Virus record (IMG/VR): IMGVR_UViG_3300033182_000595
Coordinates: 16,763 to 80,762 of that record
Direction: 5' to 3' (one strand)
From: a virus
DNA: 64,000 bases
Positions 1 to 64,000 of this stretch are shown piece by piece. Made by a program: the position numbers and the translations under genes. Position 1 is the stretch's first letter; each line of letters begins with the position of its first letter. The notes below the pieces were generated by a model. The model had not been told where the DNA came from, ran no database searches, and saw only the letters and a program-made list of their open reading frames with translations.

Positions 1-1
1 C

Positions 2-2725
2 TACTCTGTATTATTTTCTAAGGAAGTGGTGGATCGTTTCGTCAAGCCATACACCAATACAGATGTAAGACAGAGTGTGTTCCGCGGACCAAAGGATGAG
101 GATGGATACTCCCCAGAGCTAGGCAATAGTTTTATTAGTGAAGCATTCAAGGCATCCGATGGGGATATCTTTGAGATGTCCAATTATATTTATGACCAAG
201 TAGCGGAAGATCCTACTGATCGTGGTAAGTTGGAGTGGCAACACGCTTTCCTTAAGCAATTCTTTAAGAGACACGCACAGATAAAGAAGGTATCGAATCG
301 TATCTCAAGGGAAAAGAACGGGATGCACAGCGGTGAGAGTATGCGTAACACACCTCAAAGCCTGGACGCTCGTATGGTTGAGAGTCGGTTACCGAAGGAG
401 TTCTTCTTCTACAATATGTATGACGAGGTATCCTCTAACATTAGGCTGGCTTTAATGACTGCAACCTCTGCCTTTGGTCGTGATGGAGAGTATGCTAATC
501 GTGCGAGAAAAGAAGGTGGTGACAACTTAGATGGTGCCGCATCCACATTCAATGAGTTGATGTCCCGTGTCACCAAGAGTCCTCACAAAAAACCAAGAGC
601 TACATATAGCAGACAGCAGAAAAAGGAAGCGTACGAAGAACTCCGTAAGGACGGATATCAGAATGTAGAGAAAGTATGGAATGATCTGTACACTAAAGCG
701 ATTGCTCACGGTGAACTAATGGTAGCCTTCGATCACCTCGGTAAGTACTACGGGCGGGACAACATAGCCGGACCTTATCAGGATGCGAATCTGTTGCTCG
801 AGCTACTCGGTGCGCAGTCAATGCAAGTGCTGAATAATCCGAAGTCATCGTTCTGGCAGGCACTCTCCTTGTTTGAGTTCCCGAATGCTTTCCGTGGATT
901 AAACAAGATTGCAGGAAAGGCGACCGCATCAGCGTTAGGCAATTTCGTAAACCAAACCTTTGGTGGGATCGCTGAAGCTATGGGTGTAGAGTTAGGTAAG
1001 ACTGGGCGGTACGCTCAGTATTTAAATAATACGCACTTCCGCATGGACGAGATGGATCTCTCGTTTAAGGAGTACAATGCGATGGTGGGGTCGGGTGGTG
1101 ATTTAGCCGAGACCATACGAAGCCGACCCGCACTTGGATTAAAGAAGTATATCCGCATGACCAAGAACCTTGCGACCCACCACCGCAGAAAGAAAAAGGA
1201 TGGTACACGGGCTCCAATAGATCCACTTACACCATTCACGGGCATATTCCCATACATCAATAATGTAGTGAACCACTCGATTGGTGTTGGTGCTATCCAT
1301 ACATATAGCGACCTAGTCCTACAAATAGCTGAAGTAATTGAGAGCCAAGGATACACAGAGTATCGTGAGTTCACCGCCAAAGACTTAGGCATGGGTGGCA
1401 AGATGGGGGAGTGGGTACTAGGAGAAGAGGATGGGTATAACCGAGCCAATGAAATGCTTGTGTCTGCCGGGGGACCAACTATATCCCGCTTGGCATTCGA
1501 CTTTGTAGATCGCAAGAAGGGAGACAAGAACGCGCTACCGATCGAGAAAAACATGGCACTCCTGATCAATCAGGTAGCTATGAATAATGTATCGGGTGAA
1601 GGGTTTAACTCTAAGCCGTCCTGGCTATATACATCTCCAGCCATGCGTTACTTTAGTACCTTCCTTGGCTGGCCTCTTGGTAAGATGTCCCGTGACTTGC
1701 AGTTTATCTTCAGAGACCCAAATGATAGGGTACGCACCTACAAAGCATTACTTAAATACATTGCCTTAATGTCTGCGGTGTATGCACCCGTGGGTCTATC
1801 CTTTGCTATGCTTATAGATTGGTATGATGAGGAGATGTTGGAGAAACCAAACAACTTACCTCCAATGAGTCCATGGGCGGCACTTCCAATCGTTGGCATA
1901 CCTCTCGCCATGAGAGATGAGAACTTTACTTTATACTCTGTTACCTCCCGTTTAGCTAAAGCGGGTGTACCATTTGGTATGGGCATGGATGTGCTAAATG
2001 GAATGTTTGCCAAGGGTGATCCATACGGCTCTGCCCGTGAGCTTAGCTTGGATAGTAGAATCTTTGCATGGAGTATGTTTAAGAACATCTACGATGCCAT
2101 GGGTACGTGGATACACTCGGGAGAGTTTGACTGGCAAATGGTTGGTCGTCCGATCGCTTATGGTATTGGTGGAAATTCTGTAATACAAATGATGGATCTC
2201 ACTACTGCTCTCATGGATATAGACTCCGAAGAGCGTAGGGTAGCCGACTACATTGGTATGCGGAACTACATCAAGAAGACTGCATTCATGATGGGACTGC
2301 CACTTCGTCCACCATCCAAGGGCGGGCAGATGCCCACAGGAGTATCAATGAATACCAGGCAGATGGCAAGAGCCGCATTTGCAAATGACACAGAAGACTT
2401 CCTTGCTCAGTACCAAGAAGCACTAGAGGAAGCAAAAGATTATATTGATGAGCGTGGTATGGACATCACTCCTGAGAAATATGTGGCTGACGCATTTAAG
2501 GATAGGGATATCCGAAGCAATATAACTGCCCGCAAGATCGGTGACGAGGACTGGGCAGAGCTTATGAGCCTCTTACCAGAAGATGCCAGGGATAAGATAC
2601 AATCAGCGATCAATTCCCATGAGCATTACCTTAGACTTATCGGAGGATCTTACAGGGCTCCGTCCATAAGGACATCCTTCGATAGGGAACGCGCAAGACA
2701 GAGAGCCGCACTAATGCTATTATAA
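2..2725 (+). CDS. Large probable internal virion/ejection protein (5'-truncated by the window edge)
   Basis: Frame is open from the window start. More than 899 aa, helical, with hydrophobic segments, at the end of a late rightward operon. Function inferred from position and size only. Confidence 0.5.
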   Translation, partial: YSVLFSKEVVDRFVKPYTNTDVRQSVFRGPKDEDGYSPELGNSFISEAFKASDGDIFEMSNYIYDQVAEDPTDRGKLEWQHAFLKQFFKRHAQIKKVSNRISREKNGMHSGESMRNTPQSLDARMVESRLPKEFFFYNMYDEVSSNIRLALMTATSAFGRDGEYANRARKEGGDNLDGAASTFNELMSRVTKSPHKKPRATYSRQQKKEAYEELRKDGYQNVEKVWNDLYTKAIAHGELMVAFDHLGKYYGRDNIAGPYQDANLLLELLGAQSMQVLNNPKSSFWQALSLFEFPNAFRGLNKIAGKATASALGNFVNQTFGGIAEAMGVELGKTGRYAQYLNNTHFRMDEMDLSFKEYNAMVGSGGDLAETIRSRPALGLKKYIRMTKNLATHHRRKKKDGTRAPIDPLTPFTGIFPYINNVVNHSIGVGAIHTYSDLVLQIAEVIESQGYTEYREFTAKDLGMGGKMGEWVLGEEDGYNRANEMLVSAGGPTISRLAFDFVDRKKGDKNALPIEKNMALLINQVAMNNVSGEGFNSKPSWLYTSPAMRYFSTFLGWPLGKMSRDLQFIFRDPNDRVRTYKALLKYIALMSAVYAPVGLSFAMLIDWYDEEMLEKPNNLPPMSPWAALPIVGIPLAMRDENFTLYSVTSRLAKAGVPFGMGMDVLNGMFAKGDPYGSARELSLDSRIFAWSMFKNIYDAMGTWIHSGEFDWQMVGRPIAYGIGGNSVIQMMDLTTALMDIDSEERRVADYIGMRNYIKKTAFMMGLPLRPPSKGGQMPTGVSMNTRQMARAAFANDTEDFLAQYQEALEEAKDYIDERGMDITPEKYVADAFKDRDIRSNITARKIGDEDWAELMSLLPEDARDKIQSAINSHEHYLRLIGGSYRAPSIRTSFDRERARQRAALMLL

Positions 2726-2726
2726 T

Positions 2727-3635
2727 ATGCCAATAAAAAAACTACCTCCCGGTACGACAGAAATCATAGAGAAGAGTCGTAATGTACATTTCATAAAACA
2801 TCAGCTTAAGTCATCGCAGGAAAAGGATTCTTTCTGGGTACTACTTAGTTTCGATAGACATCACGATAATCCCAAGTCGGATAATGTCATGGAGCTTAGA
2901 CACCTCCGACAGGCAAGGGAGAGGAACGCGGTAATCATAGACGGAGGAGACTTGTTCTGTGCGATGCAAGGGAAGTATGACCCGAGATCAGACAAGCGAG
3001 ATGTAAAGCCAGAGCATCAGAAGGGGGACTACCTTGATTCATTGGTAAAGACCGCCGCTGATTTCTATGGTCCTTATGCTGATCTGTTTGCAGTTATGGC
3101 ACCAGGTAATCACGAGACTGCTATATCCAAAAGGCATGAGACCAACTTGACTGAGCGATTAGTTACTATGCTTAACGACAGGCATGGATCAAAGATTCAT
3201 GTGGGTGGGTTTAGCGGATGGATAAAATTCCAACTACTACTATTTGGGGAGGCAAGAACTGTAAACTTATGGTACCACCATGGATACGGAGGAGATGCTC
3301 CAGTTACGAAGGGAACTATACAAACAAGTAGGCAAGCGGTATATCTTCCTGATGCTCACATTGTAGCTACAGGACATACCCACAACGAATGGCAGTTCCC
3401 TATCCCTCGTATTAGATTAACTAATAAGGGGAAGGTGTACCATGATGAGCAACTACACTTAAAGGTTCCATCTTACAAGGAGGAGTATGTGGATGGGTAT
3501 GGTGGATGGCACATCGAAAGGGGTGGTCCACCCAAACCAACTGGTGCTGTGTGGCTTAGGATGAACCTCCGCAAGTCATCCAAGGACGGAGTGGATATAT
3601 GTGATCCAGTTATCGAAGCAATAAGAGCTAAATAG
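2727..3635 (+). CDS. Calcineurin-like metallophosphoesterase
   Basis: Motifs DRH, GGDLF, GNHE, HHG and GHTH in the canonical order. Confidence 0.85.
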   Translation: MPIKKLPPGTTEIIEKSRNVHFIKHQLKSSQEKDSFWVLLSFDRHHDNPKSDNVMELRHLRQARERNAVIIDGGDLFCAMQGKYDPRSDKRDVKPEHQKGDYLDSLVKTAADFYGPYADLFAVMAPGNHETAISKRHETNLTERLVTMLNDRHGSKIHVGGFSGWIKFQLLLFGEARTVNLWYHHGYGGDAPVTKGTIQTSRQAVYLPDAHIVATGHTHNEWQFPIPRIRLTNKGKVYHDEQLHLKVPSYKEEYVDGYGGWHIERGGPPKPTGAVWLRMNLRKSSKDGVDICDPVIEAIRAK

Positions 3636-3646
3636 TTTGCCAAAGT

Positions 3647-3668
3647 GTAACACGAAAAGGTAAGTTAC
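3647..3668 (+). promoter_or_regulatory. 22-bp palindromic operator-like motif, copy 1, inside a sigma70-like promoter (TTGCCA 3637-3642, TAAGTT 3661-3666)
   Basis: GTAAC-acgaaaaggtaa-GTTAC. Confidence 0.7.
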
Positions 3669-3672
3669 TTGT

Positions 3673-3798
3673 ATGCACCAACACATTATCGTGAATCATG
3701 ACATCGGACTACATTTGGTTATTTACTCTGACGAGGCCGAGGTAGACCTGGTTAGTATTCTCGATAAAGTAATCATAGAGCAACTGTGTCATGCCTAA
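3673..3798 (+). CDS. Small hypothetical protein (41 aa)
   Basis: ATG 4 nt after the operator motif; fills the gap and overlaps the next start. Confidence 0.35.
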   Translation: MHQHIIVNHDIGLHLVIYSDEAEVDLVSILDKVIIEQLCHA

Positions 3799-4021
3799 AC
3801 CCGGATACAGAGATCCTAATGCCAATCCTAGGAGTAAAAGGCAAAGGAAGTACCAGGGAAAACCTGAGCAACGAAAGAATAGATCGTCCCGAAATAAGGC
3901 ACGAAGGAAGTTAAAAGGGTGCAAAGGTAAGGATGTGCATCATAGGGATGGAAACCCAAGGAATAATAAGCGCTCCAACTTGGTGTGTATGTCTAAGAGA
4001 AAGAACCGAAGTATAAAATGA
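3791..4021 (+). CDS. Small basic HNH endonuclease-like protein
   Basis: DVHHRDGNPRNNKRSNL HNH signature. Confidence 0.75.
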   Translation: MPKPGYRDPNANPRSKRQRKYQGKPEQRKNRSSRNKARRKLKGCKGKDVHHRDGNPRNNKRSNLVCMSKRKNRSIK

Positions 4022-4227
4022 GCGTGTTCGACAAACAAGACGATGAGGCAAAGAAGAAATGCACCAATGAGTTTGTGTCTTTTTTGAAGAGGTGGGAGGC
4101 TGAGTCCGACCTAGAGAGTAACGAAATCTTAAATTGCGTATCTGATGCGATTGATGAGCTTTATGAAGAAGTGGATGAAGAGGTTGAATTTATTTCAGAG
4201 ATTGATCTCGATGGGGAAGAAGACTGA
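4018..4227 (+). CDS. Acidic hypothetical protein
   Basis: ATGA overlap with the upstream gene. Confidence 0.55.
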   Translation: MSVFDKQDDEAKKKCTNEFVSFLKRWEAESDLESNEILNCVSDAIDELYEEVDEEVEFISEIDLDGEED

Positions 4228-4352
4228 AGAGTATTCAATCTACTCGGAGAGATTTAAGCGTGAAGTCGATAAAGCGCATCGTGACTTTTTTGAAAGGCGT
4301 GGTATTCCACTCCATAGTCTTGATGGCGATTTTATCTTCGGAACCAAGGAGT

Positions 4353-5393
4353 TTAGGAGGCATCGTGCAAATAGCCTTTCGTCGTTTCCGTTCGAGAATG
4401 ACCTACCCATTTCGCAATCTTTTCAAGTGAAGAATTATAGTCCTCCTTATTAACACGGGAGACAAACGAGTGCCTGAATGAGTGGAAGCTTTTCCCTTCG
4501 ATCTCCATTCGGTTAAGAAATCTAGTAAAGTAAACACTGAACCTTGATCTTTTGTTTGGATCGCTGATTACCTCAGCCCACTCAGGAAAGCAATACCTTG
4601 AATCATTCTGTTCGATCTCGGTGATCGTCTTGCGAAGCAAGCCACCACCAATCAATGGATTGTCATAGGGTAGGGCGACCCTTGTGTCCGTCTTCTCTGT
4701 CCAGACATTCAAGTGATCCTCTCCCCATGAGTCCCACTCTAGCTTGCATACATCTACTGCACGCAGTCCTGTCCACCACCCAAGCGTTACGGCTTGCTTA
4801 AAGAAGTATGGAGCGTGTGCGACCATCTTCTTGTAATCTTCCTTGGTGAATGGAACTCTCTGCCTAGTCTCTTTTTGCTTGTGTGATAGTCGGCTCGCAT
4901 CCACCCGCACGCCAGCAGATGGATCGGTAAGAATGTAGCATTTTGCTACAGCAAAGTTTAGCATACTACGAATAGCGGCAAGCCTCTGATTCCTAGAGTT
5001 TAAGTTTACATCACACTTCTCATTGATGTAGTTAAAAATATGCTCTGATGTGATATCAGATAGCTTTCTGATGTTATTAAAGTTTGCGAACTTCTCCAGT
5101 ACAGTGACCTGAGTGTAGAGAGTATTGGCAGATTTGCATCTAACCATGGAATGCTCCTTCCACTCAGATATACACTCAGCTATGGTGAGATCGTCGTCGG
5201 CTAACATAAGAGTAAGGACATCACGATTTGCTTTCTTCTGCTTTATTAAAGACTCAGTAAGCTCGTACTTCTTAGCCATACTCTTGGCTTCCTTTTGGTT
5301 CTTTGTCTCTAGTGATACCGTGCGGGTCTTGCCCGACATTGTTTTAAATCTTACAGAATAAGTACCTGTCCGATCGCTCTTAATTAACTTCAT
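4353..5393 (-). CDS. int: Tyrosine recombinase/integrase (no. 1)
   Basis: TGLR, K(TD), HSFRH, VGH and GY catalytic motifs; N-terminal arm-binding-like region plus SAM-like domain. Confidence 0.9.
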   Translation of the reverse strand: MKLIKSDRTGTYSVRFKTMSGKTRTVSLETKNQKEAKSMAKKYELTESLIKQKKANRDVLTLMLADDDLTIAECISEWKEHSMVRCKSANTLYTQVTVLEKFANFNNIRKLSDITSEHIFNYINEKCDVNLNSRNQRLAAIRSMLNFAVAKCYILTDPSAGVRVDASRLSHKQKETRQRVPFTKEDYKKMVAHAPYFFKQAVTLGWWTGLRAVDVCKLEWDSWGEDHLNVWTEKTDTRVALPYDNPLIGGGLLRKTITEIEQNDSRYCFPEWAEVISDPNKRSRFSVYFTRFLNRMEIEGKSFHSFRHSFVSRVNKEDYNSSLEKIAKWVGHSRTETTKGYLHDAS

Positions 5394-5401
5394 AGTGTAT
5401 C

Positions 5402-5423
5402 GTTACATATCTTTATGTGTTAC
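5402..5423 (-). promoter_or_regulatory. Operator-like motif, copy 2, in the promoter of recombinase 1 (TTGACA on the minus strand at 5428-5433)
   Basis: GTTAC-atatctttatgt-GTTAC, 8 nt from the ATG. Confidence 0.7.
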
Positions 5424-5429
5424 TATTTG

Positions 5430-6290
5430 TCAAACTAATTGTAATTGTACATCATTATGTACAACCCTGTCATGGAATCTAATTGCTGACTCTATTCTGT
5501 TTTTACTTTTCCTTGGCAGACCATCCATGCGATCCGAGAAGTCGTAAGCGAATGAGTCCGCTGAGTAGATCCTGTCCTTGATCCGTGAGTTCTTGAGTCC
5601 TGTCTGCTTGAATCCAAAGAGGTGTATCTTTGGTCTGTTCCCGCGGAAGCTCCACTCAAGTGTATCAAGTATCTCAGCTACAACCTCTGGGTTTTTATTA
5701 CGCTTACAAGTTGAGCCAATGCCCACCCATCTAGTGTCGAGTACTGTGCCCTTAGTTGAGTGCCTGTTTAAATTGCCGAACTTCATGTCGTAATCTGTAT
5801 CAAACCTTTTACTTAGTGCATTCTCATACATCTCAAGGTGTTGCTTGTAATCCTCAACCTCCCAACCCTGGAGTACTGGCATGACCGGAACACGCAGATC
5901 GTACTTGTCAGCCGCCTCAAGTATCTGCATGTATCTCTCAACTGTTTTGCGTTGGTGAATACGGACGGAAGCACGGATACCCTTGTCCTGTAGTTGCCTA
6001 ATGACATCGGGCTCGCACATATAGTCCTGTGTTACTATGCACTGCAAGTCACCACATAACTCAAAGTACTTGGCTACCAGTACATATTCCTCGGGAGACA
6101 TAATAAAGTCCCCATAGGTTGTAATCTGCGAGAACGCACCCGAGTCCATCATCCACCTACTAACAGACAAAGGATACTTCCTCTGCCTAAGCCTACCACC
6201 CTCATTCCTAACCAATGAGTTGGCAGATATCATAACATTACGCTTCCACGCATTGTTGTGTCGGTCTGTACCTACAAAGTACTCACGCAT
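5430..6290 (-). CDS. dpdA: DpdA / tRNA-guanine transglycosylase-like deazapurine DNA base-exchange protein
   Basis: DSGAFS, QDYMCEP, PVLQGW, GIGSTC, IHLFG and SADS motifs of the TGT/DpdA fold. Confidence 0.7.
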   Translation of the reverse strand: MREYFVGTDRHNNAWKRNVMISANSLVRNEGGRLRQRKYPLSVSRWMMDSGAFSQITTYGDFIMSPEEYVLVAKYFELCGDLQCIVTQDYMCEPDVIRQLQDKGIRASVRIHQRKTVERYMQILEAADKYDLRVPVMPVLQGWEVEDYKQHLEMYENALSKRFDTDYDMKFGNLNRHSTKGTVLDTRWVGIGSTCKRNKNPEVVAEILDTLEWSFRGNRPKIHLFGFKQTGLKNSRIKDRIYSADSFAYDFSDRMDGLPRKSKNRIESAIRFHDRVVHNDVQLQLV

Positions 6291-6292
6291 AT

Positions 6293-6706
6293 TTACCTCC
6301 TTACTACTATTTCATATCCATCAGGAAGACGCATTGGCTTCCACCCACCGGGATGAAAGTATGTGTAATCCTGACTACATATATATTTATCTTCCCACTT
6401 CATGTACCCCGCTTCAGGGAACTTCATACCTTGTTTAACTAGCTTATCCAATGTGGAGATCATCCAATCGGTGGGTAGTGGCTCCTTTAGTCCAGCCTCC
6501 CTAATGTCATAAACAGTCTCATAGCTACCAATCCATTGGTACTCTGCTATTCTTCTAGCATCGTTCCTATCGGTAGCTTCTGTAACTTTATTAGTGTCAA
6601 ATGTGCCGACAAGTTTATTGCGATTATCTCTTACTTCCCAAGTGGAAGCGGATAATTTTTCTCTTCTTGATGGTACGATATTAACAGGGTTTTTATATGT
6701 TTTCAT
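6293..6706 (-). CDS. Hypothetical protein
   Basis: Coupled ORF in the leftward operon. Confidence 0.55.
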   Translation of the reverse strand: MKTYKNPVNIVPSRREKLSASTWEVRDNRNKLVGTFDTNKVTEATDRNDARRIAEYQWIGSYETVYDIREAGLKEPLPTDWMISTLDKLVKQGMKFPEAGYMKWEDKYICSQDYTYFHPGGWKPMRLPDGYEIVVRR

Positions 6707-7140
6707 GATGCTTGATTCCATCCGCAGTGCGGACATTCGATGTATTTGTTTTTCAATAGCTCACCAGGTGCTGGCTTGTAACCTGTTGATTTGATCTGAA
6801 TACCCGTAGCGAGTACACCTTGCCCTGTGATTGAGTGATTGCATTCAGGACAATCCATATCGTATTCCCCGATATAGCTTTCCTCCTTTTGCTCAATCCA
6901 TGTACCTCTACCAGTGAACATTGTGTGCAGAGTATCCGGAGTAAGCTCGACCATTTCTTCGGTGATCTTCCACTCGCCTACGGAGTTGCCATTGATATCT
7001 TTAAGTTTACCCGCTACCCATCCATCAAGTGGTGAGATCTTCGGGAGTAGTTGTTCTGTTAGTATGCGAGATAACTCGCCTGAGTTATGTTCGAATGCAC
7101 TATTGTCCATGCGAACCTCTAGGTTGAATGTTCGTTTCAT
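6703..7140 (-). CDS. Hypothetical protein with C-terminal CxxC...CxxC zinc ribbon
   Basis: CPEC and CPHC; N-terminal DNSAFE...DINGNSVG motif. Confidence 0.6.
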   Translation of the reverse strand: MKRTFNLEVRMDNSAFEHNSGELSRILTEQLLPKISPLDGWVAGKLKDINGNSVGEWKITEEMVELTPDTLHTMFTGRGTWIEQKEESYIGEYDMDCPECNHSITGQGVLATGIQIKSTGYKPAPGELLKNKYIECPHCGWNQAS

Positions 7141-7586
7141 TTTATTTGTAATAATTCTCTATCGCTGAATGAGTAATGCTTGCCGTGACCAATGATTACA
7201 TGATCTCGGACTGGTATCTTCAGTACATTGCCCGCTTGTACTAATTGTTTTGTTATTTGCAGATCCGCACTAGATGGCGTGGGATCTCCGCTTGGGTGGT
7301 TATGGCTCAGTATTACACCTGACGCACCTGACATAATAGCTGGTCTGAATACAATCGTGGGATTCAGTAAGCATGAGGACGCTAGTCCCGTAGACACTTT
7401 CTCCCGTGCGATTGGATAGAGCTTGGCGTTGAGCATAATTACCCACACTTGCTCTTGCATAGGGGCGTCATCGAATGCCCCCTCCATGTATTCAGCTACT
7501 CTGTTTGGCTCATCTAGCGGCCTATGTTCCATAATGCCAACCCGTTTGTATGTCTGTGTAGACTCGTATATAACCATCATCTCCAA
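7137..7586 (-). CDS. radC: RadC-like JAB/MPN metallo-domain protein
   Basis: Catalytic E (QE), HNHPSGDPTPSSAD and DHVIIG. Confidence 0.9.
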   Translation of the reverse strand: MEMMVIYESTQTYKRVGIMEHRPLDEPNRVAEYMEGAFDDAPMQEQVWVIMLNAKLYPIAREKVSTGLASSCLLNPTIVFRPAIMSGASGVILSHNHPSGDPTPSSADLQITKQLVQAGNVLKIPVRDHVIIGHGKHYSFSDRELLQIK

Positions 7587-7849
7587 ATTACTGGTAGTAT
7601 ATTGTGTTTATTAGTTGTTTTGTTATCTATGAATAATGCACCTCCATCGTTACCTTCGTCATCACTTTGCGGGATGACTACGATCTCTTCAGGAGTTTTG
7701 CCCATTCGTGGTTTCTTTAGGATCAGAGCAACAGGATTAGCGTGCCAGTCCTCGTCATCCATGTATTGGACATCGGTTATGGTGAAACCCACAAGTAACT
7801 TGCGAGCCTCACCATTCCAATAGTCCCTTATTTCTTTCTTTGTCTTCAT
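7577..7849 (-). CDS. Hypothetical protein
   Basis: DDEGNDGGALF motif; coupled ORF. Confidence 0.55.
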   Translation of the reverse strand: MKTKKEIRDYWNGEARKLLVGFTITDVQYMDDEDWHANPVALILKKPRMGKTPEEIVVIPQSDDEGNDGGALFIDNKTTNKHNILPVIWR

Positions 7850-10413
7850 AAAGTTACCTCCTCTTTGTTCGTGATAGTCAGGAAGTTCTTCTTGAGATCC
7901 TCCCACTTGCGTAACAAGTAGTCCTCGCCATCCTCTGCACCTGTGGCACTTGGATCATAGCCAGTGACATGCTGAGCAAGTAACTCATCCTCGCTCATCG
8001 TCTTGACATCACGGGGTACTCGCTTGCCGTACAGGCAGATCGTGGCGGCATCCTCCTTGTTGCCCAGCTTGTCGAACATCAACTCCTCGATGGAATTGCG
8101 ATGCAACATGACATACACATTGACATCCTCCTTGGAGGTTAGTCGATAGATACGACCAAGTGCCTGGTTGAACACACCATACGACCACTCAAGGCAACCG
8201 ATGATAAGATTCTTGCACTGCTCAAAGCTGAACGCTTGGGCACACTTGATACCCATGAGAAGCACAGGAACTTCTCCATCCTTGAACTTGGCGGCTTCCC
8301 GTGCCTTGTCCTCACGCTCACCATCAATCCTAGCGTACTTGATACCCACCTCACTCAATCGCTCAGCGATCTCGTTGGTCATACCATGACGGGCAGACAC
8401 ATGAATGATTTGTTCACCCTTGGATACATGATGGTATATCTTCTCCATACACATAAGTACCTTGGGGGTGAAGTTGGACTTGCTGTACATATTGTACTTT
8501 GAGCCGGAAGGATCACCGCAAATACCACGCAAGTATTGCATCTGCACACCATACCTGAACCTAGCATCATCCACAGGGATGTTGGCTGGATCCATGAAGT
8601 GCATGTAATTCATCCGTTGTTGCTGAGTCATTGGTACACGAATCTCGTACACATTGGACTTGGGCATATTCGGATTGCACTGAATCTTGCTGATGAATGA
8701 TACCGTTGGACGCAGTAGCTTGAGCAACTTGGCGGGCTGACTGATCGTGGGTGAAGACTTGAGATAGCTAGGACCACGACCCGTCTCCTTGTGTATCTGT
8801 TGCAAGGTATGGTCACGCTCCACGGTCATGAACTCAGTCTTGAAGTCACCGATCTCTCCAAGCTTGTAAGGCCAACGAGGGTTCAGTCTGTTGCCATGAT
8901 ACCAGTCAGGTACACACAACCAACCCATGAGAGAGAAGATGTTGAATACCATGTTAGGTATAGGAGTGGCAGACAGGGCGAACTTGTACTTGGGTTGCAA
9001 GCGTATGAAGTTACGAGTGATCTGCGAGTCAAGATTACAGATGAGATGTGCCTCATCGAGGATGACCATATCCCAGAACTTGTGACCGATCTCGGTAGCC
9101 AAACATGGTGTGTCGATACACTTGATCGCATGCTTGTCACCAGTTGGCTCACCCAGGTTGTGAGTATGAACCTCACCATCAACTATGCTGTAAGTAGCAT
9201 TGGTGGTGTCATACAGATCATAGGTGCGGGTAGTACCAAGACCGAAGTGGTAGTTGATAACATCCCGATTGCCCCACTCGTCATGTAAGGGAGGTACGCG
9301 AAACTTACGCTTCTTGAGATCCTTGCGATACAACTCCTCGGTGTCCTTCTTGGCTGAGTACCATGTGCTAGGCAACTGCTCTGTCCCACTACGGAACATC
9401 ACATGGTCATAGGTAAGGAATACACCATGAGGTAACTCACCACCATGTAGCTTGATTAAGGCATCATAGTCCTTGCGTGAGAATAGCTTGTACACAGGAA
9501 CATCTGGTGCAAACTTAGCGAACTCCGATGTCCATTGTGATGGCTTAGTGACCTCACCACCTTTGCCTTGCGAGTCCTTGACCGTACCCTTTGGGGCAAC
9601 AATCAGTACACGACCCGACATCTTGAGGATGACAAGACAGATAGCAATGAGTGTCTTACCGCATCCCGTCTCGGCTGAGATGAGAGCAGACTCGGCACAT
9701 GCTGACTGAGCGACATACTTCATCTGACCAGGGAAGAACTTGAACTCACCCGCTACCTCCATGTGTTGGAGGATCTCCATAGCCATGTTGTACTCGTCCT
9801 TGCGTTCCTCCGCTAGGGTAGGGATCACAGGCTTCTCGAAGTACTCCCATATCTTGGACTCATCAATGTCCTGGTCGATAGTAGGATGGTCACGGAAGTT
9901 TACCTTCCAACCTCTGTCGTCCGTGGTGGTAAGAGCAAAGTCCTTACCCTCAAGCGACATGTCATGTATCTTGGATGATACTTCCTTGGACTCCTCATTG
10001 AAGTGCATCTTCATCTTGGTGAAGGGCTCAATGTAACCAATGGCACGGGAAGTGAACTTGTACACCTTACCCTTGGTAAGCTGTAGGTTCTCCTCGTCCA
10101 CATCTTGGACACATGTGAGTTCACGCTTCTCATCAACATAAGCGATCTTCTCATAGTCGGTTGGCTCACGAAGGGGGCGAGCTATCCGTACTGAGGATTT
10201 AAGAGCTGCATCAATCAGCTCAGTTGCTTCTGGACTAACGAGACATGTCTTGTGGCTCATTAGCTTTTGGAGGCGTTGCCGTTCGCTTAGTGCTACCACT
10301 AGCGACATCGGTGTCCTCCCACCAACCAACTGCAAGTCTACCTTGATGTCGGATGGTGCATAGTCTGGATATGCGACGAGCTTGCCGTCACGCTCCTCTA
10401 TGTCATACTGCAT
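7846..10413 (-). CDS. SNF2-family (SF2) helicase/ATPase
   Basis: ETGCGKT Walker A, LDEAH Walker B, SATP motif III, QALGRIYR motif VI. Confidence 0.88.
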   Translation of the reverse strand: MQYDIEERDGKLVAYPDYAPSDIKVDLQLVGGRTPMSLVVALSERQRLQKLMSHKTCLVSPEATELIDAALKSSVRIARPLREPTDYEKIAYVDEKRELTCVQDVDEENLQLTKGKVYKFTSRAIGYIEPFTKMKMHFNEESKEVSSKIHDMSLEGKDFALTTTDDRGWKVNFRDHPTIDQDIDESKIWEYFEKPVIPTLAEERKDEYNMAMEILQHMEVAGEFKFFPGQMKYVAQSACAESALISAETGCGKTLIAICLVILKMSGRVLIVAPKGTVKDSQGKGGEVTKPSQWTSEFAKFAPDVPVYKLFSRKDYDALIKLHGGELPHGVFLTYDHVMFRSGTEQLPSTWYSAKKDTEELYRKDLKKRKFRVPPLHDEWGNRDVINYHFGLGTTRTYDLYDTTNATYSIVDGEVHTHNLGEPTGDKHAIKCIDTPCLATEIGHKFWDMVILDEAHLICNLDSQITRNFIRLQPKYKFALSATPIPNMVFNIFSLMGWLCVPDWYHGNRLNPRWPYKLGEIGDFKTEFMTVERDHTLQQIHKETGRGPSYLKSSPTISQPAKLLKLLRPTVSFISKIQCNPNMPKSNVYEIRVPMTQQQRMNYMHFMDPANIPVDDARFRYGVQMQYLRGICGDPSGSKYNMYSKSNFTPKVLMCMEKIYHHVSKGEQIIHVSARHGMTNEIAERLSEVGIKYARIDGEREDKAREAAKFKDGEVPVLLMGIKCAQAFSFEQCKNLIIGCLEWSYGVFNQALGRIYRLTSKEDVNVYVMLHRNSIEELMFDKLGNKEDAATICLYGKRVPRDVKTMSEDELLAQHVTGYDPSATGAEDGEDYLLRKWEDLKKNFLTITNKEEVTL

Positions 10414-10570
10414 TTATCTGTATTTCAATAATTTGTGCATCTTTTAGACCTTGAGACTTAAGGTGCCGAAGTGCCCCCTCTGCCTCTGTCTTGGTGAATG
10501 TAATTGTTTCCTGTGTGTCGGAGTTGCACAAGCAGTGCCCCATGCAGGAAACCAGGTATCTAGTTATCAT
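10403..10570 (-). CDS. Small hypothetical protein (55 aa)
   Basis: Fills the ThiF-SNF2 gap and overlaps both neighbours. Confidence 0.4.
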   Translation of the reverse strand: MITRYLVSCMGHCLCNSDTQETITFTKTEAEGALRHLKSQGLKDAQIIEIQINAV

Positions 10571-11253
10571 TTTATTTTTATTGGGTTAGTGACCCCCTTA
10601 GTGAGGTCAAAGAATACGCCCTGCACTTCTAGTTTACCCCACCTCAGCAGGGACCATACGAAGTGCAAGGCATGGTTAGCTACAACACTATTAACAAAAA
10701 GGTCTTGTCTGAAAAATTGGTCTACGCAACCGGGCGACTCCTCCTCTGTTGGTTCGTCTCCATAGATTAAATCTGAATGTTCTTCATATATGTTTGGTAG
10801 ATCTCCCTTGTATTGTCCGATCAGTACTTGACCAGATGTCTGAGCATTACCGCAGTCGATCATGTATGTGCCTTCATTCTGCCACGACTTAGCTATTGCC
10901 TCACGGGACTTGACGGTATCGACACATGATATGCATAGATCCACATTGTCTCGTGATGGTGCTTTGCGTGGTACTGCCATCCAGTTGGTGCGGTAGTACA
11001 GATTGATACGCTGACACAATGTCTTAGCCTTGTTGTGACCGACATCTGATTCATAGAATGCCTGTCTGCCTACATTGCTATATGATACGATATCGGGATC
11101 GAATGCAGTAACATGGATGGGTGTCCTGTTTAGTACATGGAGTGCATGATTGATACGGGCAAGTCCGTTGAGTACATGACTACCCGTGCCTCCGCATCCG
11201 TACACTGATATCTTGTTAATCGTCTTGGTCGTGGTGTGCCCTGATCCACTCAT
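10567..11253 (-). CDS. PRTRC-system ThiF/E1-like ubiquitin-like-protein activating enzyme
   Basis: GCGGTGS, DPDIVSYSNVGRQ, NKA, CVD, DCGN..SGQVLIG and a candidate catalytic Cys in PGC...QDLFVN. Confidence 0.9.
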   Translation of the reverse strand: MSGSGHTTTKTINKISVYGCGGTGSHVLNGLARINHALHVLNRTPIHVTAFDPDIVSYSNVGRQAFYESDVGHNKAKTLCQRINLYYRTNWMAVPRKAPSRDNVDLCISCVDTVKSREAIAKSWQNEGTYMIDCGNAQTSGQVLIGQYKGDLPNIYEEHSDLIYGDEPTEEESPGCVDQFFRQDLFVNSVVANHALHFVWSLLRWGKLEVQGVFFDLTKGVTNPIKIK

Positions 11254-11863
11254 GTAGTGTTACCTCCTGTTGTTTGATCTTGTTGCGTGGGGTGGGCATG
11301 TAGTTGAACTTGCTGTTGTAGAAGCAAGCCTCCCACTCCCAATGAGCCATGACATCCAATGAGAATGCAAACTCTGGGTTGGGACGATTGACTGAGCAAT
11401 GCCCCATGACCCCGCCCCGTGGATGTACATCAATCCCACGATATGGAATCTCGTATATCTTGTGGTGCAAGTTTGGTCGCTCGTCTTTACTTGTTGAGTA
11501 GATAGCAATGTTGAGCGTGTCCTGGTTATTCTTACGCTTAACCATGAAGACGATGCCCGGATGTCGATACCATCTCTGTTGCTTGCTCTTCTGTGGATCT
11601 CGCTCACTGATTGTTATCTTCCGCTTACTTGGCGGGCTGTACCAGATCATGATTCGATCTTGATCGAACCAAAGCATTCGATTGTCATAGAATGCATAGA
11701 CCTCAGCCGTACACTCAGCGGGTAGTATCTTGTTGAATGAATCCCTGTCTACTGCCCGTGGGTTACCCCATTGGTCATCCTGTTTGTCGTACAATACTGC
11801 AACGGATTTACCGTCATCATCGTACACCATTAAGCTATGCTTAGCTTCAATTAAGTTGGTCAT
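11216..11863 (-). CDS. PRTRC-system protein B-like (prokaryotic E2 family D)
   Basis: WYSPP..R, PGIVF, RP, PY, Cys in GHC, WE..FY.S.F; lies directly upstream of ThiF. Confidence 0.7.
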   Translation of the reverse strand: MTNLIEAKHSLMVYDDDGKSVAVLYDKQDDQWGNPRAVDRDSFNKILPAECTAEVYAFYDNRMLWFDQDRIMIWYSPPSKRKITISERDPQKSKQQRWYRHPGIVFMVKRKNNQDTLNIAIYSTSKDERPNLHHKIYEIPYRGIDVHPRGGVMGHCSVNRPNPEFAFSLDVMAHWEWEACFYNSKFNYMPTPRNKIKQQEVTLHEWIRAHHDQDD

Positions 11864-12800
11864 GACTTAGATATTTTAATAGTTCGTGGAATGGTTTGAA
11901 GCTCCCGATCATTGCTTCTGCTGTATCCAACTCGTGGCATTCGGGCATACATGTGCAGTCGCTAAACTCCTGCACCTCTGCGATCATATGATCTAGTATG
12001 AACCACGATGGATCCGTTGATTGTCCCATGTCGCCTGGTCTCCTCCTGACCTCTTGCATCCTCCTGTCTGGGCCGATGGCGAAGTTAGTATTCTCACCAG
12101 TTATGCGTGCCATGCGTCTTGTAATCATGGGGGAGAACCCATACCAAGAGCATACCGCAAATGGCCAAGTGGCGATGTCATCATCCCATCGGTCAGGTCT
12201 TTCCATCTCGCATACATTCTCCTTACAAGCACGGAGTAACCATTGTATGCGTGAAGGCATATTTTTAGGCACATCCATATTCTCAGGAGTTATCCAATCA
12301 GGGTAGAGCTTCTCGTTCTTCTCAGGGTATTTATCGCCATAATCCTCACTGTTACCCCACCAGTAGTGCAGGTAGTGAGTGAAGTCCCTCTCGATATCTG
12401 CGGGAGTAAGTATCCAGAACGGAGCATTGTCCAACAGATACATGATAAGAGGACCGACCCCGTATTGATTGTGCAACATCTCGCACCTCGGACCGATGGC
12501 GAACTTACGCTCGCATTGGTATGTGTTGAGGATAGGGTAGTTCCCTCTCTGACCAGTTACATATTCGATCTGTAAACCGAATGCATTATTGCCCAATACT
12601 TGATGTAGTACATCAGTAAGGTATGGATCAACCGCTGGGTCTCTCTGTACCTTTCTTTGTATTGTGCCATCTATGCGAATGAACTGAGGCAGAGCGTCAG
12701 GTGTTTCTAAAAGAGGGGAGGCACGGAGCGAGGGGACAAGCTTCCGCTCCCTTTCAAACGCGAGACATTCTTCATCACTTGGAATGATAACCGAAACCAT
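11847..12800 (-). CDS. PRTRC-system protein F-like (positional assignment)
   Basis: 317 aa ORF between the C and B genes, the usual slot for protein F; sequence similarity is weak by eye. Confidence 0.45.
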   Translation of the reverse strand: MVSVIIPSDEECLAFERERKLVPSLRASPLLETPDALPQFIRIDGTIQRKVQRDPAVDPYLTDVLHQVLGNNAFGLQIEYVTGQRGNYPILNTYQCERKFAIGPRCEMLHNQYGVGPLIMYLLDNAPFWILTPADIERDFTHYLHYWWGNSEDYGDKYPEKNEKLYPDWITPENMDVPKNMPSRIQWLLRACKENVCEMERPDRWDDDIATWPFAVCSWYGFSPMITRRMARITGENTNFAIGPDRRMQEVRRRPGDMGQSTDPSWFILDHMIAEVQEFSDCTCMPECHELDTAEAMIGSFKPFHELLKYLSHDQLN

Positions 12801-12806
12801 TGCTCG

Positions 12807-13061
12807 CTACCCTTTAGTTCCGTAGTTCCCTTTGAGTTCGTAGGTTGCGGATGGTCCTTTGCCTTCGAGCTTCCACTCTTCTTTTTCGTTTTGATAATAT
12901 GGTCCTCCTATCTCTCCCTTGGTAAGGGATGGGTATTGTCTACTATACAGATCCATTACTTCTTCTGGTGACATGTGTCTGCCGGGATCGGGCAGGATGC
13001 GTCCACCAAACTTGAACACTCGTTCAACTTCCTTTAATCCCTTTTGCTGTGCTTCTGACAT
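12807..13061 (-). CDS. PRTRC-system protein C (prokaryotic ubiquitin-like, Prok_Ub)
   Basis: RVFKF...LPDP...SPEEV..LYS..YP.L....I.GP and C-terminal GTKG; AGGAG RBS upstream of ATG 13061. Confidence 0.85.
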   Translation of the reverse strand: MSEAQQKGLKEVERVFKFGGRILPDPGRHMSPEEVMDLYSRQYPSLTKGEIGGPYYQNEKEEWKLEGKGPSATYELKGNYGTKG

Positions 13062-13184
13062 ACTTTCTTTTCTCCTGTTTTGGTCCTTGTACTCTAACTT
13101 GTAAGCCATCATAGAAGTGGTCTAAGTGACCACCCCGCTTGACTTGTAGCATTTCGTCTTTGGTTAATTGAATCAGTATTCTCT

Positions 13185-13817
13185 TCATAAAACCTCTAGG
13201 TCATCTAAACCGAATGGATCTTCCTCCTTTGTTTCTACTGCTGTAGCGATAGCCTCAGCCTCCTCCTCTGCGGTAGGCTTCTGAGTCACACGCTCAACTG
13301 CTTTCTCTGCGGCGGTCTTAAGCTCAGCCTTGTTCTTGACTGGTGTCTTCTCCACCTTTGGTTCTTCCTTCTTCTCGCCCAAGCGATCCTCATTCTCATC
13401 GAATAGACTGGCTTGACCCTCACGCTCCTTGGCTTGCTTTGCTCGAGCTTCATCCATCTCTTGCTTCTTAGTCTTACGAGGTGCAGGCTTAGCCTTGCCA
13501 TTGGTTGAACGCTTGGTAGCTGGCTTCTTCTTTTCCTCCACACGCTTCTTGATCTCGTTCTCGATATCCTCGATTGCAGTTGTGCCTTCGATGAGGACAT
13601 TGGAGTAGTGATGTATGTCAGCAATCAGTGCCTCGTCTGAGTACTCAGATAGTGGGTAGCTCTTGAACAAGGGACGCTCCAGTACCTGTTGGTCTTTCTC
13701 ATCCAGCTTGTCATTAAGTACCTTGGGGATCACATATATGTGTAGGTTGCTGTCCTTAATCTCCGTGCGGAAATCAAGCCTGTGTGTCTTGAGTAGTGGT
13801 ATAAGTGAGTTAATCAT
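13185..13817 (-). CDS. PRTRC-system protein E-like
   Basis: N-terminal L.PLL...L.I.V.P...PL domain followed by a K/E/A/P-rich low-complexity tail; directly upstream of protein C. Confidence 0.65.
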   Translation of the reverse strand: MINSLIPLLKTHRLDFRTEIKDSNLHIYVIPKVLNDKLDEKDQQVLERPLFKSYPLSEYSDEALIADIHHYSNVLIEGTTAIEDIENEIKKRVEEKKKPATKRSTNGKAKPAPRKTKKQEMDEARAKQAKEREGQASLFDENEDRLGEKKEEPKVEKTPVKNKAELKTAAEKAVERVTQKPTAEEEAEAIATAVETKEEDPFGLDDLEVL

Positions 13818-14094
13818 CGTCTGATATCCTTTCTATGTCTTTTTCTTCTATACTATATTCGTGCGCTAGGTACTCCTTGGCTTCCTTCATGTCCTTGAGT
13901 GCTTTCCTCATGTCCTTGAAGTAGTCCTCTATCTGTTCGGGTGAGTCTGAGCATTCGATTGCTTCGCATGTGTCCTTAAACATCTCCTTGGCATCAAGGT
14001 ATTGCTTGGCATGATCGTCTACATCTCGTCTGATATCAGCCCGTGAGGGCTCGGGTGGACTGTCCCACCCTGGTGGTTGTATTGCTAGGTTCAT
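13810..14094 (-). CDS. Hypothetical protein
   Basis: Coupled ORF. Confidence 0.5.
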   Translation of the reverse strand: MNLAIQPPGWDSPPEPSRADIRRDVDDHAKQYLDAKEMFKDTCEAIECSDSPEQIEDYFKDMRKALKDMKEAKEYLAHEYSIEEKDIERISDDD

Positions 14095-15101
14095 GAAAAT
14101 CTCTTCAATATCTCTGCCTTAATCATCTCAGGTACCTTACCCAGTGCATTCTTCATGAAGTCGGTGAGCTTCTTGATCGCATCACCATGCTTACTGAGCT
14201 TAGCCTCGATCTCTGTCAGTCTCTCCTCAAGTGACTCATCGGTAGCGGGACCGACTACACCACGAGCGAGATCCTCGATTGCCTCACGCAAACGAATGAC
14301 AGGATGTGGCTCTTCCGGGTCAGATTGCCTATCCTTGGATTGATTCTGCTTCAACTCATTGATGGTATCCTTGTACTCAGAGAGCTTGTCCCTGAACTCC
14401 TCGAAGTTCTTCTGAGCTAGCTTGATTGCATTCATCAATGGAACAACAGGAGGAGTACCAACCTTCTCATTGTAGTGAACAAGTGCATCCAGTTGCCAAT
14501 GCAGGGGATTGTCACCAATGCCAACTATGCTACGCTTGATCGCTTCGATCTCTTCCTCCTCGCCAGTCTTAGTGAATGTCTGAGGACTTGCATCCAACGC
14601 AGGGGCAGTCTCTTTCTCCGTGTCAATGACCACACCTTCAACTGGTTGCTCAGCTTCTGGCTCGTCGTCCGTGATAGTCATATCCAAGTCGCCCACATCT
14701 TGATGCTCATCAATACCAGAATCAGAGCTTGGGGTAGGGGAGGATGACTTGGGCACACTGCTGACTTGATCGAACTCACCACTCTCTAGCCTGTCGATCC
14801 ATCCTTGCATGGTCTTACACTTGATGTCCTGAAAGAACTCCTGTCTCTCGGATGGCTCACGGGGTACATCAGCGGGCTTGTCCCCGTCCATTGGCCAGTG
14901 AGGATTTGGTGTACCATCATGTAGTCGTGGCTTGTTGAACTTCTCACCCCCGAGGTCAGCCACATAGTATGTGAAGGTGAGACATGAGGGATCGAGAGCC
15001 TTGATACATTGGGTATTGAATGCGGTGATTGCCGCATCTCCCCCTCGTTCCTGTGTTCTCTTCTCCTGAATTAGTTTTTGTAGTTTATTAGACAATGACA
15101 T
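14091..15101 (-). CDS. Hypothetical protein with acidic linker and coiled coil
   Basis: AGGAG RBS before the ATG at 15101. Confidence 0.55.
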   Translation of the reverse strand: MSLSNKLQKLIQEKRTQERGGDAAITAFNTQCIKALDPSCLTFTYYVADLGGEKFNKPRLHDGTPNPHWPMDGDKPADVPREPSERQEFFQDIKCKTMQGWIDRLESGEFDQVSSVPKSSSPTPSSDSGIDEHQDVGDLDMTITDDEPEAEQPVEGVVIDTEKETAPALDASPQTFTKTGEEEEIEAIKRSIVGIGDNPLHWQLDALVHYNEKVGTPPVVPLMNAIKLAQKNFEEFRDKLSEYKDTINELKQNQSKDRQSDPEEPHPVIRLREAIEDLARGVVGPATDESLEERLTEIEAKLSKHGDAIKKLTDFMKNALGKVPEMIKAEILKRFS

Positions 15102-15786
15102 TTTGCTGTCTCCTTTGTTTGATTTTGTGAATAGTGATTGCTTTTTGTACTTCCTTGAGTGTGTGCCGGATATCTCCGTTGCCATTCTTGGCACAAACAA
15201 GAGCCGCCTTGTGAGGGATCTTGCATAGTCGAACAAGCTCATTGGCTACTTCCTCCGTGGATAGAGTTTTGATCTCAAACCACATGAATCTGCTTGAGAA
15301 CTTAGGTGTTAGGTGTTCGTCTTTCTCTGACTTGGACATGGCATCCCACTCCTCCCGACGGCATGGCTTCTTGTTAGTGGTAACAATAACCAGGTAATCG
15401 GATGGTAGCTCGTCCTGTAGCCAATCATGTAGGCAGTCCTGTACATCACGATGGATGTTATCCACTTCATTGATGACAATCGCACGGCGAGTACCATGCA
15501 TGGGTAACATGTGACTACTGTAGATCATCTCATCCACAACAGACTGAGTGACCTTAGTACCCTTATGTACGAATACATTAGACTCATGGTCAGCGTACTT
15601 GTTAGCCGCGAATGTAGCTATAGTAGTCTTGCCTCTGCCCTCAGCACCATGAATTAGAAAACATCGCTCCCCCATTGGGTTACATGCTTCTTCGAGAATG
15701 CAGTCGTAGTGCTGTGCGGTTGTGTCACCGATGATTTCTTCTGGTGTGGACGGGCGCCATCTTGCCCAATTAGTATTGTTTTGCAT
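15088..15786 (-). CDS. Clamp-loader clade AAA+ ATPase (RFC/DnaX/RarA-like)
   Basis: WRP...EIIG, GAEGRGKTT, INEVD, TTN, SRF, GDIR. Confidence 0.8.
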   Translation of the reverse strand: MQNNTNWARWRPSTPEEIIGDTTAQHYDCILEEACNPMGERCFLIHGAEGRGKTTIATFAANKYADHESNVFVHKGTKVTQSVVDEMIYSSHMLPMHGTRRAIVINEVDNIHRDVQDCLHDWLQDELPSDYLVIVTTNKKPCRREEWDAMSKSEKDEHLTPKFSSRFMWFEIKTLSTEEVANELVRLCKIPHKAALVCAKNGNGDIRHTLKEVQKAITIHKIKQRRQQNVIV

Positions 15787-15956
15787 CTGTTATTTTCTTC
15801 CTCCCATTGTTCAATGAATACTTCTTTGTTTAACTCCTCATCTGATTTGTCAGGTGGGGGTAAGTCCTCGTCTGCTCGTCTCATAGCATCCTTAACCATG
15901 TGCTGAACGAATACATTAGGATCCCCAATCACCTGACTTATGTGCTTTAGCGCCAT
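15654..15956 (-). CDS. Hypothetical protein
   Basis: AGGAGG RBS; overlaps the ATPase start. Confidence 0.4.
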   Translation of the reverse strand: MALKHISQVIGDPNVFVQHMVKDAMRRADEDLPPPDKSDEELNKEVFIEQWEEENNRCKTILIGQDGARPHQKKSSVTQPHSTTTAFSKKHVTQWGSDVF

Positions 15957-16290
15957 TGAGTTCCTCCTTTAGTCGTTCGTTCTCTGCCATAAGCTGGGCA
16001 ATCTTCTCGTTGTACCTCTTTATCGTACCCTTATACATTACCTTCTGGTCAGGTCTTACCTGCTGATTATCTACCCAGTAGACAATTTCTATAAGGTTGA
16101 TGGTGAACAGGATCACATCGTTGTACCATATCTCCATAATAGCCACATCGGGGAACCACTTCCTGATTAGAGCGAGTGCCGTGTGACCATGCTTACCCGA
16201 GAATGCCTGTGACTTCTGATGGAGAACCATCTCTGTCCTGTCTATGTCGTAGAACTTAGCGTGTAGCTTATTCCGTATGCCTTGTGTCAT
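15916..16290 (-). CDS. Hypothetical protein
   Basis: Coupled ORF. Confidence 0.5.
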   Translation of the reverse strand: MTQGIRNKLHAKFYDIDRTEMVLHQKSQAFSGKHGHTALALIRKWFPDVAIMEIWYNDVILFTINLIEIVYWVDNQQVRPDQKVMYKGTIKRYNEKIAQLMAENERLKEELNGAKAHKSGDWGS

Positions 16291-16961
16291 TTGAATCTAT
16301 ATTTAACCTCCATATCCATGTTTAGTGATTGCTTGCGTTGTAGCTTGTACTGAGCTGACGCATCCTTAACGACTACGCCCTCCCATATTCCTTTGCGGTC
16401 GCTATCCATGACATCGTTCATGAGCATGATCGCACTCTCGCTTGCATACATTTCCTTGTACATGGACACGACTGCCTCAGTCGTCCTGGCAACAGGGAAT
16501 ACAAACGCAGTAAGCGGATCCTTTATCGTATGACTACGCTCGATATCGTACCACTCATGTGTTGCACATAGAGCAAAGGACTCTCGGATCGAGCAATGCG
16601 GGTAGAATTGTTCATAGAGCTGTCTGCGTTCGTGATAGTTGCGATATCGGATACCCGACTCAGTAACATCAATGATTACAAACTTACCCTTGTTCTTACC
16701 GCAGTGCATATACTCCATATCCACCCAGTCCACATACTTAATGGGAGAGAGTAGGGTGCGTATCCTAGCCTTGTCCCCATCATCCATGTAGGTGTACTTC
16801 TGGCAGTGGCGATTGTAGAACTCCTTGGTATGACAGCAGTACAATACCCTGTGACCATCGAGCTTGGGTGTAGCAATCTCGGTAGATAGTAGCTTGAAAT
16901 CCCGTGGCAACTCCCCCCCGCCCGTTGGACGAGAGGGATAACCTACTGTTGAGACCATCAT
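16287..16961 (-). CDS. ATP-dependent ligase-type nucleotidyltransferase (adenylation domain only)
   Basis: Motif I KLDGHR, III DME, IIIa FVIID, IV EGVVVK, V VKYR; ends without an OB domain. Confidence 0.7.
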   Translation of the reverse strand: MMVSTVGYPSRPTGGGELPRDFKLLSTEIATPKLDGHRVLYCCHTKEFYNRHCQKYTYMDDGDKARIRTLLSPIKYVDWVDMEYMHCGKNKGKFVIIDVTESGIRYRNYHERRQLYEQFYPHCSIRESFALCATHEWYDIERSHTIKDPLTAFVFPVARTTEAVVSMYKEMYASESAIMLMNDVMDSDRKGIWEGVVVKDASAQYKLQRKQSLNMDMEVKYRFK

Positions 16962-17680
16962 CTACCGAAAGCCATGGTCATAGGGACCAGGTCATTGAGT
17001 TTTTGATCTTGTTCTACGGTCAGCTTGGTGCCACGAGCCTCATGGAACGCTGAGTTTGGTTGATTGTATATCTTCCATGTGATGACATCGAACTTACGAT
17101 TCCCATCCGCATCGGGCGGGCATACATAGTCGTTGATCTCATCAAGGAGACTACACACAGGATCTTCCTTCTCCGTGGGAACAAGAGAGAAATCCACCGA
17201 TGCCTCGATATGTGTAGTAATATAAGCATCAACGAACTCCTGTCCGACAATCTCAACCACTTCCTCAAGGGTATTGTCATCGAACTTCCCGTATCCATCC
17301 TCCTTTACATTAACTGTAACAGTATGCTCAATGGGCACACTAATTACATCACCGATATCCAGAGCCTTACCAGTATCCACATCCTCCTGTGTAGCTTTAC
17401 GCTTAACAGTTAGATTAGCAGTGTACTTGAATTGCTTGGGTCTGTTCGCACTACGATCTTGTAGTAGGGTAGTGGAGATCTTCTTGTACAACCTCCGAGC
17501 CCGTCCAAATAGACCCTCGCCTTTCTTCTTCAGCTCTCTGCCTTGGTAGTGGCACTTAACCAGATCGTGTATATCTGTATCGCCCTGTACCGTGACACAT
17601 TGTATGCGACTTCCCGAGGATGTTTCTTCCTTGGGTTTAGTCTCTTTCTGTTGTTGTCTTCTTTGTGCTAGCTTAGACAT
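16958..17680 (-). CDS. Hypothetical protein
   Basis: 240 aa coupled ORF. Confidence 0.6.
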   Translation of the reverse strand: MSKLAQRRQQQKETKPKEETSSGSRIQCVTVQGDTDIHDLVKCHYQGRELKKKGEGLFGRARRLYKKISTTLLQDRSANRPKQFKYTANLTVKRKATQEDVDTGKALDIGDVISVPIEHTVTVNVKEDGYGKFDDNTLEEVVEIVGQEFVDAYITTHIEASVDFSLVPTEKEDPVCSLLDEINDYVCPPDADGNRKFDVITWKIYNQPNSAFHEARGTKLTVEQDQKLNDLVPMTMAFGR

Positions 17681-17683
17681 AAA

Positions 17684-18100
17684 TTATTCCTCGATCTCAC
17701 ATACCCACTCATCACCAGACATGTTGAGTGCTTGGAGTAGATCATCCACGGTATCGAATGTGTAGTTACCATCCGTCCATCCGTTTATCTCTCCAGTCAC
17801 AGGCTCCCATACCTTCCTGACCATAACTGAATCCTCTGGGTTCTGTATGACCTTGGTCATGTGCTTGTTCTCTATGAATGAGAATGTGAAGGATGGGCGG
17901 ATGTCCTTTCCTTGAATTATGGCGTGCAGTTCCGTGATAGTCGGCTTTACACACACCTTGGCGTAACCGGGATTACTGAAATATATACACGATCTATAAT
18001 CACCAGGTACGTCATTTATATCCACATGGGATATGTGTGCGGTATTGATTAACTTCTTACCATAGTTGGTATCTACAATTATGAATCTATCTTTCTTCAT
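17684..18100 (-). CDS. Hypothetical protein, N-terminal FlbD-like domain
   Basis: LIN..HI..V...CIYF......V..T..E pattern. Confidence 0.45.
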   Translation of the reverse strand: MKKDRFIIVDTNYGKKLINTAHISHVDINDVPGDYRSCIYFSNPGYAKVCVKPTITELHAIIQGKDIRPSFTFSFIENKHMTKVIQNPEDSVMVRKVWEPVTGEINGWTDGNYTFDTVDDLLQALNMSGDEWVCEIEE

Positions 18101-18353
18101 AGGGTGCTGTTGTCCTTTCTAGGTTTTTGATCTTTTGCTTGAGTCGCTCCATCTCAGCCAAGCAATCATAGCCTACATTGAGTTCTTGGTTACCGATGCG
18201 AGCTATCGTGGTCTTGAGGGATTCATCGACGGTTACCCATGACTCATCTACGAGTGCTATGCATGTCCCTTTCTCGGTCCCATGGACATGGAGTATATTA
18301 TCTGGGTTGATGAACCACTCATCTCCACCCACATGGAATTGTACTAGCCTCAT
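18087..18353 (-). CDS. FlbD-like small protein
   Basis: WFINPDNI..V......T.I.L......V.ES pattern. Confidence 0.5.
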   Translation of the reverse strand: MRLVQFHVGGDEWFINPDNILHVHGTEKGTCIALVDESWVTVDESLKTTIARIGNQELNVGYDCLAEMERLKQKIKNLERTTAPYEER

Positions 18354-18757
18354 TGTGCTACCTCCCCTGTTCTGAATCTTTTTCTCATCTCGTCATTGAA
18401 TACCTGGTCGATATCCTCCTTGTTGTATCCATCGCCATAACCCTTGAGCTTTTCGACGGTGTCCTCTGTGTTGTTAGTGTAGAAAGCCTCGTGGTTCTCC
18501 AGCTCACGCATGATAATATCTATACGCCCGTGGTCTTTCTTATCCTCCTCGATGCCTTGCTCCATGATCTTTGCCCATTCGTCCACGAAGTGCTTAGCTT
18601 TGTCAGACTCAACAAATAGTCCGGCTCCGAGACCGACATACTTCTTGCCGTCCACTAGCTTCTCTTTCATCTGATGGGTATTGAATGCAAAGAATGCACC
18701 GCACTCCTCCATCAGCTTCTCCTGTTTAGCCTCACAATAATCCATTAAGTACTTCAT
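18350..18757 (-). CDS. Conserved phage hypothetical protein
   Basis: AFFAF...Q and ELENHE motifs. Confidence 0.6.
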   Translation of the reverse strand: MKYLMDYCEAKQEKLMEECGAFFAFNTHQMKEKLVDGKKYVGLGAGLFVESDKAKHFVDEWAKIMEQGIEEDKKDHGRIDIIMRELENHEAFYTNNTEDTVEKLKGYGDGYNKEDIDQVFNDEMRKRFRTGEVAQ

Positions 18758-19041
18758 AGTATTGTTGTCTCCCTTGCTTTCTTTAGCTTGATTAAGTGGG
18801 CACGACAGAGTGCGAGTATGAACTCGTTGATCTCATCGTCGTACCGATTGCGTATGAATGTCGGGATATCCGTCATCTCGATATTGCCCGTGAGCGACTT
18901 CACCTTGCCCAGTAGATCCATCAGATCCAGTACGAGCGTAGCGTTGTCCAATGAGAGGTTCTGTTCCTTGACCTCCCGTTTCACATCCTCATTTAGATAC
19001 CACATTCCAGTCATAGTGCCTCCTTGTTTGTTATTATCCAT
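18754..19041 (-). CDS. Hypothetical protein
   Basis: Coupled ORF. Confidence 0.45.
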   Translation of the reverse strand: MDNNKQGGTMTGMWYLNEDVKREVKEQNLSLDNATLVLDLMDLLGKVKSLTGNIEMTDIPTFIRNRYDDEINEFILALCRAHLIKLKKARETTIL

Positions 19042-19223
19042 GTACCCACGGTCTGATCATCCACGATGATTGAACCATGTGCGTGTCCATCCCGTATGTG
19101 TACTGCGGCTTGCTCGATAGCGTCTGCCATCTTCTTGCGTACACCAGTATGGAAGTGGATAGGTCGCCCGCTAGTAGTCACGGGTTTGGGTTCCATTCTT
19201 ACATTTAGTTCTAGCTTAATCAT
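19011..19223 (-). CDS. Hypothetical protein (resembles the N-terminus of 6703-7140)
   Basis: ATG immediately after operator copy 3; LNVRM...VGTWII resembles LEVRM...VGEWKI. Confidence 0.45.
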   Translation of the reverse strand: MIKLELNVRMEPKPVTTSGRPIHFHTGVRKKMADAIEQAAVHIRDGHAHGSIIVDDQTVGTWIITNKEAL

Positions 19224-19224
19224 A

Positions 19225-19246
19225 GTCACACGAAAATTAGTGTTAC
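19225..19246 (-). promoter_or_regulatory. Operator-like motif, copy 3
   Basis: GTCAC-acgaaaattagt-GTTAC. Confidence 0.7.
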
Positions 19247-19722
19247 GATACACGCAAACGATAGCCAGCATTGGCAAGCGCAATCTCAAGCTCCTCATCC
19301 ACGGACACGAGTCCGAGAGGTGCTTTGGGTGATGCGTGATAGTAGCCACCCTGGACATGATCCTGCATCCGCTTGACTGGTTTACCCTTACGGCTCACCG
19401 CATCGACCAGTCCACGATTGCGTCCCTTGATCCGGGTCATGTGCTTATGCTTGATCCGTCTGACCATAGTCTCCTTGAACCATGCGACAGCCCGTAGTGC
19501 GAATGATGTACCAGTCATTGACCTAGCCTCGGGCACGAACTGATTCACCTGACTAGCGAGCCATTGACTGACCTTGACTGACCCATCTGGGTACACCTGA
19601 AACTCACGATCTATCCTGAGTCGGCGCGGTGCTTTAGCTGGGAACGCTACGTACATGTCATTACTATATTGTGGTATGGATTGTTTCATTACATTATCCT
19701 CCTTGTTGTTGTTAGTGTCCAT
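19243..19722 (-). CDS. Hypothetical basic protein
   Basis: ORF in the leftward operon; an alternative downstream start with a GGAGG RBS is possible. Confidence 0.5.
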   Translation of the reverse strand: MDTNNNKEDNVMKQSIPQYSNDMYVAFPAKAPRRLRIDREFQVYPDGSVKVSQWLASQVNQFVPEARSMTGTSFALRAVAWFKETMVRRIKHKHMTRIKGRNRGLVDAVSRKGKPVKRMQDHVQGGYYHASPKAPLGLVSVDEELEIALANAGYRLRVS

Positions 19723-19768
19723 ACACGGACATCAGTTAGTGAGCTTGTGAAGACATTTTGTGATAAAT

Positions 19769-20452
19769 TCATGTGCATGTCCTCCATCCTTTGTCATCAT
19801 GCAAGAGACCACCATTGTGAGAGAATACATAACCCATGCGTTCTTCTTCGGGTAGTTCCATGTTCTTAGTGTAGTCATAAGGCATCATGAACTTCTTAGT
19901 GATCTCCCAATTTATACCAGGATATGGATACCATGCAGTCGCAGACTCATGATAACGATTGTGAGACCATTTAGTAACAGCCTCCTTCGTATCTAAATGA
20001 CGGCGAAGTACATACCGTTGGAACGCAAAATCATAACGATCATCACGCGTAAGGTAGTACACAATATCTCTCTCCCGTTGTGAGTGCCACACTTGGAATG
20101 TATTAAGCAAGCTATGAGTATGATCCCATGGCAAGCCACGACCTCTTCCATTAGGTGGGTCATCCTCTCCCCAGCCCGCGCCATTAAGTACAGCTTCAGA
20201 GATACCGGTCATTATTAGTTTAGCACCCTCGTCCAAGAATATATTGGTGTATGGACTAAGTGTTGAGTCATACGCATACAAGCCACGAGCATGATTCTCG
20301 AACCATTTCCTTCTGCTCGTCTCGTCAGCTAGTGCGACCTTTTCCATTACTGCTTCACTCATTGGTTCAGATGCTCCTAGCTTCTGCGATTGCCATACCA
20401 ATAGAGGTACCAAACGCTTTAGTGCGTCTGTTACCTCTGACCTCCACCTCAA
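19769..20452 (-). CDS. Hypothetical protein
   Basis: 227 aa ORF; C-terminal GGL..H...W..(C)T motif. Confidence 0.5.
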   Translation of the reverse strand: MRWRSEVTDALKRLVPLLVWQSQKLGASEPMSEAVMEKVALADETSRRKWFENHARGLYAYDSTLSPYTNIFLDEGAKLIMTGISEAVLNGAGWGEDDPPNGRGRGLPWDHTHSLLNTFQVWHSQRERDIVYYLTRDDRYDFAFQRYVLRRHLDTKEAVTKWSHNRYHESATAWYPYPGINWEITKKFMMPYDYTKNMELPEEERMGYVFSHNGGLLHDDKGWRTCT

Positions 20453-20755
20453 TGCAAGGCTGAGCCTTGCGTGGTTTGCGTTGTTTGTTCACACGACGCT
20501 CAACAGCGAGCTTCATGCGGTTTTTAGCTTTTGATTTACTCATAGCTTGGGGTCTCCAGCCCCTATGTTGTTATTTGTTAGCACCCTATTACCACTCGCC
20601 TGTGTGGAGGTAGTGGTATCATTTAGTGTTCAATTCTGAATCGGGAGTGTCCGCGGGGGCATATATAGTACTCACCCATAAAGCAATACACATAAGCACA
20701 CCCGGTCCCCAAAGGATAGCCAGAGCCTCCAACATTATCCTATCTGCATCAGTCA

Positions 20756-21061
20756 TCACTCATGCCCTCCACTCAATGAAGGAGATACAGGCTCCATATC
20801 GCTACGCCTTGCCATCTCATCTCGATACTCCCACTCCTTGATGATCTCCACACCTTTGAGTGTCCACCCACGAACAATAGGTCTCTCGCCCTGGTTCACG
20901 AACCTCTTCGAGCCTATGTTATTCTGCCAGCTCCAATAGTTCTCACCATCATAGTAGAATGCACATAGATCATTCCAGTGCCCAAACAGCTCGCCCTTCT
21001 TGCCATTAGGTAAGTCTACCTCCTTACGATATCTTTCATTCCATGCTTTATTAAACATCAT
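20756..21061 (-). CDS. Hypothetical protein
   Basis: GGAGG RBS; coupled ORF. Confidence 0.5.
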   Translation of the reverse strand: MMFNKAWNERYRKEVDLPNGKKGELFGHWNDLCAFYYDGENYWSWQNNIGSKRFVNQGERPIVRGWTLKGVEIIKEWEYRDEMARRSDMEPVSPSLSGGHE

Positions 21062-21293
21062 TCACCTCCGTTAGTTTTAGTAGTTGATTATTAAGGTCAT
21101 CCAGACTGACGATAGCCTGACGAATCCTCCCCCCCCAAATAAAGGAACGAGTATTCTGTGAAGCCCGTCCGATTGCCTTACTAATGTTTTCCTTGAGAGT
21201 GTTCACCTCATCAAGGTGGATTCTTTTCTGCATCCTAAGCTCATTCTCATACCATTTTATGGTTTCCTCTTTAGTCATGTTTGCATCACTCAT
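21051..21293 (-). CDS. Hypothetical protein
   Basis: AGGAGG RBS. Confidence 0.5.
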   Translation of the reverse strand: MSDANMTKEETIKWYENELRMQKRIHLDEVNTLKENISKAIGRASQNTRSFIWGGRIRQAIVSLDDLNNQLLKLTEVNDV

Positions 21294-21304
21294 TGTTTAT
21301 CCTC

Positions 21305-21583
21305 CTATACGTTGTAATGATCACATGTTGATTGCTTCACCCAGATCTGCTTACCTTGCTCTAGGTGTGTCTTAATAAAATTGTATGCTTCTGCATTGCC
21401 TTTCCGGTACAGATCAAAACCTCCTTTGGGGCACCAAGAGTGCATCATCCATTCATCCACCTTTTCCCCCAAGTACCTGATGGTATTGAATGCAGTACTA
21501 GCGTGCCAGTCCTTGAACCCTAGTACGATAGTTTCCTTCTCGCCTTGCTTGAGAAGTATTTTGAGTGCTTTGAATAGTGTCAT
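21305..21583 (-). CDS. Hypothetical protein
   Basis: AAGGA RBS. Confidence 0.5.
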   Translation of the reverse strand: MTLFKALKILLKQGEKETIVLGFKDWHASTAFNTIRYLGEKVDEWMMHSWCPKGGFDLYRKGNAEAYNFIKTHLEQGKQIWVKQSTCDHYNV

Positions 21584-21646
21584 TATTTATCCTTTTATTT
21601 ATTTAGTGAAATGCGCGCGTGATAGTCATCTGTGATAGTCGCTTCC

Positions 21647-22123
21647 TTAACCCGTAGGGAACGTCTGATTGTTTGATGCACGCTTTACTTTACGCTTAAC
21701 CAACCCGAAGGTAACCCTCGCCCTAACCCCAGGCGTATGCTTTCCTTCAGTCTCATGCTCAGCTGATCGTGTGTTTGTATCCTCGCCCGTGATTGATGCT
21801 ATGCTTGCCTCGCCTAAGTGTTTGATCCGTGGTGGTGTGGCTAATTGCTTGCGACGCAACTCAATACACATACTAGCAAACTCCATTGGCTTGAGATTGC
21901 TGAAGGGTAGCGAATTATCTGCACCATTGGCTGATATGTTGGCACGAGCTAAGCCATACTTAGCACGATTGCCACGGCAATGCGGATACATACCATACAC
22001 ATCCTTGCGGTCATATGGTAGATAGAATCGACTATTACATTTGTAACTCATTATCGTAGTCGTTTGTAGGCTTGCATCACAGCGGGGTGCATATGTGCCT
22101 CGTACAAGAATAGATCCGTGCAA
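21647..22123 (-). CDS. Hypothetical basic protein (start uncertain)
   Basis: ORF in the leftward operon. Confidence 0.35.
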   Translation of the reverse strand: MHGSILVRGTYAPRCDASLQTTTIMSYKCNSRFYLPYDRKDVYGMYPHCRGNRAKYGLARANISANGADNSLPFSNLKPMEFASMCIELRRKQLATPPRIKHLGEASIASITGEDTNTRSAEHETEGKHTPGVRARVTFGLVKRKVKRASNNQTFPTG

Positions 22124-22347
22124 AGTGGATCATGGTCATTACCGATCACAACTTTATCAACCAAGTCATAGGCTATGATGAACATACGATGTATGATGTT
22201 TGATGAGTCGAACCACATAGGACGGCTCAACTTGTCAGCGTGCTTAGTACGCTTAGGTTTGGTAGTGGTTTTACGATATGATTTAGAACGCTTAGTCTCA
22301 ACACTACCATTGAAACTACGCATCCTGTTAGTAGGACGATGTTGCAT
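22051..22347 (-). CDS. Hypothetical protein
   Basis: ORF in the leftward operon. Confidence 0.4.
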   Translation of the reverse strand: MQHRPTNRMRSFNGSVETKRSKSYRKTTTKPKRTKHADKLSRPMWFDSSNIIHRMFIIAYDLVDKVVIGNDHDPLCTDLFLYEAHMHPAVMQAYKRLR

Positions 22348-22419
22348 AGTATTAGTGGGTTAGTATGAAACAACGCACCACCCAACGAGTGGGTGATGCG
22401 AACGCTCTAAGCCTAATTC

Positions 22420-23007
22420 CTATTTAGAGTCGCTCAGACGACTACGCTTTTCAGCGATTTGTTTTTGAAGATCAGCAAAGGTAAGAGCTTCGCCCTCTTC
22501 ACCCTCGTTGCAACGAGCGTGGATCTTAACCGAGTGACCACCGGACTTTAAGGCACGGACATCGCAAGTTGTGACCACCGCTTTCTTATTCTTGACGGCA
22601 TCAGTAAGGATCGTCACCGCATCCCCGACATTCTCGAGATTGCGTTGCTCCTTTTGCTTGCGTGCTTTACGCTTCAGTTCAAGCCAACCTTCATCAGTGG
22701 GGAATGAAAACAAGGATAAATCCCAAGGGTTACCCATTTTGAGAACCTCGTCGTGGTAGCGTTGCAAGCTCAATCCGTAGGACATCGCGTTAAGGTAAGC
22801 CATTTTAAGCTCCTTAGGTGCTGGTTCTTTGACGGACTCGTTAAGAACCTTGCGTTCGATGTTAAGAGTTGCGATTGATTGCTCAATCTCGGCTACCCTT
22901 GAACCTGTGGCAACTAGCTTTTCAGCTATCGCAAGATCCTGTTCGTTCACGCTTGAGTTGATTTGATCTTGTACAAGATCTTGATACTTCTTTGATGTAA
23001 TAATCAT
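22420..23007 (-). CDS. Hypothetical coiled-coil protein, first gene of the leftward early region
   Basis: AAGGAG RBS at 23015-23020. Confidence 0.6.
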   Translation of the reverse strand: MIITSKKYQDLVQDQINSSVNEQDLAIAEKLVATGSRVAEIEQSIATLNIERKVLNESVKEPAPKELKMAYLNAMSYGLSLQRYHDEVLKMGNPWDLSLFSFPTDEGWLELKRKARKQKEQRNLENVGDAVTILTDAVKNKKAVVTTCDVRALKSGGHSVKIHARCNEGEEGEALTFADLQKQIAEKRSRLSDSK

Positions 23008-23642
23008 AATAATACTCCTTTGTTGAGTTGTTAATAATGTTGAAACATCGCTTTGGCTGATCGTACTAGGGAGTGACCCTATGCACCTTCTTGGATATTC
23101 GCTGACCACCTCAGTATGAACCTCTCGTTCAGCTCGGCTTGAAAGTATCAAATTGTCACGCTTGCCTAATGATACAGACTATAAGTTCCGTTCGATTTTA
23201 TAATGTAGAGACATCTTTCTCCCACCACTCACTTTTCATCAACTACTCCCCGAAGGGTAACGCTGAAAGTGTGATCTGTACTCAATCTCTTAACCTTATC
23301 GCTAACTAGCTTTTGCTTAGCACTAGGGGTCACGCCCACTAGCTAACGCTTCGATTGCAAGATTGGATCAGCGGTGTTTGAGTGTGGCATAGAGTCATTG
23401 GCTTGCCATCCTTTGCGGTTATTTAATCATTGGTATTACTTTCTCTTTACGCTTAGCCTATTGTTTCCGTGGTGTTGTTTCCCTAGGTTAGCCTTTGTTA
23501 AGACGGGCAAACTCTCTCTGTGAGGATTGAGCAAAGCCTATCGGTTCTTCCTCTCCTGTGAGGGAGAGGGATGGGTGAAAATATTTAGACAGAAGTGTCA
23601 TACCAAAGCAAACTACTCAAAATCAGCGACTTACGGCATACC

Positions 23643-23685
23643 TGTAACACTACAAGCATAGTGTTACACCCCCCCCAAGGGGGGG
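23643..23685. promoter_or_regulatory. Operator variant (N14 spacer) followed by a C8-AA-G7 inverted repeat
   Basis: TGTAACACTA-caagca-TAGTGTTACA, then CCCCCCCCAAGGGGGGG. Confidence 0.55.
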
Positions 23686-23787
23686 ACGAGGATTGCGACG
23701 CGTGCATATATATACCCGTTTTCTCTAGTTTCCAGAGTCCCGGACAAATTGACATTATGACGAATTGACGTTTTTCAATTCCGCTTC

Positions 23788-23906
23788 TTGGACACCTTGG
23801 ACACCTTTTTTACATTTAGGTATAGAAACTAAGTTAATAATAAGTTGTTTTAAGGTGTCCCAGGTGTCCACTTGCGAGGTGTCCATGCGTGGACACTTGG
23901 TATATT
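23788..23906. repeat. Iteron-like GGACAC/GTGTCC cluster flanking an AT-rich spacer (candidate origin)
   Basis: TTGGACACC x2 (23788-23805), AT-rich 23806-23852, AGGTGTCC x3 (23853, 23862, 23877), GGACAC 23891. Confidence 0.6.
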
Positions 23907-23920
23907 GACATTTTGTTTTT

Positions 23921-23942
23921 GTAACACTAAATTTAGTGTTAT
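23921..23942 (+). promoter_or_regulatory. Operator-like motif overlapping the ATG at 23941
   Basis: GTAAC-actaaatttagt-GTTAT; TTGACA at 23905-23910. Confidence 0.7.
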
Positions 23943-24990
23943 GAGTAACAGTTTACGCCCGCGTCCGGATACAGAGGTACCCAGTTATGGTTTGGGAGAA
24001 CTTATAGATTTAGGTAGTAAGGCTATAGGCAGTCTGGGCAACTTAGTTAGTAGTGGTGCTGGTCAATTAGGTAACCTTGTAAGCAATATACCTGTAGTGG
24101 GTAATGTGGTTGGGGATGTAGTATCCCATGCGGGAGCTGGAATAGGAAATTTGGTATCCGGTAATATAAGTGGGGGACTTGGTAGCCTATATACTGCGGC
24201 TGACACGGCACTCGGAGGTGCATTACCCGGTATTAGTGGGGCATATAATGTGCCTTTAACTGCGGCAGTTGGGCAACCCACAGGGTATTTAAGTAGTTTG
24301 TACACGGGTGCGGATAAAATGCTTGGTGGATATCTTCCTAATTTTGGAACATTTTCTCAATATACAAGTCCCGCACAGGCGGCGGCTCAAGCGGCGGCTC
24401 AAGGACTTAATGCAAACAATGCTGTTGGCACGACCTTAACTCGTGGCGGGGTAACTGGTCCGACTACATACACAAGCGTGCCTAATGCTATGGCTGAAGT
24501 TGGTGGTGCAAGTAGTGGTGGATTTTGGGATACCGCAAGTAAGATCGCCAACACTGCACAGATAGGTGGTGCATTATATAGTATGATCAAAGGACCGAAG
24601 GGTGCGGGTCAGGGTGGTGGTGCAAGCAATCAAGCACAGTATCGTCAGATGACAGGAGGCACACCCGGCACTGCAATTCAACCAGGCATACAGGGATCAA
24701 ACACTGGATCCAATGCGGGAGTGGGAGTAGGGAAAGGTGGTGCTAATTCCCGAGGGCAGGGCACGAATGAGACAGGTGGACTTACGCAAATCAGATCGGG
24801 GATATCTGAATCAGAAGCGATCATGCAAGAAACCAAAGACCTGATTGATGACTTTAAAAAATTTATGGACGAGAATAAGGGAGATCTTAGTGATATAGCC
24901 AAGAGCCCTATGGAGGAGGCAAGAGACAAGACCCCATTGACCCCAGACCCGTATTCATCACTTGGATCTGCGTATTCTATGTTAAGGTGA
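23941..24990 (+). CDS. Gly/Ala-rich probable internal virion (ejection/pilot-like) protein
   Basis: G/A/S-rich amphipathic repeats; N-terminal DTEVPSY motif. Confidence 0.5.
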   Translation: MSNSLRPRPDTEVPSYGLGELIDLGSKAIGSLGNLVSSGAGQLGNLVSNIPVVGNVVGDVVSHAGAGIGNLVSGNISGGLGSLYTAADTALGGALPGISGAYNVPLTAAVGQPTGYLSSLYTGADKMLGGYLPNFGTFSQYTSPAQAAAQAAAQGLNANNAVGTTLTRGGVTGPTTYTSVPNAMAEVGGASSGGFWDTASKIANTAQIGGALYSMIKGPKGAGQGGGASNQAQYRQMTGGTPGTAIQPGIQGSNTGSNAGVGVGKGGANSRGQGTNETGGLTQIRSGISESEAIMQETKDLIDDFKKFMDENKGDLSDIAKSPMEEARDKTPLTPDPYSSLGSAYSMLR

Positions 24991-25289
24991 TCTCTTTAAA
25001 ACGCTTCAGGGAATTTCTTCGGGTGGCATTTGGCCCGAAGGTTTCTTGGCGTGACTACCTTGAAATTTTAAAGTCTGCCTTTCAGATTGCAAGGAGTCCA
25101 TATTCACAGGAGATGTGGCGGGCTCGTATGCTTGTGTGCTATAAATGCCCTATATTCGACAAGGAGCGTAAGACCTGTCGACCCTTCCCGAGTAGCAAAA
25201 TGGGATGTGGATGCTATACGCCCTACAAAGCATTGGTTAAGTTCCACTGCTGGGGGAGGGAAAGATTTGGAGACAATTTCGGATGGTAA
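24987..25289 (+). CDS. Cys-rich hypothetical protein
   Basis: R...CYKCP...C...CGC...KA....C. Confidence 0.55.
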   Translation: MISLKRFREFLRVAFGPKVSWRDYLEILKSAFQIARSPYSQEMWRARMLVCYKCPIFDKERKTCRPFPSSKMGCGCYTPYKALVKFHCWGRERFGDNFGW

Positions 25290-25398
25290 TAAAGTGGGAT
25301 AAATTTGAAGGAGCCATTCAGGGTGATGGATGCAGTGCTACTATGGAACTTATGTTTACTGGCGCAATCGTGATTGGATTGGAGATATTAGCGAGGGG

Positions 25399-26244
25399 AT
25401 GATTAATGTACTATCATTAGGAGCGGGTGTGCAGTCATCCACAATGGCGTTAATGGCGGCAAAGGGTGAGATTACACCGATGCCTGATTGTGCGATTTTT
25501 GCGGACACGCAAGCAGAACCTGACTCTGTTTATGAGTGGTTAGATTGGCTTGAGAAAGAATTACCATTTCCTGTGTATCGGGTAACGAAGGGTGATCTTA
25601 CAAAAGACTGCTTAGAACCAAAGGTTAGGCAAAATGACTCAAAGAATGGTAAAAAGGGAAGCACTTATATTAAGTCGATCATCCCAAAGTTTGGTATATC
25701 AGAGGATGGAGAAGTAAGTGCCGCAATAGGTAGAGCTTGCACACAGGACTACAAAATTCGCCCAATCCATAATAAGATCAAAGAATTGTTTGGGATTAAG
25801 CGTGGCGAGAAAGATGTCAAAGTAATCCAATGGATTGGTATTTCATACGATGAGATTCAGCGGATGAAGGAGTCTCGTGACAAATGGTGCGAGAATCGTT
25901 GGCCGCTTATTGAGATGGAAATGCAAAGACATCATTGCAAACAATGGATGAAAAAGCATGGTTATCCTGAGCCTCCGAGATCTGCTTGTTATTATTGTCC
26001 GTTTCATAGTGATGAAGAGTGGAGGAATCTTCGTAATGAAGAACCTGGGTATTTCCAAAAAGCAGTCGAATTTGATAAGCAGTTAAGGTCACAGCATAAG
26101 AAATATGCACCTGAGTTGCGGATGTCTGTATACCTCCATCGCTCATGCAAACCACTTGATGAGATCGACTTTGATTCTGACGAGGACAAGGGCCAACTCA
26201 CATGGGATTTTATGGCCGAGTGCGAAGGAATGTGTGGTGTATGA
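25399..26244 (+). CDS. PAPS-reductase-like (adenine nucleotide alpha-hydrolase) protein with Cys cluster
   Basis: VLSLGAGVQS PP-loop, FADT..E, CT..YKI.PI, GIS.DE..R, RSAC..CPF, CEGMC. Confidence 0.75.
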   Translation: MINVLSLGAGVQSSTMALMAAKGEITPMPDCAIFADTQAEPDSVYEWLDWLEKELPFPVYRVTKGDLTKDCLEPKVRQNDSKNGKKGSTYIKSIIPKFGISEDGEVSAAIGRACTQDYKIRPIHNKIKELFGIKRGEKDVKVIQWIGISYDEIQRMKESRDKWCENRWPLIEMEMQRHHCKQWMKKHGYPEPPRSACYYCPFHSDEEWRNLRNEEPGYFQKAVEFDKQLRSQHKKYAPELRMSVYLHRSCKPLDEIDFDSDEDKGQLTWDFMAECEGMCGV

Positions 26245-26771
26245 AACTAACGCTCCAGCCCGATGAGGTACAAGTCTGCCAAATGGTTGGGCGGATGCGT
26301 AGTCTGATTGCCCGTGGAAACGGGGTGCGTGATGCGAAGATGGGCAACCACGATGGCGCGGAAGCGGATGTGATGGGAATGATGGCGGAGTATGGGTTTG
26401 CGAAGAAGATGAATGTATTCCCTGATTTGGGACTTACCCCAAGGAGCGGTTCCGCAGATGGTGTGCTGTCGAGCGGAAAGCGTTATGACATCAAAGCGTC
26501 CAAGCATCCCAATGCCCGACTGCTCAGTACGCTAAAGGTAAACCCCGATGTGGATGTATATGTACTATGCGTGGTGGATGGGAATCACTTGGATTACAAG
26601 GGATGGGCCCCGATATCTGACCCATCTCCATATTGGAGTGTAAATTTTTTGTCCGATGGGCACTTGGAGTATAAACCCTTTGAAGCGGGTAAGCTGGAAC
26701 AGGCTTATAGGTGGTGTGTGGAAACAATACTAAATCATGAGCGACAACACAAAGAACGAGGAAATTCTTGA
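26241..26771 (+). CDS. Hypothetical protein, possible PD-(D/E)XK nuclease fold
   Basis: AE...AK, ADG...YDIK pattern. Confidence 0.45.
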   Translation: MKLTLQPDEVQVCQMVGRMRSLIARGNGVRDAKMGNHDGAEADVMGMMAEYGFAKKMNVFPDLGLTPRSGSADGVLSSGKRYDIKASKHPNARLLSTLKVNPDVDVYVLCVVDGNHLDYKGWAPISDPSPYWSVNFLSDGHLEYKPFEAGKLEQAYRWCVETILNHERQHKERGNS

Positions 26772-26913
26772 AGCTAGAATGCGTAATATCGAGATGGACT
26801 TAAAAATGGTTGAGAACAATCAGGAGAGATTGGAAAACAACCGTGCCCAGTTGGTATTAAAGCTTATAGAAACAAGGGAAACCCTCCTGTCTTTACAAGA
26901 ACAGGATGAATGA
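26737..26913 (+). CDS. Small coiled-coil protein (58 aa)
   Basis: Translated by hand; fills the gap. Confidence 0.45.
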   Translation: MSDNTKNEEILEARMRNIEMDLKMVENNQERLENNRAQLVLKLIETRETLLSLQEQDE

Positions 26914-27151
26914 TCTGACCTTTGTTGTTCGGGGGAACCTGCGCAATATGGGGTGGATTGTACGATCCCAAGGTCCATTGGGGGAAGGTCCTGTCGGCCC
27001 TAGACTTGCGAAAGGTACGAGATTCCCGTTTGAGATTGGAGTTGATTTTGACTCTAAAGCAGATGCGGAAAGAGCCGCCGAAGAGTGGGAGAAGTGGTAT
27101 TATTCTCAGCCATATCTAAAGAAGAAAAGACCGAATAAGTATATTGCATGA
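26906..27151 (+). CDS. Hypothetical protein
   Basis: Coupled ORF. Confidence 0.5.
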   Translation: MNDLTFVVRGNLRNMGWIVRSQGPLGEGPVGPRLAKGTRFPFEIGVDFDSKADAERAAEEWEKWYYSQPYLKKKRPNKYIA

Positions 27152-27155
27152 ATCC

Positions 27156-27177
27156 GTAACACGAATTAAAATGTAAC
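27156..27177 (+). promoter_or_regulatory. Operator-like motif inside promoter TTGCAT(27144)-17 bp-TAAAAT(27167)
   Basis: GTAAC-acgaattaaaat-GTAAC. Confidence 0.7.
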
Positions 27178-27295
27178 ATGTGAGCCATGTGCAGAACGAG
27201 CTAAGATGGATAATCGCACTAACATTATTCTTCTTAGAGCGAGACCTGATCTTGGACACAATGTTCGCACTAATTGAAATCGTACTCACATTCCT

Positions 27296-27430
27296 ATGAA
27301 GAAAAAAGCAAAGTCTAAGAAGGACGCGTGTTACCATAAGGTAAAGCGTAGCTATAAGGTATTTCCGAGTGCGTATGCTAGTGGTGCGATCGCTAAGTGC
27401 CGGAAGAAGAGAGCGGGGAAGAAGAAGTGA
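27296..27430 (+). CDS. Small Lys-rich protein (44 aa)
   Basis: MKKKAKSKKDACYHKVK...PSAYASGAIAKCRKK. Confidence 0.6.
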   Translation: MKKKAKSKKDACYHKVKRSYKVFPSAYASGAIAKCRKKRAGKKK

Positions 27431-27431
27431 T

Positions 27432-27671
27432 ATGGCAGTTCGTAAAGGCAAAGCTGGGGCAAATCTTAAACGCTGGTTTAAGGAGAAGTGGACTGATCAA
27501 AATGGACGTCCTTGCGGTAATAAAAAAACTAAGGGAGTCAAGAAGTGTCGCCCCAGTAAGAAGATTTCAAAATCAACCCCCAAAACATGGAAACAGGTTG
27601 GCAAAAAGAAAAAGGCGCTCGTTGCTGAAAAAAGGAAAGTAGGCATGGGTCGCAGAACAAAGAAAGCGTAA
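27432..27671 (+). CDS. Small basic protein
   Basis: LKRWFKEKW...CG...CRP...TPKT motif. Confidence 0.65.
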   Translation: MAVRKGKAGANLKRWFKEKWTDQNGRPCGNKKTKGVKKCRPSKKISKSTPKTWKQVGKKKKALVAEKRKVGMGRRTKKA

Positions 27672-27673
27672 TT

Positions 27674-27814
27674 ATGCACTGTAAAGGAAAGAAAAAAGGA
27701 AAGACTCAGGTAAAGAGCTACTCAATGACTAAGAAGGCATTTAAACCATGCAGTAAGTGCAAGATGCCAGCTAAGTGTAAGAAGGCAGGTAAATGCCTAC
27801 TTCATAAACATTAA
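27674..27814 (+). CDS. Small Lys/Cys-rich protein (46 aa)
   Basis: FKPCSKCKMPAKCKKAGKC. Confidence 0.55.
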   Translation: MHCKGKKKGKTQVKSYSMTKKAFKPCSKCKMPAKCKKAGKCLLHKH

Positions 27815-27816
27815 AG

Positions 27817-28173
27817 ATGGCTACTGAGATCGGAGAGAACGTCCAGGTAAAATCAAACCTTCAATTTGTTTTGAAGGTAATCGCTGTGTGCGGTGGTTTG
27901 GTCTGGGGGTACTCCGTGATATTTCACAAACTTAATGAGTTGGATAACGGACTGAGTAGAGTGCAACACGAGGGTACGATGCTTGGAGATCTCGGTGCCA
28001 GGATGATGCATCTCGAGAAATTTGCCGAGCAATCAAAGGGAGACCTGGATCATTTAATGAGCCTACAGGACACACCAATCACTTCCGATCACCAACAATT
28101 TGAGCGACTTAAGTATCTTGAAAAGGAACTAGACAGATTGCGTGACAAAGTAGAAAACCATTTAACAAAATAA
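27817..28173 (+). CDS. Membrane-anchored coiled-coil protein
   Basis: One N-terminal TM helix followed by heptads. Confidence 0.55.
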   Translation: MATEIGENVQVKSNLQFVLKVIAVCGGLVWGYSVIFHKLNELDNGLSRVQHEGTMLGDLGARMMHLEKFAEQSKGDLDHLMSLQDTPITSDHQQFERLKYLEKELDRLRDKVENHLTK

Positions 28174-28177
28174 CATC

Positions 28178-28429
28178 ATGGCCAAACCAGCAAAAGGTAA
28201 GCGATTCGCAAAAGTAGTTACTAATCCCAAAACTGGGCGTAAGCGCAAAGTATCTTACGGACAAGCAGGGAAAGCAAAAGGTGGCGGGGACAGAATACGT
28301 CCGGGCACAAAGAAAGGTGATGCCTACTGCGCTCGATCTGCTGGTATTAAGAAGTGTAAGAACCCACCATGTGCTAATGACTTATCCCGTAAGAAGTGGA
28401 AGTGTCGTGGAAAGAAGTCCATGCGATGA
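28178..28429 (+). CDS. Small basic protein
   Basis: KVSYGQAG...PGTKKGDAYCARS...SRKKWKC. Confidence 0.65.
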   Translation: MAKPAKGKRFAKVVTNPKTGRKRKVSYGQAGKAKGGGDRIRPGTKKGDAYCARSAGIKKCKNPPCANDLSRKKWKCRGKKSMR

Positions 28430-28560
28430 GTGATTGTTGTTCATGCTGTAAAAAGAAGGCTAAGAAAGCCAAGAAGGCTATGACTCCTAAGTCATGGAAG
28501 GGTAAGTCTGTAGATATCGAACTGGCTAAAACTGCATATAAAAATGGCAAGCGAGCATAA
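28426..28560 (+). CDS. Small Cys/Lys-rich protein (44 aa)
   Basis: MSDCCSCCKKKAKKAKK; ATGA overlap. Confidence 0.45.
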   Translation: MSDCCSCCKKKAKKAKKAMTPKSWKGKSVDIELAKTAYKNGKRA

Positions 28561-28750
28561 AGATGATCTACCCGTTATTAAAATCACTTCTGAAGAGGAG
28601 GAAGTCTTTGTTAAACTTGGGCTTGAAATGGAGGATTCCACACATGACATGCTTGTTAAGTGGGGAAAAGAGGAAGCCACTGATGAGGACTATATAAATA
28701 TAGCATTCAGGAAAGCATTGGAAAACACATTAGATGAAAGCTCTAAGTAA
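28544..28750 (+). CDS. Hypothetical protein, possible ribbon-helix-helix
   Basis: VKLGLEM strand followed by two helices. Confidence 0.45.
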   Translation: MASEHKDDLPVIKITSEEEEVFVKLGLEMEDSTHDMLVKWGKEEATDEDYINIAFRKALENTLDESSK

Positions 28751-29993
28751 TTTATACGAAAATAAGTCCGACACTGAGGTGCCAAGCTACTTCCTGTCTA
28801 ATATTGGCGCTCTTACCAGTATGATGGTAAACTCAATGAGGAATATCAATAACGCCGCATTGAATGCTAAAATCGACGCAGATAATCCAAATAATGATGC
28901 AGAGTTAGAAAAAGCGGCGCTTGCTAAAGCCGCCGCAGAAATGGATGCCTACTCAAATAGGCAAAGTATTGCTAATAATCCAAATCTACCAAACGCTAAG
29001 CCTCACTATTATATAGACAGCCTTGACGATCAGCGTGGTTTGTATGCCATGATGAACCCCGGCAAGGAGATTTACCATATAGATAGTATGGATAAAGCTA
29101 GGAGTCTCTTCGGGCTACTTAATCCAGGTGCAGAGTACATAACCTCAACAGAGCATATGTGGGATGACTATGTAAGAAGGAATCCTGACCTCATGAGGGT
29201 TGCGCAAGACCCTGGTAATAAAAGTATTGGTGGGGGTAACTGGTTGCGTGGGATAACTTCTTTAGCAGACCTAGGGCAAAGACATTATACTAGACATGGT
29301 GCAAGAGAGGGCAGGGGATTAAGGAGTCCAAACACAATGTATTTAAATGGTCAGAAAGTAGACCCTAGTCAATTACCCGAGGTGGGTGGTTATTACTTTA
29401 AGGATGGATCTCGTTTTACCAATGACATGCTTCCTAGCTATGGATACTATGATGAGAACTACAATCAGGTAGCTCCCGAGAAAAATAGTGCGTTGTTATC
29501 AATAATGGCAAATGCACAGAATCCTGACGCACCACGGCAAGAGTTCTATGATCCAGTGAAGTATCCAGAGATGGAGAACATGAATCCAATAGCCAAAAGG
29601 AATATGTCTCTTAGGAATAATGTAAGTAGGCGTGCCCCCGAAGCAGTATATGCAAATAATTACCTGGAGTGGCTAAAGGGACAACCTGAGCTAATGGATG
29701 ACTTTGAGTTAAACTTCAATATGTCCAACCACTACGGGGAAACAGATGCAGAGAAGATGCGTGGACTGATGTCCATGTTCGCTAAGGCAAAATACGACGA
29801 GGGGGTAGGGAATAGGGAAATGCCCCAGTACCGAATGGAGCAGAAACTGAATATTAAGGACAGGTATGATGGAAACTACAAAGATATCATGAGTAGATTA
29901 TACCAGCCTGTTTCTGGTACTAGATCTGAGAGAAATTTAGGTGGAACAAATAAAGCAAGAGGACTTGCCGCACTGCTTAGTGCAATGGGATGA
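28734..29993 (+). CDS. Hypothetical protein, probable internal virion protein
   Basis: N-terminal DTEVPSY motif; internal repeat Y(Y/H)IDS.D..R.L...NPG; HY.RHG.REGR. Confidence 0.5.
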   Translation: MKALSNLYENKSDTEVPSYFLSNIGALTSMMVNSMRNINNAALNAKIDADNPNNDAELEKAALAKAAAEMDAYSNRQSIANNPNLPNAKPHYYIDSLDDQRGLYAMMNPGKEIYHIDSMDKARSLFGLLNPGAEYITSTEHMWDDYVRRNPDLMRVAQDPGNKSIGGGNWLRGITSLADLGQRHYTRHGAREGRGLRSPNTMYLNGQKVDPSQLPEVGGYYFKDGSRFTNDMLPSYGYYDENYNQVAPEKNSALLSIMANAQNPDAPRQEFYDPVKYPEMENMNPIAKRNMSLRNNVSRRAPEAVYANNYLEWLKGQPELMDDFELNFNMSNHYGETDAEKMRGLMSMFAKAKYDEGVGNREMPQYRMEQKLNIKDRYDGNYKDIMSRLYQPVSGTRSERNLGGTNKARGLAALLSAMG

Positions 29994-30238
29994 AGGCAGA
30001 ACACCTTGAGGCAAAACGATATCTTTTCACCAGTTCACTAAATCCTGATAATGTCCACCTTGTAGATATGGACGAGTTTGATGGATACGGCGAGTGCTCT
30101 TGCGAGCACTTCGCCTTTAAATTGTATCCTCGACTTAGGCTTCGGAAGCGACCTCTTGCTCCTGCTTGTCGCCATCTTCGGCGGGCTCGCCGGATTCTGA
30201 AGCTTGCTGAGCAGCTTGAGCTTTCGCGCCAGCTGTAA
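29990..30238 (+). CDS. SWIM-type zinc finger protein
   Basis: CSC...F...CRH. Confidence 0.6.
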   Translation: MKAEHLEAKRYLFTSSLNPDNVHLVDMDEFDGYGECSCEHFAFKLYPRLRLRKRPLAPACRHLRRARRILKLAEQLELSRQL

Positions 30239-30401
30239 CTCTTCCATACACTTCAAACTTCGCGATCTCGAAGTGACCAACTAGCTCACCAAGGGTAAGC
30301 TCTTGCTCTTGTGCCATTTTAAGACCTGTTGCAATGAGAACCTCTGCAATAGGTGCGGTTTTTTGTTCGTCGTCCGACGGTTTATTAGTTTCCTCGCTCA
30401 T
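30135..30401 (-). CDS. Hypothetical protein
   Basis: Last gene of the leftward operon. Confidence 0.5.
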   Translation of the reverse strand: MSEETNKPSDDEQKTAPIAEVLIATGLKMAQEQELTLGELVGHFEIAKFEVYGRVTAGAKAQAAQQASESGEPAEDGDKQEQEVASEA

Positions 30402-30497
30402 TTTTTATTTAGTACGTTGTCTAGTATTATTACCCCAGCGATAATGAATATCGCCCACATAAATATTTGTAGCATGTTGTATTGCTGAAGAAATGCC

Positions 30498-31277
30498 TCA
30501 ATCATTCAACTCCCTTACCTCTGGATATCCTTGTTCTAACTTTTCCTTATCTTTCTGCGGAGGCACAAACTTAAGCCAGAACACGAACAGATACCTGTCT
30601 CCCGATTTTAAAGGCAAACCCCTATGTAAATTACTAAAGGTAGGGAATATCAATCCGTGACCATTAGGTAGTGGATCTACCTCACCTTTTCTCCAAAACT
30701 CAGTACCACCACCTTCATATTCACCCGTATTTAACGGTACAACCATGGTGATATCTGCACTACCATCGTGATGCCATGCAGTTTGGGTTATTTCCTTCGG
30801 ATTGTAGTTAGCTAATTGAATAATCCCTGTGTTTACTCTTCTATTGAAAATAGTTTCAAATATAGGGTTAATCTTTGCGTAAATTAGCTGAAACATTGAG
30901 CGATACCAACCAGGAGCATTGTTAGCTAATACAAACTCCTCGATCTGTACCTCCTTCTCCTCTTCCTCGTTTACTTTAAACCCATTAGTGGCCTTGATGT
31001 TATTGATTTCATCGACCATTACCTGGCAAAACATGTCACTAAATAATGGCACAGAGAATACATCCGGTAGATGTTCCTTAACATGTGACAATACAGGAAA
31101 GTCTTCAGGTTTTGCTATATTTCTAAATTCTGTATCGTCTACAAATTTCTTAAGTATAGGCTTAGTCGCTTCAATATCCTTACTTAATTCAGGATTCAAC
31201 ATCCACTCGGCGGGAACGAGGAGAAGGTGGTTCTTCATCACATAGTTACCCGATTCCTCTAGGTAGGATAAGTTCAT
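30498..31277 (-). CDS. 2OG-Fe(II) oxygenase, lysyl-hydroxylase (PLOD C-terminal)-like
   Basis: HHD, YEGGGT.F, H.GLP..SG.RY..V.W; upstream VF..PLF...FC. Confidence 0.8.
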   Translation of the reverse strand: MNLSYLEESGNYVMKNHLLLVPAEWMLNPELSKDIEATKPILKKFVDDTEFRNIAKPEDFPVLSHVKEHLPDVFSVPLFSDMFCQVMVDEINNIKATNGFKVNEEEEKEVQIEEFVLANNAPGWYRSMFQLIYAKINPIFETIFNRRVNTGIIQLANYNPKEITQTAWHHDGSADITMVVPLNTGEYEGGGTEFWRKGEVDPLPNGHGLIFPTFSNLHRGLPLKSGDRYLFVFWLKFVPPQKDKEKLEQGYPEVRELND

Positions 31278-31444
31278 TTGATTGCCCTAATTATTGCCTG
31301 AGCACCCTCTGTGTTTTTAGTGATTATTACCTCACCGCCAACTAAAAGGATCTTCCAGAATTGATCCCTTTGCTTCACATAAACCACATTGCGTGGATTT
31401 ATGTAATACCTTTCAGCGTTCTGATCTTCTATGCTAATACCCAT
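31274..31444 (-). CDS. Small FlbD-like protein
   Basis: YYINPRNVVYV pattern. Confidence 0.4.
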   Translation of the reverse strand: MGISIEDQNAERYYINPRNVVYVKQRDQFWKILLVGGEVIITKNTEGAQAIIRAIK

Positions 31445-31725
31445 TATACCAAATATCCTTTCTCTCTCGCCCAAATGGGCTCTCTGTGAATCTTATCATG
31501 ACAACCTCTGCATGTTGATAACCAGGTATCTATTTCAAGATAGTGCTTCCCCCGTCCCGCCTTGTGGTGGATGTCTGTCGACTTTGCCTTCATACACACT
31601 TCGCAAATAGGTAACTTTTCCAAAAATTCCTCTCTCAGGATCCCATACTCCTTCATTTCTTTGGATCGACGCTTCGATACACGCTTTAATGGAGTTTTTC
31701 TCTTTAGCGGACCGGAACGCTTCAT
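31444..31725 (-). CDS. HNH endonuclease
   Basis: CEVC...DIHH...CRGCHDKIH. Confidence 0.75.
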   Translation of the reverse strand: MKRSGPLKRKTPLKRVSKRRSKEMKEYGILREEFLEKLPICEVCMKAKSTDIHHKAGRGKHYLEIDTWLSTCRGCHDKIHREPIWAREKGYLV

Positions 31726-31813
31726 TGTTCATCCGAATTATTGTCTCTAGGTCCCACATATAACCACGCCATAAATAAGGTAAGAATTAAGAAGAAAAGA
31801 ATTGCCCACATCC

Positions 31814-31835
31814 GTCACACGATTTTATGTGTTAC
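31814..31835 (+). promoter_or_regulatory. Operator-like motif
   Basis: GTCAC-acgattttatgt-GTTAC. Confidence 0.7.
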
Positions 31836-31838
31836 ATT

Positions 31839-32039
31839 ATGATTGATGTCAACCCCGATATGGTGGAAAAGGAGACCGAGATTTGCCTGGCTTTAGCTCG
31901 TTTTTACGACTCACCGCTTCCATCCCGCCACGAAAGAATACCCGAGATAAGCGACCCCACACCAAAAGAGTGCGCCACAGAGGACGCACCCGTTTGGGTA
32001 GAGAAAAGACAAATCGAAATCCATATCGAAGAATCCTAA
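31839..32039 (+). CDS. Hypothetical protein
   Basis: ATG 3 nt after the operator motif; lone plus-strand ORF in a gap. Confidence 0.4.
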   Translation: MIDVNPDMVEKETEICLALARFYDSPLPSRHERIPEISDPTPKECATEDAPVWVEKRQIEIHIEES

Positions 32040-32395
32040 AAGCCTGGGCCTTCATCCATTTTCTCCTGTGGTTTTTCGTTCCGGTTATCGAGAAGGTCAA
32101 AGTCCTCTAGTATGTTCCGGTAGTTCTGAACCTTGTTTCCGTTCTTATCTTCGTAGTCATCCTGTATAAAGGTTCCACGAACATGAACATTTTTTCCTTT
32201 CTTGAAGTACTTTAAGATATGCTCGTTTCTATATTCCGACCATGATTCCCATTTTGTAAAGGTTGCAATGTTTTCTCCTTTTCTTTTCTTATTAAATGCG
32301 ACTCGGAATTTAACCAAGCTACCGCCACCCGTTTTCACCTCTTCGGCGTCTGCTACGACCGTTCCGAATACAGAGACTAATCCATTACCATTCAT
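32036..32395 (-). CDS. ssb: Single-stranded DNA-binding protein
   Basis: OB-fold pattern (G....D.E, F.VA, KG..V.V.G....Y.DK.G) and acidic tail ending in F. Confidence 0.85.
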   Translation of the reverse strand: MNGNGLVSVFGTVVADAEEVKTGGGSLVKFRVAFNKKRKGENIATFTKWESWSEYRNEHILKYFKKGKNVHVRGTFIQDDYEDKNGNKVQNYRNILEDFDLLDNRNEKPQEKMDEGPGF

Positions 32396-32422
32396 ATTGT
32401 ATTACGTATTTTATTGTTATTG

Positions 32423-32707
32423 TTAGAAGAGACTCATCTGAGCCTCATTGAAAACCATTACTTGCCTGACTGTTTTTCCAGTTAGTGGGCACTTTACATT
32501 TCCCACTTCTTCCACATGTCCCGACTTAATAAGTTCGGTTATCCGAGGTCTTACTGAGTTCATATCAGTCAGTCCCATCTCGTCCTTAACTTCTCTGTCG
32601 GTCATCTTTCTGGATGACTTGTAAAGTGTCAGATAGATCTCTTTTCTTCTCCCGCTTAGTTCAGGCTTAATCTCATCGTAGGATGCCTTACTGTTTGCGT
32701 GGATCAT
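32423..32707 (-). CDS. Winged-HTH DNA-binding protein
   Basis: TDRE......MNSVRPRITEL...G.V. Confidence 0.65.
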   Translation of the reverse strand: MIHANSKASYDEIKPELSGRRKEIYLTLYKSSRKMTDREVKDEMGLTDMNSVRPRITELIKSGHVEEVGNVKCPLTGKTVRQVMVFNEAQMSLF

Positions 32708-32827
32708 TCTTAGCCTCCATTTGTCTAGTTGCTAGATATCTTACCTGGGCACGGTTGCGCTTACCCCGTAACCCACCGAATGCACCTTTTGTCTGATGCC
32801 CGCCTTTTGATTGCTTACTCTTACTGC

Positions 32828-34222
32828 TCATAGTCTATTATCATCTCTGTTATAAAGTGGGTTTGATTTCCTTTCTGAGATTCCGTCATTAAGTGAGTGT
32901 TCCCTTAGTTCGATAAACCTCTGTGATTTTGGCATGAACTTTACTCGCTTTCCTGAGTGACCTGTTCCACCGAATCGATTCTTTGCCACGATGATTGATG
33001 TGGTCTGTTTATCGTCCGCTAGGAGATCTCGGTGAAGGAGAAGAACGACATCTGCATCCTGTTCGATCTGACCTGATTCACGAAGATCGTGAAGTTGTGG
33101 CTCTGCCCCCTTTTTTACGGAATCTCTGTTTAACTGACAGATTAAGAAGACAGGGATATTCAATTCCTTGGCTAATTGCTTTGCCATCCTACTGATCTCT
33201 GCGACTTGTTGTTCTCGAGCGATCCTTGAGTCCTCTGGTTTAACCAATCCAAGGTAATCAATAACAATGCAGTCGAGCCCCTCCTTGCGGTGCATGATGC
33301 GAGCAGTTGTTCTGATATTGCTCATGCTTGATCCGGCAAAGTCATCAATGAAGATAGGGAGGTTTTGGCACGCCTCGATATGCATGATTAACTTCTCTGC
33401 ATTGTGCTTATTCAGCGTGTCATCACTCGTTTTGTATGGGAGTCCATGCTCATCCTCTTGGGAACGAATTAGACCAAGTTTCTCCCAAAGCGACTCAGCC
33501 TTCATCTCCAATGAAAAGAATAATGTTTTCTTTCCCTGAAGTGCGGCGTGGTAGATGTTGTTGAGTACGATTGTGGTCTTACCTACGGCTGGACGAGCGG
33601 CAACCACAACAAGGTGGTTGTCCTTAAATCCTCCCGCTAGAACCATTTTTAACCATGGTAGGCATGGCTCAATTCGGGCGGGTCCTTGGCTGAGAGTTTT
33701 TCTGATTTCAGATATCGTATCCTTGGTAAGATCAGCTGATCCTTTGAGTGTGCTACTCTTTGGTTTGATTAGTTCTTGCAGTTGCTTTTCTGAAGCTACC
33801 GCTAAGTCCATTGGGTCGTCCATGGGTGACGCATCCTTCACTTGCATGGAAAGATTTTCTCCGATTCTCACAAGGTCACGATATGCCTTGTTTTTAACAA
33901 TTCCATCTACCGCCGACTTGCCTTTGTGAAAGGTTGGTAGTTCGTGTGCCCCAAGAACAAATTCGTGGAACTGCGGATACATTTCATTAAACTCCTTGGG
34001 GAGTCTCTTGAAAGCTCCGAACATTCCAAATTCGCCTTCCTTTTCTGATTGAACGAATGCATTCCAATACGCTTGGCATGAAGCGTCCTCGAAATGATCC
34101 ATTGTTATTCCTTGCTCAAGTGCATAAGCGAAAAGCTTGTAGCACTCATCGTCCTCATATCTGAGGCATGAAATTAGTGACCTCTCTGAATCACATGAAG
34201 TCATAGTTACCACTTGGTTCAT
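32828..34222 (-). CDS. dnaB: Replicative DNA helicase
   Basis: AARPAVGKT, FSLEM, IDYLGL, QLNR, DLRESGQIEQDAD, KNRFG. Confidence 0.95.
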   Translation of the reverse strand: MNQVVTMTSCDSERSLISCLRYEDDECYKLFAYALEQGITMDHFEDASCQAYWNAFVQSEKEGEFGMFGAFKRLPKEFNEMYPQFHEFVLGAHELPTFHKGKSAVDGIVKNKAYRDLVRIGENLSMQVKDASPMDDPMDLAVASEKQLQELIKPKSSTLKGSADLTKDTISEIRKTLSQGPARIEPCLPWLKMVLAGGFKDNHLVVVAARPAVGKTTIVLNNIYHAALQGKKTLFFSLEMKAESLWEKLGLIRSQEDEHGLPYKTSDDTLNKHNAEKLIMHIEACQNLPIFIDDFAGSSMSNIRTTARIMHRKEGLDCIVIDYLGLVKPEDSRIAREQQVAEISRMAKQLAKELNIPVFLICQLNRDSVKKGAEPQLHDLRESGQIEQDADVVLLLHRDLLADDKQTTSIIVAKNRFGGTGHSGKRVKFMPKSQRFIELREHSLNDGISERKSNPLYNRDDNRL

Positions 34223-34691
34223 AAGTTTCCTCCGTTGTGTTTTTTCTTTCCCATCCGTGTCCTGCGATCCATCCCTGTGGATGCTTGTGCTTTGTGTCTG
34301 TCTTCTTGCAGTCGGCTAGGTAGTTGTTGTACGAGTCTGCCATTTCTTCGGCAGTCATTTTGGTTTCGAGAATTGCGTCCCAATGATCTCCGATCGACTT
34401 CACCAATGCCTGTGGCATTTCACAAAATTTTATGTGCTTGATGAAACCTTTAAAGAAAACATGCGAATCGCTTTTAGCGTCTTTAGATTTATCTAAAGAT
34501 AAATTCTCCTCTACTTCGTGCGTACGCGAGGGAGTGTCCACGTGCGGACACTTGGCATATTTTTTCAATCCTTGAATTACGAACATTTTTACCGCTTGTG
34601 CGGGCTGTAAATCATTGACATCACAATACCATTCCAAACGCCTTCTGAGGTCTCCCTTAAAGTTGACAGATGTCTTTAATGCTTCGCTCAT
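34191..34691 (-). CDS. Putative replication initiator (N-terminal RHH, C-terminal HP..W...W domain)
   Basis: Directly upstream of dnaB; KHPQGWI..HGW resembles phage initiator C-termini; palindromes within the linker. Confidence 0.55.
   Translation of the reverse strand: MSEALKTSVNFKGDLRRRLEWYCDVNDLQPAQAVKMFVIQGLKKYAKCPHVDTPSRTHEVEENLSLDKSKDAKSDSHVFFKGFIKHIKFCEMPQALVKSIGDHWDAILETKMTAEEMADSYNNYLADCKKTDTKHKHPQGWIAGHGWERKNTTEETYEPSGNYDFM
34480..34561. other. Candidate replication origin inside the initiator gene
   Basis: TCTTTAGAT-tt-ATCTAAAGA palindrome (34480-34499) and GTGTCC-N6-GGACACTTGG (34534-34555). Confidence 0.45.
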
Positions 34692-35026
34692 CTGCTCACT
34701 TCCACCCACGTTTCTTCTTTAGCGTACGAGGAGACCTTTTCTTGGCTGACCTCGAGCGTGATGGCTTTTGGATCGTCTTCTGGTATAATTCCCGCAATCC
34801 TGAGCGCATCGACGAGATGCTTGACTCCCCCAACCAAATTATCCGGGTCGCAAAGTCTGACGCGTTTGCTAACAATGCGGACTCGATGGCGAGGAGAACT
34901 TCCATATTCATGGAGCGTTTCTCCTTTAACCTCTCCCACTCGTTCATTCGTAGCAGAGTATTTAATGAAGGGGTTCTCTTCGCTATCCTGAGGGTTATTA
35001 TTTCTCCCGATTCCATCCTTACCCAT
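34688..35026 (-). CDS. RusA-like Holliday junction resolvase (catalytic C-terminal half)
   Basis: R..DPDNL.GG.K...DAL..AGII.EDD. Confidence 0.7.
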   Translation of the reverse strand: MGKDGIGRNNNPQDSEENPFIKYSATNERVGEVKGETLHEYGSSPRHRVRIVSKRVRLCDPDNLVGGVKHLVDALRIAGIIPEDDPKAITLEVSQEKVSSYAKEETWVEVSR

Positions 35027-35414
35027 GGTCTTTGATAATCGCAGGAGATTTAGGCTTCTCCTTGGCTACATTTGCGAGTCTCTGCTTAATATCCTTGCGG
35101 GCGTCCGCTTTTGATATTCCACGCTTGTCTGCCCACACCTGAACCATAGTTCCTTCGGTAAACCGACAGGCTTTAAGGAAATCATTCCATTGCAGTACAT
35201 TTGTACTCATTAGAATTTCCGCAACCTCGCACGCCTCGTAAGATGTTATCTTCCCACTATTGCGTAGTTTAAACCCTGGTATTGAGTTGGGATCTTCTTC
35301 CAACATCCGTTTAACCACGGCTTTAACTTGCTTAATAAATGCCTCCATAATAGGCACCAAATCCATAGCCTCCGATATCTGTTCGGGGCTATCCATCCAC
35401 TTTAAATCTTCCAT
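35019..35414 (-). CDS. DUF2800 C-terminal-like protein
   Basis: IPGFKL motif; follows the Cas4-like nuclease. Confidence 0.5.
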   Translation of the reverse strand: MEDLKWMDSPEQISEAMDLVPIMEAFIKQVKAVVKRMLEEDPNSIPGFKLRNSGKITSYEACEVAEILMSTNVLQWNDFLKACRFTEGTMVQVWADKRGISKADARKDIKQRLANVAKEKPKSPAIIKDHG

Positions 35415-35416
35415 AA

Positions 35417-36100
35417 TTATTTTTGTAAACACGAAATTAAGTGTGACCTTGCAGTCGGGCAGACATAAAGTGCTGAACACCACTTGCATTGTTTTGATCC
35501 ACTTACTCGCTTGGGGTTTTCTTTATATGCCTCCGCAACGACATCCTCTAACCACTTAGCCTTTTCCGCCAAGAATTGGGCTGAGTATTTTACCGTGGTA
35601 TAGGTAGGGTCATTAAAAGGCTCGATTAGTGCCGCATAAACATTTTCGGTCTTGGGGTAATTTTTCCAGTAAAGCACTGCTTGTGCTAGCAACTGAACAT
35701 TATCGGGTGCAGGTGTATGAGACCCGTGGAGGGTTTTATAGTCAGCGATCAGGACATCTACCCCTAATGCCTCTGAATAGTCTAACTGACCGCTCCACGA
35801 GTCGTCATACCAAAGCCTTAATTCCCGTTCTACGACTCCTTCTGAGTCACCGAAAACTTTTTTTCTACATTCTTGCAGTGCGATTCTTGATCTGTAAGCA
35901 CAAAGCCTTCTTTCATCATCATCAATTTCATCCAAGGGTACTTGGTTTTCTTCGTTTTCGTGACGAATCGTGCCTTCGTTAGCAGAGTCCTTATCGCCCT
36001 CCCACATGTAGAGCTTGTTCGCTTGCCAATGTGCTGGGCACAGGCTTGTCGCCTCCAATTTGGAGGCAGACAATTTGCCCTGTACTTTCTCAGACCGCAT
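35417..36100 (-). CDS. Cas4/DUF2800-like PD-(D/E)XK exonuclease with Fe-S cysteines
   Basis: LSAS....CP, GT..H, G.LD...DYKT, Q...Q, CKWC.....CP. Confidence 0.8.
   Translation of the reverse strand: MRSEKVQGKLSASKLEATSLCPAHWQANKLYMWEGDKDSANEGTIRHENEENQVPLDEIDDDERRLCAYRSRIALQECRKKVFGDSEGVVERELRLWYDDSWSGQLDYSEALGVDVLIADYKTLHGSHTPAPDNVQLLAQAVLYWKNYPKTENVYAALIEPFNDPTYTTVKYSAQFLAEKAKWLEDVVAEAYKENPKRVSGSKQCKWCSALYVCPTARSHLISCLQK
35426..35447 (-). promoter_or_regulatory. Operator-like motif
   Basis: Minus strand GTCAC-acttaatttcgt-GTTTA, 11 nt before ATG 35414. Confidence 0.6.
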
Positions 36101-36695
36101 CAGCAAAATCCTGTTTTCCGTTTCCTGAAATGCTAGCAACTGCCTGCTCAAGGAATCCGAGCAACTTGGTATCTTGATCTTTAATCAGCTCATACTTGGT
36201 TTTCAGTGTATCCTTTAAGAACTCAGGCTTGTTTTCAGCCAACCATGACAAGGTCTTGCCCTTGTTCTGTTGACCAGGCCATTTGACATCTGCCCATAAA
36301 GGAAGGTCTTCGTTCTGACGAATAACACCCTCGATGGTTGAGCTTTCTTGTCGCTCGATCGCTTGCTCTACTTCTTCGTATGTGGCAATGGAATCATCAA
36401 CTCCAATACCCAAGAACCCAAGACAACGACCAACAGCAGAGGTTTCGCAGTTCTCAATGAATGATGTAGAGTTTACACCGCTCTTAGTCTGAATTTCTTC
36501 AGCGTGTCCTGTTGCTTTAACTAAGCCATCGGAATCGAGAACTTTGGCGACCATAACGACACGATTCTCAGACATGTCTACAATACTTGTTTCTAGCGAC
36601 ATATCCTTGAAGTTTGGATGAGTGCGAAATGCCTTCACCCGTTCATTTACAAGGACATAATCCTTACCTTTAATTTTTTGAGTTTCTAATTTCAT
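36090..36695 (-). CDS. Putative ssDNA-annealing protein (Rad52/Sak-like)
   Basis: Y..V.ER...F, ATG.AEE, ENCETSAVGR.L; adjacent to the exonuclease. Confidence 0.6.
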   Translation of the reverse strand: MKLETQKIKGKDYVLVNERVKAFRTHPNFKDMSLETSIVDMSENRVVMVAKVLDSDGLVKATGHAEEIQTKSGVNSTSFIENCETSAVGRCLGFLGIGVDDSIATYEEVEQAIERQESSTIEGVIRQNEDLPLWADVKWPGQQNKGKTLSWLAENKPEFLKDTLKTKYELIKDQDTKLLGFLEQAVASISGNGKQDFADAV

Positions 36696-37525
36696 ACAGA
36701 TTTAATTTGAGGAATTGGTCCCGGTCTCATTTGAAGTTTGGATACTTCTTTTCCGCTCACCCAATTATTCCAAGTGATAACAAAGGCTTTAATGAACCAG
36801 AAAGATGATATCATTATATCGCTCGCCTGTTTCTTTCTGATTGCCTCTCTTAACTTAAGAATTGGGCTTTTTGAATCTAAGTTATGACCTAAGTGAAATG
36901 CCTGAAGGAACTCCTCAGCCAAATCTTCATCAATGGCAGATAATTTGTAGTGAATGACCGCCATTGCCGCCGGACGAGTCTTGAAGTCCTTCTTTCTTAG
37001 TCCCGCATAAGCTACAGAACCTTCAATCTTAGGATATCTTTCAAGAAGCTCCTCAACCTCATGATTAAGAACTTTTGATGCTGACTGACCTCCGAGAGAA
37101 CACTCATACAGTCCATCATCATCCATTTTACGAATAAGAGCCAAGGTTGCCGCTAGGGCAGGGCAATTTTTCTTACCTAATATACTTAATATATCAGCTG
37201 GTGATCTTTTCTTACCTGAGTCAATGGTCTTAAATACCTCAGGCGAATCAACGGTTACTATAATGCAATCAATCGACTTATTCGCCTTAACAACAGCAGT
37301 CAATCTATGCTGGCCATCAATTAGCTGATGGTCTTCTAGTGCCAATCCTTTTCGTCCGCTATTATTGTAGACTCTAATGGTATCCCCATTGTTCTGCCAC
37401 TTATTTGCGCGAATATCTTCAACATACTGCTTAACAATAGCATTAGATATAGTTCTATTCGTAGGGTTATTTGTGAGCAATTTAGTCGCTTGCTTGGGCG
37501 AGATCTTAGTTATTTTAACTTCCAT
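36692..37525 (-). CDS. ParB-like N-terminal (DGQHR) domain protein
   Basis: NR......Y..D....W..NG..I...LIDGQHRL.A. Confidence 0.75.
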   Translation of the reverse strand: MEVKITKISPKQATKLLTNNPTNRTISNAIVKQYVEDIRANKWQNNGDTIRVYNNSGRKGLALEDHQLIDGQHRLTAVVKANKSIDCIIVTVDSPEVFKTIDSGKKRSPADILSILGKKNCPALAATLALIRKMDDDGLYECSLGGQSASKVLNHEVEELLERYPKIEGSVAYAGLRKKDFKTRPAAMAVIHYKLSAIDEDLAEEFLQAFHLGHNLDSKSPILKLREAIRKKQASDIMISSFWFIKAFVITWNNWVSGKEVSKLQMRPGPIPQIKSV

Positions 37526-37547
37526 CCAGTTATCCTCCTATGGTTAG

Positions 37548-37799
37548 TTATTGCGTTGCTTGATGAACTTCGAAAGTTTCAGTTGTCCATCGTTTCGCAT
37601 CTTTGTTCTTAGTGAGTTCAATCACCTCACCCTTATTCCACCTTGGTGTTTTCCACCCCGGTAATTGAACAGGTGTGAGGACTCCCTCTTTCTTTAAGAA
37701 TGCGAGATAACGGTAGCCTGCAGTGGCTCCCAATCCCAGTAAACGACAGACCTCTGAACCCTTCAGAAGCAGTTTATTTTCCATACTATCTTTCGACAT
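37548..37799 (-). CDS. Excisionase/AlpA-like winged-HTH protein
   Basis: LL...EV..LLG......Y......G...PV.......RW...V; close to attP and integrase. Confidence 0.65.
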   Translation of the reverse strand: MSKDSMENKLLLKGSEVCRLLGLGATAGYRYLAFLKKEGVLTPVQLPGWKTPRWNKGEVIELTKNKDAKRWTTETFEVHQATQ

Positions 37800-37883
37800 G
37801 GGTTGTTGTTTTAGCATCCGAAAAGCACTTGGCAAGATAAAATAATGCATACGCAACAAAAACTTTAAAATAATGCGTAAGTG

Positions 37884-37913
37884 TGAAGTGAAATGAAGTA
37901 AAATGAAGTAAAG
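37884..37913 (+). repeat. Three tandem 10-bp repeats TGAAGT(G/A)AA(A/G) in the divergent promoter region
   Basis: At 37884, 37894 and 37904, just before TTGACA (37916); inverted copy at 38714-38722 in attP. Confidence 0.6.
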
Positions 37914-37980
37914 TGTTGACAGAAAATTATTTTACATATTTTAATGCAAATTCTTTTATTTGCCCCATGGAAAGGAAAAT

Positions 37981-38199
37981 ATGACAACAGAACCCCTACA
38001 AGCTGTGAACTGTAGAATACCTAAAGAAGTATATAATGATATGCAGGACCTACTTAGATTCACGCAAAAATCAACAGCCGCATTCGTGAAGGACTCAATA
38101 GAGTTCTATATGGAATGTGTTAAAAAAAATAAAATCGCGGAAGATTTCAATCCATTGAAGATTGACCAGTTTGCATACAATTTGAACAAAAAAATCTAG
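37981..38199 (+). CDS. Ribbon-helix-helix transcriptional regulator
   Basis: AVNCRIP.EVY..........S....V...I. Confidence 0.6.
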   Translation: MTTEPLQAVNCRIPKEVYNDMQDLLRFTQKSTAAFVKDSIEFYMECVKKNKIAEDFNPLKIDQFAYNLNKKI

Positions 38200-38216
38200 A
38201 AAGGAATAAAATATAA

Positions 38217-38591
38217 ATGAATACCCCCTCAACAAACCTGACAATTCTTCACGATACCCAAGAATGGAGTACAGATATTGAGGGTGAGATTGGCGAAATA
38301 AGAGTGGAGGTGGAAGGCATCGCTCAAAGTATTAAGACACTGGTTTTATGCTTGGGCGTGATCGTTACGGTCTGCCTAGTCTGTAATATCGGAATGGCTA
38401 CATGGGTTGCGACTCATGACGATGAAATCATGGAAGCCGTGGACGGTACCATCAAAAGGAACTCAGTAGTGATGGATAGAATGGCTAGATTAAATAATAT
38501 CTATGCCAAGAAACTACAGTCAATGGGACTTATATATCGTGATGGAAATTGGCAACAAATTGGCAACAACCCCGTGAATCCCAGTAAATAA
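38217..38591 (+). CDS. Single-pass membrane protein
   Basis: Hydrophobic TLVLCLGVIVTVCLVCNIGMATWV segment; possible lysogenic conversion/exclusion gene. Confidence 0.5.
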   Translation: MNTPSTNLTILHDTQEWSTDIEGEIGEIRVEVEGIAQSIKTLVLCLGVIVTVCLVCNIGMATWVATHDDEIMEAVDGTIKRNSVVMDRMARLNNIYAKKLQSMGLIYRDGNWQQIGNNPVNPSK

Positions 38592-38602
38592 GAGGATCAT
38601 GT

Positions 38603-38652
38603 CCTGACTACGGATCAGGAGGTTGGGAGTTCGACTCTCTCCGGGTGTGCCA
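38603..38652 (+). tRNA. 3' half of tRNA-Arg(ACG) (attP core; not a complete tRNA)
   Basis: Anticodon arm CCTGA-CTACGGA-TCAGG, T arm with GTTCGA, 3' CGGGTGT-G-CCA; no 5' acceptor strand or D arm upstream. Confidence 0.8.
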
Positions 38653-38682
38653 CTTTAAATAAGCCACAATCTCACTAAATAA

Positions 38683-38712
38683 GCACCTCTCAGCAATGGG
38701 GGGTGTTTTTTT
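38683..38712 (+). terminator. Rho-independent terminator after the tRNA fragment
   Basis: GCACCTCTCA-gcaa-TGGGGGGTGT followed by a T run. Confidence 0.75.
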
Positions 38713-38780
38713 ATTTACTTCACTAAGTTTCATAAATAACCACGGATTTACATGTTTACTGCCAACAAAACTGCCAACAG

Positions 38781-39794
38781 ATGAAGGTGTCCATATCCAA
38801 AAGAAAGGTTAGGGATAACATAAAATGGGCTTTAACTGTTCATCATGACGGAAAGCGACGAAGAAAGTTCTTCAATTCAGCCATGGAAGCCAAAGCGTTT
38901 GATGTAGTCACTTGGCTTGGTGAGGTTGCCGAAAAAGAACCTGTGGGAGAACAGACATTACTACATGTAGCAAGCAATGAGTATTTAGCTGAGTACTTCG
39001 AGAATAATTATAATCCAGCTAAGCCAAAACAGAAAGGATATCGCACAACCGAAGAGCGGGTAAATAAGTTCCTAACATGGTTTGGTGGAGGTAGATCAGT
39101 ATCGGATGTAACCGTGGAGTCCTACAAGAAGTATGTGAACTCAGGGGACTGGTCAGAGAAGACCAAAAAGGAGTACGGACGGGCTGTCCGAATATTCATG
39201 GCATGGTGTGCGAAAAAAGGTTACGGGCAAAATGTATCGGATTGGTATATTCAGACTAACCCAGATCTGAAAATGACCAAAAAAAAGGTCTTTTTTAAAT
39301 TACCAGGTATTTTGCAGGTAGCAGAAGTAAAATCTCTCTTAGAGGAAATAGACGAGAAGTATAAACCTGCCTTAGCTATTATGTTATTTACGGGGATACG
39401 CCCAGAGATGGAGATGGCTACTTTAAGATACTCAGACATCCGATGGGGTAAGTCTATAGGACTAAAGGCAGAGCATACTAAGACAGGACGGGAGCGATGG
39501 ATTAAGCCACCAGAGAACCTATGGTCATGGGTGCCAAAATCTAAAGGCTTGGTTATGCCATCTTATAACGCACTCAACTTAGCAAGAAGGTGGGCATCCC
39601 GTAGGGTGGGTTTCAACTACCCAACTAATGGTGCCAGGCATTCGTTTGGTAGCTATGGATACTGGAAGTCTTTTGAGTGGGCATTAGATACCATGGGGCA
39701 TATGTCATCCGAGACGTTTCTTAAGAACTATAAGAACAACAGGGTAGATGCGGAATCTGCGTCCGAATATTTCGGAATATGTCAAGCGGGGTAG
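38781..39794 (+). CDS. int: Tyrosine integrase (no. 2, adjacent to attP)
   Basis: TGIR, KTG, NGARH (N in place of the first H), MGH, Y. Confidence 0.9.
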   Translation: MKVSISKRKVRDNIKWALTVHHDGKRRRKFFNSAMEAKAFDVVTWLGEVAEKEPVGEQTLLHVASNEYLAEYFENNYNPAKPKQKGYRTTEERVNKFLTWFGGGRSVSDVTVESYKKYVNSGDWSEKTKKEYGRAVRIFMAWCAKKGYGQNVSDWYIQTNPDLKMTKKKVFFKLPGILQVAEVKSLLEEIDEKYKPALAIMLFTGIRPEMEMATLRYSDIRWGKSIGLKAEHTKTGRERWIKPPENLWSWVPKSKGLVMPSYNALNLARRWASRRVGFNYPTNGARHSFGSYGYWKSFEWALDTMGHMSSETFLKNYKNNRVDAESASEYFGICQAG

Positions 39795-39815
39795 TAAACA
39801 ATATGTTACACCCCC

Positions 39816-39837
39816 GATACACGAAATTTCGTGTTGC
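39816..39837 (+). promoter_or_regulatory. Operator-like motif upstream of the packaging operon
   Basis: GATAC-acgaaatttcgt-GTTGC. Confidence 0.6.
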
Positions 39838-39868
39838 AATTCATTAAAGTGTTTTTTAATTCTAAAAC

Positions 39869-40096
39869 ATGGAGGATAGGAAAGTAATGAAAGTAAAGGC
39901 TGAAGCGTTTGACGCATACCAAAGGGTGCGTCCACTACTTGAGGAGTACTTTGATTCCTGGATGATTGTAGGTCACCGTGCGGGCTGTAAAACCAAAATA
40001 GTATTAGCGGATATCGAAAAGGATGCCGCTGACATGAAGGAGCAACTCGCAAATGCCAAAAAATGGAAAGAAAAGCCCGTGGGAGATTCTCGTTAA
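39869..40096 (+). CDS. Hypothetical protein
   Basis: First ORF of the late operon. Confidence 0.5.
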   Translation: MEDRKVMKVKAEAFDAYQRVRPLLEEYFDSWMIVGHRAGCKTKIVLADIEKDAADMKEQLANAKKWKEKPVGDSR

Positions 40097-40430
40097 TTAC
40101 CCACCAGTCTTCGTAAGATTATACGCAAAGGAGCGATCCGGCTCACGGATGCACCGAGCCTTGAGCGACCAAGAGGTCGCTATACGAGGTAATATACCTG
40201 TGGACATTGTTCGCAGGATATCCCGTATGACCACATGGGATAATGTAACAGTTGGTGATGCTCGTAGTTTCTGTAAGGGATGTAACTTCGATCCTTTTAG
40301 CTATTTAGATAGAAACAGGATATCTGCTTATTCTAGGCGGGGCACTTACGCATTCCTGAGAAGAAGCGACCACTGGGAGAATACATTTCTGCCGTTAATT
40401 AAAATATTTCAACATGCCCAGAACCCATAA
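40053..40430 (+). CDS. Hypothetical protein, possible HTH
   Basis: LSDQEVAIRGNIPVDIVRRIS. Confidence 0.5.
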   Translation: MPKNGKKSPWEILVNYPPVFVRLYAKERSGSRMHRALSDQEVAIRGNIPVDIVRRISRMTTWDNVTVGDARSFCKGCNFDPFSYLDRNRISAYSRRGTYAFLRRSDHWENTFLPLIKIFQHAQNP

Positions 40431-41082
40431 GATTAAGACCGATGTTCTAGCCGCCGCACTTAAAGAGTATGACGGGAACTACGAAAAGGTAGCTGAGCAT
40501 TTTGAAACAACCGCAAAGAAAATACGCGAGCGGGTTTACCACGACCCCCAGCTTTACTCGGTATGGGTGAAGAATGGCGTTAAGGAAATGAAGCCTGACA
40601 GCATAGAGCTTATGGAGCGTCAGCATGAGTATGATGACGAGAAGGGAACACGCTTGCTCGAGGCTTTGGATAAAAACAGTAGGTATGTTTTTAATAACGA
40701 CCTAGAGAGTATTCTTACAAATAAAGACAATGTAGAGAAGCTACAGATATTTAAGGACTTCGATGACTCCGTGGGACTACTGATGGCGGAGGCTCTGCGT
40801 GTTACACAGAAGGTAAATATTCGTCAGAATATGAGCCTGTTTGAAGTGACTGAGACACTCAAGGATGCACTTGATGGGGATGATATGGACCCCGAAGAAA
40901 GGATACTTCAGACCAGACTATTTCTCCAGGCAACCGAGCAACAGGGGAAATTCTATGACCGACTACTAAAAGGATTAGAGTTCCAGCTTAAATTAGCCAA
41001 CGAGAAGGATAAGCGAGAAACCAAGAAGAAGCCAGGCTTCCGACCACTAAAGGAACTCAAGGATGCCGAAGAAGAAAACTAA
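40414..41082 (+). CDS. Putative terminase small subunit
   Basis: N-terminal HTH and helical body, directly upstream of TerL. Confidence 0.5.
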   Translation: MPRTHKIKTDVLAAALKEYDGNYEKVAEHFETTAKKIRERVYHDPQLYSVWVKNGVKEMKPDSIELMERQHEYDDEKGTRLLEALDKNSRYVFNNDLESILTNKDNVEKLQIFKDFDDSVGLLMAEALRVTQKVNIRQNMSLFEVTETLKDALDGDDMDPEERILQTRLFLQATEQQGKFYDRLLKGLEFQLKLANEKDKRETKKKPGFRPLKELKDAEEEN

Positions 41083-42604
41083 GGTAGATCACAAGATACT
41101 ACTGGAGAAGTTTGCTCCAGAAGTAGAGACCCTAGACCAAAAGGATACGGAGCCATGGCTGCCATCTTTGACTATCACGCAGAGAAAAATCTTTGATGAC
41201 CCCGCCAAGTACATCCTTGCATATGGGGAGAGAGGTTCCGGAAAAACATACTCTTTGGGTGGGCACAAGCTCGTCCGTCATTGCTATGAAAACTTCAATG
41301 CCCTAGCACTTATTATCGTTGGTGTTAGATCTCAGGCAACTATGGGTGGTGTGTGGCACAAGTTACAAGTAGAGATATTACCTGAGTGGGTGGAGGGTAT
41401 AGGATTAGTTCACACAGACGAGAGGCAGGATACCCAAAAGAACTTATATATAGATATCGAAAATCGTTTTGGTGGGCACTCAAGAGTTTGCCTTATTTCC
41501 ATACCCTATGGTGCTTTTATTAAAGACAGAATTAAAGGTTTTGAGCCTAGCTTAATTTTCGTGGACGAGCTTACCAACTTGGATACGGATGACTACTTCA
41601 ATGCAGTCGTTCAGCAGTTGGGTAGACGCCAAGGTATTCACGGCCCACAACAATATCTAGCGGCATGCAATCCCGACGGGCCGAGCCACTGGGTATATAA
41701 AAGATTCTTCGAGGATCCCTACGATGCGGATGGAAACTGGAATAAGGACTATGCGGTTTATCATGTAAAGATTGAGGACAATATAGATAACCTACCTAAA
41801 GGTTACTACGATCGGATTCAGGAAGCAGTCAAGAGTGACCCGATTGAGGAAGCACGAATGGTTCGCGGGGAGTGGATAGACCGACCAGCTGGAAATGCTA
41901 TATTTGGTCCTTACTTTAATAAGGCGTTGCATATCCGTGGGGACAATAAGAGGGGCATACTCCCTAATAAGAATTATCCAATAGTAGTAGGATGGGACCC
42001 CGGCTCTGTAAACAATGCTGTAATCTTTATGCAGACCTTACCAGGTGCAGATAAGACGATATGGACAGTATTCGATGAGTTTGTAACTATAAACAAGAAG
42101 CTACCATACACTACATTGGTTCCATTAGTTATGCGTAAAATGGCATACTGGAATAGAAAATGTAATCACAAGTTTAATTACATACATGTAAGTGATAACT
42201 CAGCATTCAATCAGTTCCGTGCCAAAACTGGGTCTTACGATGTAAAAGACATAGAGGAGATATCTAGGACTAAGGCGGAGACCTTTAATATGAGTCCGAT
42301 TCGCATGCGGGCGGCTCCAAAGTTCAATGGATCAGTAGAAGCACGGGTAAGATTAACGATAGCTAAGTTACAGTCCGAGGAACTTTTAGTTTCATATCAA
42401 TGCACCAATATAAGGAAGATGTTCCAGAACTTGATATCCGAGAAACCAGGTAAAACATACGACCCCAATATAGCATTTAAACCTAAGAGATCAGTTTATG
42501 TTCACGCCTTTGATGCAATGTCTTATGTAATTATCTATTACGACTCCATGCACTTAGGAAATAGACCCGAACCAAAGACAGAAATCATGGATATTGGGTC
42601 TTGA
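41063..42604 (+). CDS. terL: Terminase large subunit
   Basis: GERGSGKT, FVDE, ACNP.GP.HW...F, nuclease GWDPG and H..DA..Y. Confidence 0.9.
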   Translation: MPKKKTKVDHKILLEKFAPEVETLDQKDTEPWLPSLTITQRKIFDDPAKYILAYGERGSGKTYSLGGHKLVRHCYENFNALALIIVGVRSQATMGGVWHKLQVEILPEWVEGIGLVHTDERQDTQKNLYIDIENRFGGHSRVCLISIPYGAFIKDRIKGFEPSLIFVDELTNLDTDDYFNAVVQQLGRRQGIHGPQQYLAACNPDGPSHWVYKRFFEDPYDADGNWNKDYAVYHVKIEDNIDNLPKGYYDRIQEAVKSDPIEEARMVRGEWIDRPAGNAIFGPYFNKALHIRGDNKRGILPNKNYPIVVGWDPGSVNNAVIFMQTLPGADKTIWTVFDEFVTINKKLPYTTLVPLVMRKMAYWNRKCNHKFNYIHVSDNSAFNQFRAKTGSYDVKDIEEISRTKAETFNMSPIRMRAAPKFNGSVEARVRLTIAKLQSEELLVSYQCTNIRKMFQNLISEKPGKTYDPNIAFKPKRSVYVHAFDAMSYVIIYYDSMHLGNRPEPKTEIMDIGS

Positions 42605-42610
42605 CTTTTT

Positions 42611-42632
42611 GTAACACTAAAACAAATGTAAC
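42611..42632 (+). promoter_or_regulatory. Operator-like motif (TTGACT 4 nt upstream)
   Basis: GTAAC-actaaaacaaat-GTAAC. Confidence 0.7.
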
Positions 42633-42636
42633 AAGC

Positions 42637-42891
42637 ATGCATATGGAATCCATTACCAACTTCGACCTTCAGATGTATCCGGACATTTTAGAGATGCTAG
42701 ACGGGGTTCAGGTAGGGGATGTAGTTCGCATTTCTGGCTCCTTTCAAGTCAAGGAGTTGTCCGACAAGCGATTTACAGCCTCCTTTGACGACAGCGACTC
42801 AGATATCAGCATCGTAAACAAGAGTGAAGACTCCGAGAGCGAAGACGATACAGACGAAGAAGAGCCCGAAACTGAAGAAGCTTCCGGGTGA
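42637..42891 (+). CDS. Acidic hypothetical protein
   Basis: ATG 4 nt after the operator motif. Confidence 0.5.
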   Translation: MHMESITNFDLQMYPDILEMLDGVQVGDVVRISGSFQVKELSDKRFTASFDDSDSDISIVNKSEDSESEDDTDEEEPETEEASG

Positions 42892-43186
42892 TTCACAGTA
42901 TGCGACATCTGCTTCAGTCATTATGGATGCGCATTATGCGCGTCTGGGCATTAAGAAAAGGTGGAACAAAGAAAGGGTAGATCGTCTATGTGGGTTCTTG
43001 AGAATGAACTACGGAGAGATTGCGAGCTTGCTTCATATGCCACATGCGGAGTTTGTCAGGAAGATTGTATCCCCTCAGCCACTTGATGGGCCACTATGCT
43101 TACTACTTACAATCATCGAGAGAAGATATCTGCATAACTACACAAAGGACACAATAGACAACCTATTTAATTTTACCGATGGTTAA
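42824..43186 (+). CDS. Hypothetical protein
   Basis: Overlaps the portal start. Confidence 0.5.
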   Translation: MKTPRAKTIQTKKSPKLKKLPGDSQYATSASVIMDAHYARLGIKKRWNKERVDRLCGFLRMNYGEIASLLHMPHAEFVRKIVSPQPLDGPLCLLLTIIERRYLHNYTKDTIDNLFNFTDG

Positions 43187-45443
43187 TAAGGACATACTCA
43201 GAAAATTCGGATGCACACAGGAAAGGCTCCGTGAAATATTCACCGCAACCGAAGGAGAAGACCTTTCCACGCGTCAGCATTTTCAAGACATGATTCAATC
43301 AAGGATACTTGAGGGCATTCGTTCATGTGCGGAGCATGCTAAGCTGTATATGTCTGTTGATATGGCATGGGATTCACTGCCTATCAATAAGTCTACCATC
43401 CCTTTATTGCAGTACGCACAGGGTAAAATTAACCTAGATCAGTGCCATGATAAGCTGAACGACTTAGGCGTGGCGGACAAGTTCTGTGAGTATGATGACG
43501 AGGGTGAACTGAAGAACATAAATGCACTTAGATTGTATGAAGTTTCCGTTAATATTATTAGGTCTTATGTTACTCGGCGTGTTGCTGCTCAAGCTAGTCG
43601 ATTCTGTAATCTCTTCCCATACTTCAAGTATGAGCCAAGAAGCACCGCACTCGCAGATAAATTAAGGGCAGATGTCCTATCTCAGCGGGTTGAGATGATG
43701 GCTGAGCAGTTTGGTTATCGCCACCAATTTGAGCAGATTATTAGACATATGTTTATGTATGGTCACTGCGTAGCATTTCCTGAGACTTCATGGACAGAGG
43801 ACATACAATGGAGATATGCAAAAGACGATCTTACTGGAGGGGATGACCTGGAATCTTTTGCAGAGAAAGCGGGAGTTAAGTTTATTACTCCTCACCCAAC
43901 TAGGGTAATTAGGGATATTTCTCAACCACTGCACGATGTAAATAATAACCAAGGTCCCGAGTGGATCGGGTACTGGGATATCGTGAGATACGGGGATATC
44001 AACAAGAATCCAGCAACATGGAACTCTGATAAGATCAGTTTCACCAATAGTTTGTCTTCTATATATAATACATACGCAGACTTCTTTGGATACTATTTCA
44101 AGGATGACATGACCTTCCCCAAGGTGGGGGATATGTTCTCAATGCGTAACGAGCGTGTAGCACAAACAGGATTGTATGCCGCAGAGGACGAGGACAAAGG
44201 TATGTTTGTTACTCAAATGTATATGCGGGTGAATCCAAAGCGGGACAAGCTAGGTGATTACCCACATGATGTTTGGCTTAAACTAACCGTAGCTAGTGAC
44301 GAGACAGTACTCTACGCGGAGTACCTCCCATCGTTGCCAGCCGTATATGGTGGCATAAATGAGAATGATGATCGCATGGCGAATATATCAGTCGCTCATG
44401 AAATCATGCCATACCAAGACCAGTTGACTAATATCTTAAACTCCATGCTCGAGCAGATGAAGATGAGTATGTTCAAGATATTTGCGATCGACCAAGACGC
44501 ACTAGATGACGATGTAAAGGAGTATATCAAGAACGCACTAGCGGACGATAGCTTCTATGCTAAACCAAAAGCGTTATTCTACTCTGGTCAGAAAGCGGCA
44601 GACCTCGGTATCAATAACAATGACTTTATTCGTGTAGTAGATGTACAGAAAGAACTATCCGCAGGGATCAATCAATCGATCCAGGCTATCCTCCAACTGC
44701 TAAATCTCGTTGAGCGTTTGCTGATCCTTTCTCCACAAGAGTTGGGACAGCCCGCTCCTCGGGAGATATCTGCAACAGAGGTAGCAGAGATTGCGAATAC
44801 AACTAATAGTATTTACTCATTTATATCTGAGGGCGTGGACGACATGCGTTCCGCTATGAAAAAGGTACTCTACGAACACTTAGTTAGTTGCTCTTCAGAT
44901 TCATTTATAGTTCCAATCAAGGGTAGGTATTCCGAGCAGATTATTAGAGAAGCTGGATTTGAGGTCGAGACATCTGGTGATCCAACTGCAACCAAAAGAA
45001 ATGTAATTGGTAGACCATCTAGCTTAATATACGAATATTTATTCAGCTCAAGAGATGGAGCAGAGAGAGCAAGAGACACTCAGTCCGCCCAAGTCCTAGG
45101 TCAGATATTCATGCAAATATTACAAGTACCAGACATGGCAAAGTCATTAGGTAAAGAGCGTATATTTAATATGTTCAATGAGATCTTCCGCATGTCGGGG
45201 GCTCACGACCTCAAGTTGGAGATAGATGAAGCTGATGAACAGCAAGATATGTCCAATGTAGGTAACGAGCAATTTATAACACAACTCAGAGAGCAATGGC
45301 CCCAAGTTCTCAAGATGCTGGAAGCTTTAGTCCAAAAGGAAGCACAGGCGCAACAAGGAATGGGACAACCTGGTTCCCGTCCCGCACCTTCGCAACCTGA
45401 GCAACAAGCAATGACATCACCTGAACAACAAGTCCAACTATGA
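43179..45443 (+). CDS. Portal protein (putative)
   Basis: 754 aa after TerL; SATEV motif and Q-rich tail typical of podovirus portals. Confidence 0.7.
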   Translation: MVNKDILRKFGCTQERLREIFTATEGEDLSTRQHFQDMIQSRILEGIRSCAEHAKLYMSVDMAWDSLPINKSTIPLLQYAQGKINLDQCHDKLNDLGVADKFCEYDDEGELKNINALRLYEVSVNIIRSYVTRRVAAQASRFCNLFPYFKYEPRSTALADKLRADVLSQRVEMMAEQFGYRHQFEQIIRHMFMYGHCVAFPETSWTEDIQWRYAKDDLTGGDDLESFAEKAGVKFITPHPTRVIRDISQPLHDVNNNQGPEWIGYWDIVRYGDINKNPATWNSDKISFTNSLSSIYNTYADFFGYYFKDDMTFPKVGDMFSMRNERVAQTGLYAAEDEDKGMFVTQMYMRVNPKRDKLGDYPHDVWLKLTVASDETVLYAEYLPSLPAVYGGINENDDRMANISVAHEIMPYQDQLTNILNSMLEQMKMSMFKIFAIDQDALDDDVKEYIKNALADDSFYAKPKALFYSGQKAADLGINNNDFIRVVDVQKELSAGINQSIQAILQLLNLVERLLILSPQELGQPAPREISATEVAEIANTTNSIYSFISEGVDDMRSAMKKVLYEHLVSCSSDSFIVPIKGRYSEQIIREAGFEVETSGDPTATKRNVIGRPSSLIYEYLFSSRDGAERARDTQSAQVLGQIFMQILQVPDMAKSLGKERIFNMFNEIFRMSGAHDLKLEIDEADEQQDMSNVGNEQFITQLREQWPQVLKMLEALVQKEAQAQQGMGQPGSRPAPSQPEQQAMTSPEQQVQL

Positions 45444-46810
45444 GCGAAGAAGAAACCGCAACAGAACAAGTAGAAACAACTGAGGAAGCACCAAAGCAGG
45501 AGCAGTCCAATCCATTATACAAGACCCTCTTCGATATCGCAGAGGAAGTAACTGAAGAGGTTCAAGAGGAGGAGCAAAAGGCTCCTATAAGAAATTTATC
45601 AGAAGCAGTAGAGGCGGAAGAACCTGTACAGGAAGCTGTACAAGAAGAGACTGAGCCGGAAGCGGTAGAGCCTGAAAAAACAGAACCTAAGAAAAAGAAG
45701 CTACGCAAAGTAGTAGACCCGGATGTACCAGAAGCAGTAAAGAAGCAACCAGCCTTTCAAGAGCAAGAAGTAGAGGATCACTATATAGATACAGAGGATC
45801 AAGAGTTTATGGACTCATTGATTCCTGAAGAAAAGGTAGTGTACGAAAAAATTCTGTATGCCGACAAGAAACTGGGAGGGGAGTACAAAGGTAAGTCCAA
45901 GCAGTTCAGATCGTTCCTTCAAAAGAGCAAGGACTATATAGAGAAAAAGATGTCAGAGGATGACTTCTATGATCCTTCTCAGGACGAAGACTATACCAAT
46001 TTTATTAAAAAGAATCGCCCAAGCTTTAGTCGGGCTGATGAAGATAAGGCATACCGTGAGATGATTCTGGAGGAGGCTGAAAAGCGAACAATCAGAAAGA
46101 CATCAGATCGTATCGCAAACCTGGAGAGACAGTTACAGAGGTATGAAGTGCAACCAAAGGTGCAACAAGCAAAAGCTAATTTCCGTAAGGTAGCACAGAA
46201 TACGATAATACCCGACGAATACAAAAAGATGCTAGGGGAGGGCAAGCAGGAGGATATCCAGAAGTTTGCACAGGAAAATCCATTTGAGTACAAAATACTT
46301 GAGAACTTCACTCAGCAGTTACTCACATATAGTGATGCACTAACTGATATATTCCTAGATCCTAGCACGCAATTAGACCTGGAGAATAATCCTATTCATC
46401 AAGAATTAAATCAGTGGATAGAAAAGGAGCAGGAATCATTTATACAATCTGGACAAACCGAAGAAGATGGTAAGTTGTTCATGAGAAGAGAGAGGTACTA
46501 CTCCCTACCGGAAAACAAAAGGTCTGAGTACTATACTTGGTCAGATAATGATATCATGAAGATTCTAGCAATCAGATATCAGAATATAGTAAATAATGCT
46601 TTAGACCAACAAAAGAAACAGATGGAAGCGGCGGGTTACACAAAGGCACAAGTTGCGCAACAACCTGCCCCACAACAACCTAGACCAGTTTCTCAGCCAC
46701 AACCTAAGCCACCTTCTGTATCTGCAACTCCCAGGCAAGGCAACACAGTAGATGCTAAGCCAGCTAGTCCTAAACAACAAAATGCACTGCTTGGTGCGTT
46801 AGGTTTGTAG
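45440..46810 (+). CDS. Capsid scaffolding protein (putative)
   Basis: Acidic and helical, between portal and capsid, with a P/Q-rich C-terminus. Confidence 0.6.
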   Translation: MSEEETATEQVETTEEAPKQEQSNPLYKTLFDIAEEVTEEVQEEEQKAPIRNLSEAVEAEEPVQEAVQEETEPEAVEPEKTEPKKKKLRKVVDPDVPEAVKKQPAFQEQEVEDHYIDTEDQEFMDSLIPEEKVVYEKILYADKKLGGEYKGKSKQFRSFLQKSKDYIEKKMSEDDFYDPSQDEDYTNFIKKNRPSFSRADEDKAYREMILEEAEKRTIRKTSDRIANLERQLQRYEVQPKVQQAKANFRKVAQNTIIPDEYKKMLGEGKQEDIQKFAQENPFEYKILENFTQQLLTYSDALTDIFLDPSTQLDLENNPIHQELNQWIEKEQESFIQSGQTEEDGKLFMRRERYYSLPENKRSEYYTWSDNDIMKILAIRYQNIVNNALDQQKKQMEAAGYTKAQVAQQPAPQQPRPVSQPQPKPPSVSATPRQGNTVDAKPASPKQQNALLGALGL

Positions 46811-46929
46811 ATCCCAAAACATAGTTTTAGCTTTTTCGGTAAGAGTATAGCAAAACCCCAATATTGGGGAAATTTGCAAAAAAATCGTAGGTTCAATGAT
46901 TTAGGAGTCTTTTCTGTTATTATTAAGGT

Positions 46930-46951
46930 GTAACACGAAATTTCGTATAAC
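46930..46951 (+). promoter_or_regulatory. Operator-like motif upstream of the capsid gene
   Basis: GTAAC-acgaaatttcgt-ATAAC. Confidence 0.65.
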
Positions 46952-46968
46952 ACATAATCAATAATAAC

Positions 46969-48843
46969 ATGGCAACGACAGATCAAAATATAGCTGCGGT
47001 ACCTACCGCAATCTCTGGACCAACCGGTGGATTATCCAACTCAACTCTCATTAGAGATGCTGGCGTAGGTCGCATCATTAAAGTTGATGATTCTACTGGT
47101 TGTACACTTACTAACGCCTCCATTAAGGGTTTAACCCCTGCGGAATTTGAAGCTCTTTCCAATAAGGAAATTGACTTAGCTCGCGTCATCGCAAGCTCTG
47201 CCGAAGCAAAAATGCTCGGTGTCCGCGAAAGAGGATTAGTCGACCTTCTTAACAGCTCGATCACAAACATTAAGCCTTTAATCAATAAGGTAAACATTTC
47301 CGAGCAGTCCATCATTCTTCCATACATCCAACGCCGTCAGCGTTCCGTAATCAACAGTGGTTACTTCGCAATTCGTAGCGGTAAGATTGCTGATGGGAAC
47401 TCCCCAATCTCTGCTGGTTTTGACCGCAAGGGTGGAGACTATGAAGTAACCGTAAATATGGGTGCTTCTGACTGGGCTACTCCAATCGACCACATCGAGC
47501 GTTACTTCCTTACTGGAGGTTTTGTTATCGTTAATCACTGGAGCGGAACCGATCCAATCGAAGTACAATTCCAAATCATTGGTGCTACTAATGCCGACGA
47601 TGCTACTAATAAGCTTTCCCAAGCTAAAGTAACCCTTCGTCCGATTGGTAAGCAAATCTCTGCTACTGGATACACAGATGCCGAGTGGACTGCTCTTGAT
47701 GCAGACTTCAAGGCTCAGTACGCTCCTTCCTATGGTGTTGTACAGACCGTCGCCAACAATGTTAACGACTTCGAAGAATGGTGCAGAAATCAACCAACCG
47801 ACCTCAGCGTTAAGTTGATCGTCAACTGGTTGCAAACCACTCGTGAGTCCCGCACGATTGACCAAACCTATCGTGAAACATTGCAGAAAATCATGAACGG
47901 GGATGTCAACAGCTACCTCAAATCCATGGTTTACACTCCTCTTGCTGAGCAAAACAAAATTGCCGCTCAAGCATCCCAGGAGCAATGGTTGCGTGCTACT
48001 TGGTTCAATCAACCAATCAATGCCGCTCAAACTCCTGAGACTTACATGCAACTTCCTGCGGTCACCGACCCAGAAGATGACACTTGTACGCTCGAGTACA
48101 AATCCAACGCACTTGGTATTAAGGCTCTCTTGGCTGAGTCCAATCGTGTGGTCAACAAAGCTGGTGGTGTTTACACCGTAGAGGATCTCCAAAAGGATAT
48201 CTACTACTTGAAACGCAACCGCGAGCAAGACGGATCCAACATCAGCGTTGTTGATGTAATGACCGACCGCTTCACCTACAACAAGCTTTTCGAAGTATTT
48301 AATCAGTACTACAAAGCTCGTTACGGATGGGGACTTGATCGCAATGCTCAAATCAACCAGCAAATCACTCACAATGGCATCTTGTTGTTCAACTACTCGA
48401 TGTTCGATTTGCCAGAGGTTGGATGTCAGCTTGCTGTATTCCACGACCCTTACTTTGATGACCTCATCAATCACCAGGCTCCATTGTTCGGTGCTACTCT
48501 TGATCCCGATGGTGACAAGGTAATCAACAAGGACGGTGAGCGTTCCGCAATCGCCGCTAATTCCGGTGGGCACGCAAACTACTCAAAGGTTATGCGCTCC
48601 ATGTGGTTCGTTGATTGGTCTGATGTAAAAATCGGTATCGCTGGAACCAACTCCATCACACGCAAGCAACCACATCCCGAAACGGATCGCTTGTACAAAT
48701 GTCGTATGGCTCACAAGGAAACTGAGTACTCACTCCGTTCCACCAAGTGGACCACCATGATGGATGTTCCTGCTCGTCACTTGATCGTTGAAAACTTCGA
48801 TGCTAATTCCGCAGTTGCCAACTGGTCTGACTACATCTCTTAA
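46969..48843 (+). CDS. Major capsid protein (putative, large)
   Basis: Follows the scaffold, has high-expression codon bias, and is followed by a strong terminator. Confidence 0.65.
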   Translation: MATTDQNIAAVPTAISGPTGGLSNSTLIRDAGVGRIIKVDDSTGCTLTNASIKGLTPAEFEALSNKEIDLARVIASSAEAKMLGVRERGLVDLLNSSITNIKPLINKVNISEQSIILPYIQRRQRSVINSGYFAIRSGKIADGNSPISAGFDRKGGDYEVTVNMGASDWATPIDHIERYFLTGGFVIVNHWSGTDPIEVQFQIIGATNADDATNKLSQAKVTLRPIGKQISATGYTDAEWTALDADFKAQYAPSYGVVQTVANNVNDFEEWCRNQPTDLSVKLIVNWLQTTRESRTIDQTYRETLQKIMNGDVNSYLKSMVYTPLAEQNKIAAQASQEQWLRATWFNQPINAAQTPETYMQLPAVTDPEDDTCTLEYKSNALGIKALLAESNRVVNKAGGVYTVEDLQKDIYYLKRNREQDGSNISVVDVMTDRFTYNKLFEVFNQYYKARYGWGLDRNAQINQQITHNGILLFNYSMFDLPEVGCQLAVFHDPYFDDLINHQAPLFGATLDPDGDKVINKDGERSAIAANSGGHANYSKVMRSMWFVDWSDVKIGIAGTNSITRKQPHPETDRLYKCRMAHKETEYSLRSTKWTTMMDVPARHLIVENFDANSAVANWSDYIS

Positions 48844-48856
48844 TTAACTCCTTAAC

Positions 48857-48904
48857 ACCTCATTCCTCTCCTCTGCGAAACAGGGGAGAGGGTGGGGTTT
48901 TTTT
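48857..48904 (+). terminator. Rho-independent terminator after the capsid gene
   Basis: Long stem CCTCTCCTCTG...CAGGGGAGAGG followed by a T run. Confidence 0.75.
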
Positions 48905-48906
48905 AT

Positions 48907-49269
48907 ATGAAATACATTTTATTCAAACGAGTACCCTACGACTACGGGGCTGAGTTTCAAAGATTTACTAACGGAGTTGTTAAGCGTGGCATTGGTGCGT
49001 ATGACGACAAGGATGCTAAAATCCTATTAAAACTTCACAAAGACCTGGTCGAAGAGATATCTGAAGAAAGATATGAGGAGCTAAAAAAAAAGCTGAATCT
49101 TCCGCCGACGAGTTTTCGAGTTTTCGCGACGCAACCCCAAGATCCCGCGCGCAATCCGGATGCAGTGTATGCAGACAAAGAAAGCAACCAATCAGTATCG
49201 TCTGACGCGGAAGATTTACTAGAAGTAGAAGAAGTTGTTGTAGAAGATCCATTGGAAGGAACTGAGTAA
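48907..49269 (+). CDS. Hypothetical protein
   Basis: Post-capsid ORF. Confidence 0.5.
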   Translation: MKYILFKRVPYDYGAEFQRFTNGVVKRGIGAYDDKDAKILLKLHKDLVEEISEERYEELKKKLNLPPTSFRVFATQPQDPARNPDAVYADKESNQSVSSDAEDLLEVEEVVVEDPLEGTE

Positions 49270-49430
49270 TGGACAAGAACTCCATGGTTGGCATGGCTGG
49301 CACTTTCGCCACCTTTACCTTGGATACTGTTCATCTTATCTCTGCTACAATTTGCGCCGTATTGACGGCTATACATCTTAGTGTTACACTATACCAAAAG
49401 CTGAAGGGTAAGAATGACAAATCTAAATAA
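49269..49430 (+). CDS. Small membrane protein, possible holin (53 aa)
   Basis: Hydrophobic segments with a Lys-rich C-terminus; TAATG overlap. Confidence 0.45.
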   Translation: MDKNSMVGMAGTFATFTLDTVHLISATICAVLTAIHLSVTLYQKLKGKNDKSK

Positions 49431-50862
49431 CACAGGCACATTTGCAGTAACTACAAATGAGAATTACAATACTCTTCCGTCTGTTAAAGCAAAGTCATTC
49501 CGCGTATCAAACTTTAGTGGCAAAGTTGTTGGTGTCCGCAGAAGGCATAAGTCATTACTTGTAGATGATTTTAACGATGTAGATTTCACTGAGTGGACTG
49601 GTGATATAGGTTATGAGTCTAGTGAATTGGAGGGAACTGGTGCCGCTAAAGTAACAGGAACCGCATACAGGCCATTCACTAGGCAAATTGTTGCCGATGG
49701 AGCAGAAGTTGATTTCCAGATAAGAACACCCGGGTTATCACCTTACCAAATAAAGTTCTCTGTAATTGATAAACCCGAGAGACTAGGATTAACGCCAGCT
49801 GGTTCATTAACAGTCAGTGACAATAACACTCAAAGTAACACGAAATATATTGTTACAATTAGGCTAAATCCATCTACCAATACATACGAGGCATTCCTCA
49901 AACTAGATGATGAGGTCGTGTTATCTGAGTCTGGTGATGGTGTATTTTGGTCTAACAACTACCAATTCGATAGATTATTTGCTTTCGGAAATAGTTATAC
50001 CGACTCAGGTAATTATCCAGATGAATACTGGGAAGATAAGGAGAATGTATGGGTGCAGTATTTAGCAGAGTCCTTATCCTTACCACTTACTTCCTCTGGG
50101 GTAGGGGGAACAAATTATGCGTATGGTGGAGCAAAACTAACACAGACATATACTCAAGGAGCTGAACCTTTTCTTACTATTCCATCAATAGAATCGCAAA
50201 TACAGTCAGCGCCTCTATTTTCACCAACTGACCTGGTTGCATTTTTTGGTGGAGGAAATGATTACCTTGGTGACGGTGCGGACGCTAATTACATATCTAG
50301 CGGAATCCAATCAAACCTAGAATTACTTATAAGCAAGGGGGCAAAAAATATAGTTTTACTAAATATGGTAAATCTATTGACCATGCCTGCTGTAACTGAT
50401 GCAAGCGCACAACAGATAGCACAAGATGTAAATACTCAGATTAACGATGTTATCGTCCCTGGTCTTTTGGCTAATTCAGATGTATCAATTTATACAGTAG
50501 ATTTATATACAATAGTCGATAGCATAGTCGCAGACCCCACCAGTTATGGCATAGAGGGAAATCCGTTTTATGACGATGTTCACCTAGTTGAAGAAGTTCA
50601 TAAGGTTATATCCGATAATGCCTACAGCTTACTACCTAAGTCACCACTTATTGCCATAGAAGCAGGAACAAGTGTCGTAGTTGATCCAATTATATACAAG
50701 CAAAAGGTAGACTATTCGGTTGAGCATATTGGCCATGGAGGAACATTTGTTTACCCATGCAAGAATCTATCCGAGTATGAAATAGTAAACCTTGGTAGTG
50801 ATGCCATGAATTACTCTGATAATACCCAGACAATATCAGTAAGTGGATTCTATGTCGGATGA
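49414..50862 (+). CDS. Virion-region protein containing an SGNH/GDSL esterase domain
   Basis: FGNSYTDSGN, NYAYGGA, GGNDY and DDVH blocks. Confidence 0.75.
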   Translation: MTNLNNTGTFAVTTNENYNTLPSVKAKSFRVSNFSGKVVGVRRRHKSLLVDDFNDVDFTEWTGDIGYESSELEGTGAAKVTGTAYRPFTRQIVADGAEVDFQIRTPGLSPYQIKFSVIDKPERLGLTPAGSLTVSDNNTQSNTKYIVTIRLNPSTNTYEAFLKLDDEVVLSESGDGVFWSNNYQFDRLFAFGNSYTDSGNYPDEYWEDKENVWVQYLAESLSLPLTSSGVGGTNYAYGGAKLTQTYTQGAEPFLTIPSIESQIQSAPLFSPTDLVAFFGGGNDYLGDGADANYISSGIQSNLELLISKGAKNIVLLNMVNLLTMPAVTDASAQQIAQDVNTQINDVIVPGLLANSDVSIYTVDLYTIVDSIVADPTSYGIEGNPFYDDVHLVEEVHKVISDNAYSLLPKSPLIAIEAGTSVVVDPIIYKQKVDYSVEHIGHGGTFVYPCKNLSEYEIVNLGSDAMNYSDNTQTISVSGFYVG

Positions 50863-51607
50863 ACTCACAGCAGGGTATCAACCAGCCCATCAATTTATTA
50901 GTTTTGTAGAAGGTTCAGCGTCTACACCACCTGATGAATCATCTTATCCGCTCCAAGTACTAGGTGCTGATCATAATCTTAATTACCTAGATGGGGGTGA
51001 TCCGGGCGAGGGTTTTTCGCCATGGGTTACTGATATCTTAGTTTACCCTTCTAGCGAGTACTGGGAAGGCTTGCTCGATGGAGACAAGGTAAGACCGTAC
51101 TTTGATCTAAGTATATCTCAGTACAACACACTCAGGATACCTTCTGCTGTACATGACTATAATCTATATGTTGATGATGCTATTATATACGGCAACCTTC
51201 GGGTTGATGGTCAGACTGAACTAACGGGAGAGATACAATTCTCCGGAAGTGTCACTGCTTCGGAGGTCGTAAGTAATGATGGATCGTTTAGTATAAAACC
51301 TGAAGGTATTCGGGGTGTCGCGCGAACAAAAGCACCCATATTAACAGTTGATTCAGACTTTGAGTTTGATCCAGTAAATACAGGAACCATATACCACTCG
51401 GAGCCAGTTGGTGGATATCTTACGATCTCCTTGCCGACCACTGCGGAAGATGGTGTGACTTTTACTGTAGTAAATACACTTGAGGGTAAAACCACACTCA
51501 TACCAGACTTAGTTCGGGCTCGTGGAAATATACTATCCGAGCAATATTCTAGTGCCACCATATATCGCGCTGGGGAAGCATGGTATGGATTTGGAGATTT
51601 CGCATGA
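50852..51607 (+). CDS. Putative tail/structural protein
   Basis: T.SLP..A.DG..F.V and W...GD pattern of fibre-tip domains. Confidence 0.5.
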   Translation: MSDELTAGYQPAHQFISFVEGSASTPPDESSYPLQVLGADHNLNYLDGGDPGEGFSPWVTDILVYPSSEYWEGLLDGDKVRPYFDLSISQYNTLRIPSAVHDYNLYVDDAIIYGNLRVDGQTELTGEIQFSGSVTASEVVSNDGSFSIKPEGIRGVARTKAPILTVDSDFEFDPVNTGTIYHSEPVGGYLTISLPTTAEDGVTFTVVNTLEGKTTLIPDLVRARGNILSEQYSSATIYRAGEAWYGFGDFA

Positions 51608-52356
51608 TATATCCAGTAAAAAGCGAGGTTGAGAGGAAGCTTCCATGTGATGCTATGCATGCAATATTTGCATACTCATTAAGAAGGAAGCTAAGAAGGC
51701 AGTATAAGGGGCAGTACTTTAGGTTCGTAAACGATGGTGTATTTTACGACTACCCAAACTCTGACTTAATTGATGGGTCTAAACTTTGGTATATTTATGA
51801 CCAGAAGGTAAAGCATGATGTAGCTCAAATGAATGCCACCCAGGACGACCCCGATAAGAGACCAACATTATACAACTCTGAAGATGGGCCTTATGCCCAG
51901 TTTGAGTTGGGGCAGTATTTAGACATTGAGGGTATTGGATCATACATGAATGAGGACTTCACGATTACAGCTATAGGTAGTGGTGATGCCCCTAGACCAA
52001 TGATTGGGATATGGGGAAGTAATGTATTAACGGTTGAGCCAGGACCAGTGAGCAGATTCCGATTTAATGACAATCATGGATCAATTAGTCAGTCGGCTAA
52101 TAATAAGATAAACCAGTATTTCTCGGGACTCGATGAGTCACAAAACGGGAACAGGGTATTATCAATGAATAGTGACGCAGGAGGATCAGGGCAAATAGTC
52201 AAGGGTGATATTGGGACTGACTTTCTACATGCTTCTATAGGCAGGCAAGGGGATCGTCTATTTAAGGGAACATTTATTGAGGCAACATTGCACAACGGAG
52301 AATTAACAAAACTTGGATCTCAAAAACTTTGGGAGGAAGCCAAATCAGTATATTAA
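51604..52356 (+). CDS. Putative tail protein with a lectin/LamG-like domain
   Basis: AYSLR.L...Y.G, WY.YDQ......A.Q.....RP, F.G...E. Confidence 0.5.
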   Translation: MIYPVKSEVERKLPCDAMHAIFAYSLRRKLRRQYKGQYFRFVNDGVFYDYPNSDLIDGSKLWYIYDQKVKHDVAQMNATQDDPDKRPTLYNSEDGPYAQFELGQYLDIEGIGSYMNEDFTITAIGSGDAPRPMIGIWGSNVLTVEPGPVSRFRFNDNHGSISQSANNKINQYFSGLDESQNGNRVLSMNSDAGGSGQIVKGDIGTDFLHASIGRQGDRLFKGTFIEATLHNGELTKLGSQKLWEEAKSVY

Positions 52357-52357
52357 A

Positions 52358-54169
52358 ATGAGCACTACTACTCAGAAGCTAAATAGTAATTATCCTGAAT
52401 TTTCAGCAAATGATCTAACATCAACGCAAAAGGTTATCACCTTGCGTTCATCACCATATCAGTACGAGGATCCACTGAGCTGGGCTGAACTGGATAACAA
52501 CTTTGAGTTACTCAGGTACTCTATAAACAGCTTGGTGGATGATGTTCAAACAACATTTTCCGAGTTGAATTACGATGACGCGATAGCAAACCTTGATACT
52601 AAAATAACCGTTATTGAAAACCAGGTACTTGACTCAAGGGTTTCAGCTTTAGAAAACATTGATGCCGAGAGCCGACTAAATAGCATAGAGGGCGTAGACT
52701 TAGGTAATAAAATACCAGAGATAGAGCAGTCTATAATAGATGGCGATAATCTTGTAAGGGGAGAGTTTCAGGAGGCTGACCATTTAATAAGAACCAGAGT
52801 AGAAACGCTTGAGGGTTTTGATATAAATAATTACTCCGTAAGAATTGGAGAGTTAGAAAATTACACTACCAATATTCATCCTGCTGAGCATACAGTAATA
52901 AATGAAAATATTTCCTCACTTCAGACTAGCATTGATACCCTTGAGCAACAAATAGCAAACATAGACCTTAGTGCTGATGTAGAAATAGGTGCGTATCTTC
53001 ATAATCCAGTTGTTGTTACCTATGATGAGCTAATAACAAATCTACAGGAACCCTCATCGGTTATAATATCTGAAGACGCGGATTTTAATTTTGCATCTAA
53101 TGCAGAAGCGATAATACCAAATGTAAGTGAAGACAGGATAATATTTGATTACTCAAGAAATGCTCTGCGTGTTTATGACTTTAATCCATCTGTGCCAAGC
53201 GTAAGCTCAGATGACCGACATACTCTTCAATTACAAAGGCATACAGACAGAGGAACTTTCGGAGCAGCTAACACACCTGTTGGTGTATCGGGTCAAGTGA
53301 ACTGTGCTTTAAATGCAAAATCTATAGTTGGACCGAATGTACTTAGCAATGAGTGGGCTATTCTAGGAGTAGTTGAGAATTTCCCTGATAAAAATAATAC
53401 ATTTGCCCACGCAGAGTCAGAGCATGTAGGTGGATATTTCCAGGGAAAGAGACATGGCTCTGGGGGTAAGACATGGGGGGCTACTATTGAAGCGTGGGAT
53501 TTAGCGGATACATATGACGATGTTCAACATGGTTCATGCGTAACTGTTGAATTAGATATGACCGCAAACTTTGATGCGGGTGCCAATCGTGTTATTGTTG
53601 ATGGTGTATTAAGAAAAACAAACGAAGAGCTGGATAGACCTGGAATTATAGCCGGGATGAGGCTACGGGATAACCACGAGAATGGAAGTGGTGGTTTTTT
53701 CTACAATGGTTATGAGTTTAAGGGGGCAGTAAAATACAGTGCTTTTAGTGCGGAGATAGTAGGGGATAACTCAGATGATGGATCAACCCCTTGGGGAAAT
53801 GCGGCTTTTCGCGCACTTGGCACAACATACGCACATTTTCAATCGCAGGGCACACCCACATTCTCATTCAGGGATGTATCAAATGCGGCAGTTGGTATTG
53901 GTCTTGATGAAGCAACTTACAGTAATTGTGCCATTAGGCTTGGTACAAATCAGCGCGTAGTGCTAGATGGAAGCGGGATCGTTTCATTTTCATACAATGG
54001 TGCATCAATTAAATTTAATGGGGCTCCAGTCGAAACAACATATATGAAACCAAGTGGTGATTCCAGTAACCCACTAGAGGTCTATGTTAATAATGGGTGG
54101 AAGAAAGTTGAGGTCGGTCCTGCAGATAGTGGCGGGGCAGGTTATAGGTCATTAAGGGTACTCAACTGA
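52358..54169 (+). CDS. Tail fibre/spike protein
   Basis: PLSW.ELDNNF anchor, coiled coil, beta-rich body, GPADSGGAGYR.LRV.N end. Confidence 0.65.
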   Translation: MSTTTQKLNSNYPEFSANDLTSTQKVITLRSSPYQYEDPLSWAELDNNFELLRYSINSLVDDVQTTFSELNYDDAIANLDTKITVIENQVLDSRVSALENIDAESRLNSIEGVDLGNKIPEIEQSIIDGDNLVRGEFQEADHLIRTRVETLEGFDINNYSVRIGELENYTTNIHPAEHTVINENISSLQTSIDTLEQQIANIDLSADVEIGAYLHNPVVVTYDELITNLQEPSSVIISEDADFNFASNAEAIIPNVSEDRIIFDYSRNALRVYDFNPSVPSVSSDDRHTLQLQRHTDRGTFGAANTPVGVSGQVNCALNAKSIVGPNVLSNEWAILGVVENFPDKNNTFAHAESEHVGGYFQGKRHGSGGKTWGATIEAWDLADTYDDVQHGSCVTVELDMTANFDAGANRVIVDGVLRKTNEELDRPGIIAGMRLRDNHENGSGGFFYNGYEFKGAVKYSAFSAEIVGDNSDDGSTPWGNAAFRALGTTYAHFQSQGTPTFSFRDVSNAAVGIGLDEATYSNCAIRLGTNQRVVLDGSGIVSFSYNGASIKFNGAPVETTYMKPSGDSSNPLEVYVNNGWKKVEVGPADSGGAGYRSLRVLN

Positions 54170-54633
54170 TGTTTGAGTTAGTAACAATGTTTTTCACTGC
54201 GGGCGGTAGTGCGGCACTAGGATCTGTACTGAAAGGTGTATTTGGTGCAATTAGTGATTCCCGTCAGCAAAAGTTTGAATTAGAATTAGCTAGGGAAGCG
54301 AGGGGAAATGAATTTGCACTTAAATTTCAAGAACAACTTAATAGCGGTGAGGGTGGTATGTTTACTAGGGTTACTAGGAGGTTGCTCTCGCTCATATTAT
54401 GCGGAACCCTCTCAGCGGTCGTCATCCTTTGCACCCTCTTCCCAAGTGCAGAAATCATCACCCTTACAAACCCAACAGGAGAAGGAGCAACCGAAATCCT
54501 TTTCGGACTCATCACATTTCCTGCTAAGCAGTCCCCCATTATGGTCACTACAGGATCGCTAGCGAGTTACTTCGTAATTGTTTTGGCCCCCATGGTTTTG
54601 GGATTTTATTTCACCCCCGGAGGTAGAAGATGA
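54169..54633 (+). CDS. Membrane protein, holin-like
   Basis: Three hydrophobic segments, ending in GFYF..G.R. Confidence 0.5.
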   Translation: MFELVTMFFTAGGSAALGSVLKGVFGAISDSRQQKFELELAREARGNEFALKFQEQLNSGEGGMFTRVTRRLLSLILCGTLSAVVILCTLFPSAEIITLTNPTGEGATEILFGLITFPAKQSPIMVTTGSLASYFVIVLAPMVLGFYFTPGGRR

Positions 54634-55400
54634 ATTGGCAAGAGTTCAACGATCAAGTACGAGTATTTCTTATTGTAGACAGTGAGCGTAAGGGCAGAGG
54701 TGTTCAAGAGAACATTGACTCCCTTATTGTGGCTTCCGTGGTAGACCTACAAAGATATGTTCCCGCAATCAGACTTAATCAATATAAGTTTTACTCAGAC
54801 AGCACATTGGTTGAGCCTAATCCCGAGGATTTACATGATGTGAACTCTGAGGATATAGACGTACACAAGGGCGACTTCGCAATGTCAAACATTCGCGTGA
54901 AACAAGTTGTGGTCAGGCGGGTACCTACGGATGAGAATAAGCAAACCATATCGCATTACTACTATCCCAATTCGATCCCATGGGAATCAAGATTCACTCT
55001 TATAGATGGAGGGGTAACAGAGAGAACGGCAAATATACCTGGTCGTATTACATTCGGAGAGAACAAGTTTTGGACAGGTCCTGAGTTAAGAGAGGATGAG
55101 GCATTATATATCTACTTCGAAGGGGAGTACCGCCCTACACCAATTTACCGAGCAACAGAGGACGAGAAGAATGCACCTGTTATATTTGATGAGATGGAAG
55201 CCAAAGCGGTAGCGGGATATGTCAAGGCACACTTAGCTAGGGATGTTGATAACGATCTACAGCAATACCAGGCATACATGCAAATGTATCAGAAGGAGCG
55301 GGCTCAGATTTTTATCAACAGGAAGGAATACCAAACATCTTCAATCGAGCAGATTGCGAATAGCACAGGTATCGGGGGAGGAGCATTTGTAATAGGATGA
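54630..55400 (+). CDS. Putative head-tail adaptor/tail tubular protein
   Basis: Size and position; helical termini. Confidence 0.45.
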   Translation: MNWQEFNDQVRVFLIVDSERKGRGVQENIDSLIVASVVDLQRYVPAIRLNQYKFYSDSTLVEPNPEDLHDVNSEDIDVHKGDFAMSNIRVKQVVVRRVPTDENKQTISHYYYPNSIPWESRFTLIDGGVTERTANIPGRITFGENKFWTGPELREDEALYIYFEGEYRPTPIYRATEDEKNAPVIFDEMEAKAVAGYVKAHLARDVDNDLQQYQAYMQMYQKERAQIFINRKEYQTSSIEQIANSTGIGGGAFVIG

Positions 55401-58400
55401 CCGTACAATCAAGAGCTACCCTTAAGTCTTACTTCATAACTGGTGCTTCACCAAGTGAGGCTGAGTTCGCTGACCTTATAGACTCAACACTCTTAGTTGG
55501 GGATATCGAGGTAGGACTTGCGTCAACATCATCAGTAAATCCACTTTCAGCATCTGCAGGGAAAACACTGAATGATAAAATATCAGATATAACTGCAAGG
55601 GTAGTAGTACTGGAGGACACCGAGAATACATTTGCATCTAATTACTACAATAAATCCGAGGTAGATAGTCTAATTACTGCGGTTGACCAGGTCATATACA
55701 ACCTTACTTACCAATCACAGATAAATGACCTTCAAGATCAGATTGATAATATCGACACAACAGGTTCACCTAGTTCGATATCCATTAGTAATGTAACAGG
55801 TCTCCAAGATGCACTGGATGCAAAAGCAACGATCGCTGAGCTAAATAGTACACGCGATGCACTTCAGGCTAGTATAGATTCAATAAATACGGATGGTGTT
55901 GATCTATCTGGAATAGAACAATCCATAGCGAATCTAAACTCAGAGATAGAGGCACTAGAGACTAGCTTGGCATCTAAAGCAGATAGTAGTCATACCCACT
56001 CTCAGTATTACACAAAGACCGAGGTTGATACATTGGTTGGTGATATTTCAGTAGAGGATCATACACATACTGCATCTGACATCACTGACCTCAATCAAGA
56101 GATTGAGCAAAAAACAAACCTGCTTGTTTCTGACCACTCCGAATCAACTAATAATCCGCACAATGTAACTAAGGCACAAGTAGGATTAGGTAAGGTAGAG
56201 AATTTAACTCCGCCCGAAATTGTTGCCGCGGCTGGCATTGCCACAGATGAATCACTTGCTGATTTAGAGCAACAACTTTTAGATCATACAAATCAACCCA
56301 ATCCGCATGGTACAAGTAAATCTGACATCGGACTGGGTAATGTACCAAATGTAGATGTTCAGCAATTACTAGACTTACACCTACAGGAAGAGAATCCACA
56401 CAATGTTGACCTTAATTTCTTCGATGTTTATTCGACTGCAGAAGCGGATTCCCGCATGCAGTTCTATATAGACTCAGTAAGATATGCTTTCACTCCTGCA
56501 TATTCAGGAGACTCAGCGGGTGCATTAGGGGATATCGCATGGGATGAGGACTTCTTGTATTTCAAGCAACAACCCACCAAGTGGGTAAAAGTACCCTTCT
56601 CCTCCATTGAGGAATTTAATTTAGATAATGTAACAAAGATTTCTGCGGCAGATATACAGGTAACAGGAACGGATGGTAGTACATTACTTAGTGTAAGCGA
56701 TGCTGGAGTTGAGATTGGAGCAGGCTCCATTGGTAGCTTAACAATATCTGACTACACCAGGGGTTTTCCTGGCGAGGAAGGCGAGACCACACTACTGGAA
56801 TCTGAAAATCAGATTCAGATATCCTCAGACAGGGTTTTAATAAGGAATGTAAAAATCAATCACGGCACGATCGCAGAATTGGATTTAGTGCAATCACAAC
56901 AGGGATCTTATAACTTCCTGAGCGCAGTTAAAGCAGATTTACCCCGGGCTTACATTCTTGATACAACAACTCCCTCAATAAAGATATCTGACTTAACTTA
57001 TGAGTTTGACCCAGTTGAAGGGGTACGAATGGTGCCCGTGGAGTCCAATCCGGCAGAGTTTACATATTCCTATGATCTAGCTAGGTGGACATCTACGGTA
57101 GATTCTGACCTAAATAAGTTTGCATACCTAGCTGACCTCCCAGACCTATCTCCATACGCACTTAAGTCGGAGTTGCCTAGTAATATTGGCCAAGGTGGAG
57201 ACGAGGGATCGAATACTACAGATGTTGTATTGTCCGGATCAACAGGTGGACTAGATAACTACGCGTTTACATCTGGTGCTGGTATATACGCTGACGACCC
57301 TGACACTCCAGGCGATCAAGAGTATTGGACGTATACAGACGATGTATTATCCACGGGATTAGTTATTGATTACGGTTACGGAGTAAATAATCCGAGCTTA
57401 AAATACAACCCCGCAACAGAAGCATGGGAGGCATTCGATGGGGTAACTACATTTGGTATAATTTCTCCATACACCAAAGATGAGATTGATTCAATAATCG
57501 CAGGGAAAGCTGACTTAAGTCACACCCATAGCCAATACGCCCTAACTACTGATTTATTAACTTTCGTTCCCTATACTCAGCTTGAGGTAAATGCCCTGCT
57601 GGATGGTAAGGCGGACGCAGTACATACGCACGCTCAATATGCCTTAATTGAGAACTTACCCAACTTTAATACCTTCTCACTCAAGACAGACTTAAACGAT
57701 TATGCCACACTTGAGGACTTAGCGGCTATTGAAACTAGCGTAACCAATGTAACTAATATCACAGAAGAAGTTGTATTTGATAACTTCATTACGCTAGATG
57801 CTTCTGCTGGTGGAATCAGAGAGGGTTACGCATTTACCGAGGGTGCGGGCATTTACGCTGATGACCCAGACACTCCAGGAGATCAAGAGTATTGGGCACT
57901 TTCCGCACTTGGGTATTTTGATGCTGGCATAGATGTAGATATCGGGCAAGGTGTCAACAATCCATCTATTAAGTGGAGTATAACAGATGAAGAGTGGGTG
58001 GTATCTGACGGAGTATCTGCATTTAAGATGCAAGGTTACTCCAAGGAGGAGGTAGATGAATTAATTGAAAACTTCGAAGTAGTTGGCCACACGCACAGTC
58101 AGTATGCCCTCAAGACCGAGCTACTTGGATACTTCCCCTACACAACGTCAGAAGTGGATGCGCTGATAAGTAATGTAGAGTCATCCAAGGCAGATGTCAT
58201 CCACTACCATAATGATTTATACGCACCACTAAATCACACTCACTCCCAGTATGCACTTACTTCTGATCTTCCTGATCTGAGTAATTACGCAACGCTTAGC
58301 GATCTTGCTTCTATAGACACAGGAACAGCAGACACGGGCGGTCTTTTTGGGGGAACTATAACGATAGATAGTTCTAGCTCTGAGGGCTATGCGGAGACAA

Positions 58401-59698
58401 AATATCCTGACGGATCGGGCGGGTTTATATCTCAAAAATACTCAGTAGATTATGGGCCGGATGGAGTTTATGGCACAGCCGATGATGATGAGACAGAGGA
58501 TTACTTCTCATCCGTTGCGCTTGGTTACTCAAAGACGGGAGTCGTTGTGGATGTTGGTCAGTTTGCTAACAACCCAAGTATTAAGTATGATCCAGCTGTT
58601 GGTGACTGGGAGGTATTTGATGGTAGCTCTACTTTTAATTTAAAGGATGTAGATGTAGCCATTGCTAACTTAGTTGACTCCGCACCAAACACACTTAATA
58701 CATTAAACGAACTCGCCGCGGCTCTCGGAGACGATCCAAACTTTGCCACCACTACATCCACAGCACTTGGTAATCGCGTAAGAGTAGATATAAATACTCA
58801 AAATCTTACCACTACACAGAAATCAAATGCCAGGACAAACATCGGGGCACAAGTAGCAGGTTCTTACGCATCATCAGGCCATAACCACGACACGAGATAC
58901 GCAAGATTTGATGCCAGTCAGACATTAACTGCCGCAAATAAGACGCAAATACTTAGTAATATAGGAGCGCAACCATCAGGGAGTTATGCCGCATCATCTC
59001 ACAACCACTCAGCATCAGATATAACAAGTGGTCAGCTCGGAATAGCTAGAATACCCACGGGTACTACATCTAGTACAGTATGTGTAGGTAATGACTCCAG
59101 GTTGTCGGATGCCCGTACGCCAACTTCCCACACCCATGACGACAGGTACTACACTGAGACAGAGATGCGTCATATCTTGTCTCGTGCGCACGGATGGGCT
59201 AGTTCATATGGAACATCTACTGAATCAGCAACTAACTGGAGTATAGTAGAAGATGCATTAGAAATTGATCTTAATAGTGACTCCTCCATAGGCGCTTCAT
59301 ACAAAGCAATCCGAATAGAAAAGGGAGATGTTGTTAGATTTACAGTAATGGTGAAGGGTAGTGCCGCTTCAGGTTCAGGATTGTATTTAAGAATATACGG
59401 AGATACCGGTCTTGATGATTCGAAAACTCATATATCTGTTTTTACGGGTGAAACCGATGTCCAGTTAGTGAGTACTTCGTCCTCAAGTGTGGAACACCCT
59501 TTCCATAGATGGAACTGGATTGAAAATCAACCAATATCCACATCATGGAAGGATTACACTTATGACTATGTGGCACATGCAGATGGGTTTATTAGTTTAG
59601 TTATCTTAAACTGGTCAGGTCACGGGGTTAATAGTTTGTTCGTTAAAAATCCTGACATTCAGGTACTAGCTAGCGGTAAATATTCATACGCAACATAA
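55397..59698 (+). CDS. Long tail fibre protein with internal repeats
   Basis: NPH.VTK.QVGLG.V.N, HTH repeats, APNTLNTL.ELA.ALG.DPNFA, GNDSRLSDAR. Confidence 0.8.
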   Translation: MTVQSRATLKSYFITGASPSEAEFADLIDSTLLVGDIEVGLASTSSVNPLSASAGKTLNDKISDITARVVVLEDTENTFASNYYNKSEVDSLITAVDQVIYNLTYQSQINDLQDQIDNIDTTGSPSSISISNVTGLQDALDAKATIAELNSTRDALQASIDSINTDGVDLSGIEQSIANLNSEIEALETSLASKADSSHTHSQYYTKTEVDTLVGDISVEDHTHTASDITDLNQEIEQKTNLLVSDHSESTNNPHNVTKAQVGLGKVENLTPPEIVAAAGIATDESLADLEQQLLDHTNQPNPHGTSKSDIGLGNVPNVDVQQLLDLHLQEENPHNVDLNFFDVYSTAEADSRMQFYIDSVRYAFTPAYSGDSAGALGDIAWDEDFLYFKQQPTKWVKVPFSSIEEFNLDNVTKISAADIQVTGTDGSTLLSVSDAGVEIGAGSIGSLTISDYTRGFPGEEGETTLLESENQIQISSDRVLIRNVKINHGTIAELDLVQSQQGSYNFLSAVKADLPRAYILDTTTPSIKISDLTYEFDPVEGVRMVPVESNPAEFTYSYDLARWTSTVDSDLNKFAYLADLPDLSPYALKSELPSNIGQGGDEGSNTTDVVLSGSTGGLDNYAFTSGAGIYADDPDTPGDQEYWTYTDDVLSTGLVIDYGYGVNNPSLKYNPATEAWEAFDGVTTFGIISPYTKDEIDSIIAGKADLSHTHSQYALTTDLLTFVPYTQLEVNALLDGKADAVHTHAQYALIENLPNFNTFSLKTDLNDYATLEDLAAIETSVTNVTNITEEVVFDNFITLDASAGGIREGYAFTEGAGIYADDPDTPGDQEYWALSALGYFDAGIDVDIGQGVNNPSIKWSITDEEWVVSDGVSAFKMQGYSKEEVDELIENFEVVGHTHSQYALKTELLGYFPYTTSEVDALISNVESSKADVIHYHNDLYAPLNHTHSQYALTSDLPDLSNYATLSDLASIDTGTADTGGLFGGTITIDSSSSEGYAETKYPDGSGGFISQKYSVDYGPDGVYGTADDDETEDYFSSVALGYSKTGVVVDVGQFANNPSIKYDPAVGDWEVFDGSSTFNLKDVDVAIANLVDSAPNTLNTLNELAAALGDDPNFATTTSTALGNRVRVDINTQNLTTTQKSNARTNIGAQVAGSYASSGHNHDTRYARFDASQTLTAANKTQILSNIGAQPSGSYAASSHNHSASDITSGQLGIARIPTGTTSSTVCVGNDSRLSDARTPTSHTHDDRYYTETEMRHILSRAHGWASSYGTSTESATNWSIVEDALEIDLNSDSSIGASYKAIRIEKGDVVRFTVMVKGSAASGSGLYLRIYGDTGLDDSKTHISVFTGETDVQLVSTSSSSVEHPFHRWNWIENQPISTSWKDYTYDYVAHADGFISLVILNWSGHGVNSLFVKNPDIQVLASGKYSYAT

Positions 59699-62319
59699 TG
59701 GCACGCAGAAAAGCATATAAGAATATTACTATTCACCCCGCACAAGGTGGTGCATTGATTGGGTCTGCCTCGGATGATGTACCGATTACACAGGAGTCTA
59801 ACTACTTATCTAGTTCAGCAAATTACACCACTAAGTTAAATTTCCGCAGAGAGACAGACGGAGAGTTAAGGAGAGAAGGGTGGGAGGTATTCAATCCAAG
59901 GGATGTTAATACTGAGATATCTCAATGGGGAAACAGGATTACCTTTAATGCGATAAACTCTCAGTATCCAATCCGTGCAATACATCAGTTCCCGGGCACT
60001 AACGGAACGCCAGTCCTTATTGGGATCGCTGGAGGTGAGGTATGGAGGCTACGGTCAGGCGAGGATACATATGCTCAGGATTATGCCAACTTAGACGCAA
60101 AATATGCTACTGAGAACGGAGACTTTGAGGGCAATGAATACTGGATAGGAGTAGGTGATGATTTCTATTGGGAGAAAATCTATCAGTTTGAAAGGCACAT
60201 GGATGTGTTTGATAACAATAAAACTAATCTGTCACCATTTGAGGGAGGTGCATACAGGTGGGAGATTGTGGATGTACAAAACCATATAGTTATCAATAAC
60301 GGAGTAGATCTTCCAGTCGTTTATAAGTCAGAGTGGGCTATTGCTGAGCCACTTTATTCCCTTCGAGAGAATGGAGTAATTTCCGTTGGCACAATAGGAG
60401 TATTCCAAGACCGATTATTCTGTGCAGATTTGACAGTAATCGAGAGAGGTTATGACACCTTGTTCGCGCAATCTTCCCAGCCTTACGGATATCTACCTGA
60501 AGACCCATTATATGGTTATTATAGAACGCAACGGTATCAGTATAGAATGGTGTATTCGGCAGAGGGAGAACCAAAACTATTTAATAGCGGAGCTATACTA
60601 AATAATGCCGTCGTCATGGAGTCTGGCGGATTAGCGGGAAGTCTTAATTCCTCAGAGTCGGGCGCATATTACTTTTCACCAAGGTATAATTTCAAGATAG
60701 GTACCCCAGCAAGCATGTACAAGTTGCACTCCCTAGGGACTTATCAGGGAGAAGAAGCATACACGTTAAATTTCATACAACCACCAATGGTGAAAACCGT
60801 AAATGAGGACGGAAGTCTTGAGGTTAGTGGTTTGTTTCTTGGTCAAGATATAGGTACTGCGGAAGATGTATACGCTAGAGATCCATTAAATCCAGATGAT
60901 AAGTATTCAGCTAACTTTGGCCCAGACAGGGCATACGGTACCGAGGATGATATAGATGACGGGGATTACTTCACAGCTACTGGATCCTACAAGATAGTAG
61001 ACTCTGGGGGGGATGATGTAATTCTTAACGACAATACAACAGGTCAGCCACTTAATGGAATATATACGATTGTATTACGCCCGTATGCTGAGCAACTTTC
61101 ATCTCCCGCTGCATTTCGTGAGTTCTCCCAGGATGGCTCTAGGATTCTAAAGATGAAGCAATTAGCTGATAAGCTAGTTGTCTATAGGGATTCCGGATTT
61201 TTCTTCATATCGAGAACAAATAGTACCGAGGTTCCATTTGCTATTGAGCCAAGATATACAGGGGGAAGGGTGGCAGACTTTAGGCACACAATTATAGATG
61301 TGGATGGGAATCAACATATCTTCATGGGTAATAGTGGAATCTATGCGATAAATAGAACGTCTACTGAGCCGCAACCCATATCATTGTTTGAGATTGGCCC
61401 ACCATTTTGGCAACTTGTACCGCCCGACTTAGCTGAGTTTGTATATGCGGTAGATAATCCAATCACTCGTGAGATATTTATTAACTGCCCCCTAGGATTG
61501 CTACAAAACTCCAAAGGAGATTTCATAGACGAGAAGGGAGAGATTATATACTCTGAGCGGCCCAATATAGCTTGGGGTGTAATTGCGTACGATTACATAA
61601 ATAAGACTTTATCTACCATTGATACTTCATTTACATCTGCCTCATACATCCGTAAGCCAAAACATAATCGAGTAGGCCCAGATGAGGCATGGTTTGTCAT
61701 GGGTGTACACCAAGCAAAAGATGATGAACAGATATATGTAGGTACTCAATATAGGGAAGACTCAGAGTATGGCGGCGTCATGGTAAGGTATGGATACGGA
61801 CCACCTAAGATAAATGAGAGGGAACCATACAGGCTTTACAGCCGATTGGGTTACGGCTACCGATCTAAAATAAAAAGTGGGCTCATTGACTTTGGTGATT
61901 CATTCTCCGACAAGGAAGTCCGTACATATGTATTGGAACTATCCAGCAAGTATGGTGTCACGCCCGTTCGTGTAAAAATAAGCACATCTACTTCTCCCCA
62001 AGGCACCGAGCAGATCGAGACTATGCAGACCGTGGACGGAAAGGAATTGGATTATGTTGAACTAAATAACCTAGTGGATGAGAACATGATACCAATGTAT
62101 GTTCAGGCTCCATACATAAGGGATGAGATTACGGTGTTACCAGATGTTACATATAGCGACCAGGTATTGGCTGAAATAGGATATGTTGATGACCAAGAAA
62201 AATTCTTCGATACCGAGCGTCCTGTAGTAAATAATAACCCCATTAAAATAGTTGGTAGAACATTTGAGGTCAGTGGTGTAGATACTAGGTCTGCTACTCA
62301 GGCATATAATCAAGGATGA
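59698..62319 (+). CDS. Putative tail nozzle/DNA stabilization protein
   Basis: 873 aa, beta-rich, NG.D.P and FQDRLF motifs, DFGD...DK near the C-terminus. Confidence 0.55.
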   Translation: MARRKAYKNITIHPAQGGALIGSASDDVPITQESNYLSSSANYTTKLNFRRETDGELRREGWEVFNPRDVNTEISQWGNRITFNAINSQYPIRAIHQFPGTNGTPVLIGIAGGEVWRLRSGEDTYAQDYANLDAKYATENGDFEGNEYWIGVGDDFYWEKIYQFERHMDVFDNNKTNLSPFEGGAYRWEIVDVQNHIVINNGVDLPVVYKSEWAIAEPLYSLRENGVISVGTIGVFQDRLFCADLTVIERGYDTLFAQSSQPYGYLPEDPLYGYYRTQRYQYRMVYSAEGEPKLFNSGAILNNAVVMESGGLAGSLNSSESGAYYFSPRYNFKIGTPASMYKLHSLGTYQGEEAYTLNFIQPPMVKTVNEDGSLEVSGLFLGQDIGTAEDVYARDPLNPDDKYSANFGPDRAYGTEDDIDDGDYFTATGSYKIVDSGGDDVILNDNTTGQPLNGIYTIVLRPYAEQLSSPAAFREFSQDGSRILKMKQLADKLVVYRDSGFFFISRTNSTEVPFAIEPRYTGGRVADFRHTIIDVDGNQHIFMGNSGIYAINRTSTEPQPISLFEIGPPFWQLVPPDLAEFVYAVDNPITREIFINCPLGLLQNSKGDFIDEKGEIIYSERPNIAWGVIAYDYINKTLSTIDTSFTSASYIRKPKHNRVGPDEAWFVMGVHQAKDDEQIYVGTQYREDSEYGGVMVRYGYGPPKINEREPYRLYSRLGYGYRSKIKSGLIDFGDSFSDKEVRTYVLELSSKYGVTPVRVKISTSTSPQGTEQIETMQTVDGKELDYVELNNLVDENMIPMYVQAPYIRDEITVLPDVTYSDQVLAEIGYVDDQEKFFDTERPVVNNNPIKIVGRTFEVSGVDTRSATQAYNQG

Positions 62320-62678
62320 ATCCAGTAGTAAGAGGTTTTGATCGTAATGTGGAAGCGCAGTTTCCCGAGGAAGAAGCTGTCCCTCAGAATCTGCGCGAAT
62401 GGTGGATGGAAACAAAATCCAATCTTGAACGATTAAGGGATCGCACGCGTCTGCTAGAGCAAGAAGTAGAATCACTAAAAACTAAGATATCAACCTTAGA
62501 GAATAATACAGTGAGTAGTACCTCTCAATTTACAGATGCACAAGCAGAGCAGTTAGCTAGATTTATACAATATTGGGAGATAACGACAAGCGGAGGTTTG
62601 GTACCATACACGCACAATGCATCAGATATTGGTAGTGCAGAGCGTAAGGTAAAGGACATATATGAGCATGATGCTTAG
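62316..62678 (+). CDS. Coiled-coil structural protein
   Basis: Heptads; DIGSAERKV fibre-type motif. Confidence 0.5.
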   Translation: MNPVVRGFDRNVEAQFPEEEAVPQNLREWWMETKSNLERLRDRTRLLEQEVESLKTKISTLENNTVSSTSQFTDAQAEQLARFIQYWEITTSGGLVPYTHNASDIGSAERKVKDIYEHDA

Positions 62679-62690
62679 ACTTGAAAGATT

Positions 62691-62712
62691 GTAACACGAA
62701 GATTATTGTAAC
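62691..62712 (+). promoter_or_regulatory. Operator-like motif within promoter TTGAAA(62681)-17 bp-TATTGT(62704)
   Basis: GTAAC-acgaagattatt-GTAAC. Confidence 0.7.
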
Positions 62713-62715
62713 ATA

Positions 62716-63282
62716 ATGCCACAGCCAAGTAGACATATTACTGCACGATTGACCATTCGCAGAGGTACTGAGGCTGAGTGGAAGGAACACAACCCCGTCT
62801 TGCTCGAGGGAGAACCGGGTTGGGAGAAAGATGCGAAGCGACTTAAGATAGGCGACGGGGTCACTCCATGGAATGAGTTGCATTACTACTTTGGGGGAAA
62901 CTCTGAGGCTCCAAGCTCTGTTATGCACAATGGGGAGATTATACCCGAGTATATCAATTCAGTTTCTGGTGCCCTTGAATACTTTGGTGCGAAGTTTCAG
63001 ATCTACGATGACTTTGGAATGAATGAGTTTATATCTGGACTTACTGGCGAGGAGCCAAAATACACGCTTACAGTAGGTGCAGGATCGGGTGGTATAGCCT
63101 CTGCTAATGGTGAGAGGTTATTCGTGTACAACGCAACTGCCAACTTAAGTGCCATACCTCTAACAGGATATGAATTTGAGAACTGGACGGGCGAGGGAAT
63201 CGCTGATCCATATTCTGCCAATACTACAAAAGTAGTAAAAGGGGATGAGTATGTTCGGGCTAACTTTAAAATAATTAACTAA
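62716..63282 (+). CDS. Tail protein: Mtd/hyaluronidase-type N-terminal domain plus InlB B-repeat-like domain
   Basis: RRGT..EW...NPVL.EGE.G.E.D..R.KIGDG...W..L.Y; A.P..GY.F..W.G. Confidence 0.7.
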   Translation: MPQPSRHITARLTIRRGTEAEWKEHNPVLLEGEPGWEKDAKRLKIGDGVTPWNELHYYFGGNSEAPSSVMHNGEIIPEYINSVSGALEYFGAKFQIYDDFGMNEFISGLTGEEPKYTLTVGAGSGGIASANGERLFVYNATANLSAIPLTGYEFENWTGEGIADPYSANTTKVVKGDEYVRANFKIIN

Positions 63283-63581
63283 TGCCTGATACCACATCCA
63301 TATTATATCAAGTAGGCACGGCGGTGAAATCTGCCATAGATGCTAGTGCTGGGAGTACAGACTCCTATACAGAAACATCATACACGGATGGAGTGCTTAC
63401 ATCTCTTACTAAATATGCATCACAGGGAGGATTAAAATTGGAAACAAAAACATTCACCTACACGGATGGTCAACTGACCCAAGTATTAGTGCAGGACGGA
63501 TCGGATGTAACCACCCTTACGCAGACTATAGCATACGATGGGGATGGTAATGTCTCATCAATTACAAAGGATTACGCATGA
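63282..63581 (+). CDS. Small structural protein with YD-like repeats
   Basis: YTDG.L x2 and YDGDGN. Confidence 0.5.
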   Translation: MPDTTSILYQVGTAVKSAIDASAGSTDSYTETSYTDGVLTSLTKYASQGGLKLETKTFTYTDGQLTQVLVQDGSDVTTLTQTIAYDGDGNVSSITKDYA

Positions 63582-64000
63582 GTTTCTCACTAAATGCTAC
63601 AACTGGAGTAATCACTCAAAGTGGCACTGATACTAACCTTAGTGGATTAAGTGGAATCGCAGGAGTGTCAGTCATCAGTCTTGGTGGTGGCACAGACTAT
63701 GGGGGAATTATATCCTACCCAAAAATATATCAACTTACTAAGCAATTAGTAGTCGAGGGTGATTTAACTTTTGATGCCAATGATGAATCCTTAATGCTCA
63801 TTAGTGGACAGAGAGCTATATTACTGAAAAACGGATCAAGTTTAAATATATCTGCATTGTACCAAGGGTCACCCACTAGGGCATTGGCAATCAACTCAAA
63901 TATTTACCAGTTTAATCAATTTCACCATCCACAGAATGCTACGATTACCGCTGAAGCAGGTGCTACTATTGATTTTGAGGGAATAACAATAGGCGCGCAA
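63578..64000 (+). CDS. Putative tail protein (3'-truncated by the window edge)
   Basis: Open frame from ATG 63578 to the window end. Confidence 0.55.
   Translation, partial: MSFSLNATTGVITQSGTDTNLSGLSGIAGVSVISLGGGTDYGGIISYPKIYQLTKQLVVEGDLTFDANDESLMLISGQRAILLKNGSSLNISALYQGSPTRALAINSNIYQFNQFHHPQNATITAEAGATIDFEGITIGAQ

Follow-up and report, generated by a model that had tools for sequence, protein, structure and literature searches.

A JAB-less PRTRC-type cassette of predicted ubiquitin-like conjugation genes, coupled to an SNF2-family helicase, in a clade of aquatic tailed phages

Background

The PRTRC cassette corresponds to operon type 6d of Iyer, Burroughs and Aravind (2006), in which the active site of the E2-like protein consists of a conserved cysteine and an absolutely conserved downstream histidine (PMC1779556). 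The Bil and CBASS relatives of this cassette do conjugate (PMC10557695, PMC10097602), and the E2 of Bil has been proposed to choose its targets via a variable loop beside its cysteine (PMC10557695). Of the five bacterial ubiquitin-like (Ubl) operon types predicted in 2006, a search of the literature found 6b, 6c and 6e to have been studied functionally but turned up no such study of PRTRC or 6d, in line with an initial, sequence-only reading of the locus described here, which knew of no demonstrated PRTRC targets.

Carriage of such a cassette by a phage is not new, several examples being already on record. The RefSeq annotation of Ralstonia phage Dina (NC_055026, gp07-gp02) lists E-C-F-B-A-ThiF, the PRTRC genes of Burkholderia gladioli prophage AB2 and of Burkholderia phage BgVeeders33 have been discussed under the name 'ParB/ThiF partitioning cassette' (PMC13366799), and a 2026 preprint describes a Phocaeicola prophage. 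In a prophage of that genus, mutations concentrate in PRTRC protein B, an effect ascribed to a diversity-generating retroelement and suggestive of an E2 that recognises the target. The novelty of the present locus is accordingly limited, in that it is a compact test case and not the first phage PRTRC; what is new are an obligate coupling to an SNF2 helicase, an E2 whose active-site loop has been remodelled and an F-like protein that has diverged very far.

A five-gene cassette in a complete phage genome

The window analysed here, a stretch of 64,000 nucleotides (positions 16,763 to 80,762 of IMG/VR record IMGVR_UViG_3300033182_000595), carries terminase, portal and tail genes, which identify it as phage DNA; the record is a complete tailed-phage genome of 80.7 kb (80,762 bp), rated 100% complete by CheckV, and the carrier is an uncultured marine phage. 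On the minus strand, five co-oriented, coupled genes at 10567-13817 encode E-like, Ubl, F', E2 and E1 proteins (Table 1), and both the ORF coordinates and the junctions agree with the initial description of five co-oriented, mostly overlapping genes. The Ubl and F' genes are separated by 6 nt, F' and E2 overlap by 17 nt and E2 and E1 by 38 nt; E1 overlaps a 55-aa ORF by 4 nt, and this ORF overlaps the gene of an SNF2 helicase by 11 nt, all genes from Ubl through the helicase either overlapping or nearly abutting.

Table 1. Genes of the cassette and of the adjoining helicase (window coordinates)
Feature	Position	Strand	Basis or remark
PRTRC-E-like protein, 210 aa	13185..13817	-	no curated HMM; BLASTP to L007/L006 homologues
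Ubl (PRTRC C / Prok_Ub), 84 aa	12807..13061	-	TIGR03738, PF14454; frame open to 13112 (101 aa)
F', 317 aa, in the position of PRTRC protein F	11847..12800	-	remote relative at best (hhalign)
E2-like protein, Prok-E2_D / divergent PRTRC B, 215 aa	11216..11863	-	PF14460; AF2 model
E1-like, predicted adenylating enzyme, PRTRC ThiF family, 228 aa	10567..11253	-	TIGR03736
55-aa coupling ORF overlapping E1 and helicase	10403..10570	-	sequence not conserved
SNF2-family helicase, 855 aa	7846..10413	-	Pfam SNF2-rel_dom and Helicase_C; phrog_62 (PHROGs)

The gene order, E-C-F-B-(A)-ThiF, is the same in phage Dina, in ~40 bacterial loci and here, and the initial reading of the locus as a phage-borne Ubl-E2-E1 cassette of the PRTRC type (operon type 6d) in canonical order is supported. 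The proteins match the curated models in part: TIGR03736, TIGR03738, Prok_Ub and Prok-E2_D score above their cut-offs, but TIGR03737 falls below its own, and E and F are without a match. The cassette is not a mis-assembled plasmid fragment because independent assemblies span every junction.

The E1-like and Ubl proteins

The E1-like protein belongs to the PRTRC ThiF family (TIGR03736 PRTRC_ThiF, 200.7 bits, E 2e-59, cut-off 144.75) and contains the motif GCGGTGS and, within SPGC, Cys176. GCGGTGS, D52, D54, N60, R63, Q64, K75, D112 and C176 are invariant both in 15 members of the clade and in an alignment of five sequences, canonical phage cassettes among them; on the model of MoeB and ThiF, we take all of these except D54 to represent the nucleotide loop, the Arg/Gln, Lys and Mg-Asp positions and the crossover-loop Cys. 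The Ubl passes both TIGR03738 (52.1 bits, cut-off 45.95) and Pfam Prok_Ub (PF14454; 56.1, cut-off 25). Its frame is open over 12807-13112, and the true start is probably the ATG at 13061, which is preceded by AGGAG and gives the 84-aa form; the homologues are 67-84 aa long and all have the terminus YGTKG, which is invariant in 19 clade members, with G81, K83 and G84 invariant in the clade and the canonical phage cassettes alike. The nearest Atlas clusters of the Ubl model are PRTRC C (TM 0.60/0.82), and a beta-grasp fold is predicted from this match to PRTRC C models and from Prok_Ub membership. The features initially singled out, namely, an 84-aa Ubl ending in GTKG, a GxGGxG loop and a PGC cysteine in E1 and a cysteine in E2, are thus all present, as YGTKG, GCGGTGS, C176 and Cys156, respectively.

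Membership of the E1 in the ThiF/MoeB superfamily and the C-terminal glycine of the Ubl would also fit the alternative raised at the outset, that the Ubl is a sulfur carrier that is adenylated by the E1 and, as a thiocarboxylate, supplies a thiolation, for instance in the modification of nucleic acids. This alternative turned out to be weak, and we regard it as highly improbable. There is no rhodanese in the 80.7-kb genome and no rhodanese domain on the E1, nor is there a rhodanese, cysteine desulfurase or sulfur-using enzyme among the 20 neighbouring proteins scanned, and every cassette encodes an E2-like protein with an invariant cysteine, for which sulfur-carrier pathways have no role. ThiS and MoaD terminate in GG, but the terminus of this Ubl is KG. 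Furthermore, the E1 profile ranks eukaryotic E1 adenylation domains (Uba1, Uba6 and SAE2, ~1e-6) above MoeB (1.5e-4) and ThiF (6e-4).

An E2-like protein with a remodelled active-site loop

The E2-like protein matches Pfam Prok-E2_D (PF14460) with a score of 56.6 (cut-off 25), but its score against the NCBIfam equivalog TIGR03737 is 49.5, far under the cut-off of 131.45; an iterated profile of canonical B proteins matches it at 5.5e-38. The AF2 model (pLDDT 79.3) points to an E2-like fold: the top 15 of the 48,161 chains compared are nearly all UBC E2s, if with Z scores of only 4.9-4.1, and in these alignments, all with Z < 5, 97-110 residues are aligned at an rmsd of 3.5-4.2. A Foldseek search with the same model returned nothing significant.

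The canonical motif, PYFNV..G.IC.GN...FTH, has as its counterpart in the phage clade PYRGIDVH..MG.C.V...FNY, in which the cysteine is located two alignment columns downstream of the canonical one, the canonical asparagine is replaced by glycine or serine, and the histidine of FTH is replaced by tyrosine or glutamine (FNY/FNQ). The downstream histidine of type 6d is thus missing from the clade E2s, and the cysteine, though shifted, is invariant: G154, C156 and V158 are the same in 17 clade members with identity down to ~25%. Because the loop is unlike the canonical one, the chemistry may differ as well, and this E2 offers a natural experiment on how the catalytic site of the family can vary.

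Replacement of the canonical asparagine and histidine, along with the loss of JAB, ParB and protein D, could be taken as signs that the cassette is a decaying, non-functional PRTRC remnant. However, the frames are intact, 15-19 members at 25-60% identity show no change in the catalytic residues, the same synteny recurs in contigs of many studies, and natural variants are mostly transitions and in-frame indels, all of which renders decay extremely improbable.

The E-like protein and F'

The labels E and F of the sequence-only reading rest on remote or transitive homology, neither protein matching a curated HMM. The E-like protein begins with an N-terminal domain, continues with a disordered linker rich in Lys and Glu and closes with an acidic-hydrophobic tip that is conserved (..DPFGLDDLEVL). 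It matches no curated HMM, TIGR03741 included; BLASTP, however, connects it to the homologues from L007 (3e-21) and L006 (9e-5), of which the L006 E protein passes TIGR03741 (49.3 bits, cut-off 37.95), and the N-terminus of the window protein can be aligned with a profile built from canonical E proteins.

The F' family is small, with 28 representatives among 1.84 billion proteins. No NCBIfam or Pfam model matches F', and TIGR03742 matches neither the window protein nor any of the 29 family members, but alignment with canonical F by hhalign gave a probability of 72% (E 3.4e-5, 58 columns), compared to 0.1-0.5% in the controls with E, C, A and ThiF alignments. The AF2 model of F' (pLDDT 69.9) has no fold match in the PDB. 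The invariant residues of the family include polar, Cys and His ones.

Absence of the JAB peptidase and the partition proteins

The initial observation that the cassette lacks an adjacent ParB and protein A extends to the whole 80,762-bp genome. The JAB protein A (TIGR03735) has no match in it at E <= 10, the control search with this model also being without a match; a profile of 54 canonical A proteins found nothing in the window, and the 38-nt overlap leaves no room for a JAB between E2 and E1. Among 58 cassettes, the Ubl ends at KG in all 14 that lack JAB, whereas 38 of the 44 that contain JAB have a C-terminal Ubl extension of 60-150 aa. This pattern is expected if the exposed glycine is the reactive end and JAB the processing enzyme; the raw Fisher p is 4e-9, but only ~3 of the contrasts are independent in the phylogeny, and a sign test then gives p 0.25-0.5.

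Searches for ParB (TIGR03734) and protein D (TIGR03739) returned no match anywhere in the genome. The label current in the prophage literature (PMC13366799) would make the cassette an accessory of plasmid-type partition, an explanation that is contradicted for this clade and to which we attach next to no credibility, given that the whole genome is without ParB and the ParM-like protein D, as are, within the available stretches, 22 of 22 clade loci.

A phage clade with a constant helicase partner

The same module, in the same order, is found in 21 other contigs, three of them IMG/VR viral and 18 metagenomic, all of which lack JAB and encode a Ubl that ends exactly at the glycine. In the E1 tree, the phage clade forms a separate long branch with 100% support; its contigs with this synteny come from many studies, and the clade is one of aquatic, mainly marine, tailed phages. 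The sequence-only reading, correct on the five genes, missed their constant partner: an SNF2 helicase follows E1 in 16 of the 16 clade loci that reach far enough, with zero to four small unrelated ORFs in between in the relatives. A same-strand SNF2 helicase of this kind is present in none of 80 bacterial PRTRC loci, the L028 locus having one weak SNF2 match of 23.7 bits, upstream.

Could the module serve a prophage for defence or exclusion, by tagging, similarly to Bil, proteins of competing phages, rather than serve the phage in its own infection cycle? The phage is probably temperate, as the same operon ends with a tyrosine integrase gene; the bacterial Ubl systems that have been studied, Bil and type II CBASS, are anti-phage (PMC10557695, PMC10097602); and protein B is diversified in the Phocaeicola prophage. 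We nevertheless consider a defence role unlikely because the module is coupled to replication-type genes (clamp-loader-like, ligase-like and SNF2) rather than placed in a moron or defence-island position, no prophage of the clade was detected in 185,579 species genomes, and the Ubl, E2, F' and E proteins match no PADLOC defence family, the E1 match in PADLOC being limited to the generic Rossmann part.

The helicase also bears on the nature of the acceptor. Conceivably, the Ubl, once activated at its C-terminus by the E1, is ligated to a non-protein acceptor (DNA, a nucleotide or a small molecule), with F' as the transferase, in connection with the helicase and with phage DNA modification. The SNF2 helicase is an obligate partner, DpdA is encoded in the same operon here and in G001 and G002, Atlas places F' nearest to phage DNA-hypermodification clusters (HMUDK_hel, aGPT-Pplase and ADDT; 0.86), and the invariant polar, Cys and His residues of F' are enzyme-like. 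However, this Atlas score is below 0.9, with only 132-136 features in common, which is in the chance range, and no member of the F' family matches the Pfam families of HMUDK_hel, aGPT-Pplase or ADDT; DpdA is absent from G003 and differently placed in G002, and the invariant E2 cysteine fits transfer to a protein equally well. On balance, a non-protein acceptor appears distinctly unlikely.

Proposed mechanism

The reading that we favour, with moderate confidence, is that of a minimal, peptidase-free module for Ubl activation and conjugation, of the PRTRC/6d lineage, that became fixed in a clade of tailed phages. The 84-aa Ubl would be made in its finished form, with Gly84, the putative reactive end, already exposed; the 228-aa E1 would bind ATP and adenylate Gly84; the acyl group would pass to a thioester on Cys176 of E1 and/or Cys156 of E2; and the Ubl would then be moved onto a lysine residue in one target protein or a small number of them, chosen, perhaps, by the variable post-Cys loop of E2 and/or by the F' and E proteins. 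The module is likely to be co-transcribed and translationally coupled with the SNF2 helicase in a phage DNA-metabolism operon, and this coupling suggests that the target is most likely DNA-associated, of phage or host, and met early in infection. The initial reading similarly proposed that host defence proteins or the phage's own proteins may be tagged at an early stage.

A bolder version, which we deem decidedly improbable, would make the Ubl machinery and the SNF2 helicase one device for marking DNA-bound material. The helicase would bring E2~Ubl to DNA, and F', as a transferase of a new fold, would place the Ubl on a DNA-associated protein (for example, an SSB-like PRTRC-E hub) or on the nucleic acid itself, with the outcome that the incoming genome is protected or a DNA-targeting defence of the host is disabled.

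Under the favoured reading of a peptidase-free conjugation module, five small proteins and one helicase, with a ready-made Ubl and no peptidase or ParB, amount to a compact natural PRTRC that is approachable by simple co-expression. Carriage of the cassette by a virus, rather than by a defended host, turns the question into what PRTRC tags and for whom, and the strict link to SNF2 narrows the search to DNA transactions.

Comparison with known systems

The cassettes of Dina and BgVeeders33 resemble the one in the window in that they are phage-borne, have the order E-C-F-B-ThiF and the same E2 family, encode E1 proteins that are 35-37% identical to the window E1, and have in common with it the Ubl core and the G-x-K-G motif. 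They differ in that the JAB protein A is encoded between their B and ThiF genes and their Ubl is extended by ~62 aa, in contrast to the finished Ubl and missing JAB of the window; in that their F is recognised by the NCBI model, the window F' being related to canonical F only at an hhalign probability of 72%; and in that no SNF2 helicase is annotated in the flanks shown.

JAB-less five-gene PRTRC variants are also known in Bacteroidota, Legionellaceae and Chloroflexota, for example, in Dysgonomonas hofstadii, Prevotella sp. and Anaerolineaceae (loci L028, L057 and L068). Like the window cassette, they consist of E, C, a 300-390-aa protein and B abutting ThiF, with a Ubl ending in KG. Unlike it, they belong to other clades of the E1 tree, keep the canonical E2 Cys column, have an E protein that passes TIGR03741, and lack an SNF2 of the window type.

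Among the more distant systems, Bil (BilABCD, operon type 6c) likewise has a Ubl together with an E1 and an E2 and is without an E3. The Bil E1, however, is a large IAD-AAD-CYS protein, whereas that of the window is a single adenylation domain of 228 aa, and Bil is a host-encoded defence system with a JAB deubiquitinase, in contrast to the JAB-less, phage-borne cassette described here. Type II CBASS Cap2/Cap3 (6b) and Bub (6e) similarly bring E1/E2 chemistry to mobile elements, and the window E1 has weak matches to the CBASS E1-E2 models. Unlike the window proteins, however, Cap2 is a fusion of E1 and E2, with a cGAS-like enzyme as the 'Ubl', and Bub works through Ser/Tyr oxyesters, without a catalytic cysteine (PMC11601596), whereas in the phage cassette both cysteines, that of E1 and that of E2, are invariant.

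Genomic context and integrity of the cassette

An IMG/VR virus record of 80,762 bp, rated complete by CheckV, ends with the 64 kb of the window, which harbors phage genes for the large terminase, portal, tail-fibre proteins and a DnaB-type helicase. The cassette is part of a long minus-strand operon in which neighboring genes, from the ubiquitin-like (Ubl) gene to the SNF2 helicase gene, either lie 6 nt apart or overlap by 4-38 nt. Because a clamp-loader-like protein and a weakly ligase-like protein are encoded just upstream, the cassette sits in a replication and repair module. The cassette DNA showed similarity to none of 50,697 phage records, and no cultured-phage match to the terminase was found at 1e-10.

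Features of the operon that contains the cassette, from upstream to downstream, with a ligase-like gene on its upstream side and the tRNA gene of the window
Feature	Coordinates	Strand	Remarks
Protein weakly similar to ATP-dependent DNA ligases	16287-16961	-	PF01068, E 2e-4, below cut-off; upstream side of the cassette
Clamp-loader-like AAA+ ATPase	15088-15786	-	phrog_5846 at 2e-13; followed by two unassigned proteins
E-like protein	13185-13817	-	210 aa
Ubl	12807-13112	-	likely start ATG at 13061, behind AGGAG, giving 84 aa
F'	11847-12800	-	317 aa
E2-like protein	11216-11863	-	215 aa
E1	10567-11253	-	228 aa; followed by a 55-aa ORF
SNF2 helicase	7846-10413	-
RadC-like JAB protein	7137-7586	-	PF04002 at 128 bits; downstream of the helicase
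Zinc-ribbon protein			next after RadC
147-aa protein			next in transcription order
DpdA (DNA 7-deazaguanine transglycosylase family)	5430-6290	-	108 bits; same operon as the cassette
Tyrosine integrase			operon end
tRNA-Arg(ACG)	38577-38652	+	single gene separating the leftward from the rightward gene block

The possibility, raised in the sequence-only reading, that the region is a mis-assembled plasmid fragment is rejected because independent assemblies span the cassette and bridge all of its junctions: a 9,790-bp contig of another study covers positions 7864-17000, which reach from the helicase past the far side of the cassette, each junction is also bridged by overlapping contigs from a second study, and 21 further contigs are syntenic. 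In one metatranscriptome run, seven contigs of 151-177 nt fall on the helicase, E1/E2, E2, F' and the clamp-loader-like gene, a weak hint of cassette expression given that DNA carry-over is possible.

Family assignment of the cassette proteins

Curated models place three of the five cassette genes. The E1 scores 200.7 bits with the model for PRTRC-type ThiF (cut-off 144.75), and the Ubl belongs to PRTRC protein C and Pfam Prok_Ub (52.1 against 45.95 and 56.1 against 25, respectively). The E2-like protein matches Pfam Prok-E2_D (56.6 against 25) and reaches 49.5 with the NCBI protein-B equivalog, far under its cut-off of 131.45. No curated model matches the 210-aa and 317-aa proteins, and none of E, Ubl, F' and E2 is represented by a family in PHROGs. 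The PRTRC system corresponds to operon type '6d' of Iyer, Burroughs and Aravind (2006; PMC1779556). Its components are a JAB protein, an E1, a small Ubl with a C-terminal glycine, a putative enzyme that is alpha-helical, and an E2-like protein containing a cysteine and, downstream, a histidine.

The label 'E' was assigned by transitivity: the 210-aa protein matches its counterparts in two related viral contigs, L007 (3e-21) and L006 (9e-5), and the L006 protein passes the PRTRC_E model. The label 'F' is less secure. Among 1.84 billion proteins, the family of the 317-aa protein has only 28 representatives; none of 29 family members matches the PRTRC_F model, and no solved fold was matched by the AlphaFold model (pLDDT 69.9), with nothing in Foldseek at E <= 0.001 and a best VIA-wide Z of 2.6. 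Profile-profile comparison with canonical F, represented by an alignment of about 44 proteins extracted from bacterial loci, gave a probability of 72% (E 3.4e-5) over a single 58-column core, AIGPR.E.L.N..G.G..L.LL...P, against 0.1-0.5% in control comparisons. On these grounds, we designate the protein F'. Pfam scans of the 29 family members did not support a relationship with the HMUDK_hel, aGPT-Pplase and ADDT clusters (Atlas, 0.86). A rival explanation of the system casts F' as a transferase that would ligate the Ubl to a non-protein acceptor.

A distinct clade of marine phage cassettes

The same module is present in three other IMG/VR contigs, L005 and L006 (E1 60% identical) and L007, and in 18 metagenome contigs. 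All contigs of this phage clade share the gene order E, Ubl, F', E2, E1 and the Ubl C-terminus YGTKG, and none contains a JAB gene. An SNF2 helicase of one family lies 3' of E1, sometimes past a few small ORFs, in 16 of the 16 loci that reach far enough, and is the only constant partner of the module. A scan of 185,579 species genomes yielded 80 PRTRC loci, in all of which E1 identity is at most 40%, and a tree of the E1 proteins sets the phage sequences apart on a long branch with full support. A search of the same-strand ORFs in these bacterial loci found no helicase of this kind; one weak match (23.7 bits) lies upstream in locus L028.

At least 10 metagenome studies (marine, seawater and estuary) contain nearly identical DNA. 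A natural variant assembled in another study lacks 12 nt, in frame, at each of two positions in the disordered tail of protein E (13351, 13500) and a net 12 nt in F' (12330-12350), and its small flanking ORFs (a 94-aa ORF and the region of a 124-aa ORF; 13848-14085 and 15950-16287) are swapped for unrelated sequence of comparable length. Large cultured phages, namely, Vibrio phage D69 (OZ195729), Salmonella phage Arash (OQ632216) and crAss-like Bacteroides phages, encode distant relatives of the E1 (24-28% identical) that are labelled hypothetical, structural or 'thiamine biosynthesis' proteins in the records; these may represent further Ubl-type systems in culturable phages.

The C-terminal half of the SNF2 helicase shows no more than a generic likeness to the DpdE, ZorD and DrmD helicases; of the PADLOC models, DpdE scores highest, with 76 bits confined to the C-terminal part. 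DpdA itself is found in two of the three lineages of relatives sharing the cassette (G001 and G002 but not G003), at differing positions.

Predicted catalytic residues of E1, Ubl and E2

The sequence-only reading had described an E1 with an intact GxGGxG loop and a candidate catalytic cysteine in a PGC motif, and this is borne out. Across the phage clade and the canonical phage cassettes, the motif GCGGTGS and the residues D52, D54, N60, R63, Q64, K75, D112 and C176 (SPGC) are invariant; by analogy with MoeB/ThiF, we take these to include the nucleotide loop, the phosphate-binding Arg/Gln and Lys, the Mg-binding Asp and the crossover-loop Cys. The Ubl residues G81, K83 and G84, the last of them terminal, do not vary between this clade and Ralstonia phage Dina and Burkholderia phage BgVeeders33. 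In comparisons with the E1 profile, the adenylation domains of Uba1, Uba6 and SAE2 rank slightly above MoeB and ThiF. Searches of the PDB found no solved structure of any PRTRC member, and HMM searches with the Ubl and E2 alignments matched no PDB sequence.

The spacing HPN...C is classical for E2 enzymes, and canonical protein B reproduces it in the motif PYFNV...G.IC.GN, with FF.S.FTH further along. In the phage-clade E2, by contrast, the asparagine is replaced by Gly or Ser and the downstream histidine by Tyr or Gln, the active-site loop is 2-3 residues longer, and the sole invariant cysteine, C156 (MG.C.V), is located two columns past the canonical one. In the AlphaFold model (pLDDT 79.3), C156 lies in a loop preceding helices, and nearly all of the closest structural matches are UBC E2s, among them Atg10, Atg3 and Cap2, but with Z no higher than 4.9. 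Together with the invariance of C156, the matches of this predicted structure support an E2-like fold with a conserved thiol, although the active-site chemistry may be modified compared to the canonical proteins.

Missing PRTRC components and the Ubl tail

As noted from sequence, the cassette lacks adjacent ParB and protein A; in fact, across the whole 80.7-kb genome there is no match to protein A (JAB), ParB or protein D. A profile built from 54 canonical A proteins found nothing, and the overlap of the E2 and E1 genes leaves no room for a gene between them. The interpretation of the cassette as a partition accessory is excluded because its ParB is lacking, as is protein D. The RadC-like protein encoded three kb downstream was considered as a JAB stand-in but rejected as a conserved component of the module, because the relatives G002 (78 kb, 100% complete), G001 and G003 lack it.

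Among the 58 cassettes that could be scored for both JAB and the Ubl tail, the Ubl stops at KG in 14 of the 14 that lack JAB (from the phage clade, Bacteroidota, Legionellaceae, Deinococcus, Armatimonadota, Bryobacterales and Anaerolineae), whereas 38 of the 44 with JAB possess a C-terminal Ubl extension of 60-150 aa. The raw Fisher p for this association is 4e-9. Correction for the tree leaves about three independent contrasts, all in the same direction and, in a test of low power, not significant (p 0.25-0.5). The simplest reading is that JAB exposes the Ubl glycine and that lineages with a ready-made Ubl can do without it.

In JAB-containing cassettes of the Burkholderiaceae type (L012, L015, L019, L025-L027, L033, L035 and L045), the 60-70-aa extension past GTKG carries its own conserved motif, ..AHVCPLLDEE..F..AL..RY, which points to a C-terminal domain that can be cleaved off and not just a propeptide.

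The layout of protein E

Comparison of the window protein (13185-13817) with the E proteins of PRTRC loci L002-L049 showed a layout like that of bacterial SSB, that is, a small N-terminal domain, a long disordered linker and an acidic-hydrophobic conserved C-terminal tip. Of the 115 linker residues of the window protein, 24 are Glu and 23 are Lys. Members of the phage clade have the tip sequence ..DDPLGLGLGDLDL or ..DPFGLDDLEVL; in canonical cassettes, the tip is ..DDGVDLL, ..TLDLF or ..GLDVF. Conceivably, protein E is a docking hub or a substrate.

Proposed mechanism and relationship to known systems

In the best-supported mechanism, the E1 would adenylate Gly84 of the Ubl, a thioester would be passed via C176 of E1 and/or C156 of E2, and the Ubl would be conjugated to a target lysine, with no requirement for a Ubl processing step; the module would act together with the DNA-metabolism operon. 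No deconjugase is encoded by the phage itself. Besides ligation to a non-protein acceptor by F', less probable explanations are that the Ubl is a sulfur carrier, that the cassette is a prophage-encoded defence system and that it is a decaying remnant.

PRTRC is a known but functionally unexplored kind of system, and its presence in phages is already on record. The RefSeq record of phage Dina annotates PRTRC, the system has been reported in Burkholderia gladioli prophages, with its function described as unstudied (PMC13366799), and it is also noted in a Phocaeicola prophage (2026 preprint), whose protein B is a hotspot of mutation ascribed to a diversity-generating retroelement. What is new compared to these cases is a marine phage clade in which coupling to SNF2 is obligate, the E2 loop is remodelled and F' has diverged almost beyond recognition, as well as the SSB-like architecture of PRTRC protein E.
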